Source: Planctomycetota bacterium
GTDB taxonomy: Bacteria; Planctomycetota; JAJSAM01; JAJVHW01
Reading direction: 5' to 3'
DNA: 64,000 bases
NCBI GenBank assembly: GCA_965248445.1
Contig: CBDFJG010000003.1
Coordinates: forward strand, 128,001-192,000
The notes beneath the pieces were generated by a model that ran no database searches, was not told the DNA's origin, and worked only from the letters and a program-made list of their open reading frames with translations. Below are positions 1-64,000 of this stretch, one piece after another. Each line of letters starts with the position of its first letter. Position 1 is the stretch's first letter. A program made the position numbers and the translations under genes.

Positions 1-414
1 GCGAACGAGACCTCGCCCCTCGCGCGCGCCCGTTCCGATTCCGATACCGATACCGATGATTCCCCCCAACCCCCCGCCGGGGGGAATGGGTTCGCTGCGC
101 TGGCTCCGGCCGCAGCTCGGGACATCGTGCTCCGCTGGGCCAAGCGGGACTCGAAGGGCAGACCCACGGTCCACACCGAGCGAGCCAAGGGCTACCTCCG
201 CGACGGCGTCGAGAACCGACCGAACACCGATTGGCGGATGCGCCTCGAGTGGATCGCCGAGCGCGACCCGAGCGGCTTCGACCACGCGATGCGAGCGCAT
301 CGGAAGAGCTACAGACCACCACCACGGGAGACAGATCGAGGAGTGATTTCAGCATCAAGCCGCAGCGGTACCGCGACGAGGTCATGGGCCTCACGTTCGA
401 CTTCAAGGTCGTAA
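1..414 (+). CDS. C-terminal part of a putative phage replication initiator (5'-partial)
   Basis: Frame 1 is open from base 1; ARARSDSDTDTDDSPQPP linker is typical of phage replication-initiator proteins. Confidence 0.45.
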   Translation, partial: ANETSPLARARSDSDTDTDDSPQPPAGGNGFAALAPAAARDIVLRWAKRDSKGRPTVHTERAKGYLRDGVENRPNTDWRMRLEWIAERDPSGFDHAMRAHRKSYRPPPRETDRGVISASSRSGTATRSWASRSTSRS

Positions 415-622
415 ATGGGCGCCCGGCGATGCAGGTCTGGCGGCACGCCGAGGGGTTGCTGCAGGTCGGCGGAGGCGCTCGTGACGTGGGCTGGTCAGAG
501 GACGGAAGCGAGGTCACCGGCACCGGCATGGCACTCGTCCCGCACCGACCGATGTCACCGATGGCCCCTCCTGACGGCGTCCCCGAGGCGACGGCCGACC
601 TTGACACTACGGAGACAGACCG

Positions 623-1003
623 ATGAAGCACGGACACTTCGAAGAGCACTGGACCGACGACCAAGACCGCCCCGCCGGCGGCGTGAGCAGCGGCCAAGGG
701 TTCACGATCTCGTGGCAGAACGGGCCGCCCGGGAGGCATGTGCCGCTCTGCAAGCCCCCGGCGACGCCGACGAGCGCGGACTCATACTGCGACCCGCTGT
801 GCATGCGCCAGGAGCCGAACGGCGCGTTCGTCGAGGACGTGATCGCGGCCGTCGTCGGGCGCATCGAGTTCTATCAAGCGTCCGAGTTCGCGTGCGGCGA
901 GAACGAGATCGCGCTCGCTCATCTCAGGGCGGCCGCGCGAGAACTCAACGAGCGCACAAAGGACCGCGAGACGCGCAGCGTCGAAGGGACGCACGAGCAG
1001 TGA
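623..1003 (+). CDS. Tad1/Acb2-hairpin family anti-defence nucleotide sponge with a Cys/Pro-rich insertion
   Basis: ISWQNGP...NGAFVEDVIAAVVGRIEFYQASEFACGENEIALAHL...NERTKDRETRSVEGT matches the Tad1 pattern FQxG...G...D...RL..FQ...F...EN..AL.H......N.R..DR..R.V.GT; ATGA-coupled to the upstream ORF. Confidence 0.75.
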   Translation: MKHGHFEEHWTDDQDRPAGGVSSGQGFTISWQNGPPGRHVPLCKPPATPTSADSYCDPLCMRQEPNGAFVEDVIAAVVGRIEFYQASEFACGENEIALAHLRAAARELNERTKDRETRSVEGTHEQ

Positions 1004-1308
1004 CGCTCACTGACGTTCTCCCGTGGTGCGTCACCGTGTTCGTGGCCGCCCACGCGATGGTCTGGTGGCGAGTCTCGAAGAAGTGGGAGCACGCCGCAAA
1101 CCGCTGGCAGGAGACGTGCGACCGGTGGCGCGCGCTTGCGGAGCGCATCCGGCGAGAGGCCGTTGCGCTGGAAGCGGTGGCGCGAAGAGCCGAAGTGAAT
1201 TGCTCATGCGAGCGCCGATACAAGGACGCTCACGAGTGCATGAACGCGAGGCCGGACCGCATTCGCACGGACGGCGTGCCGTGCCTCTGCCGCTACCGAG
1301 CGGCGTAA
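1000..1308 (+). CDS. Phage membrane-anchored hypothetical protein with a Cys-rich tail
   Basis: GTGA overlap with the upstream stop; N-terminal hydrophobic segment, coiled region, CxC...C...CxC. Confidence 0.55.
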   Translation: MTLTDVLPWCVTVFVAAHAMVWWRVSKKWEHAANRWQETCDRWRALAERIRREAVALEAVARRAEVNCSCERRYKDAHECMNARPDRIRTDGVPCLCRYRAA

Positions 1309-1323
1309 CGGGGAGCGCACGCC

Positions 1324-1689
1324 GTGAAGAACGTCAAGTGCACGCTACTCCGCGACAAGAACCCCTGCCGCTTCCGCGCCCGATGGCGCCCCGTCGTCTT
1401 CCTGCTCGTCGACGACGACGACACAGAGACGAACGCCGTCTCGCTCGACAAGCCGACGTGCGGGTGGCACTGCAACCGCGCAACCCTCGACGACGTGCTG
1501 AACGAGGACGAGTGGGACGACATCGCCGAGGAGGTGCTGCTCGCCGGCGGGCGGAGGATCAGCAAGGAGAGCAGCCACGTGCAGTTCCTGCGGCTCGACG
1601 ACAAGATCGATCCGATCGGCGAGAAGTACAATGACGACGACGAGAAGAAGTCGCGGATCGTGGTCGCGCGGCCGTCGCCGACGTGCTGA
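1324..1689 (+). CDS. Phage hypothetical protein
   Basis: GGAG upstream; coding-like composition. Confidence 0.6.
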   Translation: MKNVKCTLLRDKNPCRFRARWRPVVFLLVDDDDTETNAVSLDKPTCGWHCNRATLDDVLNEDEWDDIAEEVLLAGGRRISKESSHVQFLRLDDKIDPIGEKYNDDDEKKSRIVVARPSPTC

Positions 1690-1743
1690 TGCACCGGCTG
1701 TTGGCCCGTGCCCTCAGTGAATTGAGGGAGTAGGCTCCGCAGG

Positions 1744-2115
1744 ATGACCGACCGCGAACTCGACGAACTGGTCACGGAGCACGTCACGGACGGCGAGGGT
1801 GCGCCGCTCCATCTGCACGGGAACTACCCCGACGACATCGCTGCCGCCTGGTGCGTCGTCGAGAAGATGGAGCACGACGGCGAAAGTTTCCACTTGATCG
1901 GCGCCCGGTTCGGAGATGCGTTCGTCGCCTACTTCGGCCTCAACCCTGAGCACATCGCACGGAAGTTCTGGGAGCGCGACGGGGTGCACATCGACGACAC
2001 CGCGGACCAATTGCGCAACGAGGGACACTCACTCGCTGTCGAGTCCCTCAAGCGAGCCCCCCGCGCAATCTGCCTCGCCGCGCTCAAGGCGAGGGGCGTC
2101 GAGGTGCCAGCATGA
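1744..2115 (+). CDS. Phage ABA-sandwich (BC1872-like) domain protein
   Basis: RELDELVTEHV...Y..DIAAAWCVVEKM...APRAICLAALKA motif set. Confidence 0.7.
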   Translation: MTDRELDELVTEHVTDGEGAPLHLHGNYPDDIAAAWCVVEKMEHDGESFHLIGARFGDAFVAYFGLNPEHIARKFWERDGVHIDDTADQLRNEGHSLAVESLKRAPRAICLAALKARGVEVPA

Positions 2116-2747
2116 AGGTCACGGTGGGAACGCTGACATGTGATCACTGCCGTGGTGCAATTGAAAGGCTGCATGACGGTGTCTTGTCGTGGCCGGTCGG
2201 GGACCAACTCCGGTTGCCGGCGGGGCCACAGTGCGGGATCGTCCACCACAACTCGCTGACCGGGAACGCGCTGCTCGGCTGCCACGAACAGTACGACCGC
2301 GAGCACTATCGGACCCGTGGCGCATGGGTCCAGCTCGACGCGCCGAGCGTGATCCCACCAGACGATTGGTGCGCCGAGTTCGGCCAGTTCATCTCCGAGA
2401 TGGTGGTCGGCGGGCTACCACACGTGGAGGCGCTTGCTGTGTGTGTCCGCGTCCTCGTATCCGGGCTTGTCCCCTCTACGAGAGCTCCCGGATCCGACGC
2501 CTGGTCGACTCGCGGCTCGGCACCGACGCGCGCTCCGTCCACTCCTCCAGAGACCCCGCAGGCGCCTTCTCCCGTCGCCACACCAGCACTTCACCGGACG
2601 CCGCGATCTTCCGAGAACTCAACCCATCCGCGACGAGCGCCAGCAGTTTCGCGTCGGTCTCCTCGTCCCACCGCAGCGGTGTCCGGCCGATCTGCGACCC
2701 ACGAGCGCGCGCCGCTTCCATCCCGGACCGCGTCCGCTCGACGATGA
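2112..2747 (+). CDS. Phage hypothetical CxxC protein; the portion after ~2475 is probably read-through into the antisense recombinase
   Basis: ATGA overlap; LTCDHC N-terminus; low-complexity tail overlaps 2476-2747 of the minus-strand gene. Confidence 0.45.
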   Translation: MKVTVGTLTCDHCRGAIERLHDGVLSWPVGDQLRLPAGPQCGIVHHNSLTGNALLGCHEQYDREHYRTRGAWVQLDAPSVIPPDDWCAEFGQFISEMVVGGLPHVEALAVCVRVLVSGLVPSTRAPGSDAWSTRGSAPTRAPSTPPETPQAPSPVATPALHRTPRSSENSTHPRRAPAVSRRSPRPTAAVSGRSATHERAPLPSRTASARR

Positions 2748-3177
2748 TCTCTCGCTCGAGCTCAGCGATTGCGGCCAACAACTGCGCCTGGAACCGTCCG
2801 AACGGACTCGAGTAGTCCAGCACCATCCCCGACTTCCCGATGTGCACCTGGACGCCCAGCTCGCACAACTCGTGAAGCCGCGCCACCACGCCCGGCAGCG
2901 ACCGACCGAGCCGAGACATCTCCCGCACCCAGAGCGCCGCCACACCGCCGGCCCGCGCGTCCGCCATGATCCCTTCGAGCACCGGCCGCTTCGCAGCCAC
3001 GCCCGAGATGCCTGCCTCCTCGCGTACGTCCAGCGGTAGACCCTTCACGCGAGCCCACCCCACGGCGGCGCGGCGCTGGTGGTCGAGATCCTGCTCGTCC
3101 GTTGAGCACCGCAGAAGGGCGACAGCGACGGGGGACGCCGGAGCGCCCCCCTGGTTCGTGGTCGGCTTGTCGGTCAT
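2476..3177 (-). CDS. Small serine recombinase (resolvase/invertase family)
   Basis: LRCSTDEQ catalytic motif, E..ISG...RP, MSRLGRS, AELEREIIVERTRSGM..ARARG..IGR, C-terminal HTH; ATG at 3177 overlaps the upstream TGA. Confidence 0.92.
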   Translation of the reverse strand: MTDKPTTNQGGAPASPVAVALLRCSTDEQDLDHQRRAAVGWARVKGLPLDVREEAGISGVAAKRPVLEGIMADARAGGVAALWVREMSRLGRSLPGVVARLHELCELGVQVHIGKSGMVLDYSSPFGRFQAQLLAAIAELEREIIVERTRSGMEAARARGSQIGRTPLRWDEETDAKLLALVADGLSSRKIAASGEVLVWRREKAPAGSLEEWTERASVPSRESTRRRIRELS

Positions 3178-3506
3178 GCGCCTTCCGCCTTCGCGAGGGC
3201 CGCGCGGGCTGTGGCAATCGGAGACCCTTCGGGTTCCTCGAAGGGTTGCCCCGGCGCGAAGTCCCCGTAGATCGCGACCACGTCGCGCAGCGCCGCCAGT
3301 AGGTCCGGCGCCGCCGCCGCCACGGTGTACGGCATCGTGCGCCACGTCACGTTCCCGTCCGTCACGAGGTCGCAATGCGCGACCCACTCCCGCGCCTCCC
3401 TCTCGCTTGGGAAGTAGAGGGCGCTCCCGTCGGTGTCGCACAACGCGAGCCACGGCCCCGGAGTGTGCGCCGCCCTATCCACGGGACACCGCCTCAACGG
3501 GCTCAC
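3174..3506 (-). CDS. Phage hypothetical protein (HTPGPW...AAAPDLLAAL family); start uncertain
   Basis: HTPGPW, AAAPDLLAAL and ARAALAKAEG motifs common in phage early genes. Confidence 0.65.
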   Translation of the reverse strand: MSPLRRCPVDRAAHTPGPWLALCDTDGSALYFPSEREAREWVAHCDLVTDGNVTWRTMPYTVAAAAPDLLAALRDVVAIYGDFAPGQPFEEPEGSPIATARAALAKAEGA

Positions 3507-3981
3507 GTAGCGTCGAGAAGTGATCGACCATGTACTCGCGCCCCTTTGCGGCCGACAGGCCCGCGCCGAGCACGAACTGGTCCACGATACGCGCGTCGAG
3601 CGTTCGCCCCATCCGCGCCGTAACCGTCCACTGGTAGCCGAGGAACGTGTCGTCCTCGCCCTCCCGCGCCTCTGGGCGCACCACGTACAGGAACTCGATG
3701 TCGCCGTGCAGATCGTTGTACGGGAGACAGTCGAACCCGTCAGGGTCAGCCGCGCAGATCATCGCGGCGACCTTCTCCACGCGGCCGAGGTGGAACTGGT
3801 GGTCGAAGGGGCGGTCGCCCCAGTCGCGCGCCGCGTGCCGCTCCCGGGCCAAGTTCCACGCCTCGACCAGGCACGGCAGCATGTACTCGGGATAGCCGTC
3901 GCAGTGGTGGTACAGCGTGAACGCTCTCGTCTCGCCTCGGTAGTCCTTCGACTCGATGCGGACCTGACTTCTCGTGCTCAT
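3475..3981 (-). CDS. Phage hypothetical protein (MSTRS...YHHxDGYP family)
   Basis: GGAGG RBS before ATG 3981; YHHCDGYP and HGDIEFLY motifs. Confidence 0.75.
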   Translation of the reverse strand: MSTRSQVRIESKDYRGETRAFTLYHHCDGYPEYMLPCLVEAWNLARERHAARDWGDRPFDHQFHLGRVEKVAAMICAADPDGFDCLPYNDLHGDIEFLYVVRPEAREGEDDTFLGYQWTVTARMGRTLDARIVDQFVLGAGLSAAKGREYMVDHFSTLREPVEAVSRG

Positions 3982-4017
3982 CTCATCCTCCGGTAGTCGT
4001 GCTCCGTTGCCGGGAGC

Positions 4018-4150
4018 GAACTGGGTTAGCGAGGACGAGTCTGCCCGATCGTCAGGTGACAATCAAGGGCGCGTCGCGGGGTTTCGAGTCACCCCGTAGG
4101 GGTGGAAATCGTGAGGTGTGCCGGAACCGCCGCAGGTGCTAACCCAGTTC
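4018..4150. repeat. Perfect 13-bp inverted repeat with an internal hairpin
   Basis: GAACTGGGTTAGC (4018-4030) / GCTAACCCAGTTC (4138-4150); internal CACCCC-GTA-GGGGTG. Confidence 0.85.
4038..4066 (-). promoter_or_regulatory. Sigma70-like promoter for the minus-strand cassette
   Basis: TTGATT-N17-CAGACT on the minus strand, about 55 nt upstream of ATG 3981. Confidence 0.55.
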
Positions 4151-4195
4151 CTCAAGACGAACGTCCGGAGGGTGCAGCGGCCCGGCGAGGCGAGT

Positions 4196-4426
4196 CTACG
4201 CGACGGGCGAGGAGTCTACGTCCGCCCAGAACCGACCGCAGCGGGCGGCGTGCTGGTCCGTCCACTCGCGGCGCGTGCGCAGCCACTCGGCAAACGAGGG
4301 AGAGCTCCGCATCGTCGGCGGGCCCTTGACGGCCTCCCTCAAGATGGCCGCCTGCTCCTCGACCTGCGCACGGGTCCAGCCCATGAGTTCGGCTTCGCGG
4401 TCGAGGAAGTCGTCGCGCTCGCTCAT
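4196..4426 (-). CDS. Phage hypothetical protein
   Basis: 76-aa ORF; TAGACT 8 nt before ATG suggests a leaderless transcript. Confidence 0.55.
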   Translation of the reverse strand: MSERDDFLDREAELMGWTRAQVEEQAAILREAVKGPPTMRSSPSFAEWLRTRREWTDQHAARCGRFWADVDSSPVA

Positions 4427-5185
4427 CGCAAGCGAGTCTACAGGGCGGGACCGAGGCCAGCCGGGGGCAGCAACGTCGGCTCACAAGACCGATCCCCGTC
4501 CACCCGTGCGCGCGACCAGACCCAGGGTGACACGCAAGGGTGTGCCGCTGACCGGCTCGGGCCGTGTTGCCCAGCAAGGACTTACGTCGGTCGGCCAGGT
4601 GACACGGAACCGTTCGCTTGATGGCCACCCCTGTCGAGGCTGCCCAGGCTCGGGCCCCCACCCCCGGGAGGCCACCCCCCTGCCCCCCGTCTCCCCTCAT
4701 AGGGGACCCCTCCCCCCGGGGATCGCTGACGATTGGAGTACTCGGCGGCGCCGAGGCTGTGGAGGCCCGATTTCGTCGAGCACGAGCCTGCGGGGTGGAT
4801 CAGTCGGTGACGCCGTCGGGGAGGAGCCCGATCTCGGCGTCAAGGACGGGCGCGTCGACTGTGATGGAGTAGATGTCGGCGGCGAACTGCTTGGCGGAGA
4901 AGGGCCACGCGGGCTGCGCGTCGGGCCCGGCGACGGTGGCGGTGGCTGCGTCGCGGGCTCTGATGAGGGCTTCGCGGAGTCGCTTCTCGGCGTCCGGGCT
5001 GCTCATGGTCTCGATGATATCTGTTTCGCGGGCGCTGCTCCGCCTTCCCAGCGTCTTCGCGAGGCATCGATACCGCACCGGGGGGACAGCTTCGCGTGAC
5101 TTACGCTCGTCGTGGAATCCGCAAGCTCTGTCCGGCGTTCGGGTTACGATTTTCTGAGATTCCCTAAGTCCCGGAGGGCTTGACG

Positions 5186-5503
5186 ATGGCACGCACGGTG
5201 AAGGTCGGCGACGCAGTCGAGCTGGTCGAGAGGCCCGGCTTGGACCCGGTACCGGCGACGGTGCTCGGTGTGCACGAGGGCGTGGACGGTCAGATCGTGG
5301 ACTTGCTGGTCGAGTGCTCGGTCCGTGGTCTGTCGTGGACGGAGCGTTCGGTGGGCCTCGAGGGGAGCCGTTACGCGGCGTCTCCTGCGAAGTGCTGGCG
5401 GTTCGGGGCGGTGCCGGATGGTCAGGCGATTCCGGCGGACAAGCCGGCGAAGCCTCGTGCGGCGAAGCGGTCTCGGAAGCGGAAGACTCCGGCCTCGAAG
5501 TAG
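5186..5503 (+). CDS. Phage hypothetical protein with a basic tail
   Basis: GGAGG RBS upstream; K/R-rich C-terminus. Confidence 0.65.
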   Translation: MARTVKVGDAVELVERPGLDPVPATVLGVHEGVDGQIVDLLVECSVRGLSWTERSVGLEGSRYAASPAKCWRFGAVPDGQAIPADKPAKPRAAKRSRKRKTPASK

Positions 5504-5862
5504 TGCTCACGCGCCGCGGACTGTTCGGTCGTGCGCTTCAGGCGGCGACTCTTGCGGCAACGGCGGCGGTCCTGCCCTCGGTGGTCGAACCGTCTCACGT
5601 GGAACACGCCGAGCGGACGATCGCGGACTGGCGACCGCGCGAGGACTACCACGTTATCGAGCTGCCGCGCGCGTGGGGGCCCTCCAAGCCGCCATCGGAG
5701 AACGGTGGGTGGGGCGTCGCCAACTACACACACGTGCGCCAGTTCGAGGAGCATCTCGGGCGCGTCGAGGACTGCATGACCTGCAAGATGCGCAACTTCC
5801 GGATGGGCCCGGCGCATGAGGACCACGTTGAGGAGATGTCCGGCCTGCGGGGTGTCGTGTGA
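5503..5862 (+). CDS. Phage protein with a twin-arginine (Tat)-like signal
   Basis: TAGTG overlap; MLTRRGLFGRALQAATLAATAAVLP; C-terminal H...CxxC...H. Confidence 0.6.
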   Translation: MLTRRGLFGRALQAATLAATAAVLPSVVEPSHVEHAERTIADWRPREDYHVIELPRAWGPSKPPSENGGWGVANYTHVRQFEEHLGRVEDCMTCKMRNFRMGPAHEDHVEEMSGLRGVV

Positions 5863-6110
5863 GGCTCAGGGGCGCGACGTCCCAGCACCCCGCCTACGTG
5901 CGGCACAGTGCGCGGTGGGCGGTAGACGATTTCCCGCCGCCGAACGTGGCGTTCGAAGTGCACGACGGGAAGCCCGTGGACTGCTTGGAATGTCGCGAGG
6001 CGTGGCTTCTGGACCAGGCGCAAGACGAAGGCTACGAGTGCGTGCCGGGGGCGCCGTCTCTGTGGCTGGCGCGGAAGCGCGCGGAGTACCGTCGGGCGAT
6101 GAGCGGATGA
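5859..6110 (+). CDS. Phage hypothetical protein (H...CxxC)
   Basis: GTGA and ATGA coupling at both ends. Confidence 0.55.
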   Translation: MRLRGATSQHPAYVRHSARWAVDDFPPPNVAFEVHDGKPVDCLECREAWLLDQAQDEGYECVPGAPSLWLARKRAEYRRAMSG

Positions 6111-6889
6111 TGAAGTTGCACGAACCCGGGATTGGCGTTTCGGACGGTCAGGTGCACCGGAGCGAGCGCGCCGTGACGGTGCGCGGCGACTGGAGCGCGT
6201 GGTTCGCCGGGATGTCGAAGGGCGCCGAGGGCCCGGAGACGCCGCTCGCGCGTGAGTTCACGGACTACCGGGACTCCGGTGGCGAGGGGGACCTGCCGAC
6301 CTGGATGCTCATCGGGCCCGCGCAGAAGCGCGTCCGCGGCTGGCCCGGCAAGTATGTCTCCGCCGAGGAGTTTCGTGGGTCGATGCCTGTGACGTTCCCG
6401 CTCCGCCTACCGGGTATGAGCGAGGCGGCGAAGGCGTACTTTGATCGACACAATGGCCCGCTCACGGTCGACATCCCCGCCGAGGAGATGGACACCGACG
6501 AGGTCGCGCTGCTCGCTGAGGGCGAGACCAAGTCGGTGCTCTACCGTCGGCTCCCGGGCGGGGACTACGAACGGGTGGTGGGCCCGTACGAATTCCGGAA
6601 GGGGCCGGTGCCCGGGTCGGCCGGCGCCTCCTTGACCGAGCAGATCATGCAGGGCATCACCGCGCGGTCGGAGCGCATGACGTTCCCGCTCCCGGAGCCG
6701 TCGATGACAGACGAACTCCGCAAGATCCTCGATCAGCAGCGGAACGCGGTCTCGGCGTTGCGCGTGGACGAGTGCGTTCCGGTCCCGCCGCCGGAGGGGT
6801 TCGCGCGGTGCCGCGCTTGCGGGCACCGCGCGGGCCGTGCGCACGGCGATTGCTACTTCACCGGCTACGTCACGAGCTGGCACGCATGA
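6107..6889 (+). CDS. Phage hypothetical protein
   Basis: ATGA coupling; C-terminal CxxCGH...H..C. Confidence 0.6.
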   Translation: MMKLHEPGIGVSDGQVHRSERAVTVRGDWSAWFAGMSKGAEGPETPLAREFTDYRDSGGEGDLPTWMLIGPAQKRVRGWPGKYVSAEEFRGSMPVTFPLRLPGMSEAAKAYFDRHNGPLTVDIPAEEMDTDEVALLAEGETKSVLYRRLPGGDYERVVGPYEFRKGPVPGSAGASLTEQIMQGITARSERMTFPLPEPSMTDELRKILDQQRNAVSALRVDECVPVPPPEGFARCRACGHRAGRAHGDCYFTGYVTSWHA

Positions 6890-7209
6890 CCCCGAACCCC
6901 TGCGCGTTCTGCAACGGCGGCGAGGGTCCGTTCGACGTGGCGGCCGCGAGCGACCATCTGATCTCGGCCGTGAAGGCGAGCGTCAGCGCCGGCCACGACC
7001 GACCGGGAACGGCCGAGAACCTGTGGCTCGCGCTCGTCGAAGTTAACGGCTGCGACTTCTCTTCCAAAAAGGCCGCTGCCGGGCTGGTGGACGCGATCGA
7101 GCGGCACGTCCTGCCGAACCTGCTCCAGGGTGGGTACCGGCGCGTGGCGTACGGACTCCGGGACACGATTGACGCGGCACGAGGATCGTTCGCGAATGTC
7201 GCAGTCTGA
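6886..7209 (+). CDS. Phage hypothetical protein
   Basis: ATGA coupling; N-terminal CxxC. Confidence 0.55.
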   Translation: MTPNPCAFCNGGEGPFDVAAASDHLISAVKASVSAGHDRPGTAENLWLALVEVNGCDFSSKKAAAGLVDAIERHVLPNLLQGGYRRVAYGLRDTIDAARGSFANVAV

Positions 7210-7606
7210 CGAGCGCCTGACGACACCGCAGCTCCGCAAGAAGGCTCTGGAGATCGGTGATCGTCTCCAGATCGCCATTCTCGACGCCGATCGCGAGGAG
7301 GAGATCGCGGCTCGCCTCCGTGCCGAGCGCGACCCGAACGCGGACCCGATGTCGAAGGAAGACTTGCGTCGCACGAGCCAGATCATGAAGCACGTGGAGA
7401 ACGCGGCTCGGTTGCTTCGTGCTGCGCACCGCGCGCGGCGAGCGGGTCGGCAGATCGACATCCTGCTCAGTCCAGCGAAGCGTGCAGCGAGACGCGCGCG
7501 TTCGAGGCCCAAGGTGACGCCCGACGATGCGGTGACGCTGCGACTCCTCGAGCGCAAGAGGCAGCGCGAAGCTGAGAACGCTGGCGATGGCGCGCGCGAA
7601 GGCTAA
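7196..7606 (+). CDS. Basic helical protein, candidate terminase small subunit
   Basis: GAGG RBS; overlaps the start of terL; function inferred from position only. Confidence 0.45.
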   Translation: MSQSDERLTTPQLRKKALEIGDRLQIAILDADREEEIAARLRAERDPNADPMSKEDLRRTSQIMKHVENAARLLRAAHRARRAGRQIDILLSPAKRAARRARSRPKVTPDDAVTLRLLERKRQREAENAGDGAREG

Positions 7607-9458
7607 GACCCGCGAGACGCCGGCGCCGCAGCTTTCCGACGAGGCGAGGGACGTTCACGAGGCACTCGCGTCGCGTGACCGCACGTCGATCAAGGAGTTC
7701 GTCGAGAGCTTCCCGGTGCTGCAGAAGCGCGTCGACAAGAAGACCGGAAGCGCAATGGTCTCGTTCACCGAGCGCGACGCGCAGGAGACCATCCGAGCCG
7801 CGATCGAGCAGTGCTGGGAGGAGGGTTTCGGCGCGAAGATCGTCTGCCTGAAGGACCGACAGCAAGGCATCAGCGAGATCATCTGCCGGATCTTCCTAGA
7901 GCGTCTGCTCCGCGGCGGCGGCGGCTTTGCGCGTGTCATCGCGCAGAAGGATCAGGCGACCGAGGGTCTCCTCGAGCGGATGCTCTTCATCCAGGAGAAG
8001 GTGCCGGACGCGACGATGACGGCGCTCGGTGCGACGCTCGACTGGAAGCGCAAGGACGAGGGCTTCGGGTTCACGTTCGCCGACGGCAACAGGAGCGCGA
8101 TCAAGATCCAGACGGCGCGCGACGACGCCTTCGGGCGCAGCGCCGCGGTGCGCTGGCTGTGGTTCTCCGAGTACCCGTGGTGGAAGACGGGGCACGACAA
8201 GCTCGACGGTCTGACCGAAGCGTGGGAGGACGCGCCCGGCAACATCTGCATCTTCGAGTTCACCGGCAAGACGTTCGACCACGGCTACGACGTGGTGGTG
8301 CGCGCGAAGGAGGGCCGGTCGGGGTTCCTGTTCATCTTCTTCTCGTGGCTCACCCACCCGGACAAGCGCCGGCGGTTCAGGAGCGAGAAGCAGCGCGCGG
8401 AGTTCGAGGAGTCGGTCGGCAAGATCGAGACGTACGGGATCGCCGAGGAGGTCATCCTCCAGGAAGAGCACAGCGCGACGCTGGAGCAACTGCACTGGCG
8501 GCGCGTGACGATCGACGGGCCGGGCTTCAACGGCGACATCGAGAAGTTCAAGCGCGAGCACCCGACGGTCTGGTCTGACGCATTCCTGGCTGAAGACACG
8601 CAGCTCTACAAGGTCGAGCTGCTCAAGCGGTGGCTGCCGCTCGGCGAGAAACTGCAGCGCACGTCGCCTCGCGGCGACTTCGACATGCGCGACGATCTCG
8701 TTGAGTTCCACAAGGATCGCCGCGGTCGCTGGCTCATCCTGGAAGAGCCGACGGAGGGCATCGTCTACGCATTCGGCGCCGACCCCGCGGCCGGCAAGCG
8801 CGTGCAGGCGGACGGGCGGCCGAAGGGTGATCTGTCGGTCATCCAGATCCGCGAGGTGCTCACGCGCAAGGTCGTCGCGATGTGCTCGGGGTACATCGAG
8901 CCGGACGAGTTCGGGCGTGAGGTCGTGCGTGGTTCGGCGTACTACGGCGAGGCGCGCGGCTACGTCGAGGCGAACAACCACGGGATTTCGGTCATCGACG
9001 AGATCGAGCGGCTCGAGAGGTCCCACATTCTGCTCGCGCGGCGGCGACCCGAGGTGACGGACGCGGGCAAGCGGTGGCATCGCGCGCCGGGCTTCCTGTC
9101 GACGAAGAACAGCAAGGTCTACGCGGTCGACCTGTCACGGCGGTGGGTGCGCAACCTTCAGCCCCCGCGTGAGGGCGAGCGCGGCGTGCTGCCTGCGTCG
9201 ACGATCATGCAGATGATGCGCTACAGCCGCTTGGGATCCCGTGGGCAGAGCATGGGCGCGACGGTCGGGCACGACGACGAAGTGTCGGCCGACTACCTGT
9301 GCCACGCGGCGATCGAGATGATCCTGCCGATGGTGGACACCATGTCAACGGTGCCGACTCGGCTGACGGTCGAGGAGCGGTACATCCTGCAGGGCGACAT
9401 CGAAGAACTGGCGAAGGGCGGGGGGTTCCCCGACCGCGACCTGGGAGCGGGGTACTGA
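7587..9458 (+). CDS. terL: Terminase large subunit
   Basis: LKDRQQGISE Walker A variant, WLWFSE Walker B, nuclease motifs FGADPAAG...DLS, VEANNHG, GHDDEV. Confidence 0.9.
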   Translation: MARAKAKTRETPAPQLSDEARDVHEALASRDRTSIKEFVESFPVLQKRVDKKTGSAMVSFTERDAQETIRAAIEQCWEEGFGAKIVCLKDRQQGISEIICRIFLERLLRGGGGFARVIAQKDQATEGLLERMLFIQEKVPDATMTALGATLDWKRKDEGFGFTFADGNRSAIKIQTARDDAFGRSAAVRWLWFSEYPWWKTGHDKLDGLTEAWEDAPGNICIFEFTGKTFDHGYDVVVRAKEGRSGFLFIFFSWLTHPDKRRRFRSEKQRAEFEESVGKIETYGIAEEVILQEEHSATLEQLHWRRVTIDGPGFNGDIEKFKREHPTVWSDAFLAEDTQLYKVELLKRWLPLGEKLQRTSPRGDFDMRDDLVEFHKDRRGRWLILEEPTEGIVYAFGADPAAGKRVQADGRPKGDLSVIQIREVLTRKVVAMCSGYIEPDEFGREVVRGSAYYGEARGYVEANNHGISVIDEIERLERSHILLARRRPEVTDAGKRWHRAPGFLSTKNSKVYAVDLSRRWVRNLQPPREGERGVLPASTIMQMMRYSRLGSRGQSMGATVGHDDEVSADYLCHAAIEMILPMVDTMSTVPTRLTVEERYILQGDIEELAKGGGFPDRDLGAGY

Positions 9459-9589
9459 TGGATCGCTGCCGATGTGGGACGCGCTCGCAACCGTGCGTGC
9501 ACGATGCGGAAGACGCCGCGCTGGAGCACGCCTACCGGCTCCTACTCGTACTCACCCTGTGCGGGGCTCGGCTCCCCGGGAGGACATGA
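9458..9589 (+). CDS. Small Cys-containing hypothetical protein (43 aa)
   Basis: TGATG and ATGA coupling on both sides. Confidence 0.4.
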   Translation: MDRCRCGTRSQPCVHDAEDAALEHAYRLLLVLTLCGARLPGRT

Positions 9590-10128
9590 TGCTGTACGAA
9601 GCGATGATCCTGGCGGTGGGGCTCGTGCTCCTGGGCGTGCTGGTGACGGCGGCGGTGCTACACGCGCTGCGCGCCGAGCGAGCGATCCAGCGGGAGTTCG
9701 TCGTGGTGCAGCAGGCGCTCCAGCGAGAGATGCTCGTCAAGCTCGTTGAGTCGAGCGAGATGGAGGGGCGTCTCGCGAGGGCGCAGCTCGTGCGGATCTC
9801 GAAGGGCATGGTCGTGCTCGCCCGCGCCGTCCGCTACGCCGCCAAGGCCCGCGCCGGACTTCTCGTATCACGGAAACCCGTCGGCGAGGACGCCAAGGAC
9901 GAGAAGGTGATGAAGTCGTGGCGGGCGGGCTTCGGCCAGCACGCCGACGACGACGACGCCCTCGAGGTCGAGTGGGCGCTGCGCCGGCGACGCGGCGAGG
10001 ACGTGGATCAGGGTCCGCTCTCCGAGGCGAACGCGATCCTGGCGCGGTTCCGCGTGTTCCCCGAGGACGAGGAGCACGCGCATCTGCCGGTGGATCCGCG
10101 TCGGCCACTCACGAGCGCCGGGAAGTAA
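9586..10128 (+). CDS. Phage membrane-anchored hypothetical protein
   Basis: GGAGG RBS; N-terminal transmembrane helix. Confidence 0.65.
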   Translation: MMLYEAMILAVGLVLLGVLVTAAVLHALRAERAIQREFVVVQQALQREMLVKLVESSEMEGRLARAQLVRISKGMVVLARAVRYAAKARAGLLVSRKPVGEDAKDEKVMKSWRAGFGQHADDDDALEVEWALRRRRGEDVDQGPLSEANAILARFRVFPEDEEHAHLPVDPRRPLTSAGK

Positions 10129-10215
10129 AAGACCGTCCCGTTTCTTGGACTGGGCAGGCTCGCCAACGCGCGCCTGCGCGCGAGGGATCGACGTAACTCC
10201 TTTCTCTACAACAAC

Positions 10216-10243
10216 TTGTGAGTGTCACCTCGGGATGTAAACT
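10216..10243 (+). promoter_or_regulatory. Candidate promoter for the portal/head genes
   Basis: TTGTGA-N16-TAAACT in an AT-rich intergenic patch; contains GTGTCACC. Confidence 0.45.
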
Positions 10244-10259
10244 CCCCGGCGTGGTACAG

Positions 10260-12398
10260 ATGACCAGCTCCCTGGCGGACGCCCGTCCAGAAAACGAGAC
10301 GGGGCGCAAGCAGCCAGTCGACCTGTTCGCGGCTCTAGCCGAGCCTGACGCCGACAAGCGCGCCGCCCATCTCGACGAGGTCGTGGGCCAGTGGGATCGG
10401 GCGATGGACCCGCAGCGCCGCGTCTGGATCGAGTGCGACGGCATGACGTACCACGACCAATTCGGTCGGTACGACTCCGTCGCGCGCTCCTGGGTCCCGC
10501 GCCGCAAGGCGCCCTCGACCAAGGTCACGAGGATGGAGATCAACCTCATCCTCTCCTTCGTCGAGCAGATCGTCGCGATCCACACCGCCGAGAAGCTGAA
10601 CCTCCGCGTGACCGCGTCGTCCTCAGAGGGCCGCGACGCCGCCGCCTCCCGCACCGCCGACAAGCTGCTCTGGCATCTGTGGGAGAAGCTCGACATGGAG
10701 CGGATCCGGCAGGAGGTCATCGCCGGGTCGACCGTCGTCGGGACGTGGTTCGTTCATCCGCAGTGGGATTCGTCGATCGGGCCGGAGGTCGAGCGCGTCG
10801 TCGCACGCGACGAGAACGGTCAGGAGTTCGAGCCCGAGAACCTGGAGGACATCCTCCGCGCGACCGAGATCGAGTTCGTCAAGGAGCGCGCCGGCGACGC
10901 GATCGTGGAGATCCTCACGGCGTACGAGTGCGGCTTCTCACCCGACACCGGGTCATCGGCTGGCCTCGCGATGTACGCCCGCCGCCAGCTCGCGCTCGGC
11001 GCGATGCAGCAGAACCCGCTGCTCGATCAGAAGAAGGTCAAGAACCTCGTCCCGTCGGAGACCACGGGGTTTGAGGGCGCCGAGTTCACGAACCGCCGCA
11101 AGGTGATGACGCCGCGCTCCGACGCGCCCGAGACGCACACCGACAGCTACACCGGCCGCCAGGGCGTCATCGTCACGGATCTCTACATCCGCGCGACGAC
11201 GGAGTACCCGCGCGGGCGCCGGCTTGTCTTCGCCGAGGGCTCGATGCTCTACGAGGGCGGCAACCCTCGCTACCACGACAACCCGGCCGCCGAGACGCCG
11301 CAGTGGCCGTTCCCGATCTTCCCGTTCAAGGACATCTCGGTCCCGGGCGTGGCGTGGGGACAGGGCAGCGTCGTGCGGCTCATCCCGCCGCAGAAGTCGG
11401 TGAACGGCAACTACTCCAAGGGGATGCACATCATCAAGAAGGTCGCGCACGCGACCCTCGTGCACCCCGCCGGGATCAAGGTCCCCAAGAGCGACGCGCC
11501 GGATCAGAAGATCGCGATTCACCCGTCGATGCCGGTCGACGTGGTGAAGTACCTGCAGAGCCCGCAGTTCCCGAACGAGCTGCCGCAGTTCATCAACATC
11601 GCCGTCGGCTTCATGGAGCGGATCGCCGGCGTCAACCCCTCGACGCAAGGCATCGCCCCGACGAAGGGCGCGAGCGGCAAGCTCACCGAGGCGCTGCAGG
11701 GGCAGGACATGCAGCGGCGTTCGCCGAAGCAGAACCTCTACACGCGGCAGCTCGCGCAAGTCATGGGCTACCTGCTCCAGCTCTTCCAGCGGCACGCCGA
11801 CACCGAGCGCACGGTGACGATCGTCGGAGAGAACGGGCGCGCTGACGTGCTCGCGTTCGACGAGGCGTTCATGGGCTCGAGCATCGACGTGCGCGTGTAC
11901 GACGACTTCGCGCGGCCCCGTGACCCTGCGCGCCGCATCCTCTACGCGCGCGGCATGGTCGACATGGGGCTCCTAAACCCCGCGACGAACCCGGACGATC
12001 GCGCCGTCATGCTGCAGTTGCTCGGCGGCGTGAGCGAGCTCGAGCGGTTCGAGGACTTCGCGCTGCGCAGCGACCGTGAGAAGCAGCGGCGCGAGAATCT
12101 GCGGCTCTACAAGGGCGAGCAGAGCATCCCGGACTTCTGGGAGAACGACGGCGATCACCTCGCGGTGCTGTTCACAGAAATGAACAGCGAGGAGTGGCGG
12201 ACTGCGACGACACCGCAGCCCGACGATTCACCCGAGGCGGCCGCGCAGAAGCAGGCGGTGCGCACCGCGTTCATCATGCACGCGCAGCACCACCTCAACC
12301 AGCAGCAGGGCAAGGCAGGACTGCAATCGCCCGACGGACCAGCGGCGGCCGCAGCTCCACAACCACAGTCGGCAGGACCGCCGGCGGCGGGAGTCTGA
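10260..12398 (+). CDS. Portal protein (P22/podovirus-like)
   Basis: ~710 aa after terL; INLI...V, WG.G.V..LIPPQK..N, G...SGK, EN..L...DG.HL..L, H...H portal motifs; start could be 10218. Confidence 0.85.
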   Translation: MTSSLADARPENETGRKQPVDLFAALAEPDADKRAAHLDEVVGQWDRAMDPQRRVWIECDGMTYHDQFGRYDSVARSWVPRRKAPSTKVTRMEINLILSFVEQIVAIHTAEKLNLRVTASSSEGRDAAASRTADKLLWHLWEKLDMERIRQEVIAGSTVVGTWFVHPQWDSSIGPEVERVVARDENGQEFEPENLEDILRATEIEFVKERAGDAIVEILTAYECGFSPDTGSSAGLAMYARRQLALGAMQQNPLLDQKKVKNLVPSETTGFEGAEFTNRRKVMTPRSDAPETHTDSYTGRQGVIVTDLYIRATTEYPRGRRLVFAEGSMLYEGGNPRYHDNPAAETPQWPFPIFPFKDISVPGVAWGQGSVVRLIPPQKSVNGNYSKGMHIIKKVAHATLVHPAGIKVPKSDAPDQKIAIHPSMPVDVVKYLQSPQFPNELPQFINIAVGFMERIAGVNPSTQGIAPTKGASGKLTEALQGQDMQRRSPKQNLYTRQLAQVMGYLLQLFQRHADTERTVTIVGENGRADVLAFDEAFMGSSIDVRVYDDFARPRDPARRILYARGMVDMGLLNPATNPDDRAVMLQLLGGVSELERFEDFALRSDREKQRRENLRLYKGEQSIPDFWENDGDHLAVLFTEMNSEEWRTATTPQPDDSPEAAAQKQAVRTAFIMHAQHHLNQQQGKAGLQSPDGPAAAAAPQPQSAGPPAAGV

Positions 12399-12399
12399 G

Positions 12400-13641
12400 A
12401 TGGCAGTGGAACGGGTAGACGAACCAGAGATCGGCGAGATGGACGACGAGTTCTACGCCTCGCCGGACGGGAAGAAAATGCTCGCCGAGTTGGCGGAGGA
12501 CGACCCGGAGTTCGTGCCGGAGCATCTGCGCAACAAGCCGGCCGACACGGACGACGACGCGGCGAAGAACACCGCGGACGACGATGACGACGACGCTGCC
12601 GACACCGACACGGACGACGACGCCACGCGCGCCGAAACGGACGATGACGATGCCGGTGAAGTCGACGACACGAGCGAGACGGACGACGAGACCGACGACT
12701 CGGAGGACACCGAGGAAGAAGGTTGGGACGTTCCGCTCACCGTTGCCGGCGAGGCGAAGAAGCGACGCATTCTCCGCAAGGCTCTCGACGACCCTGAGAG
12801 CCCGGAAGGGCGTGAGCTGATCGCCGCGCTTCAGAAGAGCGAAGACTACGACCGGAAGGGAGGCGCCCTCGACCAGGCCGCCGACCGGAAGGGATCCGAG
12901 ATCGCGGGGGACCACCTCGTCAAGCTCGGAGTCATGGTGCGGGGGCCGGAGGGCAACCTGCACTACTCGCCGCACTACCAAGCGTTCTACGCCGCGCAGC
13001 ACAACGGACAAGCGCAGCAGGCACAGACGCAGACCCCGCCACCCGACTACGCGGCACGGCTCGCTGCCGTGCGACAGAAGGTGCTCGATGACCCGAGCTC
13101 CGAGAACGTCGCGTCCGCGTTCGAGGGACAGGCCACGATCCTGCAGGAGCAGATCCGTGCGGAGCGGCACGCCGAAGCTCAACAGGCCCAGGCCGCCGCT
13201 GACAACCGGACTCAGCTCGAGCAGACGCGCGACACGATCACGACCACGATCAACGACGCGCTCGATGCTCAGAAGGACCGGTTCGTCCACCCCGTGACCG
13301 GGGCGGTCGACAAGGCGATGCAGGAGAGTGCCCGCGCGCGCGCCTTCACGGCGATCGCGCAGCACCGGGACCTCAAGGCGGGAGTGGCGGCAATTCAGCA
13401 AGTCGCGTCAGAGATGGACGAGCGGTACGCGCTCGTCCGCGATCTCGTGGCGAAGCTGAACGCTCAGAAGAAGCGCGGAGCGAAGCGCAAGAAGGCCGCT
13501 CCCGTGCTGGGCGGAGGCACCTCGAAGACGGGGGCCGCCGGCGGCACGAAGGAGCCCAAGTTCAACCCCAACAAGCCGTTCGAGGGCTACCAGGAGTGGG
13601 CCGAGAAGAACCTCTCGGCCGAAGAGATCGCTCAGTCCTGA
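12400..13641 (+). CDS. Putative capsid scaffolding protein
   Basis: Lies between portal and capsid; long D/E/T-rich N-terminal tract then helical region. Confidence 0.7.
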   Translation: MAVERVDEPEIGEMDDEFYASPDGKKMLAELAEDDPEFVPEHLRNKPADTDDDAAKNTADDDDDDAADTDTDDDATRAETDDDDAGEVDDTSETDDETDDSEDTEEEGWDVPLTVAGEAKKRRILRKALDDPESPEGRELIAALQKSEDYDRKGGALDQAADRKGSEIAGDHLVKLGVMVRGPEGNLHYSPHYQAFYAAQHNGQAQQAQTQTPPPDYAARLAAVRQKVLDDPSSENVASAFEGQATILQEQIRAERHAEAQQAQAAADNRTQLEQTRDTITTTINDALDAQKDRFVHPVTGAVDKAMQESARARAFTAIAQHRDLKAGVAAIQQVASEMDERYALVRDLVAKLNAQKKRGAKRKKAAPVLGGGTSKTGAAGGTKEPKFNPNKPFEGYQEWAEKNLSAEEIAQS

Positions 13642-13665
13642 TCGGCAGAAAGCAACACACCCACG

Positions 13666-14934
13666 ATGGCAACCGCCAACCTGAGCGTCCATCAGAAGTC
13701 GCTCCGGTACTTCCACGGTCCGCGCATGGCGAAGGCGCTGGCGCAGAAGGTCTTTTTCCTGAAGACCAGCAAGGACCGTTCGAAGTACGTCCGCTTCGGT
13801 GGCCGGGACGCAACGATGCTGTTCCCGGTACACCACAAGCGCAACTGGGGCACCGCCGCCGGCACCGAGGCCGGTGGAACGGCGACCCCGCGCGCACCGG
13901 GATTCGACGAGTACAGCGTCGCGCTGGCCGAACTGCAGGTCTCGATGGAGATCAGCGATCGGCTCATCAAGGCGACGCGCGCTCGCCCGGATCTCTCCTA
14001 CGTCGGCAACGCCCTGACGTGGAACGTCAATCAGGTGTTCTCCACCGCAGAGAAGATGCTCGGCATCCAAATCTGGGGCGACGGCACCGGCGCACTCGCA
14101 CAGACCGACACGGGCGCGGGGGCGATCACGGCCACGCAGTTCTACGTCGACAACCCCGGCATCGAGCGACTCGAGGTCGGGATGTTCATCGAGGCGTACG
14201 ACCCGGCGAACAAGAGTTCGGGCGGCACGAACCAGCTCACCGCGAACTCCAACGCGGCGCAGGAAATCACCGACATCGACCACAAGAACAACCGCGTCAC
14301 GATCGCCGACACGACGGGGCTGTCGGACAACGACTGGATCATCCCGACCGGTCACTACGCCAAGACCAACCTGAACGGGCTGGACTACCACGTCGACGAC
14401 GGCACGGTGGCGGCCACGTACCAGGGCCTCACGCGGTCGGGCAAGCACTACACGCAGGCGTGGGTCGAGACGACTTCGGGCTCTCTCACCGAGACGAAGA
14501 TGTACGTCCCGCTGCGTCGACTGCAGAAGTTCGGGATCAAGGAGAAGAGTCCGTACATCCTGACCGACCCCGAGTCGCAGGAGACGCTCGCGCTCGCGGT
14601 CCTCAACCGCCAGCGGTTCAAGGGAACCACCACGAAGGGCGGCTTCTCGGCCGTCTCCTTCGAGACGCCCTACGGCACGAGTGAGATCGTCTCCGACCCG
14701 CTCGCCGACCCGTTCAAGATGCGCTTCCTGTGCATGGAGGACTTCGGTTGGGGCTGGATGGGGCGCAAGGGCGGCCAGTGGTTCGACGAAGACGGGAACA
14801 TGCTCGAGAAGAAGGTGGATTCCACCTCCGGCACGGGCTACGCGACCGCCTACGTGGCGACCTGGCTCATGTACTGCCAGCTCATTTGCGAGAACCCGCT
14901 GAACCAGGCGCTCTTCTCCGGCTACACGGCCTGA
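13666..14934 (+). CDS. Major capsid protein (HK97 fold, with a beta-rich insertion domain)
   Basis: 422 aa after the scaffold; GDGTG.LA, NGL, TYQGLTRS, GFSAV.F, C-terminal L.CENP motifs; strong codon bias. Confidence 0.85.
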   Translation: MATANLSVHQKSLRYFHGPRMAKALAQKVFFLKTSKDRSKYVRFGGRDATMLFPVHHKRNWGTAAGTEAGGTATPRAPGFDEYSVALAELQVSMEISDRLIKATRARPDLSYVGNALTWNVNQVFSTAEKMLGIQIWGDGTGALAQTDTGAGAITATQFYVDNPGIERLEVGMFIEAYDPANKSSGGTNQLTANSNAAQEITDIDHKNNRVTIADTTGLSDNDWIIPTGHYAKTNLNGLDYHVDDGTVAATYQGLTRSGKHYTQAWVETTSGSLTETKMYVPLRRLQKFGIKEKSPYILTDPESQETLALAVLNRQRFKGTTTKGGFSAVSFETPYGTSEIVSDPLADPFKMRFLCMEDFGWGWMGRKGGQWFDEDGNMLEKKVDSTSGTGYATAYVATWLMYCQLICENPLNQALFSGYTA

Positions 14935-14966
14935 GTGAGCGCCGCCCCCTGCACGGGGTGACACAA

Positions 14967-15026
14967 GCCGACCGGGTCCGGTACCTCGGCCCGGTCGGCA
15001 ACCAACCCCTCGCTGGACCGCGAGGG
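14967..15026 (+). terminator. Tandem hairpins after the capsid gene
   Basis: GCCGACCGGG...CCCGGTCGGC and CCCTCGC...GCGAGGG; no U-tract. Confidence 0.45.
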
Positions 15027-15040
15027 AAGGGAGTTTCACG

Positions 15041-15679
15041 ATGGAAATGCTCGACTCTTCGCGCGTCATCACCGGGCGCAACATCACCCCGTACACCACG
15101 CGCGTCATCAAGCTCTTCGAGGGCTCAAAGGGCTTTCCCGACGGCATCGAAGTCGTCGAGACAGTGAAGGTCGCTGTGCCCGGCGATGCGGGCCGACCGT
15201 TCCCGCACTCCGGCGTCACGGGGATCGGCCCGGACGATGCGGAGCGTCTGCGCTTTGAGGCGGCCGGGAAGGGCCATCTCTACAAGACGACGAAGCAGAA
15301 GCGCGAGATCCTCGAAGCGAAGCAACTCCACGACACGGAGGTCAACCACTACGGGCGCGCGGTGACGAACCTCACGCCGGCAGAGCAACTCCAGAAGGCC
15401 CTCGCGGCGCTGGAGGAGCCGGAGCTGAAGGCGGCGTTCCTGCGCGCGATGGCCGACACCATCGACGGGCGCAAGACGGCGCCGACGCCGAAGTTCCCGA
15501 CGGTGGAGGAGATCGAAGCCGCGGCCGAGGCGAGCATCTCGACCGGCGGTCTGCCGGAGGATGGTCGACTCGAGGACGCCGGCGCCGCGGCACCCGATGA
15601 GGCGATGGCCGCGGCCGTCGCGGGCACCGACTTCGGTGCGGACCTCGTCGACCTAAATCCGGGGGGCGGACCGGAGTGA
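15041..15679 (+). CDS. Phage hypothetical protein
   Basis: GGAG RBS; ORF in the late operon. Confidence 0.7.
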   Translation: MEMLDSSRVITGRNITPYTTRVIKLFEGSKGFPDGIEVVETVKVAVPGDAGRPFPHSGVTGIGPDDAERLRFEAAGKGHLYKTTKQKREILEAKQLHDTEVNHYGRAVTNLTPAEQLQKALAALEEPELKAAFLRAMADTIDGRKTAPTPKFPTVEEIEAAAEASISTGGLPEDGRLEDAGAAAPDEAMAAAVAGTDFGADLVDLNPGGGPE

Positions 15680-16206
15680 CCGACGGCGAACTGTTCGACG
15701 CCCCCCCGATCGTGCAGCAGTACGGTCGTCGCGTGCCGAGCGCGATGCAGCGTCGGCTCCAGGACATCCGTCCGAGCTCGTGGTTCATCTTCAATCCGGT
15801 GCTCAACCGCTTCGCCGTCGTCACGTACGTCGGCGACACGCGGACCCACTACCTCGAGTTCGCGGGTACCGGCTACCACGGCTGGGCGTGGACGATGAAC
15901 GTAAACAACCCGGACGGCTCGTACAAGGTCCCCGACGACTCGGCGCTCGCGGAGGTCTTCGAGCGCACGAACGAGCGCATGGCCGGGGGGACCGAGCAGC
16001 AGAAGGTCTTCGATCTCCGCAAGTTCCACCGTGACGCGCGCGAGGAGCGCGACCGCAAGGGCAAACAGGTCATGGCGGACGCGACCGAGGACGCGATCTC
16101 CGAGGTCTACGAACCGCACTCCGTCGCGCGCGTCATGCACACGGGCGGCAGCCGTGACGCCAAGGACGCGACCGTCAACTACGAGTGTGCGGAGGCGGGC
16201 GCATGA
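15676..16206 (+). CDS. Phage hypothetical protein
   Basis: GTGA coupling. Confidence 0.7.
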   Translation: MTDGELFDAPPIVQQYGRRVPSAMQRRLQDIRPSSWFIFNPVLNRFAVVTYVGDTRTHYLEFAGTGYHGWAWTMNVNNPDGSYKVPDDSALAEVFERTNERMAGGTEQQKVFDLRKFHRDAREERDRKGKQVMADATEDAISEVYEPHSVARVMHTGGSRDAKDATVNYECAEAGA

Positions 16207-16901
16207 GCACCGGACCCGAACTCCTCGCCCGCCTGCGTCGCCTTGTCAACGAGCTCGCCGAGGGCTCGTCGCCGCGGTGGACCGATGTCGTGCTCTACGA
16301 GTACCTCACCGACGAATACTGGGATTGGTGGCGCGATCTCTCCGCGATGGAGGGCGCTGGCTGGGGCGTCGTGCGCAAGGAGTTCACGGTCGCAGCCGAC
16401 ACGGAGGAGTCCGACCTGTCATCCGTTCTGACGCGCAGGCTCATGCGCATCAACAAGCTCTACTTCAAGCCGTCGCCGAACGTGCGGCCGGTGCCGGTTG
16501 ACAAGGCCCAGGTGGGTGAACTGGAGACGTACCGCTCTCCGAACAGCGTCGGGCTTCGGTTGATCCAAGTGCACGAGCTGCAGTGGCGCGACGGGACGCC
16601 CTACCTGCAGATCCTCCCGAAGAAGGAGGAGGCCGCGGACTTCATCCTCGACTTCATCTACGAGCCGGACGCGATCGACGCGAGCACCACGTCGATCGAC
16701 GTTCCGCAGAGTCACGAGCCGCTCCTGCTCTACCGGGCAGCCCAGGTGGCGCTCGCCGAGGAGGGAACGCAAGACGGCGCGTACGCGGACCGCATCGCGC
16801 GCCTGGAGATGAACCTGCGCGCGTTCATCCACACGAGCGGCGAAGCCCATGGCATCGAGACCGTGCGCGACGAGGTCGGCGCCTTCATCTACGAGGAGTG
16901 A
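16203..16901 (+). CDS. Putative head-tail adaptor protein
   Basis: ATGA coupling; EL..RLR.LVNE...W.D..L..YL N-terminus and I.P...Y...P...DVP..HE.LL.Y.A C-terminus. Confidence 0.65.
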   Translation: MSTGPELLARLRRLVNELAEGSSPRWTDVVLYEYLTDEYWDWWRDLSAMEGAGWGVVRKEFTVAADTEESDLSSVLTRRLMRINKLYFKPSPNVRPVPVDKAQVGELETYRSPNSVGLRLIQVHELQWRDGTPYLQILPKKEEAADFILDFIYEPDAIDASTTSIDVPQSHEPLLLYRAAQVALAEEGTQDGAYADRIARLEMNLRAFIHTSGEAHGIETVRDEVGAFIYEE

Positions 16902-17936
16902 ATGGTCAGACGAGTACGCAGACACAGCGAGCAGCGACTCCGCCTCGAGCCGCCGGGTTCACTCGGTCTGGACACGGAGACGACACCCGAGCTCGTCAGC
17001 GAGCGGGCGTTCATCGTTTCGCAGTGGATCCGTCTGTCCTCGCAGGCCGTCGCGCGTGCCAAGGGTGGCAAGAAGATCGCGCAGGGCACCGATGTCGCGA
17101 GCGCGTGGACGTTCGGGTCTGACTCGATCTACGGGAAGATCGCTGCAAATACCGAGCTCCTGATCGGCAAGGGCGGATTCGTCGTGCTCTTCACCGGGAC
17201 CGCCGTGCGGCCCGCGTCAAGCAAGGCCGCGCACTACCTCGCGACGCGCGTGTCCGGCAAGGCGTATGGGCCCTTCTCAATCACCATCTCCGATAGCGGC
17301 ATCCTGACGGCGGCGTGGCGCAAGGACTCGGACGAGTCCGAGGTCTCGATCGCCACGACTTCCGCGATTGCCGCCGGCGCCGATTTCGGCGGGATGTTCA
17401 CGTACACGCCCGAGGAGGGCGGCGGGACGTCACGGCTCTACATCAACGGCGCGGAGGCGGGGACCGCCGTGACGAGCATCGGCGCCGACGAGCAGCCGAT
17501 GATCGACACGGTCGATTGGTACTTCGGCGTCGAGTGGAACCCATCGACGCCGGGCGTGACGGCGGACACGCACTACGACGGCGTCTTCGATGCGTTCACG
17601 CTCAAGTCGCTCGCCGGCACGCGCGCGTCCGAGGGCGACCCGTCTCTCATCGAGACGATGCGCAAGTGGAGCCGCGCGCAGTACCCGGCGCCCGGAGACT
17701 TGAGCGTGCTCGCGTTCTACGACTTCAGCGAGGGCTCGGGCGCGGTGCTCACAGACCGATCGCGCCACAAGAACGACGGGACGATCGTCGGTGCAGCGTC
17801 GAGCGCGACGAAGGTCGCGTACGCCCACAGCACGGTCAACCACGTGGGCCGGTTCGAGGCGAACGACGGCTCACTCGAAAACGAGGTTTTCATCGGCGGC
17901 GATCTGTTCACCGAACAGGTCCGCCAAGGCAACTGA
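16902..17936 (+). CDS. Virion protein with a LamG/concanavalin A-like domain
   Basis: RLYINGAE and YDFSEGSG.VLTDRS..KNDGTI motifs. Confidence 0.7.
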   Translation: MVRRVRRHSEQRLRLEPPGSLGLDTETTPELVSERAFIVSQWIRLSSQAVARAKGGKKIAQGTDVASAWTFGSDSIYGKIAANTELLIGKGGFVVLFTGTAVRPASSKAAHYLATRVSGKAYGPFSITISDSGILTAAWRKDSDESEVSIATTSAIAAGADFGGMFTYTPEEGGGTSRLYINGAEAGTAVTSIGADEQPMIDTVDWYFGVEWNPSTPGVTADTHYDGVFDAFTLKSLAGTRASEGDPSLIETMRKWSRAQYPAPGDLSVLAFYDFSEGSGAVLTDRSRHKNDGTIVGAASSATKVAYAHSTVNHVGRFEANDGSLENEVFIGGDLFTEQVRQGN

Positions 17937-18000
17937 CCCGCGGACAATCCTGCCCCTTCGGGCGGGGAAGCGGGCCGGGTGGCAGAAAGAGGCGAGAGAC

Positions 18001-18412
18001 ATGGCAACGATCCTCCCCCCCCCTGGTCGGCAAGCGCGGCGCTGCGAAGAACTACGTTTCGGTCCGCGCGACGCTGGAGGCGACCACCAGCTACGTCAGC
18101 GGTACGAACGTCCTCGACGTGCGCGGCATCAAGAAGCTGCTGGTCAAGTTCACGTTCGTCATCGGATCGGCGACGACGCTGGAGATCAAAGGCCAGGCGG
18201 CGACCGTCGGCGAAGGCACGTTCGGCGATCTGCTCCACCACACGGACGCCTCCCCCGCGGTCACGGACTCGAAGGAGATTTCGACCGCCCTCGCGAACGG
18301 CGTCTGGGAGCTCGACGTGGAGCACCACAACTACATCAACCTCCAGTTCAAGGTGACCAGAACCGTCACCTCGAACACGGTGGCGTGCGAGGTCGCGGGC
18401 ATCGAGGCGTAG
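18001..18412 (+). pseudogene. Small beta-sandwich virion protein, frameshifted in a C9 tract
   Basis: ATG 18001 with RBS; C9 at 18015-18023; C8 restores MATILPPLVGKRGAAKNYVSVRA..., a paralogue of 18466-18888. Confidence 0.7.
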
Positions 18413-18422
18413 TCAGACACAA

Positions 18423-18447
18423 CCCCGGGGAGGTTCGCCTCCCCGGG
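18423..18447 (+). terminator. GC hairpin with a UUCG loop
   Basis: CCCGGGGAGG-TTCG-CCTCCCCGGG. Confidence 0.55.
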
Positions 18448-18465
18448 CACTGAGGAGAGACGAGC

Positions 18466-18888
18466 ATGGCAATCATCAACCTGCCGGACATGGGGCGCGA
18501 ACGCGCCGTCGAGGACGCGCTGTCGTTCGTCGAGATCCGCGCCTCGGCGGTCCTCACGGCTGCATACGTCGCCGCCGCGAGCGACCTGAACGTGGCCGGG
18601 AAGAAGAAGCTCGTCATCGACTTCGACTTCACGATTGGCTCGCTCACGTCGGTCGAGATCAAGCTGCAGTACAGCCCCGATGGCGGCACCACGTGGATCG
18701 ATGTGCGGCAGACGGGCGCGTACACCGCCGGCGTGCAGGAACCGGTCCCCGACATCGTGACGCTCACGGCGACCGCCGTCGGCGCCCAGGTGTGGAACGT
18801 GGAAGTTTTCAACCTGATCCGCGTGCTGGCCGACGGCACGGGCACGGTCACGTCGAGCTTGCTCGCGCTGCGGGCGGCGGCGGCGTAG
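18466..18888 (+). CDS. Small beta-sandwich virion protein (paralogue of the upstream gene)
   Basis: GAGGAG RBS; LNVAGKKKLVIDFDFTIGSLTSVEIK aligns with LDVRGIKKLLVKFTFVIGSATTLEIK. Confidence 0.75.
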   Translation: MAIINLPDMGRERAVEDALSFVEIRASAVLTAAYVAAASDLNVAGKKKLVIDFDFTIGSLTSVEIKLQYSPDGGTTWIDVRQTGAYTAGVQEPVPDIVTLTATAVGAQVWNVEVFNLIRVLADGTGTVTSSLLALRAAAA

Positions 18889-19491
18889 GTGAGCCGACTC
18901 GTCCGCCTGCAGACCGTCGCGCGCGCGACGAGCGGAGACAACGCCGCGAACCGTCCCGGCGAAACCATCGAGGTGTTGCCACTCACGCACCCAACTCTCG
19001 GGAACGAAGAGAAGAAGGTGCAGGGGTGGCTCAAGGTGGTCGGCGGTACGGCCGCCGCGTGGCGCGGCCTGGTGACGAGTGACGAGGAGACGGGCCACAA
19101 CCATGCCCGTCGGCGCTTCACGTTGTCGCAGGCTGCACTCGCCACTCTCACGACCACGCAGTACGCCGCCGACGCTTCCGCCCCGACCGTGGCGGTCGAA
19201 CTGGCGGATGTGCCGTCGGTGGGCTTCGCCGCGTTCCGGGAAGCCCTCGTGGACGATCGAACCGGCGCGGCGCCGACGCAGGCGACGATGGTGGCCCACG
19301 GCGTTTCGGAGTTCGCTCTCGAGCGCGATCGGTTCGCGGTCATGGACCGCGGCTCGCGTGCGATTCTGCGGACGCTTCGCACTCGGATGGACGAGACGCC
19401 GCTGACGAAGCCGCAGATCGACACCCTTCTCCTCGACATGATGAAGGTCGTCGAGACGGCGGTCGGGGCCACGCCGACGGTGGAACCCTGA
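18889..19491 (+). CDS. Phage hypothetical protein (tail module)
   Basis: Abuts the upstream stop; TGATG coupling downstream. Confidence 0.65.
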   Translation: MSRLVRLQTVARATSGDNAANRPGETIEVLPLTHPTLGNEEKKVQGWLKVVGGTAAAWRGLVTSDEETGHNHARRRFTLSQAALATLTTTQYAADASAPTVAVELADVPSVGFAAFREALVDDRTGAAPTQATMVAHGVSEFALERDRFAVMDRGSRAILRTLRTRMDETPLTKPQIDTLLLDMMKVVETAVGATPTVEP

Positions 19492-20516
19492 TGGCAGTCG
19501 TCAACAAGACCATCGGCGCCGCCGGCGACTACACCACTGCTGCCGGGTGGGAGGCCGCGATCCCGGCCGACCAAGCCCAGGGGGACCCGTGGCACGGTGA
19601 GGTCATCGACGCCGCCAACATGGGTGCCATGACCGTGAACGTGAGCAACGCGAACGCAGCACCCCACCGGATATGGGGTGACGCGTCCGTGCGGTTCACC
19701 ACGTCAACGGACTGGACTACCGCGGGCGGCGCGAAGGATCTCGACGCGATGGCGGCGGGACTCGACTTCGCGTGCCTCTGCGGTGCGTTCGGCGGCTCGA
19801 CGGCGATCGACTGCTCCACCAGCGACTTCGTCGTTCAGTACCTGTGGGTCAGCAACACGTCCGCGAGTTCAGGACGCTCGGTGTACGCCCGGTCAGGCGG
19901 CATCCGCATGAACGTCGGATACTGCATCGTGTCACGGCCGAGCGCCACGAGCGACAGCCCCATCCGCGTGGCAGACGACGACTTCACGATCCACAACTCG
20001 ATCATCTTCGAGGCGGTGCAGGGCGACGGCATCTTGGTCGAAGGGGGCAACGACAACCTCGTCATCGTGCATGTCACGCGCATCGAGGCGACCGAGTACA
20101 ACTCGACGAACACGGCCACGCACACCATCGACAACTCGATCGCGGTGGAGCCGAGCGCGCCGAACCACATCGACCACCTCGACAACTGGACCGGGGACTG
20201 GAACGTCTCGGACGGTCCCTCGAGCAAGAATGAGGGCGCGAACTCGTGGTCCTCACAGACGCCCACGGACGTACTCGTGTCCCCCACTGGGTCCGCTCGC
20301 GACCCGACGCCGGTCGACACGACGTACGTCGGCGCCGATCTTTCGGGGACGTCCCCGACGGACATCGAGGGAACGACGCGGACGCAGTTCCTCGCCGGGG
20401 CGATTGACACAGAGGTCGCTGCGGTGGGTGGGCGCATCGCAAGCCTCGTCGGCTCCGGCGGCCTTGCGGGTGGCGGTAGCGCCCTCGTGGGCGCGGGTGG
20501 AGGAATGATCGGATGA
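19491..20516 (+). CDS. Putative beta-helix tail-associated protein
   Basis: TIGAAGDYTT..GWEA start; S/T/N/D-rich beta repeats; TDIEG..R...GA C-terminal motif. Confidence 0.6.
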   Translation: MAVVNKTIGAAGDYTTAAGWEAAIPADQAQGDPWHGEVIDAANMGAMTVNVSNANAAPHRIWGDASVRFTTSTDWTTAGGAKDLDAMAAGLDFACLCGAFGGSTAIDCSTSDFVVQYLWVSNTSASSGRSVYARSGGIRMNVGYCIVSRPSATSDSPIRVADDDFTIHNSIIFEAVQGDGILVEGGNDNLVIVHVTRIEATEYNSTNTATHTIDNSIAVEPSAPNHIDHLDNWTGDWNVSDGPSSKNEGANSWSSQTPTDVLVSPTGSARDPTPVDTTYVGADLSGTSPTDIEGTTRTQFLAGAIDTEVAAVGGRIASLVGSGGLAGGGSALVGAGGGMIG

Positions 20517-21538
20517 GCTACCTCGGCGACTACGCAGAGGACTACGCGACGCTGAACTTCGCCTTCACGTCGCGAGCGTTCGCGACCGGAACCCCGACCG
20601 TTCTCGCCGGGACACCCGTGATCTCGGTCTACAAGGGCAGCGCAACGGGCACGGAGAAGACGAGCGCCGAGTCATACATCACGCTGTCCGTGGACTTCGA
20701 CTCCAAGGTGGGGCTGAACAACGTCCTGATCGACCTGAGCGGCGACGCCTTCTTCGCCGTGGGCGAGGACTACAAGGTCGTTATCACGACGGGCACAGTC
20801 GGCGGGGTGTCGGTCGTCGGCGAAGAGGTCGGCACGTTCTCCATCGAGAACCGTTTCGAGGAGGTGGACCTCACGAAGATCGGGGGTGTCGCACAGAGCG
20901 CAACAGACCTCAAGGACTTCGCAGACGCCGGTTACGACCCCGGAACCAACAAGGTGCAGGGCGTGGTGCTCGTGGACACCACCACGACCAACACCGACGT
21001 GCGCGGCACTGACAGCGCCCTCCTCGCTTCGACGTTCTCCACCTTCCGGGGGGCGATCACGTCGCTCGCGGAGTGGCTCGGCCTCATCGCTGGCAAGCAG
21101 GCAGCGGATGCCACGGCGCTTGCAGAGATCAAGACGAGCGGCGCGGGCAGCGGGACGTACGACGAGAGCACGGACTCGCTCGAGGCGGTCCGGGACAACC
21201 AAGCGTCGGGCGCGGCTTACGGAACTCTGGACGGAGATTGGGCCCGCAGCTCGGGGAACCTCTACCGCTTCCAGTGCGCCCTCAAGCTCTCCGGCGAGAA
21301 CGGCATCGTCACGAGCGGGCTCTCGAGCGCGGTGGTCGTGGGCGTGTACGGAAACAACGGGGACACGGATCTCGTCGTGGCGGGCACCTCCATCACGATC
21401 GGCACCGACGGCCGCATCTACGGCAACTTCACCCTCGGGACGCAGCCAACCGACGACGTGCCCGCGGTGCTCGTCGTGACCGTCGTTCACGGCGGCAACA
21501 CGTACCGCGGCCACTTGTACGGAGCGGAGGCAACCTAG
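20513..21538 (+). CDS. Tail/virion structural protein
   Basis: ATGA coupling; T/G/V-rich beta composition. Confidence 0.65.
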   Translation: MSYLGDYAEDYATLNFAFTSRAFATGTPTVLAGTPVISVYKGSATGTEKTSAESYITLSVDFDSKVGLNNVLIDLSGDAFFAVGEDYKVVITTGTVGGVSVVGEEVGTFSIENRFEEVDLTKIGGVAQSATDLKDFADAGYDPGTNKVQGVVLVDTTTTNTDVRGTDSALLASTFSTFRGAITSLAEWLGLIAGKQAADATALAEIKTSGAGSGTYDESTDSLEAVRDNQASGAAYGTLDGDWARSSGNLYRFQCALKLSGENGIVTSGLSSAVVVGVYGNNGDTDLVVAGTSITIGTDGRIYGNFTLGTQPTDDVPAVLVVTVVHGGNTYRGHLYGAEAT

Positions 21539-23422
21539 ATGTGGCGCGGGGGCGGCTCGATCCTCGGCGTGACCCTCGGCACCGGCCCCGGCGATGTCAC
21601 GATCACGTACACGTTCTCGCTGGCGACGCCACCGACGCCCGCTCTCGGCACGCAGACGACGTACGCGCCACATCTCACCGCGGGCCCGACGGGGAAGTGC
21701 CCGTACCGCCCAATCGTCAAGCAGACGCTCAACGGCATCCCCTTCTACTGCAACGGCTGGGATGCGCCGTGGTGGCGCGACGTGGCGAAGGGCACGTTCC
21801 GCGACATGGGGAGCGTGGTCCCGACGAGCTTCAACGTCATCAACAACGCCGCCCCGACGTGGCTCCCGAACGGCGACAGCGTCCGCTACTACCTCGTCTT
21901 CCGAAACACGCTGCTCGGGAAGGAAACCTCGCCCCAGGTGTTCGACTACACCAACTCGTCGGGCTCGGCCGCCGGGACCACGATCACGTGGGCCGATCCC
22001 GTGAACGAGTACACGCACGCGGGGATCTACCGGCGGCTCGCCGGCTCCAACACCATTCGGCTCGTCGCCGAAGTCACCATCGCGACCGCCACGTACAACG
22101 ACCTTTCGACGGACGCGACGCTGCGCGCGACCGGCGTCCGCCGCTACATCCGCCGCTACCGCGAGACGCGGCCGCCCGCGTTCGCCGGCATGTCCGAGCA
22201 CGAGGGGCGCCTCTTCGGGTGGACCGGCCTCGACGCCTTCTTGTACTTCGGCCAGCAGTCGCGCGTGGACGGCGAGTTCGTCGAGGACGACTTCCCGAGC
22301 GCGAACATCATCCCCGTCGGCACCGGAGACGGCTACGGCGTCATCGTTGCGGTCGTCAGCCAGGACGCGACGATCTACGTCTTCAAGCGGCGCGCGATCT
22401 ATCGGATCACCGGGACCCCGAATGCGTGGCGCGTGAAGCTCATGTACGCCGAGCGCGGCGCGATGGCGGTGCACTGCGTCGTGCCCGTGCAGGACTTCTT
22501 CGTGTTCCTCGACGAGCGCGGGCTCATGGTCTGGCAGCCGGGCGCTACACCCGTCATCGCGGCCCCGTCGCCAAGTTCAAGTGACAGTTCCGTGTCGAGC
22601 ACGTGGAAGCGCCTGAACCGCGCCGTCGCGCACCGCTTCCACGGCTACTTCCTCGAAGCCGAGGGCGAGGTGCACATGCGCGTCGCGCTCGACCACGACC
22701 CGGTCCCGATGCACAACATCCGCTACGACGTGCGGCACAACCGGATCGTCGGCGTGGACCCCGGCGTCATCTCGACCGCCGCCGGGTACTTGGAGGACGG
22801 CGCGGGCGTCGAGCACCCCTGCCGCGGCGACATCTTCGGGTACGTGTGGCAGGAGGAGGCAGGCAACGCGCAGGGCGCCTACTCCGGCGACACGACGGCA
22901 CCGATCTCGGCCGGGGACGTGTCCTTCATCAACGCCTCGACCGCCTCGTTCGACATCAGCCTCGACGGGATGCTCGGCACCCCGTTCGACCGCATGGACT
23001 CCGACGGCGACGTGATTGACGAGAACATCGTCTACGGCGGCAGCAGCGACACCCTTGTCCCGTTCCTCATCTCGTCGGTCGCGGTGGACAACACGCAGTC
23101 CCTCGCGGTCGGCGTCATCCCGGCCGAGGCGCAGACCGGTCGCGTGAACTTCGGCACGACTGAGCGCGCACACGTGCGGATGCTGCGGCTCAAGTGCGAG
23201 CAGGAGGCATCGGGCCACGAGCTCCGTGTGGGCACGTCGTTCGACGCCGACTCCTTCACATGGCGGATTGACTACGACCTGAGTCAAGCAGTGCCCGGCG
23301 ACATCCCGATTCGGGACCGCGGCGACGCCATCGCGTTCAAGTTCAGCCAGCGATACGCTGGGATGGACTTCTCGATGTCGCTACTCGAGGTGCACGTGGC
23401 GCCGACGGCGGTGCGCGCATGA
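21539..23422 (+). CDS. Putative tail nozzle/stabilisation protein (beta-propeller)
   Basis: 627 aa; HEGRLF, IYVFKRRAIY, FVFLDERGL repeats; GGAGG RBS. Confidence 0.65.
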   Translation: MWRGGGSILGVTLGTGPGDVTITYTFSLATPPTPALGTQTTYAPHLTAGPTGKCPYRPIVKQTLNGIPFYCNGWDAPWWRDVAKGTFRDMGSVVPTSFNVINNAAPTWLPNGDSVRYYLVFRNTLLGKETSPQVFDYTNSSGSAAGTTITWADPVNEYTHAGIYRRLAGSNTIRLVAEVTIATATYNDLSTDATLRATGVRRYIRRYRETRPPAFAGMSEHEGRLFGWTGLDAFLYFGQQSRVDGEFVEDDFPSANIIPVGTGDGYGVIVAVVSQDATIYVFKRRAIYRITGTPNAWRVKLMYAERGAMAVHCVVPVQDFFVFLDERGLMVWQPGATPVIAAPSPSSSDSSVSSTWKRLNRAVAHRFHGYFLEAEGEVHMRVALDHDPVPMHNIRYDVRHNRIVGVDPGVISTAAGYLEDGAGVEHPCRGDIFGYVWQEEAGNAQGAYSGDTTAPISAGDVSFINASTASFDISLDGMLGTPFDRMDSDGDVIDENIVYGGSSDTLVPFLISSVAVDNTQSLAVGVIPAEAQTGRVNFGTTERAHVRMLRLKCEQEASGHELRVGTSFDADSFTWRIDYDLSQAVPGDIPIRDRGDAIAFKFSQRYAGMDFSMSLLEVHVAPTAVRA

Positions 23423-23988
23423 CGACGCGCGGCTACACCGGCGTCCGCGAGGCGGGTTCGCGAACAATGATCGACCGCCTCCGCGAGCTTGAGTCGCAAG
23501 TCTCGGCTCTGCAGACCGCGAAGTACGGGGACCCGATGGACCCGCCCAGCCGGCGCGCGGTCGACACCCTGCGGGACGACACGCTTGAGCTCGTGCAGCG
23601 GTGGGTCCGCGCGTACGAGTTCACCGGCCTGACCGTCGAGGACACGACGGTCTTTCTGGCGGCCCAGCGCACGCGCATCCTGGAAGCCAAGATCGAGGTC
23701 CGCACGGCGGTCTCAGAGGACTCAAGCAACTACTTCGAGCTCGATCTCGTCGTGCTGCGGCTCGATCCCGTGCACGGAGACGACACCGAGGGCGAGACGT
23801 TCGGGTCGCAGCTCTCGACCGAGGGCCGCGCCTTGGCCGTCGATGAAGACATCAGTATCCTTGAAGAGGCCGATGGGCTGGAAATCCTCGGCGGAGAGCG
23901 GCTCGCGATCCTCATGGCCCCGACCGGAGTGCCGGGCGACATGGACGGATCAATCCTGTGGATCAAGGTCGCGCCGATCGTGAGGTAA
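23419..23988 (+). CDS. Phage hypothetical protein
   Basis: ATGA coupling. Confidence 0.65.
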   Translation: MTTRGYTGVREAGSRTMIDRLRELESQVSALQTAKYGDPMDPPSRRAVDTLRDDTLELVQRWVRAYEFTGLTVEDTTVFLAAQRTRILEAKIEVRTAVSEDSSNYFELDLVVLRLDPVHGDDTEGETFGSQLSTEGRALAVDEDISILEEADGLEILGGERLAILMAPTGVPGDMDGSILWIKVAPIVR

Positions 23989-23990
23989 CG

Positions 23991-24941
23991 ATGCCGCATC
24001 CAGCCCATCTCTTCGCCCAGCAGTACGGCTCTTCGACGCCGCAGGCGGTGCACGTGGCCGGTCAGCAGCCGGCGGGCGCCATCGCGCCGGGTTCACGCGG
24101 CCAGCCCGCGCCGGGCGCTCCTGGGTCGGGACAGGCCCCGCCCGCGAATCCGGGTACGGGCATGCCGCCGTGGATGGCGGGACCCGCGGAAGCGTCGATG
24201 CCGGGCTTCAGCCGCCCGCAGACGGGCTTCAACGGGCAGGACTTCGGGTCGCCAGCGGGTCCGATGAACATCCACAACATCCGCGCGCGCACGGCGGGTC
24301 TCGGCGGCGGGTTCCCCCCGCAGCTCGGGGGGCTCGGGCAGCAGATGGGCCCGATGCGCGGCGCCGGCGGACCGGCGTCTCCTGGGATCGTGGCGACTCC
24401 GAACGCGCCGTCACCGATGGGCGCTCCGACGTTGGGGCAGCCGCCGGCGGCGGTCGGCGATCGCAGTATGCAGACGGGCGCGTACATCGCGCAGGAGCAG
24501 CCGCAGCCGATGGGGACTCAGGTCCCGCAGACCGGGAACGCGATGGCCGCGATGGCGCAGCAGGCGGCGGAGGCGCTCATGGGCGCGCCGGGCGGCGGGA
24601 TGCCGATGCAGGCGCCGGGCGGCGGCACGGACATGACGGGGTTCGCGCCCACGCCCGAGCAGCAGCAGGCCGCGCAGATGGCGCAGCAGCGCGACGCCGC
24701 GATGGCCGCGTTCAAGGCGTCGCAGCTCCAAGGGCAGCCGGGAGCCGCGCCGATCCCGACCAACCGTTTCGACCCTTCGGCCCAGATGGGGCGACCGGGT
24801 GCTCCGGCTCCGGGCGGACTGGACGCACGCGGGACGCAGGGCGCCGACCCTCGCGAGCGAGCGCGCCAGGCCGCACTGGCACCGATGGGTCGACAGGGAC
24901 CCGGGCGTCCCGAGCTCCTCGGCGCGGGTACGGGCGGACGC
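23991..24941 (+). pseudogene. P/G/Q/M-rich low-complexity virion (possibly ejection) protein, truncated by the IS end
   Basis: GAGG RBS; the frame runs into IS66-derived sequence at 24942. Confidence 0.6.
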
Positions 24942-25053
24942 ACGGGTCAGGCGCTCGACCAGATCACGCAGCTCATCGGTGCCCACATCCGATTCATCGA
25001 CCGAACGGAAAGCGATCTGGATCCGAGCTCAGAACCAAGGGCTGAACGGGTAC
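24942..25053 (-). mobile_element. Isolated 112-bp left end of IS66-A, inverted
   Basis: Reverse complement of 27884-27995, including the terminal GTACCCGTTCAG. Confidence 0.95.
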
Positions 25054-25132
25054 CCCGGGGGGACCCATCTCGCGCAGGCTGTGCCGGCTGAACCGAAACG
25101 GAGATCCGAAAAATCGAAAACCGAGGATCGCG

Positions 25133-25777
25133 ATGCCGGTGAGCAAGCCGGGCGGCCGGTGGGAGTGGACCCGTGGCGAGGACGAGATTGTCCAGGCGCT
25201 GCGGGTTGCGGGCGTGTCTGCGGACCGTACAGCGGATGCGATTGGGTGCGAGCCGCGGTCACTGATTGCGCGGTACGGGGACGTGTTCGGTGCGCCGCGG
25301 ACGGAGACGCACGAGCGGGCATTCACGGAGAACGAGGTGAAGACGGCGGTCGAGATGAAGGCGCACGGGATCGCGGAGCGTCACATCGCGAAGGTGCTGG
25401 AGACGTCGATCACGACGTTGCGGAAGCACCTCGGGGACAAGCTGGCGGTGGCGGAGGCGAACTTGGTGCACGAGGTCGCGCGCGCGCTGGCCGTGAAGGC
25501 GAAGAAGGGCGACACGAAGGCGATGATGTTCTTCCTGGAGAAGCGCGGCGGTGCTGCGTGGCGGGACCGTACGCACGTGGTGCACGAGGGCGTCGGTGTG
25601 CTGGTGCCGCCCGGGATGCTGACGGCGGACGCGTGGATTGCGTCGCACAGCCCGACGGCGCTCGAGGGCGGCGGTGCACGGCCGATTCTCGACGTGGAGC
25701 CGGACGCTGTCCGCGACGGGGAGGATGCGCCAGAGGAGGTGGCGCGCCTCCCCCGCCGGGAAGTCGACGCTGCGTGA
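25133..25777 (+). CDS. terS: Terminase small subunit
   Basis: Two HTH-like repeats; AKKGDTKAMMFFLEKRGG..WRDR motif; directly upstream of terL. Confidence 0.75.
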   Translation: MPVSKPGGRWEWTRGEDEIVQALRVAGVSADRTADAIGCEPRSLIARYGDVFGAPRTETHERAFTENEVKTAVEMKAHGIAERHIAKVLETSITTLRKHLGDKLAVAEANLVHEVARALAVKAKKGDTKAMMFFLEKRGGAAWRDRTHVVHEGVGVLVPPGMLTADAWIASHSPTALEGGGARPILDVEPDAVRDGEDAPEEVARLPRREVDAA

Positions 25778-27387
25778 GCACGGCGGCTCTTCCGGGCGTG
25801 GGTGTGGACGAGCAGCGCGAGCTCGAGGACGGTGTGCGTGCCGCGCGTGCTTCGGAGTTGTCGCGTGCGTCGAGGTCGGTGAACGGCGCGAAGGTGATCT
25901 GGGCGCCGTTGCCCGGTAGCCAGGAAGCGTTCCTGCAGTGCCCGCTGTTCGAGGTCCTGTACCACGGGAGCCGGGGCGGCGGGAAGACGGACTGCCTGCT
26001 GATGTCGTACGCGCAGCACGTCGGACGCGGGCATGGGCCGGCGTGGCGCGGGATCTTGTTCCGTCAGTCGCACCCGCAGCTGGCGGACGTGATCGCGAAG
26101 TCGCAGGAGTGGTTTCCGCGGATCTTCCCCGGTGCGCACTTCAACATGAGCCGCACGGAGTGGAAGTTCCCCGACGGCGAGATGCTGCTGTTCCGGCACA
26201 TCGCGCAGCCGGCGGACTACTGGTGCGTGCCGGACGGCGACGTCCTGACCGAGCGCGGCTGGGCGCCGATCGAGGACGTGCGTGTCGGCGAGCGGGCGCT
26301 CACATGCGACCTCGAGACGATGCGCGTCGAGCTGCTTCCGGTCCGGGAACGGCCGGCCTTCGACTACGACGGTGACATCGTCGAGTACGAGGGCCGCGGA
26401 CGGTTCATGTCGTTCACGCCGAACCATCGGCTCGTGACCGCCGATCGAGAGCTCGTCCCGTACTGCGAACTGCCGCGCGAGGCGTCGATCTGCCGTGGCG
26501 GGTGGTCCGTGCAGCGCGAGGGGATCGAGTCGTTCGATATCCCGGCCGTCGAGACGCGGATCCCGTGCGGACAGCCGACGTCGATGAGCGGCGACGACTA
26601 CTGCGAGTTCATGGGCTGGTATCTCGCAGAGGGGTCGACCGTCAAGACGCCCGATCGCACCGGCAGGCTGTCGAACATCATCAGCATCGCGCAGAAGAAG
26701 ACGGACCGCCGCGCGAAGATCGCCGCACTGCTGGATCGGGTTGGGATCGGCCACAGGGCGACGGACACACAGTTCGTCTGGTCTTCGAAGCGCTGGGCGA
26801 CCTGGCTCCGGGAGTACGGTGGGTTCCAGCAGAAGTTCATCCCGCGCAACATCATCGAGTCCGCGAGCGCCGCGCAACTTCGGCAGTTCCTCGACGCGTT
26901 CATCGACGGAGACGGGACGCGCCAGGGCGATCGCCTATACGCGTTCACGTCGTCGCCGGGACTGCGCGACGGAATCTGCGAGGTCGGTGTCCTGCTCGGG
27001 TACGCGCCTCACGTGCTCGTGCGCCATCGTGACGAACGCCAGGTCTCGTACCAGATCTCCCTGAACCCACGATCGAGCCATCGCCTCTACACCGACAACC
27101 GCGAGCGGAACATCCGCGAGAACAGCGCGAAGACGCAGGTGACCCGTCGTCACCACAAGGGTCGCGTGTACTGCCTGAGCTTCGCGCGGAACCACACGTT
27201 CTTCATCCGCCAACGCGGGTCGGTCTGGCTGTCGGGAAACTCGTATCACGGCCATGAGCTGCCGTGGATCGGGTTCGAGGAGCTGACGAACTGGAACACC
27301 GACGAGTGCTACACGCGGATGTTCTCTTGCAGCCGGTCGTCGCGGAGCGGCATGCCGCGGATGGTGCGGGCGACCACGAACCCGTGA
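25774..27387 (+). pseudogene. terL: Terminase large subunit, ATPase domain only, intein-containing
   Basis: PGSQEAFL, YHGSRGGGKT Walker A, IGFEELT Walker B, RATTNP followed immediately by TGA; nuclease domain absent. Confidence 0.88.
26224..27240 (+). mobile_element. Intein with a LAGLIDADG homing endonuclease (339 aa)
   Basis: C1 CVPDGDVLTERGW, block B TPNHR, GWYLAEGS and AFIDGDG motifs, VYCL...HTF...GN end, +1 Ser. Confidence 0.92.
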
Positions 27388-27474
27388 TCGCGCAGGCACT
27401 CCGACGGCTGCGGCGATCGTGATTGAGTGCTGGCATGGCAGTGCCTGAGTAGAGTTGCGTGACTGGAGGACCCC

Positions 27475-27781
27475 ATGCCGAAGAGAAGGAACGAGTCCGC
27501 CGCGATGTTGGCGGATCTGAAGTCGCGGCTTGCGAATCTGGTCGAGGTGGCCGGTGGCCGTGGCCGAGGGACGCGCGGGCGCGCTGAGTGAGGTGCGCTC
27601 GCTTGTAAGGGGCGGTGGACGCCGCTCAGGGGCGAAATCGGCGCGTGGGAGGAAGCCAACGAAGCGCAGATCGAAGAAGAAGCGCAAGAACCCATGGGTC
27701 GGATTGACGTCTGCGCAGCGCCTAAAGCGCATCAACGCGATGCGAAAGGGCAGAGGATTGCCGCTCAAGAGGTCGCTGTAG
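27475..27781 (+). pseudogene. Small very basic (histone-like) protein frameshifted by a 7-bp duplication
   Basis: GGAGG RBS; GGTGGCC x2 at 27546-27559; removing one unit gives a 99-aa K/R-rich ORF. Confidence 0.6.
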
Positions 27782-27794
27782 GGAAGGCAAGCGT

Positions 27795-27823
27795 TTGACA
27801 CGTTACTTGAATGGACCTAGATT
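27795..27823 (+). promoter_or_regulatory. Near-consensus sigma70 promoter
   Basis: TTGACA-N17-TAGATT. Confidence 0.75.
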
Positions 27824-27883
27824 CTTTGTTCGTCGAAACGCGCGCGACGGCACTCGCACGACGCGCTGCGACGGACATGAGCC

Positions 27884-29415
27884 GTACCCGTTCAGCCCTT
27901 GGTTCTGAGCTCGGATCCAGATCGCTTTCCGTTCGGTCGATGAATCGGATGTGGGCACCGATGAGCTGCGTGATCTGGTCGAGCGCCTGACCCGTCGTCT
28001 GGACGCTCGGGACGAGACGATTGCCGAGCAGGCGGAGGTGATCGAGCGGCAGGCGGCACGGATCGACGATCTCGAGAGCCGTCTTCGCCGGGACTCCCGC
28101 ACCTCCTCGCGCCCACCGTCCTCGGATCCGTCGTGGTCCAAGAAGCGGCGGCGGCGCAAGCCGCCGTCGGACAAGCGCCAGGGTGCGCAGCCCGGCCACA
28201 AAGGGGCGACGCGCAAGCTCGTGGACGAGTCCGAGGTCGATGGCGTAGAGGACCACCGCCCGCGCGAGTGCAGCGCGTGTGGGAGCGACGTGCTCGTCCC
28301 GATCGATCGCGCCCCGACACGCCAGCAGGTCTTCGAGGTCCCGCCACGGCTGATCCAGGTGACCGAGCACCGGTTGCACCGGGCACGGTGCACGGACTGT
28401 GGCGCCACGTCCACTGCCTCGCTGCCAAGCGGTGTGACGGCGAGTCCCTTCGGCCCGCGACTCTGTGCGCTCACCGCGGCTCTGGTCGGCGTCTTCCGCC
28501 TGTCGCGGCGCGAGACCAGTCGTCTGTTGCGTGACGTCATCGGCGTCTCGATGTCACCGGGCACGGTCAGTGCGATCGAGGAGCGGGTGTCGGGAGCCAT
28601 CTCCTCAGCGCACATCGAGGCCCTCGGGGCCGTACGCACGAGCAGCGTCGCCTATGTAGACGAGACACCGTGGTCGCGTCGTGGCACGCTGCATTGGCTG
28701 TGGAGCGCGGTCTGTGAGCACGCCACGGTCCATCGTATCGATCGGCGCAGGAGCGCCAAGGCCATGCGGCGACTCGTGGGCAAGCGCTTCAGGGGCGTCC
28801 TCGTGACCGACCGTATGGGCGCTTACGACCAGCATCCCACCGAGCGCCGCCAGATCTGCTGGGCGCATCTCGAGAGGGACTTTCGAGCGCTGGCCGAGGG
28901 CTCGCGCGGCGGCCGGCGCTTCGGCAAGCAGGCCGTGCGTCTCGCCCAGGCTGTCATGCGAGCTCAGCGTCACTTCGGCGAGCACGGGGACCGCGACCGC
29001 ATGCGGCGTGAGCTGCGTCTCACATGGGACCGACTCCTGACGCTGCTCGTGCGCGGCGCAGACAGCAAGCACCGCCGAGTACGCGGAACGACTCGGCATC
29101 TGCTCGACCGAGCGGAGGCTCTGTGGACCTTCGCCGACGTCCCTGGCGTCTCCCCGACGAACAACGCCGCTGAGCGCGCGGTGCGCAAGCCGGTCCTGTG
29201 GAGACGCGCAACGCACGGAAGTCAGAGCGAGCGCGGACTCCGCTTCGTCGAGCGCATCCTGACCGTCACCGCCACGCTCCGCCAGCGTGGCGAGAGCGTC
29301 TTCGATTACCTCGCAGACGTCAGCGCGGCACTCGCGCACAACCGCTCGCCGCCGGCTCTCGTCGCGCTCCCGATCACGCGCTGAGGCCGCGGATCGTCAT
29401 ACCCTGAACGGGTAC
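27884..29415 (+). mobile_element. IS66-family element A (single-ORF, ISBst12-like), 1532 bp
   Basis: 12-bp terminal IR GTACCCGTTCAG; flanks CATGAGCC / CTTGCAGG do not match. Confidence 0.92.
27951..29384 (+). CDS. tnpC: IS66-family transposase
   Basis: DSRTSSRPPSSD, GAQPGH, CxxC x2, VDET, TDR, QICWAHLER, PTNNAAERAVR. Confidence 0.95.
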   Translation: MGTDELRDLVERLTRRLDARDETIAEQAEVIERQAARIDDLESRLRRDSRTSSRPPSSDPSWSKKRRRRKPPSDKRQGAQPGHKGATRKLVDESEVDGVEDHRPRECSACGSDVLVPIDRAPTRQQVFEVPPRLIQVTEHRLHRARCTDCGATSTASLPSGVTASPFGPRLCALTAALVGVFRLSRRETSRLLRDVIGVSMSPGTVSAIEERVSGAISSAHIEALGAVRTSSVAYVDETPWSRRGTLHWLWSAVCEHATVHRIDRRRSAKAMRRLVGKRFRGVLVTDRMGAYDQHPTERRQICWAHLERDFRALAEGSRGGRRFGKQAVRLAQAVMRAQRHFGEHGDRDRMRRELRLTWDRLLTLLVRGADSKHRRVRGTTRHLLDRAEALWTFADVPGVSPTNNAAERAVRKPVLWRRATHGSQSERGLRFVERILTVTATLRQRGESVFDYLADVSAALAHNRSPPALVALPITR

Positions 29416-29454
29416 CTTGCAGGCGGGCGCAGCGTGCGTCCGCCGCTCTGCAGG

Positions 29455-29480
29455 CAGAACAGCCAGAACAGCCAGAACAG
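29455..29480 (+). repeat. 9-bp tandem repeat, about 2.9 copies
   Basis: CAGAACAGC CAGAACAGC CAGAACAG. Confidence 0.8.
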
Positions 29481-29493
29481 ATCAACCGCGCCG

Positions 29494-30059
29494 ATGAGCC
29501 CGACCAGCCTGCCCCACGTCATCCTCCCAGCCGGTGCGCAGGCGGCCGGCGGGCAGGGGGCGGCCGTGAGTGACGGTCGGCGGGCCCTCTACGAGACACT
29601 CGTGACGCGGCACGCCGCTCTCCTCGAGCGGGTGTCACGACGGCTCTGCCGAGACGGCGCGGCAGCGGACGACATCGTGCAGGACACGTACGTCGAGGCC
29701 TGGCGATCGATCGACTCGCTGCGCGACACCGCGAACGCCCGGCCCTGGCTGCTCGCCATCCTCCGTCACCGCTTCGCGCGCTGGGCGCGCACCGCCGCCC
29801 GCACACCGAGCCCGTCCGCAGACGCCGCGACGTTCTGACCCGCATGGCAGACCGCGAGGCGCTCGACGACGCGCTTGCGTCACTGCCCGGCGCGTTCCGC
29901 GAGGCGCTCTTGCTCGTCGTCGTGGACGGGCTGACACCTGCCGAGGCGGCGCAGTTCCTCGGCGTGGCGCACGGCACCGTGCTCTCGCGCGTACATCGCG
30001 CCCGCCGTCTGCTGCGCGCGAGGCTGCTCGACGGCAACCGGACAGGAGACTCTGGATGA
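29494..30059 (+). pseudogene. ECF sigma factor, frameshifted between sigma2 and sigma4
   Basis: ADDIVQDTYVEAW...WLLAIL stops at 29838; LPGAFREALLL...GTVLSRVHRAR is in another frame. Confidence 0.8.
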
Positions 30060-30728
30060 GTCACATCGACGAGAGACTGCTTGCCCGGCTCGAGACCGCT
30101 TCCGTGTTGCCGCGGGACGACCCCGAGCGCGTTGCGCACAGCGCTCGCGCGCCCTGCGCCGGGTCCGGCCAGGATCGCGGCTCTGCGCGCGGTGCCGGAC
30201 AGTGCGTCGCTTTCGGCGCCCGCACTCCGCGGGCGGCGACTTCTGGTCGCGGCCGCGCTCGTGGCTGCCGCGCTCGTGGTCGGCTTCGCCATCGGAACTG
30301 GCGGAACCGGCGGCACGGGCGGTGACAGCATGCACACGCTGGCGCGCACGGTGGCTGCCGATCACGCGCTGGACCGGCACACCACGATCGAGACCGACGA
30401 CGCCATGGCGCTGGCCGAACACGTTCGTGGCCGGCTGCCCTTCGAGTACGCGTTGCCCGATCTCCTGCCGCTCGCGGTCGCGGGCGGACGCTGCTGCTCC
30501 GTCGGAGGTGAGCCGGTGGCGTTCACGCTGCTGCAGTCCGGCACGGAGCCGGTCTCGCTGTTCCAGTTCGTCCCCGAATCGCTCGGTGTGTCTGCAGATC
30601 ACGCTCCGAAGCACTTCCGGATCGACGACGTTCCCGGCTCCGCGGGGCCGGTCTTCGTGCGCGTCTGGTGCGAGGGCGGTGCGGGATACGCGCTCGTGGC
30701 AAGCGAGCGCAGCGCACTACCCGAGTGA
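30056..30728 (+). pseudogene. Transmembrane anti-sigma factor, frameshifted near the 5' end
   Basis: The coupled ATG 30056 is out of frame with the TM helix and the VADH...GGRCC...VSLF domain. Confidence 0.65.
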
Positions 30729-30734
30729 CGCCGG

Positions 30735-32063
30735 TCAGTCCGGGACGACGATGTCGGAGCGCGCGTCGATCACGGCGTCGAACGTCTTGAACTTGCCACC
30801 GGCTCGCGGCCGCACGCCAACTCGGTAGCGCACGCCGTCTTCCAGGATCGGGAGCGTCACGCGTCCCATGCCGTCGGTCTGGTAGACCTGCACACCAATC
30901 GGTACGGCGACACGCGAGTCTGCGATGTAGCGGCGGAACTCGACCTGCACCCCGGCGACGACCGTCCCTGACTCGGTACGGAACGTGACCGTCATCGGGT
31001 TGGCTGCAGGCAGGATCGCGTGCTCGAATCCAGACAGCTTCTGTCCCGGCAGGATGTCGCGAAGGCTGTCCGCCGACGCGGAGATGACCGCGGGGGGGCG
31101 GTCGTACGAGGTCGCGACGAGCACGACGCGCGTGGCGGGGAGCGGCACAGTCACGTTGTATCCCGTCGTGAACTGCCCGGCGCCGCGGAGGATCACGTAC
31201 GGCATGCCGTTGTCCTCGCCGGTCTCCTCGATCTGCCCCGGGGCGTTCAGCTCCGCGAGCCGGACGGCCGACGGCGACCAGACGACGAGCTTTGCCAGCG
31301 AGGACCAGCTCTGCGGCCCGCTTTGGCCGGGACGCTGCACCTGCGCGGTGCCCACCACCGAGGCCCAGGGCTCGAGCCGAATCTCGCCCACGTCGAACAC
31401 GGGATGGCCGCGTGCGCTGCGCCTGGATTCGGCCGTCACCGTGGCCGGCGCGTGCCCTCCCGCCCACACGTCGACGGACACGGCGACGGCCCGTCGGGCG
31501 CCAGGCCGCACGACCGAGATCCTCCCCCCCGTCGCACCGCGCTGCTGGTGCGGCACGAGGTCGGCACTGCGGGTGCGCGTTCCGCCGTCCTCGAGAGTGA
31601 AAGTCGCGCGGACGACCACGGGATCGAGCTCCCGGCCGTCGGCGGCGCTGAGTAACACCCCGGTCACCGTGTCGCCGATCGTCAGCGTAACGCGCTTGTG
31701 TTCGCCCCGTCGCGCTTCCCGCCACCACCAACCCTCGTGGGCCGTGAGCCCGAGTCTCGGCAGCTCCACGAACAGTTGACTGGAGTAGTTGAACTGACTG
31801 CGCGTCACCCAGAGCTTGGCCCGGCCGCCGGCATCCGTGGTCGTCGTACGCATCGGCCCGCGATGCGTCCTCAGCCGGACCTCCGCCCCCTCGATCGCCG
31901 CGCCGTTCTGATCGGAGACGATCACGACCGCTCGGATCGGCAGGGCCAAGCGCGCGACGACCCAGACGAACGCAACGGCGGCGAGGACGACGGGCACGAA
32001 GCGCAGCAGGCTCAGGCGTTCGGCCATGCGCCGATCCCGCTCCGTTGCCGCCTCCATCACCAT
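30735..32063 (-). CDS. Membrane-anchored protein with carboxypeptidase-regulatory-like beta-sandwich domains
   Basis: N-terminal TM; V.DQNGAAIEGAEV...TTDAGG motif recurs near the C-terminus. Confidence 0.65.
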   Translation of the reverse strand: MVMEAATERDRRMAERLSLLRFVPVVLAAVAFVWVVARLALPIRAVVIVSDQNGAAIEGAEVRLRTHRGPMRTTTTDAGGRAKLWVTRSQFNYSSQLFVELPRLGLTAHEGWWWREARRGEHKRVTLTIGDTVTGVLLSAADGRELDPVVVRATFTLEDGGTRTRSADLVPHQQRGATGGRISVVRPGARRAVAVSVDVWAGGHAPATVTAESRRSARGHPVFDVGEIRLEPWASVVGTAQVQRPGQSGPQSWSSLAKLVVWSPSAVRLAELNAPGQIEETGEDNGMPYVILRGAGQFTTGYNVTVPLPATRVVLVATSYDRPPAVISASADSLRDILPGQKLSGFEHAILPAANPMTVTFRTESGTVVAGVQVEFRRYIADSRVAVPIGVQVYQTDGMGRVTLPILEDGVRYRVGVRPRAGGKFKTFDAVIDARSDIVVPD

Positions 32064-32091
32064 CCGACCAGGCTATCCCCTTCGCTCGAAC

Positions 32092-32859
32092 TCACGCGGT
32101 CCCGCGCAGGCCCGCCATGACCTCTTCCTGGACGCTCTCCCAGATCGCGCGCTTGCGATCGAGGAAGCCCCTCGTCAGTTGGACGTCCGAACTACGTGGG
32201 TGAGGCAGGTCGTTCGCGAGCTGCGTCTTCACACGGCCGGGGCGTGCGGACATGACGACGATGCGATCCGCCAGGATCAGTGCCTCGTCGATCGAGTGCG
32301 TGATGAACACGCACGTCTTGTCCTCGGTGCGGACGACTCGCGAGAGTTCCTCCTGCAAGACCTGACGTGTCATCGCGTCGAGCGCCGCGAACGGCTCGTC
32401 GCAGAGCAGGACCTCGGGGTCGTTCGCGAGAGTGCGGGCGAGCGCGACCCTCTGCTTCATGCCGCCGGAGAGCTGCGTGGGATAGTGGCTCTCGAATCCG
32501 TCCAGTCCGGTCAGCTCGATCAGCCGCCGGACGCGCTCCGTGGGATCGCGGCCGCGCAGCCGCGGTCCGAAGCCGACGTTCTCGTTGACCGAGAGCCACT
32601 CGAACAGTGCGTAGTTCTGGAAGACCATTCCGCAGCGCGGTTCGATGCCGGCGATGGGTTCGCCGTCGAGCAGGATCTCTCCAGACGTGGGGGACTCGAA
32701 GCCGGCGAACAGGTTGAGCAGCGTGGACTTGCCGCACCCGGAGGCGCCGACGACGACGACGAACTCGCCCTGCGCCACGGTCAGATCCAGACCGTCCAGC
32801 GCCGTGACGTCGCCGAACCTCTTCGTCGCCTTCCGCGCCTCGAGCGTGGGCGTGCTCAT
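32092..32859 (-). CDS. NitT/TauT-family ABC transporter ATP-binding protein
   Basis: GASGCGKST, LSGGMKQR, LLCDEPFAALD, FITHSIDEA. Confidence 0.93.
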   Translation of the reverse strand: MSTPTLEARKATKRFGDVTALDGLDLTVAQGEFVVVVGASGCGKSTLLNLFAGFESPTSGEILLDGEPIAGIEPRCGMVFQNYALFEWLSVNENVGFGPRLRGRDPTERVRRLIELTGLDGFESHYPTQLSGGMKQRVALARTLANDPEVLLCDEPFAALDAMTRQVLQEELSRVVRTEDKTCVFITHSIDEALILADRIVVMSARPGRVKTQLANDLPHPRSSDVQLTRGFLDRKRAIWESVQEEVMAGLRGTA

Positions 32860-33794
32860 GGTTCCTCCCTCAGGAACAGGTAGGGGAGTAACAGGCGCTC
32901 GACGCGAGTGGTCAACACGTCGAGCAGCAGCACAACGCCGCTGATACACGCCATGCCCACGAGGACCGCGGACGTGTTCGAGGTCTCTTTGGACAGCCAG
33001 ATGAGGGCGCCCAGGCCCTCCGTCGTGCCGACGATCTCCGCGGAGATGACGCACGTCCAGCCGATCGCGAGCACGACCTTCAGTCCGCTCACGATGTTCG
33101 GCAGCGCGGCCGGAAGGAGCACCCGCCGCAACAACTGGCGGTCGCTCGCACCGAGGTTGCGCGCCGCGCGGATCAGTTCGGAGTCCACCTTGACGGTCGC
33201 TTCGATCGTGTAGATCAACGCCGCCGAGAACGTCCCCATGAAGATGATCGCGAGCTTCTGCATCTCGCCGGCGCCGAGCCAGATCATCGCGAGCGGCACC
33301 CACGAGATGGACGGCAACGGACGCAGGAAGCTGACGATCGGGCTGACTGCCGCGCGCAGACGCGGAAACAGCCCCATCATGATCCCGAGCGGAACGGCGA
33401 AGAGCGACGAGAGGAAGAACCCGATCACGACGCGGAACGTCGAGCGCCAGATGTGCTGCAACAGATTGGGCCGGTGCGACTCACTGGTCGTGAGCAGTCG
33501 CCACGCGTCGCGGGCCGTGTTCAACGGCGTATCCAGGGCAGGCGGATTGACGAGCGCCCGCGGCCGCTCCACCGCGTGCTCCTCCAGGCGCACGACGGGT
33601 ATCTTCACCGTCTCGCCGGTCACCGGGTGGGTGCGCGTCTCGACCTCACCCGTCGGGACGCGCTCCCGTCGAACGGTCTGCTCAGTCGTGTACGGGAACG
33701 TGAGCCCCCACCAGACGACGAGCACCGCGAGCACGCCCGCCAGCCCGTAGAGGAGGCGCTTCCGGCGCGGTATGGAGGGGGGGAACGCCCGCAC
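32856..33794 (-). CDS. NitT/TauT-family ABC transporter permease
   Basis: LRPLPSISWVPL, AARNLGA (EAA loop), LPAALP, SAEIVG. Confidence 0.9.
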   Translation of the reverse strand: MRAFPPSIPRRKRLLYGLAGVLAVLVVWWGLTFPYTTEQTVRRERVPTGEVETRTHPVTGETVKIPVVRLEEHAVERPRALVNPPALDTPLNTARDAWRLLTTSESHRPNLLQHIWRSTFRVVIGFFLSSLFAVPLGIMMGLFPRLRAAVSPIVSFLRPLPSISWVPLAMIWLGAGEMQKLAIIFMGTFSAALIYTIEATVKVDSELIRAARNLGASDRQLLRRVLLPAALPNIVSGLKVVLAIGWTCVISAEIVGTTEGLGALIWLSKETSNTSAVLVGMACISGVVLLLDVLTTRVERLLLPYLFLREEP

Positions 33795-34765
33795 TATCGC
33801 GGCAGCAAGTCGGGGCGAGTCCAGTCGCGGAACGCCGGAACCGCCTCGATCAGATCCATGTCGACGAGCACGTTCGCCGCGTACTCTGCCTGCCCGAAGA
33901 GCATCTGATCGCTCATCACAACACGCTGGTCCGCGCCCTCGAGCCACTGGAAGTTGTTCATCACGACCGCGACCTCGTCCTCTGTCTTGCCGACCCGCGC
34001 CGCTACCAGCGAGATCAACTCGTCGGGGTTCTCCTTGCACCACGAGACGCACTCGAAGTACGCCGCGAACAGCCGTTTCGCGCGATCCGGGTCCTCATCG
34101 ACCCAAGCGCGAGACGCGCAGATCACGTCCGGGCCGGTCATCGTCTTGAAGCGCTGGTAGATGGACGTGTCCGTGTCCTCGCCGAGCACTACCGCGTCAG
34201 GGAGGTTCTTGAGATCCGTGTAGAACGGCTCCCAGATGCAACCGGCCTGCGCTTCGCCGGACCGCACGAGATCGACCACCGCGCTGTCCGGTGCGTTGAT
34301 GACGATCACGTCTTCATTGATGTCGAGACCGTGCGCCCTGAGCAGTTCGTACGCGGTGATGTGGACCGAACTGTTCTGGTTGATCGCGATCGTCTTGCCG
34401 CGCAGATCGCTGATCTCATGGATGTTGATGCCGACGAGGCCTTCTGCACCGGGCGCGATGTCCTGGTTCGCGATCCAGTAGAAGTCCTTCCGGCCGGCCG
34501 CCATCGCTTCGAGCATGGCGACCTCGCCGAGGCTCGCGAACTGCGCCGTCTCGCTCTCGAGTGCCGTCACGCGATTGGGGCTCGACCCGAACGCCTTCTG
34601 CTCCACGGTGAACCCGTGCTTCTCGAAGATGCCCTTCTCGATGCCGACCCACGTCGGCGCGTGGCCGTACCAGTTGGAGCCCGCGTAGACGATCGTGTCG
34701 CCCCCGCCGCAGGCTGAGAGACAAGCGCCGGCGAGCACGACGCACCACAGGCTCGATCCACGCAT
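33794..34765 (-). CDS. NitT/TauT-family substrate-binding lipoprotein
   Basis: Lipobox LSAC; DLRGKTIA and WEPF motifs; in operon with the permease and ATPase. Confidence 0.88.
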   Translation of the reverse strand: MRGSSLWCVVLAGACLSACGGGDTIVYAGSNWYGHAPTWVGIEKGIFEKHGFTVEQKAFGSSPNRVTALESETAQFASLGEVAMLEAMAAGRKDFYWIANQDIAPGAEGLVGINIHEISDLRGKTIAINQNSSVHITAYELLRAHGLDINEDVIVINAPDSAVVDLVRSGEAQAGCIWEPFYTDLKNLPDAVVLGEDTDTSIYQRFKTMTGPDVICASRAWVDEDPDRAKRLFAAYFECVSWCKENPDELISLVAARVGKTEDEVAVVMNNFQWLEGADQRVVMSDQMLFGQAEYAANVLVDMDLIEAVPAFRDWTRPDLLPR

Positions 34766-34844
34766 CCGCACGCCCTCCAGCGGCCGCAACTGACCGCGGT
34801 GCGAGGATACGTGAGTCGTGCCCGGCTTGCTCGCGTGAATCGCG

Positions 34845-36344
34845 GTAACCGTTCACCCCTTCGTCGCGAGCCAGGATCCAGATCGTTCGGCCATCGGTCG
34901 ATCAAGAGGTTGTGGGCGAGCGGCAGGACGAGGATCTGCGGGCGATGGTCGAGGGCCTTCTGGCCTGGATCGAGGAGCTGGAGCGTCGCGAAGCGAAGCA
35001 TCTGCGCCGCATCGACGAGCTCGAGTCGCGTCTGAAGCGTGACTCCCGCAACAGCTCGAGGCCTCCGTCGTCGGACCCGGCGTGGTCCAAGCGCCGTCGC
35101 GGCCGAAGGCCGCGTAGCGGTCGCAAGCAGGGCGGACAGCCGGGCCATGAGGGCACGGCGCGCGAGCTGGTGGATCCGTCCAACGTCGATGAGACCAAGG
35201 AGCACCGTCCCGACCTCTGCGACGCGTGCGGACACGACGATCTCGAGCAGGGCATCGGCGATCCGTACCGGCACCAGGTGACGGTGCTCCCGCGCGTGCT
35301 CGTCACGGTGCGGGAGCACCGGCTGCACAAGGCGCGGTGCCGGCGCTGTCGTGCGGTCACGACGGCGGTCCTGCCCGATGGCGTGCCGACCGGGGCCTTC
35401 GGTCCGCGGCTGACCACACTTGCCGGCGCGCTGCGCGGCGTGTACCGCGTGAGCGTGCGGGAGACGCAGCGGCTGCTCGGTGAGATTTTCGGTGTGAAGA
35501 TGTCGCTGGGCAAGATCAGCGACTGTGAGCGTCGGCTCAGTGACGCTCTGCACTCGTCGTACCTCGAAGCCCTCGGGGCAGTCCGCACGTCGCTGCGAGC
35601 CAACGTGGACGAGACGTCGTGGAAGGAACGGGGCCGGGTGTGCTGGCTGTGGGCGGCGGAGAGCGAGCACGCCACAGCCTTCGGGATCGATCGCCGCCGC
35701 AGTGCCAAGGCGAAAGGGCGGCTGATCGGGCGGCGCTTCGGTGGCACGGTGATCAGCGACCGGATGGGTGCCTACGAGTCACACCCACTTGCCCGCCGCC
35801 AGCTCTGCTGGGCGCACATCGAGCGCGCCTTCCGTGCGCTGGCCGAAGGCCCGCGAGGACATCGCCGCTTCGGCAACAAGGGCGTCATGATCGCGCAGTC
35901 GGTCATGCGCAGCTACCGGCTCTTCGGTGAGCACGGCGCCCGTGACCGGCTGCAAGGCGAAGCCGCTGTGCTGCGCGGACGGCTCGAGCGACTGATCGCG
36001 AACGACGACTCGGCTCTGGCCAACCATCTGCGCCCCCGCGTGGTCGCCCTCTTCACCTATGCGCGGACCCAGGACGTGAGTCCGACGAACAACGCCGCCG
36101 AGCGCGCGGTCCGCAAAGCGGTGCTCTGGCGCAAGGGCTCCTTCGGAAGCCAGTCCGCTCGCGGACTCCGCTTCGCCGAGCGCGTGTTGACCGCCGCGGC
36201 CACGCTGCGACGCCGTGGCGACCAAGTCTTCGACTTCCTCGCCGACTCGGTCGCCGCGCACCTCACCGGCGCCGACCCGCCCGTCATGGTCCCGCTGCCC
36301 GTCGCACGCTGAGGCTCACACGCTGTCAAGGGGTGAACGGTTAC
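34845..36344 (+). mobile_element. IS66-family element B (single-ORF), 1500 bp
   Basis: Perfect 17-bp IR GTAACCGTTCACCCCTT; flanks GAATCGCG / CCCCGAGG do not match. Confidence 0.93.
34912..36312 (+). CDS. tnpC: IS66-family transposase
   Basis: NSSRPPSSD, GGQPGH, VDET, SDR, QLCWAH, PTNNAAERAVR. Confidence 0.95.
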   Translation: MGERQDEDLRAMVEGLLAWIEELERREAKHLRRIDELESRLKRDSRNSSRPPSSDPAWSKRRRGRRPRSGRKQGGQPGHEGTARELVDPSNVDETKEHRPDLCDACGHDDLEQGIGDPYRHQVTVLPRVLVTVREHRLHKARCRRCRAVTTAVLPDGVPTGAFGPRLTTLAGALRGVYRVSVRETQRLLGEIFGVKMSLGKISDCERRLSDALHSSYLEALGAVRTSLRANVDETSWKERGRVCWLWAAESEHATAFGIDRRRSAKAKGRLIGRRFGGTVISDRMGAYESHPLARRQLCWAHIERAFRALAEGPRGHRRFGNKGVMIAQSVMRSYRLFGEHGARDRLQGEAAVLRGRLERLIANDDSALANHLRPRVVALFTYARTQDVSPTNNAAERAVRKAVLWRKGSFGSQSARGLRFAERVLTAAATLRRRGDQVFDFLADSVAAHLTGADPPVMVPLPVAR

Positions 36345-36906
36345 CCCCGAGGAGCAGCCGGAGCACACGGCACTCGGGGCGATGTGGGCGCGCAGCCAGG
36401 TGCATCACCTCGAGAACGAGCTGCTCGGCAGGACACTCGACGAATCGGCAGAGCTGCTCGTCGAGATCGAGACGCTCGGTCTCGACTTCGATCTGGTCAC
36501 GAAGCGCACGGCATTCGTGGCCGTCGACGACAGCACGATCGTGCACGGACACGAGCTTGCGGTGCGCCTGCTCCAGCCGCAGGAACTGCCGCGGGGAGTG
36601 CGGTACTGGGGCGTCGTCGGCCGGCCGGATGCCCATGGTGTGACCGTGCCCGGTTGGGGCCTCCTGGTCGCGGACGGCAAGGCGGGGGAACTCGTGGTCG
36701 CCAAGGTGGATAGCGGCGGCACCGCTGCGCGGGCCGGGTTGCTGCGCGGGTACGTCGTCGAGTCGGTCGGCGGACACCGCGTCCACGGTGTCCGCCACCT
36801 GCGGTCGCTCCTCGGCGCCGTGCGTTCGGCGGACGTCGAGATCGGATATCGCAACGGCGCCGGCGAGTCGCTCCGCAGCCTGCGGCTGCCCGTCAGCACG
36901 AGGTAG
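36345..36906 (+). pseudogene. 3' remnant of a VIT/vWA-type protein with a PDZ-like tail
   Basis: WAR..V..LE...LGLDFDLVTKRTAFVAVD and AARAGL..G.VV.SVGG; the 5' part is missing at the IS end. Confidence 0.6.
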
Positions 36907-36957
36907 GGGCGGGGCGCGGCCAGCTCGATTGTCTCCGCTACTTCTCCCGCGGCTCGG

Positions 36958-38085
36958 CTACCGCGTTGCCGAGCAGTTGCTCCGCCGCTCCGCCGCGGCC
37001 TCGGCGTACGCCTCGTATCCGGCTTCCAACGGATGGCCGTCGTCGTAAGACGTGTACACGCCACCCTCCGCGCGCATCTTCCGCATCAGGTACGGGATGG
37101 AGTCGACGTACGGAATGTCCAGCTTGCGCAAGAACTCGCTGACCTCCCCGCGGACCTCCGCCTCGTGGGTCACCAGGTCATGGTACGCCTGCGGCAGATC
37201 GCGCTCTGCAGCGACCAGGTCCTCGTAGAAGACGCGCTCCTTGGAGGGAACGAGCAGCACGCTCAGCCCGATACCCTCGGCGTCCGCCTTGCCCTTGGCC
37301 TCGCGAAGGACGTCCTTGGTGATGGCGAGGCCCAGCCTCATCTGCGGTCTCTGCATGTCCATGGACCGCCGATGCCGGTCGATCCGCGCCATCGCGATGC
37401 GTGTTGGGCTCCGTGTGACGTCCACAACCACGGATTCGGCCAGCCGCCGCCGGACCGGCCTCGCCGCCTCGATCAGGAGGGACCCGATCGCCGTCCGAAC
37501 AGCGAGCCACCTGATCGGCCGCTTCTCCTCGGGACTCGCTTCGATACAGCTGCTCGTGTCGTGTCCGCGTTGCTCTGCCCACTCGCGCCAAGCCGGCATG
37601 CGCGAGATGAGTTGCCCGACTTCGTCGAGGTCGTTCGCCAGATACAACGCGAGGATGACGTGGCGTGGCCGCCGCGCAAAGGCCTCCTGGAACAGGTCGT
37701 GGTACTGCAGGACGCCGAAACCGCCGACTCCCAGGTTGTAGACGGTCAGCCCGGTCATCTGGCCGAGCTGCGCCGGCCATGACTCCTCCCGGTTCACGTT
37801 GTAGCCATACGTGTGGGAGTCTCCGATCGCTACGATGTCGGCCCGGTCGATCCCGTCAGGGTTGCGGAAGCCATGTTGGTCGATCTCGGCGAGCGCCGGG
37901 TCCATGCGGTACTCCAGACGCGGGTCGGGGATCCGATTCGACAGCGCGGGGCGGGGAAGTGGCGTCAGCAGACGAAGGGCGATCTCGGCGGCCAAGAGAC
38001 TGACCACGATCGAGGCAGCGCAGAGTTTGAGTTTCCTGAGCCAGACCCGACGGCCGTTCTTGCGGTTGTTCTTGACGATGCTCAA
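36958..38085 (-). CDS. SGNH/GDSL hydrolase-family membrane-anchored protein
   Basis: IGDSHTYG, NLGVGG, AND, DGHP blocks. Confidence 0.85.
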   Translation of the reverse strand: MSIVKNNRKNGRRVWLRKLKLCAASIVVSLLAAEIALRLLTPLPRPALSNRIPDPRLEYRMDPALAEIDQHGFRNPDGIDRADIVAIGDSHTYGYNVNREESWPAQLGQMTGLTVYNLGVGGFGVLQYHDLFQEAFARRPRHVILALYLANDLDEVGQLISRMPAWREWAEQRGHDTSSCIEASPEEKRPIRWLAVRTAIGSLLIEAARPVRRRLAESVVVDVTRSPTRIAMARIDRHRRSMDMQRPQMRLGLAITKDVLREAKGKADAEGIGLSVLLVPSKERVFYEDLVAAERDLPQAYHDLVTHEAEVRGEVSEFLRKLDIPYVDSIPYLMRKMRAEGGVYTSYDDGHPLEAGYEAYAEAAAERRSNCSATR

Positions 38086-38365
38086 CCCGAAGCGCGCTCT
38101 CTCAATGACATCTGCCAGCTCCCGGCCTCGAGGTCCTCAGAGTGCGCCGCTGGTCACGCCGCCGTGGTGCCGTTCGCAGAGCACTCTAGCGCTATCTCGC
38201 GCAGCGGGGCTCAAGCTCGACGCTTTGTAAGCCTCCGGCTGCCGATCTCGGCCCGCTGACGCGCGCAACTGGCCGTTTTCCCTAGTCTGCTCCTAAGAGA
38301 CCTCCGCGGTCGTTCGTCCTCTCGGATGAACGGCCGCCGCGAGCGACCGAGACGCAGGGAGCCGG

Positions 38366-38932
38366 ATGGACGACAGCAGCGAGAGCGGAGCACGCTCGGA
38401 GCGATCCGAGTGGGTGTCCCGCGCCCTCGACGAGTACGAGGGTGCGCTGCTGGCGTACGCCCGACGCCTGCTCTCCGACCCCGAGCGGGCCCGCGATGTC
38501 GTGCAGGAGACCTTCCTGCGACTCTGCAAAGCGAAGCGGAGCGACGTCGAGGGGCACCTGCGCCGGTGGCTGTTCGCAGTGTGCCGCAACAAGGCACTCG
38601 ACGAACTGAGGAGACGACGACACGTGGCCAACCCGACCGCACTGCAACAGGCCGACGCGCGTCCCGGCCCGGCTCCCATGCCGGACGAGATCGCGTCGCT
38701 GCGCGACGACGTACGCGCGGCGCTCACGGCCCTCGACCGCCTGCCGGACCGCGAGCGCGAGGTGCTGCACCTCCGCTTCAAGGAGTCCATGAGTTACCGG
38801 CAGATCGCGGCGGTCACCGACCTGTCGGTGAGCCATGTCGGCGTTTTGATCCACACGGCGATGAAGCGGCTGCGCCGCGAGCTGCGTCCGGCAACGGGCT
38901 CACCCGCGCGCACCGGAGGAGCGACAGCATGA
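38366..38932 (+). CDS. ECF sigma-70 factor
   Basis: ARDVVQETFLRL, WLFAVCRNKALD, LPDREREVLHLRF..SYRQIA. Confidence 0.92.
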   Translation: MDDSSESGARSERSEWVSRALDEYEGALLAYARRLLSDPERARDVVQETFLRLCKAKRSDVEGHLRRWLFAVCRNKALDELRRRRHVANPTALQQADARPGPAPMPDEIASLRDDVRAALTALDRLPDREREVLHLRFKESMSYRQIAAVTDLSVSHVGVLIHTAMKRLRRELRPATGSPARTGGATA

Positions 38933-41721
38933 CCCCGCACGAGAAACACCAGATCGAAGCCGCCGCAGCCGAAGCACGCCTCACGGCGTACGCCCTCGGA
39001 GAACTGAGCGGACCGGACGCCGACGAGATCGCGCATCGCGTCGCGACCGACCCCGTCGCCCGCCGCGCAGTCGAGGAGATCCGCGAGCTCGCGGCTCTCT
39101 TGAACGACGGGCTCGGCGCGTCGGCCCCCGAGGGACTCGAGACCGCGCAGCGCGAGGTCATCCTGGCGGCGGCGGAGGCCCCGGGTTTCGGCTCGCGTCT
39201 GCGCCTCTGGCCCGCGGCGGCCGCGGCGGCGGCCATCATCGGCGTCGCTTCTCTCGCTAACTGGGCGGGGACACCGTGGGACAGGAGTCCTCGAGAGACA
39301 GAACTGTCGCGGCTCATCGCCGAGCGTGATCGCCTCTCGGACGAGCTCTCGGACGCACGGGCGCAGCGGGACGCGCAGATCCCGGAGTGGGAGGCTGCGA
39401 TCGCAGCAAAGCGCTCCGCCGAGACGCGTGCGGCAGGGGCCGACGCTGTCGCTACCACCTCGGGCGATAGCCCGGTCGAGCTGCACCAGCTCAACGAGTC
39501 GCTGCGGGAGAACCTCGAGTCTCTGACCACGAACCAGGGCGACATGCAGTCGCGTTTGGGTGAGCTGAACGCCCAGATCGACCGCCTGCGCGGCGAACTC
39601 GCGGTCGCGGACGCCGAGAGCCCGCGACGCTTCGACGAGGCGTTGGACCTGCTGGCGGCCGCTCCACCGGGCGATCCCACGCGCGCACGCGGCACACGGG
39701 ACGGGGGCGTCGCATACAACACGCCGCTTCCGGGCGCCGACGGAACCGCTGTCGGCGTGGCGGGCAACACCCGCGGAACCGGATACCTTTACGGCGCCGG
39801 CGCCGGCGGCGGGGGTGGCGGTCACGGGACCGGCGGCGGCGGCGACGCCGGAGGACCCGGCGGCGGCGGAGTCGGCGGAACGGTGCGCCTCCGCAACTCC
39901 CTTGGCTTCGACATCGCGGATCCCGAGGCTGCCGTCGACGGACGGCTGACGACCGCCACCTACAACGACGAGGTTCCCGGCGCGGCATCCGCGATCATGA
40001 CGATTGCGGGAGGCAGCGGGTCGGACGGTGACTACCGCGTATTGCGGTCGGTGAACGGGCGGGACTTCTCGACCCTGTTCACGCAGGTCGGGGGGGATGC
40101 CGGACTGCTCCTCGGCGTCCAGGGTGCAGAGCAGCAGATTCAGGCTCTGCGCGCGAAGCAGAAGCAGATCCACGTCGGGGGCGCCGTCGCCAATGCCGGC
40201 GAACTGGCCGAACTGAACAAGCAGATCCTCGAGCGCGAGCGCGGCATCGTCGAACTCGAGCGTCTGCGCGAGATCGCACGGAGCCAGGAGTTCTCCGGCG
40301 GCGAGGCGTACGTGCACCCGGGCGAAGCACGCTTCCGCAACCCGCGGCAGGAGCCGCTGTCGACCTTCTCGATCGACGTGGACACGGCGTCGTACACGAA
40401 CGCCCGCCGCATGCTGCGCGACGGCCACCTGCCGCCCGCCGCATCGGTGCGGGTCGAGGAGATGATCAACTACTTCAACTACGGGTACGCAGCCCCGACC
40501 GGCGCTCACCCGATCGGCACGACACTCGAGACAGCTTCCTGCCCGTGGAACACGGCGAACCGCCTCGTGCGGATCGGCATCCGCGCGAAGGACATCCAGG
40601 GCGAGGCGCCGCCGGCCAACCTCGTCTTCCTGGTCGACGTCTCGGGCTCCATGCAGCCCGACAACAAGCTCCCGCTCGTGCAGCGCTCCCTGCGTATGCT
40701 CGTCGATCAGATGCGCGAGCAGGACCGCATCGCCATCGTCACCTACGCCAACGGCTCAGGTGTTCGACTGCACTCGACCACTGGTGCCGAGAAGGGTGCG
40801 ATCGGCAAGGTGATCGATGAACTGACCGCCGGTGGCTCCACCAACGGCGGAGCGGGCATCCACGATGCGTACAAGATCGCGTCAGAGCACATGGTCGAGG
40901 GCGGCACGAATCGCGTGATCCTCGCCACCGACGGCGACTTCAATGTCGGCGTCACCGATCGCAACCAGCTCGTCAACCTGATCCAGGAGAAGGCCAAGAC
41001 GGGCGTGTTCCTGTCGGTTCTCGGTGTCGGCACCGGGAACATCAAGGACGCCACGCTCGAGCAGCTCGCGAACAAGGGCAACGGCAACTACTCGTATCTC
41101 GACTCCCTCCAGGAAGCACGCAAGGTGCTCGTCGAGGAGATGCGCGGCACGCTCATCGCGGTCGCCAAGGACGTGAAGGTCCAGCTCGAGTTCAACCCCG
41201 CGCGCGTCGCGTCGTACCGCCTGATCGGATACGAGAACCGCGCGCTCGCCTCGGCGGACTTCAACGACGACAAGAAAGACGCGGGCGAGATGGGCGCCGG
41301 CCACACGGTCACGATGCTCTACGAGATCGTGCCGACGGCGATGACGGCGACTTCGCCGTCACCGGGCGTCGACCCGCTGCGCTACCAGCGGCCCGCGATG
41401 GTCGAGACCGCGGCCGCGCAGTCGAGCGAGTTGCTCACGCTCAAGGTGCGCTACAAGCACCCCGAGGCGTCCACGAGCCGGAAGTTCGAGAGGTCGGTGT
41501 CGGACACCGGCGCGGGCTTCGACACGGCGTCGACCGACTTCCGCTTCGCGTCGGCCGTCGCGTCGTTCGGGATGTTGCTGCGCAGTTCGCCGACGGCGAC
41601 GGGGATCACGTACGACGGCGTGCTGGAGCTGGCCTCGGGCGCGCTCGGCGAGGACCCGAAGGACCGCAGGGCAGAGATGCTCGACCTGGTTCTCCGCGCG
41701 AAGCAGCTGTCCGGGCGATAG
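38929..41721 (+). CDS. Anti-sigma-like N-terminus fused to a YfbK-like vWA domain
   Basis: ATGA coupling; LTAYALGEL, TM, STFSIDVDTASY, DVSGSM MIDAS, ATDGDFNVG, YRLIGYENR. Confidence 0.88.
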   Translation: MTPHEKHQIEAAAAEARLTAYALGELSGPDADEIAHRVATDPVARRAVEEIRELAALLNDGLGASAPEGLETAQREVILAAAEAPGFGSRLRLWPAAAAAAAIIGVASLANWAGTPWDRSPRETELSRLIAERDRLSDELSDARAQRDAQIPEWEAAIAAKRSAETRAAGADAVATTSGDSPVELHQLNESLRENLESLTTNQGDMQSRLGELNAQIDRLRGELAVADAESPRRFDEALDLLAAAPPGDPTRARGTRDGGVAYNTPLPGADGTAVGVAGNTRGTGYLYGAGAGGGGGGHGTGGGGDAGGPGGGGVGGTVRLRNSLGFDIADPEAAVDGRLTTATYNDEVPGAASAIMTIAGGSGSDGDYRVLRSVNGRDFSTLFTQVGGDAGLLLGVQGAEQQIQALRAKQKQIHVGGAVANAGELAELNKQILERERGIVELERLREIARSQEFSGGEAYVHPGEARFRNPRQEPLSTFSIDVDTASYTNARRMLRDGHLPPAASVRVEEMINYFNYGYAAPTGAHPIGTTLETASCPWNTANRLVRIGIRAKDIQGEAPPANLVFLVDVSGSMQPDNKLPLVQRSLRMLVDQMREQDRIAIVTYANGSGVRLHSTTGAEKGAIGKVIDELTAGGSTNGGAGIHDAYKIASEHMVEGGTNRVILATDGDFNVGVTDRNQLVNLIQEKAKTGVFLSVLGVGTGNIKDATLEQLANKGNGNYSYLDSLQEARKVLVEEMRGTLIAVAKDVKVQLEFNPARVASYRLIGYENRALASADFNDDKKDAGEMGAGHTVTMLYEIVPTAMTATSPSPGVDPLRYQRPAMVETAAAQSSELLTLKVRYKHPEASTSRKFERSVSDTGAGFDTASTDFRFASAVASFGMLLRSSPTATGITYDGVLELASGALGEDPKDRRAEMLDLVLRAKQLSGR

Positions 41722-41724
41722 TCG

Positions 41725-41753
41725 CGCGGGCGGGGATTCCACCCCCGCCCGCG
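41725..41753. terminator. Hairpin between convergent genes
   Basis: CGCGGGCGGGG / CCCCGCCCGCG 11-bp stem. Confidence 0.65.
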
Positions 41754-41762
41754 AGTCGCCGC

Positions 41763-43853
41763 TCAGTCAAGCGACTCGTCGAACGCCTTCTGGAGCTTGC
41801 CGATCTCGGGCTCCAGTACGCGGACGAATGCGTCCGCCGCAGACTCGCCTCCGAGGAGCGCGTCACGGTACGAGAGCAGGAGCTTGTTCAGCTCCGGGTC
41901 TGCCTGCATCGCTCTCACGAGCTGAAGCGACTGCGCGTAGTGCAGTCCGATGTCCCCGCTCTGGAACTCGGCCGTCGACATGGTCAGAAACTCGCGTACG
42001 GGCCGCGCCGCGAGCGCGTGCCGCGGGTTGTCGGCGAACGGGTTCGACTTCTCGCCGCGCATCTCGCCGAAGACCTGCGCGAGGCCTTCGTTGAACCAGA
42101 GCGGGACGTCGTCGGCGAACACGTGCAGAAACTGGTGGAAGCCCTCGTGGCGCACGGTGTTCTCGAGGTTTGCGGTCACCTCCGGCACCCACAGCGCCAG
42201 CTCGCGAACGAGAGGCAGGTACACGCCCGCAGTCCACGACAGATCGATCTGCAGGTCGCCCGCGTACCCGAGGTACCCCTCGCGACTCGCGAACACGTAG
42301 ACGCGTGCCTTCGGAGCGCGAGCAGGCGGAGCCCCGAGGAACTTGATGTAGGCCTCGCGCATCTTCTCGAGTTCCTGCGCCGTGTCGTAGCAGACCTTCT
42401 TGCCGTGGTCGCTCGACACGATGTAGTGCTTCGACTCGTAGTCGAACCGGCGGGTCCACTTGGGTCCCTTCAGTGCACGGAGGGTCCACGTCTCGAGAAG
42501 CTGCGTGTCCTCGTCCTCGTGTCCCATCGTGACGGCCGTGCGGATCGCTTCGGCGGCGGCCTCGTGATTGGCTTCGTACAACTCCGCCAGCGCGAGGTAG
42601 TGGTGGACGTCCGGTAGATTTCCGATGCGGTCGCGCACCGCGAGCAGGTCCTCGCGGGCGCCCGCGATGTCGCGCAGGCCGTAGCGCACCTGCCCGCGGA
42701 GCGCGCGGGCCAGCGGGAAGTCACCGTCCTCCTCGATGACTTTCGTGAACAACTCCTCTGCCAGCTTGTTGCGGTCGTGTGCGAACGCATCGATCGCGGC
42801 GAGGAAGTTCGCTGTGGAGGGTGGCAGGTCGTCGCTGATCAGGCTCGCGAGCGGCATCGGAATGCCGTTCAGAGCCGATCGCACGATCAGACGGAGGGCG
42901 GACGCCGTGCGGCCGCCGGGGGCGTCGCCAGGGAGCAGGTCGTAGTCACCCGTGTCCGGCGCGGCGTCCACCGGGACGTCGGTCAGCCACTTCGGAACGT
43001 GCTCGTCCCGCTTGTACGACTCCTGCTCCCACTCCGCGTACTTCTCGGCGTGGTGCTGACCCTCGACGCGGCGGAAGAACCGCTTCTCGAGGCGTCCCTT
43101 GATCTTGATGTTGCTGAAGAACGGTCCCTTGAACGCGATGTAGCCGGACTTGTAACGACGGTCGTTCGCCGTGAGCGTCTTGGTGCCGCCCATCTTGACC
43201 GTGAACTTGAGGCCGCGCCGCGCGATCTCGATCGTCCCGTAGCGGTTGGTGTTCGTCGTGTGCGCGGCAGATTCCACGACCTCCAGACCGTCACCACCGA
43301 CGCGAAGGAACTTGCACGGTGCGCGCAGGTTGTGTCCCTGGCGGACGCCCGGGAGGATGACGTACCCGCCGTCCTTGTCGGGATCGAAGCAGAGCAGGAT
43401 CATCGACTGATTGAGATCGCGGTCGATGTAGTGGCACTTCGTGGAGATGTCGAGGGTGCCCTCGAACTCGAGCGGCAGGATGTGCATTCCGTCCTGCTGC
43501 AGCCAAGGTGCGCTCTTCGCGTCGTCGAACGAGAAGGTCACGGTGCGCGACGCCCAGTCGAGGCGGGTGCAGTCGGATCCCCAGATCGCTTCCCCCGTGA
43601 TCCGTCCTGCGGCGGTGCGGTAGAGGGAGAGCTTCAGGTCCTCCTCGAGCGACTTCAGGTGGCCGCGCACCGCTGCGTCGCCCTCGTGTTGCGCGAAGAT
43701 CTGCTGGATCGCTTTCGTGGCGTCCTTCCACCGTTCGCCTTCGACGAGAGTGCGGACGCGCGCGACGTCGCCTTCGAGCGATCTCTCCTGCGCACGCACC
43801 GCGGGCGCGGCTGCCACGGAGAGCAGCACGGCGAGCAGACCTAACCGGAACAT
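41763..43853 (-). CDS. Secreted TPR plus zinc-peptidase-like (DUF1570-type) protein
   Basis: Signal peptide; TPR helices; RHEGFHQF...PLWFNEGLA. Confidence 0.8.
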   Translation of the reverse strand: MFRLGLLAVLLSVAAAPAVRAQERSLEGDVARVRTLVEGERWKDATKAIQQIFAQHEGDAAVRGHLKSLEEDLKLSLYRTAAGRITGEAIWGSDCTRLDWASRTVTFSFDDAKSAPWLQQDGMHILPLEFEGTLDISTKCHYIDRDLNQSMILLCFDPDKDGGYVILPGVRQGHNLRAPCKFLRVGGDGLEVVESAAHTTNTNRYGTIEIARRGLKFTVKMGGTKTLTANDRRYKSGYIAFKGPFFSNIKIKGRLEKRFFRRVEGQHHAEKYAEWEQESYKRDEHVPKWLTDVPVDAAPDTGDYDLLPGDAPGGRTASALRLIVRSALNGIPMPLASLISDDLPPSTANFLAAIDAFAHDRNKLAEELFTKVIEEDGDFPLARALRGQVRYGLRDIAGAREDLLAVRDRIGNLPDVHHYLALAELYEANHEAAAEAIRTAVTMGHEDEDTQLLETWTLRALKGPKWTRRFDYESKHYIVSSDHGKKVCYDTAQELEKMREAYIKFLGAPPARAPKARVYVFASREGYLGYAGDLQIDLSWTAGVYLPLVRELALWVPEVTANLENTVRHEGFHQFLHVFADDVPLWFNEGLAQVFGEMRGEKSNPFADNPRHALAARPVREFLTMSTAEFQSGDIGLHYAQSLQLVRAMQADPELNKLLLSYRDALLGGESAADAFVRVLEPEIGKLQKAFDESLD

Positions 43854-43875
43854 GCGAGACCCTCCGGGCACGAGT

Positions 43876-44292
43876 CTACGCGACCGGTGGCTCCGCCATC
43901 GCGGTCCGCACCGCTTCGGGCAGAGGCGTGCTCTTGCCGTCCGGGCCCACGCAGACCATCGTCACCCGCCCGGTCGTCGCGTGCTCCCCTCCGCCGACGG
44001 GCAGCAGCTCGTGCTCCCACGTGAACGACGAGCGGCCGAAGCGCGCGATGCGGCTCGTCACGTCGAACTCGTCGCCGCTCCGGATCTGCACGTGATACGT
44101 GACGTCCTGGTGGATGACCATGATGTGCACCCCGTGGTCCTCGGGGATCGAGTCGTACGTCAACCCGCGTTCACGCAGGTAGACCAGCCGGCCGTGCTCG
44201 AACCACTGCAGCGAGACCGCTTGGTTCAGGTGCCCGTACGCGTCGATCTCGTACGAACGTGCCTCCACGCGGAGTACGGACGCGCCGCTCAC
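43876..44292 (-). CDS. Hot-dog fold acyl-CoA thioesterase (YbgC/4HBT-like)
   Basis: EIDAYGHLN...WFEHGR. Confidence 0.88.
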   Translation of the reverse strand: MSGASVLRVEARSYEIDAYGHLNQAVSLQWFEHGRLVYLRERGLTYDSIPEDHGVHIMVIHQDVTYHVQIRSGDEFDVTSRIARFGRSSFTWEHELLPVGGGEHATTGRVTMVCVGPDGKSTPLPEAVRTAMAEPPVA

Positions 44293-44328
44293 CTTCGTCT
44301 CTTCGGCACGGGCCTCTCCAGCACGGGG

Positions 44329-47142
44329 TTACGCCGTCTCCAGCCGAATGGCGCAGAACTTGAACTCGGGGATCTTGCCGGCCGGGTCGAGCGCGTCGTT
44401 CGTCAGCAGGTTCGCGGCGGCTTCGCGGAAGTGGAACGGGATGAACACCGTGCCCTTCGCCGTCTTGGTCCCGGCCCGCGCCTTGACGCGGATCGAACCG
44501 CGCCGCGAGGTGAGCCGGACCATGCCGTTCTCCTCGACGCCGATGCCTGCGAGATCGTCCGGGTGGACCTCGCAGACGGCCTCGGGCGTGATCGCGTCGA
44601 GCGCCTTGCTGCGCCGCGTCATCGAACCGGTGTGCCAGTGCGTGAGCAGTCGACCGGTGTTGAGCACCATCGGGTACTCCTCATCGGGCAGCTCGGCCGG
44701 CGGGATGACCTCGGCGGGGGAGAAGCGCCCGCGTCCGCTCGGCGTGGGGTAGCCGTCGCCGAACAGGACGATCGTGCCCTCGGAGTTCTCCGGGTCCGGA
44801 CAAGGCCAGATTTTCCCGCGGCCGTGCAGGTGCCGGTATCGCAGGCCCTTGTACGAACTCGTGAGATCACTGAACTCACGGAACACGTCCTCGACGGTCT
44901 CGTACTCCTGCGGGTAGCCCATGCGCGTCATGATGTCGCACAGGATCTCCCAGTCGAGACGCGCGTCGCCGGGCAGCTCGAGCGCCGTCTGCCCGAGCTG
45001 CACGCGGCGATCGGTGTTGGTGAACGTGCCCGTCTTCTCGAAGTAGCTCGAGGCGGGCAGCACGACGTCGGCGATCTCGGCCGTCTCGGTCAGGAAGATG
45101 TCCTGGACCACCAGGAAGTCGAGCTGCATGAACGCGTCGCGGGCGCGCTGCACGTTCGGATCGCTGAGGAACGGGTTCTCGCCCATCACGAAGAGGCCCT
45201 TGAGGTCGCCGGTCTCCGCCGCATGCGCGATCTCGACTACGGTCAAGCCCGGCTCGGGCTCCAGATCGACGCCCCACGCGCTCTCGAATTTCTCCCGGAT
45301 CGCGGAATCGCCGACCGGCTGGTAGTCGGGGTAGCATATCGGGATCAGCCCCGAGTCGCTGGCGCCCTGCACGTTGTTCTGGCCGCGCAGCGGATGCAGG
45401 CCGGTACCGGGCCGGCCGCAGTTGCCCGTCATCAGCACGAGGCTGATCAGCGAGCGTGCGTTGTCCGTTCCGTGGACGTGCTGGCTGATACCCATGCCCC
45501 AGAACACGAGCATGGCCTTCGCGTTGCCGATCGTGCGCGCGATCGTGCGGATACGGTCCGCGTCGATGCCGCAGATCGGTGCAGCGACCTCCGGCGTGTA
45601 GCGCTCGACGACCTCGCGCAGGGCTTCGAAGTTCTCGGTGAACTTCGCGATGTAGTCGTCGTCCTGCAGATCCTCTTCGAGGATCACGTGCATGATGGCG
45701 TTGTAGAACGAGACGTCCGAACCCGAACGGATGCGCACGTACTCGTGGGCGTGGTCGGCCAAATCCGGCCGCCGCGGATCGATGATGATCAGCTTGGTGC
45801 CCCGCGCCGCCGCCTCCTTGATGAACGTCGCTGCGACGGGGTGGTTGGACGTCGTGTTCGTGCCCGTGATCAGCGCGACGTCGGAGTTCTCGATGTCGCG
45901 ATAGATCGTCGAGACGGCGCCGGAGCCGATCGTCTCGAGCAACGCCGTGACGCTCGATGCGTGGCAGAGGCGCGTGCAGTGGTCCACGTTGTTCGTGCCG
46001 AACGCCGTGCGCACGAGCTTCTGGAAGAGGTATGCCTCCTCGTTCGAGCACTTGGCGCTGCCGAACCCGGCCAGCGAGCCACCGCCGTGCGTCTCACGGA
46101 TCGACTTGAACTTCGACGCGACGAGCTCGAGCGCCTCGTCCCATGTCGCCTCGCGGAACACCGACAGGATCCGGTCGTAGTCGAAGAGATCGCGGCCCTC
46201 GCGCGTGCCGTCTGCCTTCCCGATCATGTCGTCGCTGAGCGACGCCTTCGGATAGTTCTCGGTCTTGCGGATCAGCGGCTTGGTCAGCCGGTGGGGGTGC
46301 GACGCGTAGTCGAACCCGTAGCGGCCCTTGACGCACAGGCGGCCGTCATTGCCGCTCGGCTTGCGCCCGTCTGAGTAGACGACGCGGTTCGCCTTCTCGT
46401 CGACCATCAGGTTCACCGCGCAACCGACGCCGCAATACGGGCAGACCGACTCGACGACCTTCAGCTCGGACGCCGGCTTGATCTCGCCGAAGATCGACTT
46501 GTTCGTGAGCGCCCCGGTGGGGCACGCCGCTGCGCACTCGCCGCACTCGACACACGTCGATGCGCCCATCGGCGCGTCGAGGTCGAACGAGATCTTCGTC
46601 TCGTAGCCCTTGCCCGACCGGCCGATGACGTGGTTGCCCTGGATGTCGTCGCACGCGCGGATGCAGCGGTCGCACAGGATGCACGCCTGGTGATCGACGT
46701 CGATGACGGTGCTGCTGTCGTCGGTGACCCGGCCGTTGCCGCCCGGCCAGCGCGAGGGTTCGGCGCCGAGTTCCGTCGCGAGTGCGAACAGCTCGTCGTC
46801 GCCGGTCTTGCCGTCGCGGGCGGAGTCCGCGTGCTGGTCGGCCATCATCAGCTCGGTCAGCACCTTGCGGTTGCGGCGCACGCGCTCGTTGTCGGTCTCG
46901 ACGACCATCCCCGCGTCGCAGGGCCGGACACAGGATGCGACGAGCGTGCGCGCGCCCTCCACGTCCACCACGCACATCCGGCAGACGCCGACCGGTTCGA
47001 GTTGCGGGTCGTGGCACAGCACGGGCACCGTCAGGCCCATCTCGCGGCAGGCGTCGTAGACCGACGTGCCCTCGGGCACCGTGATCTCGCGGCCGTCGAT
47101 CGTGAGCGTGACGTTCTTGACGCTGGAGTGCGTGGCGGTCAT
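44329..47142 (-). CDS. fdhF: Formate dehydrogenase alpha subunit (Cys-type) with N-terminal Fe-S domains
   Basis: 2Fe-2S CRMC, CILCDRC, CVECGEC, CPYCGVGC, DHCTRLCHAS, LRGQNNVQG, IPEFK. Confidence 0.93.
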   Translation of the reverse strand: MTATHSSVKNVTLTIDGREITVPEGTSVYDACREMGLTVPVLCHDPQLEPVGVCRMCVVDVEGARTLVASCVRPCDAGMVVETDNERVRRNRKVLTELMMADQHADSARDGKTGDDELFALATELGAEPSRWPGGNGRVTDDSSTVIDVDHQACILCDRCIRACDDIQGNHVIGRSGKGYETKISFDLDAPMGASTCVECGECAAACPTGALTNKSIFGEIKPASELKVVESVCPYCGVGCAVNLMVDEKANRVVYSDGRKPSGNDGRLCVKGRYGFDYASHPHRLTKPLIRKTENYPKASLSDDMIGKADGTREGRDLFDYDRILSVFREATWDEALELVASKFKSIRETHGGGSLAGFGSAKCSNEEAYLFQKLVRTAFGTNNVDHCTRLCHASSVTALLETIGSGAVSTIYRDIENSDVALITGTNTTSNHPVAATFIKEAAARGTKLIIIDPRRPDLADHAHEYVRIRSGSDVSFYNAIMHVILEEDLQDDDYIAKFTENFEALREVVERYTPEVAAPICGIDADRIRTIARTIGNAKAMLVFWGMGISQHVHGTDNARSLISLVLMTGNCGRPGTGLHPLRGQNNVQGASDSGLIPICYPDYQPVGDSAIREKFESAWGVDLEPEPGLTVVEIAHAAETGDLKGLFVMGENPFLSDPNVQRARDAFMQLDFLVVQDIFLTETAEIADVVLPASSYFEKTGTFTNTDRRVQLGQTALELPGDARLDWEILCDIMTRMGYPQEYETVEDVFREFSDLTSSYKGLRYRHLHGRGKIWPCPDPENSEGTIVLFGDGYPTPSGRGRFSPAEVIPPAELPDEEYPMVLNTGRLLTHWHTGSMTRRSKALDAITPEAVCEVHPDDLAGIGVEENGMVRLTSRRGSIRVKARAGTKTAKGTVFIPFHFREAAANLLTNDALDPAGKIPEFKFCAIRLETA

Positions 47143-48953
47143 CGAGTGGGTGCTCCCGCGCAGGTGAGATCGTCGAGGCAGAGCTCTGTGACGAGAGCCG
47201 GCGGTACGCCGCCGTCCTCCGCCCAACCCTGGGCCTCGTAGTAGCTTGCGATCATACGAGCGAGGCCTTCCCGGCTCAACGTGGCGCGGACCCCGTCTCC
47301 GAGTTCGAGCGGCTCGTCGAGGAAGCGGTCCGGGAGCGTGTCCTCGGCCCGGGTCCAGCCCTCGCGGACGTTGTAGAGCTTGCGAAGGGTCACGATCCGG
47401 CGCCCGGCGCGGCGCAGTTCGTCCCCGTCGATGTCCCAGCCGGTCACTGCGGAGAGCATCGCGGCACCCTCCTCGTAGACGTCCTCGAAGACGCCACGCA
47501 GGAACTTGCAGAGGATCAGGCTGTCCAGGACGGCCGCCTGCATCTCGGTGGCGACCGCGGCGGGTCCCTTCGACGCGTCCGCCGAGAGCCGGTTCTCCCC
47601 GGCGGCGAGATCGTGCTCGTACGCACCCGATCGATTGTGGTCCGCACCCCGCGCGGCGACGGCGAGACCGAGCGCCATCGTCTGGAGCGCGCGGGGCTCG
47701 TAACCGGGCAGCTCCATGCCCTTCACGTGTGCGGCAAAGCGCGGCGCCTCGCCGCCGATGGCCTGCGCCGCGCGCATGGATCCGTCGGCTAGGAGTTCCC
47801 CGAGACCGCGCCGCTCCGCGATGTCGCGGAGCAGAGCCTGCACGCCTGCTGCGTCGCCGAACTGCGGGGCGGCGTCGAGCAGGCCACGCCGGCGGCAGTC
47901 CATCGCGAACGCGATCGTCCCTCCGGCGGAGATCACATCGAGGCCCAGCTCGTCGCAGAGCGCGGCCGACTCGAGGACGGCGTCGCGGTCGTCGATACCG
48001 CACAGGGGGCCGAGGGCGAACAGCCCCTCGTACTCCATGCGGACCTGCTTGCCGCTCTTGGTGGCGAAGACGTGCTCGCAGCCGATGGTGCACGCCGCGC
48101 AGTGCTTGCGGACCGACGGGAGCGCGTGCAGCGCCTCGCCCGAGACGCGTTCCGCACCGTCGAAGGAGCCCGTGCTGAAGTTCCGCGTCGGCAGAGCGGA
48201 CAGCCGGTTCATCACGAGCAGATTCGTGACGGTGCCGAGTTCGCGGTACTTCGCGGTGGCCGGGCCGAGACTTCGCTTGGAGAGGTCGCGCGCGAACGCG
48301 ATGACGCTTTCGGCGTCCGCGAGCGGCGTGCGCTGCTTGCCCCGTGCCACGACACCCTTGAGCAGCTTGCTCCCGAACACGGCGCCCAGACCGCCGCGTC
48401 CTGCGTGTCGTGAGTCGCCGGAGATGGTGGCGTAGCGCACGAGCCGCTCGCCCGCCGGTCCGATGCCGAAGAACCGGAAGCGCTCGCCCAACCGGCTCCG
48501 GATGCTCTCCTCGGCGTCCGTGGAGGAGAGTCCGGCGAGCTCCGGGGTGGTCTCGATCCGCACGTCGCCGTCGTCGACCACGAGCACCGACCAGTCGGGG
48601 CAGGTCCCCCGTACGACGAGCGCATCGATGCCGCAGGCCTTCAGTTCGATCGCGAAGCGGTCGCTCGCCAGCGCGTCGCAGATGCGATTAGTGAGTGGAG
48701 ACTTGGCGATCACCGCGAACTTCGCCGACGTCGTCAGCGGCGTTCCGACGAGCGGAGACAGCGAGAAGACGACGGGCGCCTCGGGAGCGAACGGCTTCAC
48801 TCCGCGCGGTGCCTCGGAGTGCAGCAGCCAGGCTCCAATTCCGACGCCGCCGATCAGCCGCCGCAGGACGTCGTCGGGAATGTCGTCGACGCGCGCCGAT
48901 CCGGAGGTCAGATCGACGTGGAGCACACGTCCGTGATAGCCGCCGGTCACCAA
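47139..48953 (-). CDS. Aldehyde:ferredoxin oxidoreductase family (tungsten) protein
   Basis: KSPLT, IGPAGE, GRGGLGAVFGSK, CxxCxxxC, EYE, CDELGLD, DSLILC. Confidence 0.92.
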   Translation of the reverse strand: MVTGGYHGRVLHVDLTSGSARVDDIPDDVLRRLIGGVGIGAWLLHSEAPRGVKPFAPEAPVVFSLSPLVGTPLTTSAKFAVIAKSPLTNRICDALASDRFAIELKACGIDALVVRGTCPDWSVLVVDDGDVRIETTPELAGLSSTDAEESIRSRLGERFRFFGIGPAGERLVRYATISGDSRHAGRGGLGAVFGSKLLKGVVARGKQRTPLADAESVIAFARDLSKRSLGPATAKYRELGTVTNLLVMNRLSALPTRNFSTGSFDGAERVSGEALHALPSVRKHCAACTIGCEHVFATKSGKQVRMEYEGLFALGPLCGIDDRDAVLESAALCDELGLDVISAGGTIAFAMDCRRRGLLDAAPQFGDAAGVQALLRDIAERRGLGELLADGSMRAAQAIGGEAPRFAAHVKGMELPGYEPRALQTMALGLAVAARGADHNRSGAYEHDLAAGENRLSADASKGPAAVATEMQAAVLDSLILCKFLRGVFEDVYEEGAAMLSAVTGWDIDGDELRRAGRRIVTLRKLYNVREGWTRAEDTLPDRFLDEPLELGDGVRATLSREGLARMIASYYEAQGWAEDGGVPPALVTELCLDDLTCAGAPTR

Positions 48954-48966
48954 GGGGGAGACGGTA

Positions 48967-49815
48967 TCACCCCCCTGCGAGGGCCGAGAGGAGCACCAGC
49001 CGGGCGTCCGCCTCGAGCGGGATGTCCAGGTCGTCCACGAACGTCATGGCATCGAGGCTCACGCGCCAGTGGCGGGCGGGGCAGCCGGTGATGTCGAGGA
49101 CGTCGGGAACCAGCGAGGGGTGGCGGTCGGCCAGCGCCAGCAGCGCGCCGTGGATCGTGTCCGCGTGCACGTGCGCCTCGGCGACGCCGGAACGCGCCCG
49201 TGCCAGGTCGAACAGCTCGATCGTCACCATCGGGAACGCATCGCGCAGCGCCGCTGTGTAGGCGTCCTCGTCGTTCAGGTTGCGCAGCGAGGAGAGGTCC
49301 GGGTCCACGCGGCGTAGCGCATCTTCGCCTACGCGCGCGGTGGGGACCTCGTCGTACAGGAACACCGGGCGCAGACGGCCCGCAGCCAGAAGCGCCGAGA
49401 GCGGTTCGACGACGGAGCGGCGGTAGACGGCACAGAGCGGATGCGTGAAGCCCTCGGACTCGGCGACGGCCACGTCGTGGTCTGCGAACTGCTCGAACAG
49501 CAGGTCGATCAGCGCCGGGCGCAGGAACGGCACGTCGCACGAGGTCGCGAACGCGTCGCCCTCGACGGCCCGGAGTCCGGGCACCAGGCCGCCGAGCGGA
49601 CCCTGGTCTGGCACCTCGTCACGCACCACGCGGACGTCGTCCGGCAGCGTCGGCAGCTCCTGTCCCGGCCGCGCCACGACGATGACCTCGTCGACGGCGT
49701 CGCCGACGACCGCGACGACGTGCTGCAACATGCGCTGCGAGCCGAAAGGCAGCCAGGCCTTGTCACGGCCCATACGCCGGCTGCGACCACCACAGAGTAC
49801 GAGGGCGCTTCTCAC
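48967..49815 (-). CDS. mobA: MobA (Mo-cofactor guanylyltransferase) fused to a MoaD/ThiS sulfur carrier
   Basis: LCGGRSRRMGRDKA, GPLGG, CDVPF, HPLCAVY, NLN; then a ubiquitin-like domain ending AGG. Confidence 0.85.
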   Translation of the reverse strand: MRSALVLCGGRSRRMGRDKAWLPFGSQRMLQHVVAVVGDAVDEVIVVARPGQELPTLPDDVRVVRDEVPDQGPLGGLVPGLRAVEGDAFATSCDVPFLRPALIDLLFEQFADHDVAVAESEGFTHPLCAVYRRSVVEPLSALLAAGRLRPVFLYDEVPTARVGEDALRRVDPDLSSLRNLNDEDAYTAALRDAFPMVTIELFDLARARSGVAEAHVHADTIHGALLALADRHPSLVPDVLDITGCPARHWRVSLDAMTFVDDLDIPLEADARLVLLSALAGG

Positions 49816-49913
49816 CGCGTCGACCCTACCGTCCGGCTTGGATCGACCCGCGCTCGCTCCCCGGGTGCTGCCGCGGCTGCTAGGCTGAGGGGGGACGGCG
49901 CGAGGAGGCGACG

Positions 49914-50435
49914 ATGCGGACTGTGGCCTTGCTGGGTGTTCTTCTTCTCCTGCCGGCGGCCTGCCGATCGCCGGAGCCGCCGCCCCCGAAGATCGTGATC
50001 CCGACGGCTTCGTTGCACCCCACGAACGAGGCCCTCCTGGAGTATCTCGGCGAACCGGTGCCGTGGCCGTCCGACGTGGAAGCGGCATTCACGGCGGAGG
50101 GGCACCGCGCGGCCTTCGCGGCGGCCTGCGAAGGCGTGGGAGCGGAGCTGCTGCGCTTCGAGACCGACGCCTCGGAGTTCCCCCTCGTCGTCGGCGTCGA
50201 CGTGGTCTATCGCGATGGGAGCCAGCACGCGGGAACCGTCGGCGGGGCACTGCCGTCGCCGTACGAGTGGTCCGGCGGGACGTCCTCGGCGTGGGACGAG
50301 GACGGACGTCGGCTCGGGCGAATCGTGTCGTGCGTGGTGCCGCTGGATGTCGTCGCTCCCGACCACTGGAACGCGGTCCTGCGTCGTCGAGGAGTTCGTG
50401 TGGATCGTCTCTACCAGGCCATGCGCGACGACTGA
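49914..50435 (+). CDS. Hypothetical lipoprotein
   Basis: GAGGAGG RBS; signal peptide ending PAAC. Confidence 0.65.
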   Translation: MRTVALLGVLLLLPAACRSPEPPPPKIVIPTASLHPTNEALLEYLGEPVPWPSDVEAAFTAEGHRAAFAAACEGVGAELLRFETDASEFPLVVGVDVVYRDGSQHAGTVGGALPSPYEWSGGTSSAWDEDGRRLGRIVSCVVPLDVVAPDHWNAVLRRRGVRVDRLYQAMRDD

Positions 50436-50439
50436 GCGA

Positions 50440-50948
50440 TCAGCCCTCGACCGTGGCCAGGAAGGCGTCGATCTCGGCGCGATCCCGCAGCACGATCACG
50501 CGATCCTCGCCAACGGCCTCGCGGGCCAGAGCCAGATGGTGCGGAACGCGCGTGCGGTTGAAGTTCAGCACGTACCAGAAGAACTCCCAGTCGACGCGCT
50601 CGATGCACCCCTCGGTCATCGACGAGCGCGTGCGGCCGCGGTACTCCCACCAGCGGGCGAAGATGCGCCAGACCGCGAGCGGTGTGGGGCTGGTCAGGAA
50701 CAGGACCGTGTCCGCACGGGCGAGCCGCACGTCGATCGAACTCGTGTAGTTACCGTCGGTGACCCAGGTGTCGCCGGCGAACTCCCCGAGCTGCTTCTCG
50801 CGGAACTCGTCCTTAGTCGCGTGTTCCCAACCCGGCGTCCAGTACAGCTTGTCGAGATGTACGACCGTGAGATCCAGTCGTTCACCGAGCCGCTGCGCCA
50901 GCGTCGACTTTCCCGCGCACGCAGCGCCCATGATCATGATGCGGCGCA

Positions 50949-50949
<1 letters not shown>
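50440..50949 (-). CDS. Adenylate-kinase-like P-loop protein (topology-modulation/FlaR-like)
   Basis: [27 protein letters not shown]. Confidence 0.85.
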
Positions 50950-52298
<1,349 letters not shown>

Positions 52299-52300
52299 CT

Positions 52301-53911
52301 TCAGGCCGACGTGCGCTTCGCCACGTCCTCCGGAAAGTGCTGCAAGACGCTGGTCGCCGGGTTGAGGACCACCTGGCCGAGCCCGCAGATGGACGTCAGG
52401 CGCAACACCTCGTCGAGTTCGGGGAACACGTCGAAGTCGTGCCCGTTGCCGTCGCCCGCCAGCACGCGGTCGAGGATGTTGACGGCCTTTTCGCTGCCGA
52501 CGCGGCACGGGACGCACTTGCCGCAAGACTCGTTGCGGAAGAAGCGCACTACGTTCGCCGCGAGGTCGAGCATGTCGGTGCCCTCGGCGATGTAGAGCAC
52601 CGCGCCCGAGCCGAGCATGCTGCCTGCCTTGTCCATTGCGTTCCACTCGAGTGGCGTGTCCTGCAACCCGGCCGGTAGGAACGGAGCGCTCGCACCACCC
52701 GGGCAGAACGCCTTCATCGCAGCGCCGCCGCGCATGCCGCCGCAGTACTCGTCGAGCAGTTCGCGCACCGTGGTGCCCATCGGAACGCAATACACGTCCG
52801 GCTTCTCGATGTGGCCCGCCACCGACAGGAACTTCCAGCCCGTGCCGCCGTTCTTGCCGTGCGCCTTCCACGCGTCGGCGCCCTCGCTCAGGATGGTCGG
52901 GACGAACGAGTAGGTCTCGACGTTGTTCATCAGAGTGGGCTTGCCGTGGATGCCGTGATCGGTCGGATAGGGCGGTTTGTTGCGCGGCTCGCCCCGCTTG
53001 CCTTCGAGCGCCTCGATCAGCGCCGTCTCCTCGCCCAGGATGTAGCCGCCCGGCGAGACGAAGATCCACGCGTTGACGCCCAGGTCATCCAGCAGGCCGA
53101 GATCTCGGACGCGATCGATCTCTCGCTGCATCGCCTTACGCTCGCGCTCGTACTCGTGTCGGATGTAGACGATGCCCTCGTCGGCTCCTCCAACGAGGCA
53201 GCCGAGCAGCAGGCCCTCGACGACCAGGTGGGCGAGCTCCTCGAGGATCACGCGGTCCTTGAACGTGCCGGGCTCGGACTCGTCGGCGTTGACGACCGCG
53301 TACTTTTTGTCGCCCGCGGCGTCGCGGACGAAGCGCCACTTCATGCCGGTGGGGAAGCCCGCGCCGCCCATGCCCTTGAGCTCCGCGTCCTGCAGGATCT
53401 TGGGGATCTCCTGCCGCGCGTTCTCGACGTCGGCCATGTACCGCCGCAGGACCGAGTAGTGATCGTCCGACGACTCGTACGGGTCGCTGGCCCACTTGCG
53501 CGGGGCGCTGGTCGGCTCGTCCGGCGGGATCGGCTTGTCGCCCTTGGCGGCCGCGATCACGTCCGCCGCGCTCCAGCTCTCGAGCGGGACGTCGTCCACG
53601 CACGCTGCGGGGGCGACCTCGCAGCGACCGAGGCAGCTGACCTCCTCGACCTCGACGTCCAGCGTGCCGGAGAGTCCGGCTCGAATCGCGGCGATGTAGC
53701 TGCAGCCGTCCGCGATGTGGCACGCCATGTCGCGGCAGATCGCGACGGTGGACCGCGGCGGCGGCGTGGTGCGGTAGTGCGGGTAGAAGCTCGTGACCGC
53801 CTGCAGCTGATACAGCGGGATCAGCGTCTCGCCGGAGAACGCGCTGAGCGTCTCCTCGGACAGCCACCCGTGGCGGTGCTGCAGTTCGGTCAGCTGCTGG
53901 AGCAGGTTCAT
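52301..53911 (-). CDS. NuoE/NuoF-like fused NAD(H)-binding flavoprotein subunit
   Basis: N-terminal 2Fe-2S cysteines; [46 protein letters not shown]. Confidence 0.9.
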
Positions 53912-55192
53912 TCCGCGTCCCCGTCGTCCTCGTCTTCCTCGTCGTCGTCAGGATAGTCCCACGGCTGTGGGTTCTGCGCGAGGAGTTGGGCCCGCACCAT
54001 CCCGTCGATCTCGTCCTCCCGGTACAGGCGCGTCACGAGATCCGAGCCGCCGAAGTAGAAGAGCTCGTGCTTCATGGCGAGCCAGCGTGCCGGCGGGGCC
54101 GGCAGACCGCGTGCGACGTTCTCGGTCGTGGCCGTCTCGACCACCAGCCAACCATCGCGCCTCACGACGCCTCGTAGCGCACGCAGCAGTTCCCGATCGC
54201 GGTAGTGGATCATGGTGACGACGTCGTAGCCGTCTTCGGGGATCGGGAGTCCGCGGGCACCTCGACGCAGATCGTGCTCGACGGTCTTGACGCGATCCGC
54301 GACGCCGCGTGCTTCGGCCAGCGCGCGCACCTTCGCCAGCGCCACTGGAGAGATGTCCACGGCCGTGACGTGCAGGCCGCGCTCGGCCAGGAAGACCGCG
54401 TCACCTCCGTCACCACACGCGATGTCCAATGCACGCCCCGCGCGCGGAAGCCGGTCCGCGACCTCGGAGAGGAAGGCCGACGGGCTGCCGTCGCGACGGA
54501 AGCCCTCGACACCGTGTCGCTCATCCCAGCGCTCGCGGTCGTCATGTACTGGCTCCAGCAGCACGATGCGGAGGTCCTGAACGTTCGTGAGATCCGTGCG
54601 TTCCGAGATCGTCTCTGCAGCCCAGGCCACGGTGTAGCTCGCGCATTGCTCGACGGCTCGAACCGGATCCAGTTCGAGGTCGCGCGCTCGCTCCATATGC
54701 TCGTGACGGAAGAGGGTGCCCGCGTTGCCGCGGTCGCCGTCCTCTCCATCGGTGGCGATCACTGCCGACGAGTACCGGTCAACAAGGGACTCCTCGGCGT
54801 CCATCCGCACCGCCATCGCCAGGGCGAGATGAGTCGCGCGGCCGCCGGTCTGATGGTGCTCCGGCAGCCGTACGGTTGTCTCGCCGACGGACACGACAGC
54901 GCTGCTCTCTGCGCTCTCGGCCAATTCCCTCGCCGCCGTGACGTGTGCGGCGGCCACGTCGTCGGCGGATCCGGAGAGGCGGCCGAGAGCCACGACCCGG
55001 CGGCCGGCTGCGGCGAGGCTCTCCACGGCCGCATCGTGCGCGTCCTGCGGGTTGCCGACCACGTGACACGGCGCGGGGGGCGCGGACCCCGGCACGCTCG
55101 TACGCACCGCGTCCTGCACCGAGAGCGGCAGAGCCTCCCAGGCGCCGATCTCGCGGACCGAGGTCTCGATCTCGGCGCCGGGGCGTCGTAAC
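53908..55192 (-). pseudogene. 5'-truncated glycerate-kinase (MOFRL) domain fused to a class I SAM methyltransferase
   Basis: GETTV, GGR, ATDGEDG, TNVQDL; then WDER...ALDIACGDG...VDIS; the frame is open up to the IS1595 end. Confidence 0.75.
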
Positions 55193-56238
55193 CATGGGTA
55201 TCGGGATAACGACCGTACCCCCTACATCTTGTGGTGTGGCGTCCGGCCTCGCACGCGCTCTCCGGCGTAGACGTCGCCGTAGCCGTGCGGAGGCGCCTTC
55301 GCGGCGATCCCGAGCAGGGTCTGGAACGCGGCCTGCGGCGTCTTGCGACGGTTGAAGCGGAAGACGAACTCGTCGAGGTAGCGCTGCAGGTGCTTCTTCG
55401 ATACGCCACCGTGGTGGGTCCCCGACAGCCACGTCTTCAGGTTGGCGAAGACCATGTGGAGGTGCCCCAGGACGTCGGCCTGCGCATCGCCGATCGATGT
55501 TGATTCCACACCGTGTTCATAGCCCGCTTCCTCGAGCACTGCGTACGTCTCGTGGCCGTCGGTGACCACCAGCGACGACGGCTCGACGACATCCTTCACG
55601 AAGCCGATCAGTTTCTCTTTCTTCGCGCGGGCCACGTGCCGCAGTCGCGCGCGGCCGGGCTGCAGACCGCCCTTCTTCGTCGGGCGCACCTCGACTGCTC
55701 CCACGACTACGGCCTTGTCCAAAGGCGTGCGTTCGGGGCGGCCGCGGTACGGCGCGCCGATCAATGTCTCATCGACCTCCACGACGCCGTGGAGCGGGCG
55801 CCTCTCGGGAGCGACCATCGCGGTCCGCAGTTTCTGCAGCAGCTGATAGGCTGTCTCGTAGCAGCCAAACCCCAACTGGCGCTGGAGCGCGAGTGCTGAG
55901 ATGCCGCGCTTGTCGGTAGACACCATGTACGCGGCCCACAACCACGTGCGCAGCGGCAGCCGGCTGTGGTGCATGACCGTCCCGGCGGTGACCGACGTGA
56001 TCAGATCACACGCCGCGCAGCGCAGTCCCTTGCGGTCGGGGCGCGGCCACGACTTCGCGCCGCCGCAACGTCGGCAGCGAAACCCATCGGGCCAACGGCA
56101 GCGCACGACGTAGTCCAAGCACTGCTGCTCGGTGGCGAACTGGCGCGTGAATTCCAGGATGCTGCCAGGGTAGCCGGGGCGCGCCACAGGGCACAGACAC
56201 TACATCTAGTGGCTACGGTCGTCAACCCGATACCCATG
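55193..56238 (-). mobile_element. IS1595-family element (ISSod11-like ends)
   Basis: Imperfect IR CATGGGTATCGGG(AT/TT)(A/G)ACGACCGTA; no 8-bp target duplication. Confidence 0.85.
55222..56187 (-). CDS. IS1595-family transposase
   Basis: RWPDGFRCxxC, CxxC, SVTAGT, VEVDE, VTDG, KHLQRYLDEFVFRFNRR. Confidence 0.95.
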   Translation of the reverse strand: MARPGYPGSILEFTRQFATEQQCLDYVVRCRWPDGFRCRRCGGAKSWPRPDRKGLRCAACDLITSVTAGTVMHHSRLPLRTWLWAAYMVSTDKRGISALALQRQLGFGCYETAYQLLQKLRTAMVAPERRPLHGVVEVDETLIGAPYRGRPERTPLDKAVVVGAVEVRPTKKGGLQPGRARLRHVARAKKEKLIGFVKDVVEPSSLVVTDGHETYAVLEEAGYEHGVESTSIGDAQADVLGHLHMVFANLKTWLSGTHHGGVSKKHLQRYLDEFVFRFNRRKTPQAAFQTLLGIAAKAPPHGYGDVYAGERVRGRTPHHKM

Positions 56239-56239
56239 G

Positions 56240-57231
56240 GGCCGCCCGCGTCGGCGGACGCTCGCGAACTTGCCACCCCGGCGGGTCCCGCGGTCTTCGT
56301 TCCCCCCGTTCGCTTCCGTCCGGCATCCGGAACACGGCGCCGTTCCCGTCCCAGGCGAGAAACGAGATCAGCCCTGCGTCCAGCATCACGTGGTGATCGC
56401 CGCCGCCCTGGACGATGTTGGCGAGCGTGCTCGCTCCGCCGGCAGCCACCGGCCGTGCGTGCATGGACTCCAGTCCCAGCCGGTTGTCGCACCGCGGGAC
56501 CTCGCACCGGTCGCCGGATCGAGCGCGCACGGCCGCCTTGACCGCCGCGCTGATGTACCGCCGCCCTGGAGTCGCCTGAGCCGACTCCGCGTTCGCGCAA
56601 CCGCGCGTCTTCGTGAGGGTCGGATCGTGGCGAGTCAGGTACTCGTCGGTGACGACGCGCAGGGCCTGACCGTTGGTCAGTGCGCCGTCTGCTCTACGCG
56701 GGGCCAGCGCCCGCGCGCGCCGGAACCGATCGCGTGTGGACTTGGTGACGGCGAACGCCATGCAAATCACCGCGTCACCCTGCGCGAATGATTCGAGCCG
56801 CACGCACACTTCTCTCCGGAGCACCCGGGGTGAGACCTTCGCAGCCCGGTCGAGGAGCGCGTTCGCCGTGGCGAGCAACTCGGGCTGCCGCTCCGGCCTT
56901 CTGGAACACCCTGCCGACCTCTGCTGCGGCGTGCGGCGTCACGCGTCCGTCGCGCAGCGATGCCTCGGCTTTGGGGGGCGGCTCGGATCGTCATGCCGAG
57001 ACGGAGGAGCATCAACCCGTCGTCGCGCGAGAGGCCCTTGGTCACCGTGAACTCGACAGCGGTCGCGCAACCCGAGCGCCGGTACGACTTGGACCGGTGG
57101 ATGCGCGCCAGCGCATTCCCGATGCGCACCCGCGACTCGTGCAGCGCGCGCACACCGCGCTCGAGTTCGGCCCGCGCGCCGGAGTCGCTCCCCGCCACTC
57201 GTCGCAGTCTGTCAGCCCGGATCTGCATCAC
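56240..57231 (-). pseudogene. Degenerate HNH endonuclease gene (DUF222/13E12-like architecture)
   Basis: RRYISAAVKAAVRAR..DRCEVPRC...H..P.A.GG....N; the N-terminal half is in a different frame and the second CxxC is lost. Confidence 0.65.
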
Positions 57232-57315
57232 GACCGGAGGGTATCACGAGATACAGACATATGTCCGTGCTCGACGCTTGCCCCGGAGCGTGCTTCGTCC
57301 TGCTACCGTCGCTCG

Positions 57316-60300
57316 ATCGAGACCACCACACTCGGCCCGTACCGCATCGAATCGGAGCTCGGCTCCGGCGGGATGGGGAAGGTCTACGCCGCCGTCGTGG
57401 ACGGGCGCGTGCCGGGACTCGACGAGGGCACCCGCGTCGCGCTGAAGGTCGTGCACGCGCATCTGCTGGAGACACCTGGCTTCTTCAAGCGCTTCCTGCG
57501 CGAAGCGGAGATCGGGAAGACCGTCCGCCACAAGAACGTCGTGCGCACCTACGACTGCGACGCGACGGGCGGCCAGCACTTCATCGCGATGGAGTATGTC
57601 GAGGGACAGACGCTGCGGGAGTTGCTCAACGAGCTGCGCCGCGTCCCCGAGGAACTCTGCCGCCACATCGGACACGAGGTCGCGTGCGGTCTGGCGGCGA
57701 TCCACGCCGCCGGTGCGATCCACCGCGACATGAAGCCAGAGAACGTGCTGATCACCGAAGAGCACGTCGTCAAGGTGATGGACTTGGGGGTCGCGCGGCT
57801 GGCCGACGACGCTTTCCGGCTGTCGAAGACCGGCACGTTCATCGGGTCGCTGCACTACGCGGCACCGGAGAGCTTCCAGGACGACGGGGCGCAGATCGAC
57901 GGGCGCGTCGACCTCCACGCGCTCGGCCTCGTGCTCTACGAACTCGCCAGCGGATCCAATCCGTATCTCGCCGAGGACCTCCCGAGGACGATTCAGAAGG
58001 TGCTCGGGGAGGAACCGCGCAAGCTCGGTGACGTCAACCCGCAGCTGAGTCCGTTCTTCGAAGAGGTCGTGCACACACTCCTCGAGAAGGACCGCGAGAA
58101 ACGGTTCTCCTCGGCCGACGAACTCGCGCGCCTGCTGGCCGATGGCGAGGACTCCGCGTGGTGGCATCGCCGCGCTTCGGTGATTCGCACCGTCACCAAG
58201 CGGCCGCTCCGCCGCATCCGCATCCCGCGGGAGACCGCGGTCTACGGACGCGAGAACGAACTCACGAGGCTCCGCGCGCTCTACGACGCGGCGCGGTGCG
58301 GCGAAGGCAACGTCGTCCTGATCGCGGGCGAGGCCGGGATCGGCAAGTCGCGCCTCGTGGACGAACTGATCGGGCGGATGCAGCGGGACGGCGAGGACAT
58401 CAACTTCCTCTTCGGCTCCTACCCGCCGGGCGGCGCGGCGACGGCGGCCGGCGGAATCTCGACGGCGTACCGCGAGCAGTTCGGGGAGGAAGGCTGTGCG
58501 GACTACTTGACGACGACACCCGTTCTCGTGCCCGCCTTCGACGCGCTGCTGCGCGGCGAGCCGCCGCCCGAAGGCAGGGAGAGGCTCACCAAAGACTCCC
58601 TCCAGACCTGCTTTGTCAATGCCACGCGCGCACTCGGCACCGAGCGTCCGACGGTCGTCCTGATCGACGACCTGCACTTCGCGCCGGAGGAGGGACGCGC
58701 GCTCTTCACGTCGCTGGCGATGGCCGTGGCGGGACACCGCGTGCTACTGATCGGGACGACCCGACCGGGCGTCGCGGACGACTGGGTGTCCGGGCTCACG
58801 CGGCTCGACCAGACCAGCCAGTTGGCGCTGCAACGCCTGGGACCAAAGGACCTGGTGCAACTGTTGAAGGACACGCTCGAGTCCGAGCAGTTGGCCCGCG
58901 ACCTCTCCGCCCAGATCGCGGAGAAGTCCGACGGCAACCCGTTCTTCGTCTTCGAGATCCTGCAGGGTCTGCGCGAAGGGCAGTTCATCACGCAAGACGA
59001 CGACGGCACTTGGGTCGGCACGAAGGTCGTGGGCGACATCCAGATCCCATCGTCGGTGCTGGACCTGGTGAAGGCCCGTGTGGCAGGTCTCAGTGAAGAG
59101 GAGCGAGACCTCCTCGACGTGGCGTGCTGCTGGGGCTTCGAGTTCGATCCGGGGTTGATCGGTGACGTGCTGGGACTCGGGCGCATCCCGACGCTGAAAC
59201 GGTTCGGACAGCTGGAGCGCGCGCATCGCCTCGTGCGTGCCGCCGGTCGGACGATGGTGTTCGATCATCACCAGGTCCAGGAGGCGCTCTACGGAAGCCT
59301 CCTCGAGCAACTTCGCGAGGAGTACCACGCCGCTCTCGCGGCAGCCTTGGAGACCCGTACCAACGCCGCCGACCAGGATCCCGAGACCCTCGACGGCGCG
59401 CTCTGCGTGGACCTTTGCGAGCACTTCCTCGAGGGCGCACGCGGCGAGTCCGCGCTGCGCTACCTCCCCGCGGCGCAGCGGCACCTCGCCAGGGGCTACC
59501 TGCATGCGCAGGTGGTCTCGCTGACCGAGCGCGCCCTGGCGGTCCCGGGGCTTCTAGGGGGCAGCGAGCGCGCCAAGACGCTGCTGCTGTTGGCTCACGC
59601 CCTCGACCTGATGGGGCGCCGGGCACGCCAGGAAGAGTGCGCAAGGGAGGCCGAACAGCTCGCGGAGGAAGCGGGCGACGACGAAGTCCGCGAGACGGCG
59701 GCGCGGGCGCTCGGCGTCGTCCTCGGCGGCACCGCGCGGTTTGCGGGGGCCGAGGCGGCGCTCCGCCGAGCGCTCGAGATCGCGGTTGCGCGCGGCGACC
59801 GAAAGACCGAAGCGGCGGCCATGGGAAACCTGGGAAGCGTCTTCGGGTCCTTGGGCCGCCTGCACGAGGCGCGGAGGTACATGGAGCGGCATCTCGCTCT
59901 CTCCCGCGAGAGCGGCTACCGACGTGGCGAGGCCATCGCCATGGGGAACCTGGGCAACGTCCTTCTGTCCTTGGGCAAACTGCCCGAGGCGCGGGAGCAC
60001 ATGGAGCGGCAACTCGCGCTCTCCCGCGAGATCGGGTACCGGCAGGGGGAGGCCAACGCAACGGGAAGTCTGGGCAAGGTCTTCACCGCCTTGGGCCGCC
60101 TGCCGGAGGCGCAGGAGCAGATGGAGCGGCATCTTGCGCTCTCCCGAGCGATCGCGGACCGACACGGCGAGGCCGTCGCCGTGGGAAACCTGGGCAACAT
60201 CTTCGCGACCCTGGGCCGCCTGTCCGATGCGCGGGGGCACTTCGAGCGGTACATCGCGATCTCCCGTGAGATCGGGCACCGGCGTGGCGAAGGCGTTGCG

Positions 60301-60831
60301 CTGCACAACCTGGGACTGGTGCTGCGACAGGAGCGCGATTTCGCGCGCGCGCAGGAGCGTCTTCAGGGCTGCCTGTCGGTGTGCGAGGAGATCGGGGACC
60401 GGCACCTGGCGGCGCAGACGCAACTCGCTCTGGGATCCCTCCAGGCCGCCACGGGAGATGGGTCCAGGGGTCGAGTGGCGCTCGAGGCGGCGCGAGATGT
60501 GGCGGCAGAGAACGGGTTCCCCGATTACGAGACGCTCGCGCGCTGCGAGCTGGCATGTCTCCCCGGCAGCGATGCCGCGGACGCGCTCGCGGCCTTCGCG
60601 GAGAACGGCGATCGACTCGACGTGCAGCGGCGCCGCGAGGCGCGCTGGCTGCTCTTCCGCGCGACCGGCGACCGCGCGCATCTCGCAGAGGCCAAGCGCC
60701 TGCTGGACGAGTGGGTGGCGCACGTCGACGAGGAGACGCGGCAGACGATGCTCACGAACCTCCGCCTGAACCGCGAGATCATGGCGGCGTGGGACGACGG
60801 GGAGAACGATGGGGTGAGTGACGGGATTTGA
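57316..60831 (+). CDS. Ser/Thr kinase - P-loop ATPase (AAA_16-like) - TPR protein; start codon uncertain
   Basis: LGSGGMGKVY, ALK, HRDMKPEN, DLG, YAAPE; GRENEL, GEAGIGKS, IDDLHF, GNPFF; 40-aa TPRs. Confidence 0.9.
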   Translation: METTTLGPYRIESELGSGGMGKVYAAVVDGRVPGLDEGTRVALKVVHAHLLETPGFFKRFLREAEIGKTVRHKNVVRTYDCDATGGQHFIAMEYVEGQTLRELLNELRRVPEELCRHIGHEVACGLAAIHAAGAIHRDMKPENVLITEEHVVKVMDLGVARLADDAFRLSKTGTFIGSLHYAAPESFQDDGAQIDGRVDLHALGLVLYELASGSNPYLAEDLPRTIQKVLGEEPRKLGDVNPQLSPFFEEVVHTLLEKDREKRFSSADELARLLADGEDSAWWHRRASVIRTVTKRPLRRIRIPRETAVYGRENELTRLRALYDAARCGEGNVVLIAGEAGIGKSRLVDELIGRMQRDGEDINFLFGSYPPGGAATAAGGISTAYREQFGEEGCADYLTTTPVLVPAFDALLRGEPPPEGRERLTKDSLQTCFVNATRALGTERPTVVLIDDLHFAPEEGRALFTSLAMAVAGHRVLLIGTTRPGVADDWVSGLTRLDQTSQLALQRLGPKDLVQLLKDTLESEQLARDLSAQIAEKSDGNPFFVFEILQGLREGQFITQDDDGTWVGTKVVGDIQIPSSVLDLVKARVAGLSEEERDLLDVACCWGFEFDPGLIGDVLGLGRIPTLKRFGQLERAHRLVRAAGRTMVFDHHQVQEALYGSLLEQLREEYHAALAAALETRTNAADQDPETLDGALCVDLCEHFLEGARGESALRYLPAAQRHLARGYLHAQVVSLTERALAVPGLLGGSERAKTLLLLAHALDLMGRRARQEECAREAEQLAEEAGDDEVRETAARALGVVLGGTARFAGAEAALRRALEIAVARGDRKTEAAAMGNLGSVFGSLGRLHEARRYMERHLALSRESGYRRGEAIAMGNLGNVLLSLGKLPEAREHMERQLALSREIGYRQGEANATGSLGKVFTALGRLPEAQEQMERHLALSRAIADRHGEAVAVGNLGNIFATLGRLSDARGHFERYIAISREIGHRRGEGVALHNLGLVLRQERDFARAQERLQGCLSVCEEIGDRHLAAQTQLALGSLQAATGDGSRGRVALEAARDVAAENGFPDYETLARCELACLPGSDAADALAAFAENGDRLDVQRRREARWLLFRATGDRAHLAEAKRLLDEWVAHVDEETRQTMLTNLRLNREIMAAWDDGENDGVSDGI
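59790..60400 (+). repeat. 120-bp period TPR-coding repeats, about 5 copies
   Basis: Related blocks (G)N/S-L-G...LG.L.EA...ER at 59821, 59941, 60061, 60181, 60301. Confidence 0.85.
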
Positions 60832-60888
60832 ACCCGCGACCTCCTATGCCACAGACAGGCGCTCTAACCAAGCTGAGCTACACCCACC
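60810..60888 (-). tRNA. tRNA-His(GUG)
   Basis: Full cloverleaf with G-1, anticodon arm CCTGT-CTGTGGC-ATAGG, T-loop TTCAAAT, C73 and encoded CCA. Confidence 0.96.
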
Positions 60889-60981
60889 ATCGTGTCGTTC
60901 GTCGTCTAGACGGCTGCTGCAATCGCGTCATCTTCGTCAGAAGATGAGCCAAACAGCACTGAACAGCCGGCTTCGCCGGCA

Positions 60982-61025
60982 GGCACGCCGAGCAGGACTC
61001 GAACCTGCGACCTGCGGATTAGAAA
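60982..61025 (-). other. 3' half of tRNA-Arg(UCU), probable prophage attachment site
   Basis: TTTCTAA-TCCGC-AGGTC-GCAGG-TTCGAGT-CCTGC-TCGGCGT-G-CC; no D-arm or 5' acceptor strand upstream. Confidence 0.8.
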
Positions 61026-61160
61026 GGCGCGGAATTTCGAGCCTGACCCCCCGGTCGGCCTCGCCTCGCGCGCTCCGATGCGCCCCCCAACGCCCTCGAC
61101 GGCGTTCGTAGCGGTCCCCGACCCGGTCCCCGTTTCCCACACCCCGAGGAGTGCCCTGCG

Positions 61161-61562
61161 ATGAGAGCCGATCACACGTCCCCGCTCACGATCTCCACGG
61201 TTGCCCACGGCGCCGTCCCGGAGCTCTTCACACGCGAGCTCGCTCGCGTGATCGAGAACACGCTCGACCCGAACACGGACGCGACGGCGAAGCGGAAGAT
61301 CCGAATCGATATCACGTTCAAGCCGAACGAGAGCCGTCGCGAATCGAGCGTCGAGGTTGTCGCTCGCTCGATGCTGGCCGACTTCAACGGAGCCGGCGGG
61401 ACGGTCTTCATGGGCCGCCAGAAGGGGCTCCCGGTCGGCCTGAGCTACGACCCCGATCAGCTTCAGATCGAGTTCGACGACGCCGACCCGATCCGCGCGG
61501 TCGGCGCCGGCGAACACCTGGACGAAGACACCGGAGAGATCACCGCGGCGAAGACCGCATAG
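61161..61562 (+). CDS. Conserved phage protein (often annotated replication terminator protein; YfdP-like)
   Basis: GAV.E.F.REL..V.EN..DPNT.A...RKI...I.FKP motif; GAGGAG RBS. Confidence 0.7.
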   Translation: MRADHTSPLTISTVAHGAVPELFTRELARVIENTLDPNTDATAKRKIRIDITFKPNESRRESSVEVVARSMLADFNGAGGTVFMGRQKGLPVGLSYDPDQLQIEFDDADPIRAVGAGEHLDEDTGEITAAKTA

Positions 61563-61593
61563 AGCCCGCCGAGGCGGGCGGAGGAGAGACAGA

Positions 61594-62364
61594 GTGAACG
61601 AGAAGAGCGACGTCGCCACGATGGGCGACCAGATCGAGCGGCTGACGATGGAGGCGGCGGGGAAGCTCGTCACGATCGGCGGAGAGGACTTCTCGCAGCT
61701 CCAGCTCTACCGACCGCCCCCGACCCCGAGGGAGGACATCCCCGCGACCCTCGATTTCGCGACGCTGCTGAGCTTCGCGGAGTACATCACGGCGTACCCG
61801 GACGAAGACTTCCTCGACGAACACGGCACGACGTTCGTGCACGTCGAGAGCCCGACGAGCGTCCGGCTCGTGACGAGCATCTTCGGCGGCCGGAATCAGC
61901 GCGCGGTCGTCGCGAGAGCGACGGCGATCGTCCCTCAAGTCCCGCTCGACGAGTATCAGACGGTCGAGGACTTCGTGATCGGCCTACAGGCCCTCTACGT
62001 CGAGAACGCGACGCGCGCGGACGTGCTGAAGCTCGTCGGGAACCTGAAGGACGAGACCGTCGGCGAGGTCATGGACGACGGGAAGACTCAGGTCGTGAAG
62101 GCCCGCGTCGGCGTCGTCTCGATCGCGGAGGTCGAGATACAGAACCCGGTCCGGCTGGCCCCCTACCGGACGTTCGGAGAGGTCTCTCAGCCGGAGAGCG
62201 ACTTCGTCCTCCGGGTGAAGGGCGGCGGCCCCGGCCGGCTCCCGAATGTCGCCCTATTCCTGGCTGACGGGGGCCTCTGGCGGCTCCCGGCGATCGACGC
62301 CGTGAAGGCCTGGCTCGTGGCCTACTTCAGCGAGCACGACGTCTCCCTCGGCGTCTACGGCTGA
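61594..62364 (+). CDS. Conserved phage protein (possibly YfdQ/DUF2303-like), partner of the upstream gene
   Basis: HVESPTSV, NPVRLAPYRTF.EV.QPES.F, ALF.ADGG.W motifs. Confidence 0.7.
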   Translation: MNEKSDVATMGDQIERLTMEAAGKLVTIGGEDFSQLQLYRPPPTPREDIPATLDFATLLSFAEYITAYPDEDFLDEHGTTFVHVESPTSVRLVTSIFGGRNQRAVVARATAIVPQVPLDEYQTVEDFVIGLQALYVENATRADVLKLVGNLKDETVGEVMDDGKTQVVKARVGVVSIAEVEIQNPVRLAPYRTFGEVSQPESDFVLRVKGGGPGRLPNVALFLADGGLWRLPAIDAVKAWLVAYFSEHDVSLGVYG

Positions 62365-62437
62365 CCTCAGACGCGAGGGGAGCGAAGGCCGCTCAGGTCT
62401 GCCCCCTCGCACACCCCCCGACGAAAGGCTCTCCCCG

Positions 62438-63067
62438 ATGCTCCTCCCCGACCGCGAGGCCCTCGCCTTTCTGATCCTTGCCCGAGCCGCCGCCCGCGTC
62501 GTCTCGGGCGGCGACCTCGCCTCCCGAATGAAGACGGCCGCCGAGGTCTTCGGCGACGTCGACGCCGAGGGGGACGATCGCGCCGACGCCGCCGAAGAGG
62601 CCGCCGGGGTCGCCCTCGAAATGCTGAAGGCCGCGGGGCTCGAGAAGGCCGTCGAGATCCCGCACGTCGTCGCGGAGGCCGTTCGCCTCGCTAACACGAT
62701 CGGGAGGGTGGGGGCGACGCCCTCGCTCGAACCCCAGGCCGACGAGCCGACCCCGGCGCCTGAGCCGGCCGTCTCGGTCTACTCCGACCGGGAAGTCGTC
62801 GAGTCGATCCTGACGGCGGCCGGCGGCAAGGGCTGGACGTGCGAGGGGGACGGGCTCACGAAGGCCGCCCAGGTCTTCGCCGACGCTCGCGTCGTCGCGG
62901 TGAAGAAGGCCGCAACCGATGCCGGCCACGAGCTCGCCGAGCTTCGCAACGTGATCGCCGACGTCGAGACGGGCTTCGTCAACGTCGGCGACCTGGCGCC
63001 GGCCTACGTCGCGCGGACGTGCCTCGACTTCGTCGTCGCCGCCCTGACCCGGGCGGGGCTCCGATGA
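62438..63067 (+). CDS. Phage hypothetical protein
   Basis: GAAAGG upstream; ATGA-coupled to a next gene that is cut after about 10 codons. Confidence 0.6.
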   Translation: MLLPDREALAFLILARAAARVVSGGDLASRMKTAAEVFGDVDAEGDDRADAAEEAAGVALEMLKAAGLEKAVEIPHVVAEAVRLANTIGRVGATPSLEPQADEPTPAPEPAVSVYSDREVVESILTAAGGKGWTCEGDGLTKAAQVFADARVVAVKKAATDAGHELAELRNVIADVETGFVNVGDLAPAYVARTCLDFVVAALTRAGLR

Positions 63068-63094
63068 AAGACGGCGGCCTCCTCCGCCGGGCCA

Positions 63095-63817
63095 GAAGGA
63101 ACGGGGCCGGGTGTGCTGGCTGTGGGCGGCGGAGAGCGAGCACGCCACAGCCTTCGGGATCGATCGCCGCCGCAGTGCCAAGGCGAAAGGGCGGCTGATC
63201 GGGCGGCGCTTCGGTGGCACGGTGATCAGCGACCGGATGGGTGCCTACGAGTCACACCCACTTGCCCGCCGCCAGCTCTGCTGGGCGCACATCGAGCGCG
63301 CCTTCCGTGCGCTGGCCGAAGGCCCGCGAGGACATCGCCGCTTCGGCAACAAGGGCGTCATGATCGCGCAGTCGGTCATGCGCAGCTACCGGCTCTTCGG
63401 TGAGCACGGCGACCGTGACCGGCTGCAAGGCGAAGCCGCTGTGCTGCGCGGACGGCTCGAGCGACTGATCGCGAACGACGACTCGGCTCTGGCCAACCAT
63501 CTGCGCCCCCGCGTGGTCGCCCTCTTCACCTATGCGCGGACCCAGGACGTGAGTCCGACGAACAACGCCGCCGAGCGCGCGGTCCGCAAAGCGGTGCTCT
63601 GGCGCAAGGGCTCCTTCGGAAGCCAGTCCGCTCGCGGACTCCGCTTCGCCGAGCGCGTGTTGACCGCCGCGGCCACGCTGCGACGCCGTGGCGACCAAGT
63701 CTTCGACTTCCTCGCCGACTCGGTCGCCGCGCACCTCACCGGCGCCGACCCGCCCGTCATGGTCCCGCTGCCCGTCGCACGCTGAGGCTCACACGCTGTC
63801 AAGGGGTGAACGGTTAC
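63095..63817 (+). mobile_element. 3' fragment (723 bp) of IS66-B
   Basis: Matches 35622-36344 with one difference seen (C35939 vs A63412); right IR retained. Confidence 0.95.
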
Positions 63818-63888
63818 CGTCGTCCGGCCGGACGACGAGAGGTCAGACGCCCGCCGCCGGCGTCACGCACGTCACGAGATACGCCGCG

Positions 63889-63999
63889 TCAGCGTTCCCA
63901 GTCGGCCACGCGGAGCTTCTCCGCGCCGGGGCCGGTCGTCGGCGCGTTCTCGCTGACGAGGACGATCGAGGGTGTGGCGTTGCCGGCGAGGTCTTCGAT
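63889..63999 (-). CDS. 3' end of a gene entering from beyond the window
   Basis: Open frame IEDLAGNATPSIVLVSENAPTTGPGAEKLRVADWER*. Confidence 0.45.
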   Translation of the reverse strand: MEDLAGNATPSIVLVSENAPTTGPGAEKLRVADWER

Positions 64000-64000
64000 C

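Follow-up and report, generated by a model that had tools for sequence, protein, structure and literature searches.

A prophage-encoded Tad1-family protein of a Planctomycetota bacterium with a predicted metal-binding cassette in its lid loop

Tad1 sponges are well studied, and one more member of the family is in itself ordinary; sponges have also been used previously as bait for new immune signals. No Cys/His cassette of the kind described below is known to us from CmTad1. The structurally resolved CbTad1 and CmTad1 (PDB 7uav, 7uaw, 8smd, 8kbb-8kbh) share a sheet-plus-hairpin fold, and the likewise helical-hairpin sponge Acb2 is grouped with them under the Pfam name Acb2/Tad1 hairpin. According to the accessible parts of bioRxiv 2023.11.15.567273, CbTad1 and CmTad1 are hexamers with two cA3 sites, and a CmTad1 figure legend mentions a Zn ion, the ligands of which are not named. 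The loop leading into the helical hairpin is described to move by about 3.7 Å in sealing gcADPR and to be open on 2',3'-cGAMP (accessible parts of bioRxiv 2022.05.03.490397 and bioRxiv 2023.11.15.567273).

The window analysed here comprises 64,000 nucleotides from a Planctomycetota genome and contains, at 623..1003 on the plus strand, a gene for a 126-residue protein that is almost certainly a member of the Tad1 family. A phmmer search against PDB sequences matched residues 65-125 to CmTad1 (E 9e-8) and CbTad1 (E 2e-5), a profile built from 17 sequences improved the Tad1 match to E 2e-11, and tblastn aligned SBSphiJ7 Tad1 with 50.8 % identity over residues 66-126. Sequence similarity to characterised Tad1 proteins is confined to the C-terminal half, the N-terminal half matching by fold: the AlphaFold2 model calculated from 120 sequences (pLDDT 87.6) consists of three strands and two helices and thereby displays the features of the Tad1 fold, i.e. 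an N-terminal antiparallel sheet and two C-terminal helices. The predicted three-stranded sheet (residues 6-11, 17-24 and 27-32; 638..718, plus strand) aligns with that of Tad1. Among the Foldseek matches listed, all 12 rows with E < 0.001 represent Tad1, the next row following at E 1.3. A second structural aligner placed Tad1 at Z 8.5 (rmsd 2.6-3.0 Å, 94-95 residues aligned), which is modest considering that unrelated helical hairpins attain Z 7.4 with some 55 residues aligned. The protein also matches PHROG 2428 (E 7e-17) and carries a precomputed PF24729.3 label (Acb2/Tad1 hairpin) without score; local Pfam and NCBIfam scans, the former with version.2 of PF24729, yielded no match for the protein. 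Acb2 chains were retrieved neither by sequence search nor among the fold matches listed, Tad1 ranking first throughout, and the protein differs from Acb2 in possessing the β-sheet of Tad1. The Tad1-like character originally predicted from the hairpin motifs is thus borne out by sequence, profile and fold, and in the proposed comparison with Tad1 and Acb2 the former was found by all three approaches, and the latter was absent from the matches listed.

The open reading frame starts with ATG, is preceded by a Shine-Dalgarno-like GGAG at 611..614 (plus strand; 8 nt before the start codon, function presumed from sequence) and overlaps both neighbouring genes by four bases (ATGA, 623-626; GTGA, 1000-1003). 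A scan of contig C3 at 123.8-128.7 kb, ahead of the gene, revealed no promoter. Positions 1-3486 of the window are matched without differences by a 4,891-nt contig in three of three sequencing runs; as these runs represent one sample, which is probably the source itself, an assembly slip is ruled out and independent support is not given. The frame translates exactly as first quoted, including the C-terminal motif (residues 66-123) and the loop.

The closest relatives form the WQxGP/NGAFVE clade, which occurs mostly as a 106-residue form (e.g., Vibrio phage VP-1, AWY10120; PHROG 2428, PF24729). Its members share a core of about 70-78 % identity with the present protein and differ in that most of them have a loop of 10 residues. 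The family is large, with 1,990 proteins in one search and 3,878 representatives in another, and 109 relatives were found in viral contigs. This clade is already catalogued among Tad1 homologues in a 2025 preprint: in Table S1 of PMC12393519, the NGAFVE motif occurs 196 times (at least 28 rows on the Tad1 sheet among the matches listed), and the loop start GPLGRH is found in 3 rows. The motif is absent from the table of tested proteins (Table S2). The same preprint, as far as accessible, reports the cloning of 20 Tad1 homologues, of which Table S2 displays at least 18 rows plus 2 controls; 12 of the 18 listed homologues were plaque-validated against type I Thoeris, and 6 were inactive. Four of the active homologues (rows 49, 50, 65 and 67) do not possess the residues corresponding to R90/T97 of CbTad1, and the inactive homologue in row 56 keeps the same C-terminal pocket residues. 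The characterised Tad1 of Bacillus phage SBSphiJ7 shares with the present protein the Q-GP start of the lid as well as the NG, F-C-EN and R-T--R---VEGTH motifs. It differs in that both the hexamer patch and the R/T pair of the trinucleotide site are kept, in its longer N-terminus and in a short lid loop without Cys/His cassette.

The helical hairpin and tail (815..997, plus strand) harbour the pocket residues R80, Y84, F89, N94, R111, R115, G122 and H124, as judged from alignment and conservation. Their counterparts in CbTad1 (offset +2) are R78, F82, F87, N92, R109, R113, G120 and N122, all eight being identical or conservatively replaced; the roles of these residues are taken from the accessible parts of bioRxiv 2022.05.03.490397 and bioRxiv 2023.11.15.567273. 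Conservation was assessed in 192 relatives, of which 82 have the four-ligand loop described below and 110 a short one; this set remained of 200 proteins upon exclusion of 5 with other long loops and 3 tandem proteins. R80, Y84, F89 and R111 are present in all 192, N94, R115 and G122 in 191 and H124 in 184, and G34, which matches CbTad1 G55, is likewise invariant (192/192). The position of CbTad1 R57 is occupied by Pro in the present protein, by Leu in its relatives and, aligned by eye, by Val in the active SBSphiJ7 Tad1. At the position of CbTad1 H29, the alignment (also read by eye) has no His, so that H29 and R57 of CbTad1 have no match here; H9, conserved on the adjacent strand, might substitute for H29. 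Binding of gcADPR is predicted with good probability.

Further information on pocket architecture came from tandem relatives, in which the Tad1 domain is duplicated (8 of 347 proteins). In all eight, which are probably kin and not eight separate events, the pocket motifs are divided between the repeats, the first repeat having only the α1-α2 motif left and the lid and tail motifs alone persisting in the second. A complementary split of this kind is what a pocket assembled from two chains, as in Tad1, would lead one to expect. The single-chain proteins (P0183, P0188, P0198, P0201, P0213, P0231, P0246 and P0299) represent natural one-pocket pseudo-dimers; a single-sequence model of P0183 (pLDDT 45) was unusable. 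Retention of one composite pocket in the tandem proteins, together with the coincidence of conserved positions and ligand-contacting residues, also bears on the notion that the Tad1 fold of this clade serves another purpose, e.g. a structural role in the virion. A distant relative is entered as gp184 in PDB 8y6v (E 0.002), and relatives in some phage records are annotated as structural proteins; set against the conserved pocket, such a role appears extremely improbable.

The second ligand site of the solved Tad1 proteins is probably not retained. CbTad1 R90 and T97, which contact the trinucleotide phosphates, are replaced by G92 and A99, and the hexamer interface residues E100/E101/M104/W105/R108 by R102/A103/R106/E107/E110. 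These positions vary freely across the clade (of the 82 loop-bearing proteins, 4 have Arg where CbTad1 has R90); since R and T are both kept by 2 of 10 loop-bearing representatives and in 15 of 85 parsed loci, their loss is not tied to the cassette. According to the accessible parts of bioRxiv 2023.11.15.567273, losing these residues abolishes cA3 binding or leaves dimers, gcADPR binding being maintained, and such substitutions occur in 6 % of the Tad1 set studied there, which makes the loss of the trinucleotide site a known kind of variation. With R90, T97, M104 and W105 all replaced, the present protein is predicted to be a dimer that, in fair likelihood, does not bind cA3, and its ligand range is predicted to be narrower than that of the solved Tad1 proteins. 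Of the Tad1 ligands first proposed, gcADPR and the CBASS cyclic nucleotides, the C-terminal pocket residues for gcADPR and dinucleotides are therefore kept, and those for cA3 are lost along with the hexamer interface, here and in most of the clade.

The β4-α1 lid loop (residues 33-67; 719..823, plus strand) has conserved anchors (GP-GR and R-EPNG) and carries P36; its designation as lid follows from the literature and the fold alignment. Behind G34-P35-P36 (CbTad1 G55-A56-R57), a cassette of the pattern H39-x3-C43-x12-C56-x3-C60 is inserted (737..802, plus strand), predicted to be a zinc knuckle from its sequence pattern and from the β-bridge that the model places between residues 44 and 55. 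The one His and three Cys noted originally are thus confirmed, and the segment has 22 residues (H39-C60) instead of about 24; relative to the common 106-residue form, the insertion adds a net 20 residues, the stretch from WQNGP to NG having 30 residues instead of 10. The insertion lies in that very loop which closes over the ligand. Among 87 long loops from 200 pooled proteins, the pattern [H/C]-x-C-x-[C/H]-x-C was present in 82, as compared to a mean of 1.7 and a maximum of 6 in 200 shuffles, the pool being enriched for the pattern by the profile built from loop-bearing proteins. The two arms have 3 residues in 69 and 79 of the 82 proteins, respectively, and between them lies a middle of 4 to 18 residues. 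In the Cys/Pro-rich loop described originally, it is the four ligands that are conserved, the Pro-rich middle being the variable part.

The ligands are arranged as H-C-C-C in 72, C-C-H-C in 7 and H-C-H-C in 3 proteins, C-C-C-C being absent (Fisher p 3e-8, kinship ignored). The 7 His/Cys-swapped proteins have cores of 55-69 % identity, and 7 changes are needed on a weak tree. In the model, the loop reaches a pLDDT of 79-85, and the bridged residues 44 and 55 adjoin C43 and C56. Four Cys/His residues at fixed spacing, His/Cys swaps and a middle that alone is variable fit a zinc knuckle, and the loop probably binds a metal, most plausibly zinc, as far as can be told from these sequence features; the original suggestion of a metal-binding loop has thereby gained in likelihood. 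Three Cys and one His can also hold a [2Fe-2S] cluster, as in NEET proteins, and two Cys are the least variable of the ligands here, so iron, an iron-sulfur cluster or a disulfide operating as redox or metal switch was considered. Two short arms flanking a free middle are the usual layout of zinc knuckles, and the protein sequence has no signal peptide. A disulfide would account neither for the conserved His and the His/Cys swap nor for an odd count of Cys, whereas a four-coordinate metal site allows for a His that is kept and yet moved. A redox-active or iron-bearing loop is accordingly regarded as very unlikely, and the zinc knuckle is preferred. A search of the ESM Atlas with the loop alone (residues 33-68) returned no usable match and carries no weight.

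The cassette is shared by dozens of relatives and hence not private to the present protein. The 120 best matches comprised 102 short and 18 long loops (query included); in sets chosen by core motifs, the cassette was found in 4 of 100 loci (a set retaining 80 of 109 viral matches) and in 10 of 150 representatives (including 18 unparsed for the loop), amounting to about 4-7 % of the clade. The closest core to that of the present protein (78 % identity) belongs to a short-loop protein, and the cassette is kept, patchily spread, across cores that are only 55-80 % identical. On the tree, 10 gains or losses are counted, but starred branches force only 1, and the AU test (p 0.041) covered 32 of 197 rows, chosen once the first tree had been seen. 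Repeated gain or loss of the cassette is suggested by these data.

Other inserts occur at the same position of the lid, some with two Cys and two His and many without Cys, indicating that the site tolerates insertions; it looks like a hot spot for metal-type cassettes. Further Cys/His-rich lid inserts were observed in P0205, P0217, P0219, P0283, P0317, P0346, P0235, P0240, P0228, P0267 and L011:5953-6381, among them a C..H..H..C type and longer inserts containing 4-5 Cys. Other architectures among the relatives comprise a Tad1 domain fused to Clp N-terminal repeats (P0287) and fusions to other domains (P0271 and P0316); the latter two were considered as Tad1-Tad2 fusions and rejected, no Tad2 match being found in Pfam or PDB.

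Taken together, the protein is viewed, with moderate confidence, as a dimeric sponge for gcADPR, possibly also for cyclic dinucleotides, with an extra loop folded round one metal ion, probably zinc. Two chains would interlock as in Tad1, each pocket being formed by the lid loop and tail of one chain and the α1-α2 loop of the other. The signal would be enclosed unchanged, so that the NADase effector is not activated. As R90/T97 and the M/W patch are missing, the dimers would neither assemble into hexamers nor bind cA3. At the tip of the lid, the cassette would fold into a small outward-pointing knuckle with two arms of 3 residues and a middle of variable length, and would most likely stiffen the lid or add surface rather than rebuild the pocket. 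The outward orientation is inferred from the loop anchors, which, together with all eight pocket positions, are the same in the 82 loop-bearing and the 110 short proteins. That the core ligand is unchanged by the loop seems somewhat more probable than an even chance.

A different effect of the cassette would be to retune the pocket by holding the lid elsewhere, such that the bound signal changes. The insert is located in the loop that moves onto gcADPR and is open on 2',3'-cGAMP, and published work attributes divergent dinucleotide spectra to differences in loops (accessible parts of bioRxiv 2023.11.15.567273 and bioRxiv 2022.05.03.490397); moreover, the cassette persists across such divergent cores despite its patchy spread. 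It would be conceivable, though hardly probable, that Panoptes decoy dinucleotides are excluded or a new TIR product is admitted; type I Panoptes is triggered by co-expression of Tad1 according to the accessible part of a review (PMC13712596). The identity of anchors and pocket positions in both forms, the variable length of the cassette middle and the many unrelated Cys-free inserts at the same place argue against retuning, which is considered unlikely. With equal reservation, a swappable metal knuckle grafted by phages onto the Tad1 lid, and repeatedly gained and lost in the course of an arms race, may be proposed to retune or gate the sponge so that it takes a different signal or refuses the decoy nucleotides that allow hosts to sense sponges. 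The sponge with unaltered core ligand is thus the reading retained here.

The gene is located inside a prophage remnant of roughly 31 kb (contig C3, about 124.3-155.4 kb) that is bounded by IS66 copies, one at the right edge (27884..29415, plus strand) and another at the left edge outside the window. The prophage location, as proposed from the outset, is borne out by genes for a terminase large subunit-like protein (7587..9458, plus strand; weak PHROG match, E 0.017), a portal protein (10218..12398, plus strand; phrog_156, E 1.4e-18, and PF16510) and a weakly matching major capsid protein-like product (13666..14934, plus strand; phrog_9953, E 1e-4, and PF17236, E 5e-5). The neighbouring genes give no indication of the wider anti-defence cluster that had been envisaged: 20 of 23 have no relative in 100 other Tad1 loci, the exceptions being DUF5131 (in 2 loci), a resolvase (in 1) and the terminase (in 6). 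The near neighbours match only PF18066, DUF5131, a resolvase and PHROGs of unknown function, and no anti-defence family was matched in Pfam, PHROG and NCBIfam-type scans, the libraries of which contain few such families. A conserved neighbourhood was also not found for the loop-bearing genes.

Several other features of the region were recorded. A block on the opposite strand (2476-4062, minus strand), encoding a serine resolvase/invertase and two unknown proteins, interrupts the plus-strand run, and pieces related to it are present on contig C4 near 1.95 Mb. An invertible cassette considered for a 39-nt branch at 3457-3495 is better explained by the related prophage remnant on contig C4. Related remnants without Tad1 were detected at C4 1.94-1.955 Mb, C3 1.678-1.683 Mb and C2 0.348-0.353 Mb; the pieces on C3 and C2 have identical match statistics and may be duplicates. 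At the right end, following an IS end at 24942-25053, a second terminase pair (25133-27387) consists of a small subunit-like gene and one for a large subunit with a weak internal LAGLIDADG match, and is possibly a piece of another prophage. The IS66-family elements at 27884-29415 and 34912-36312 each have dozens of near-identical copies in the genome, reflecting an unusually heavy IS load. A tRNA-His gene (60810-60887, minus strand) is located far outside the prophage remnant.

The gene is the only one for Tad1 in the genome, and no Tad1 was found in 100 related genomes. In the host assembly (92 % complete), no match to SMODS, ThsB TIR, TIR_2, CAP12 TIR or SIR2_2 and no TIR or CD-NTase marker was detected; host searches for SAVED and STALD were likewise blank and are uninformative, as no control genome yielded a match either. 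A PSCyt1 search bearing on the host lineage was blank as well. Of 16 genomes of the host order, 4 carry ThsB-type TIR genes (3 of 7 in the family), and SMODS is present in none of 17 genomes; on this slender basis, a TIR signal would be the likelier target in this lineage. The ThsB-type TIR genes in host relatives were found at L105, L106, L107 (genome G006, with five matches) and L108 (genome G005), one in G005 adjoining a PDC-M50A match.

With the target system not found in the host, with IS66 copies at both edges of the remnant and an IS end inside it, and with no integrase except for the small resolvase, this copy could be a decaying gene of a dead prophage that no longer works. Within the lid anchor, moreover, it has a unique Leu-to-Pro exchange (P36; Leu in 186 of 192 relatives), and a Pro at this place of the lid, within an IS-bounded remnant, may mean that the copy is impaired. 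The open frame, start signals, gene coupling, eight pocket residues and four cassette ligands are all intact, though, and complete loss of function is deemed rather doubtful.

No description of a metal loop in Tad1 was found in the literature searched, including the accessible parts of PMC13712596 and bioRxiv 2025.06.06.658234, and supplements to the structure papers might show one; the four-ligand lid cassette is apparently undescribed before. The protein belongs to a large clade for which no tested member was found and in which the trinucleotide site is mostly lost, and its cassette is situated on the only loop that is known to shift over the bound ligand. The contribution of lid loops to sponge specificity could be tested cleanly with natural pairs differing in the presence of the cassette, and matched pairs with cores of 77 % identity make the idea of retuning through the lid directly testable.
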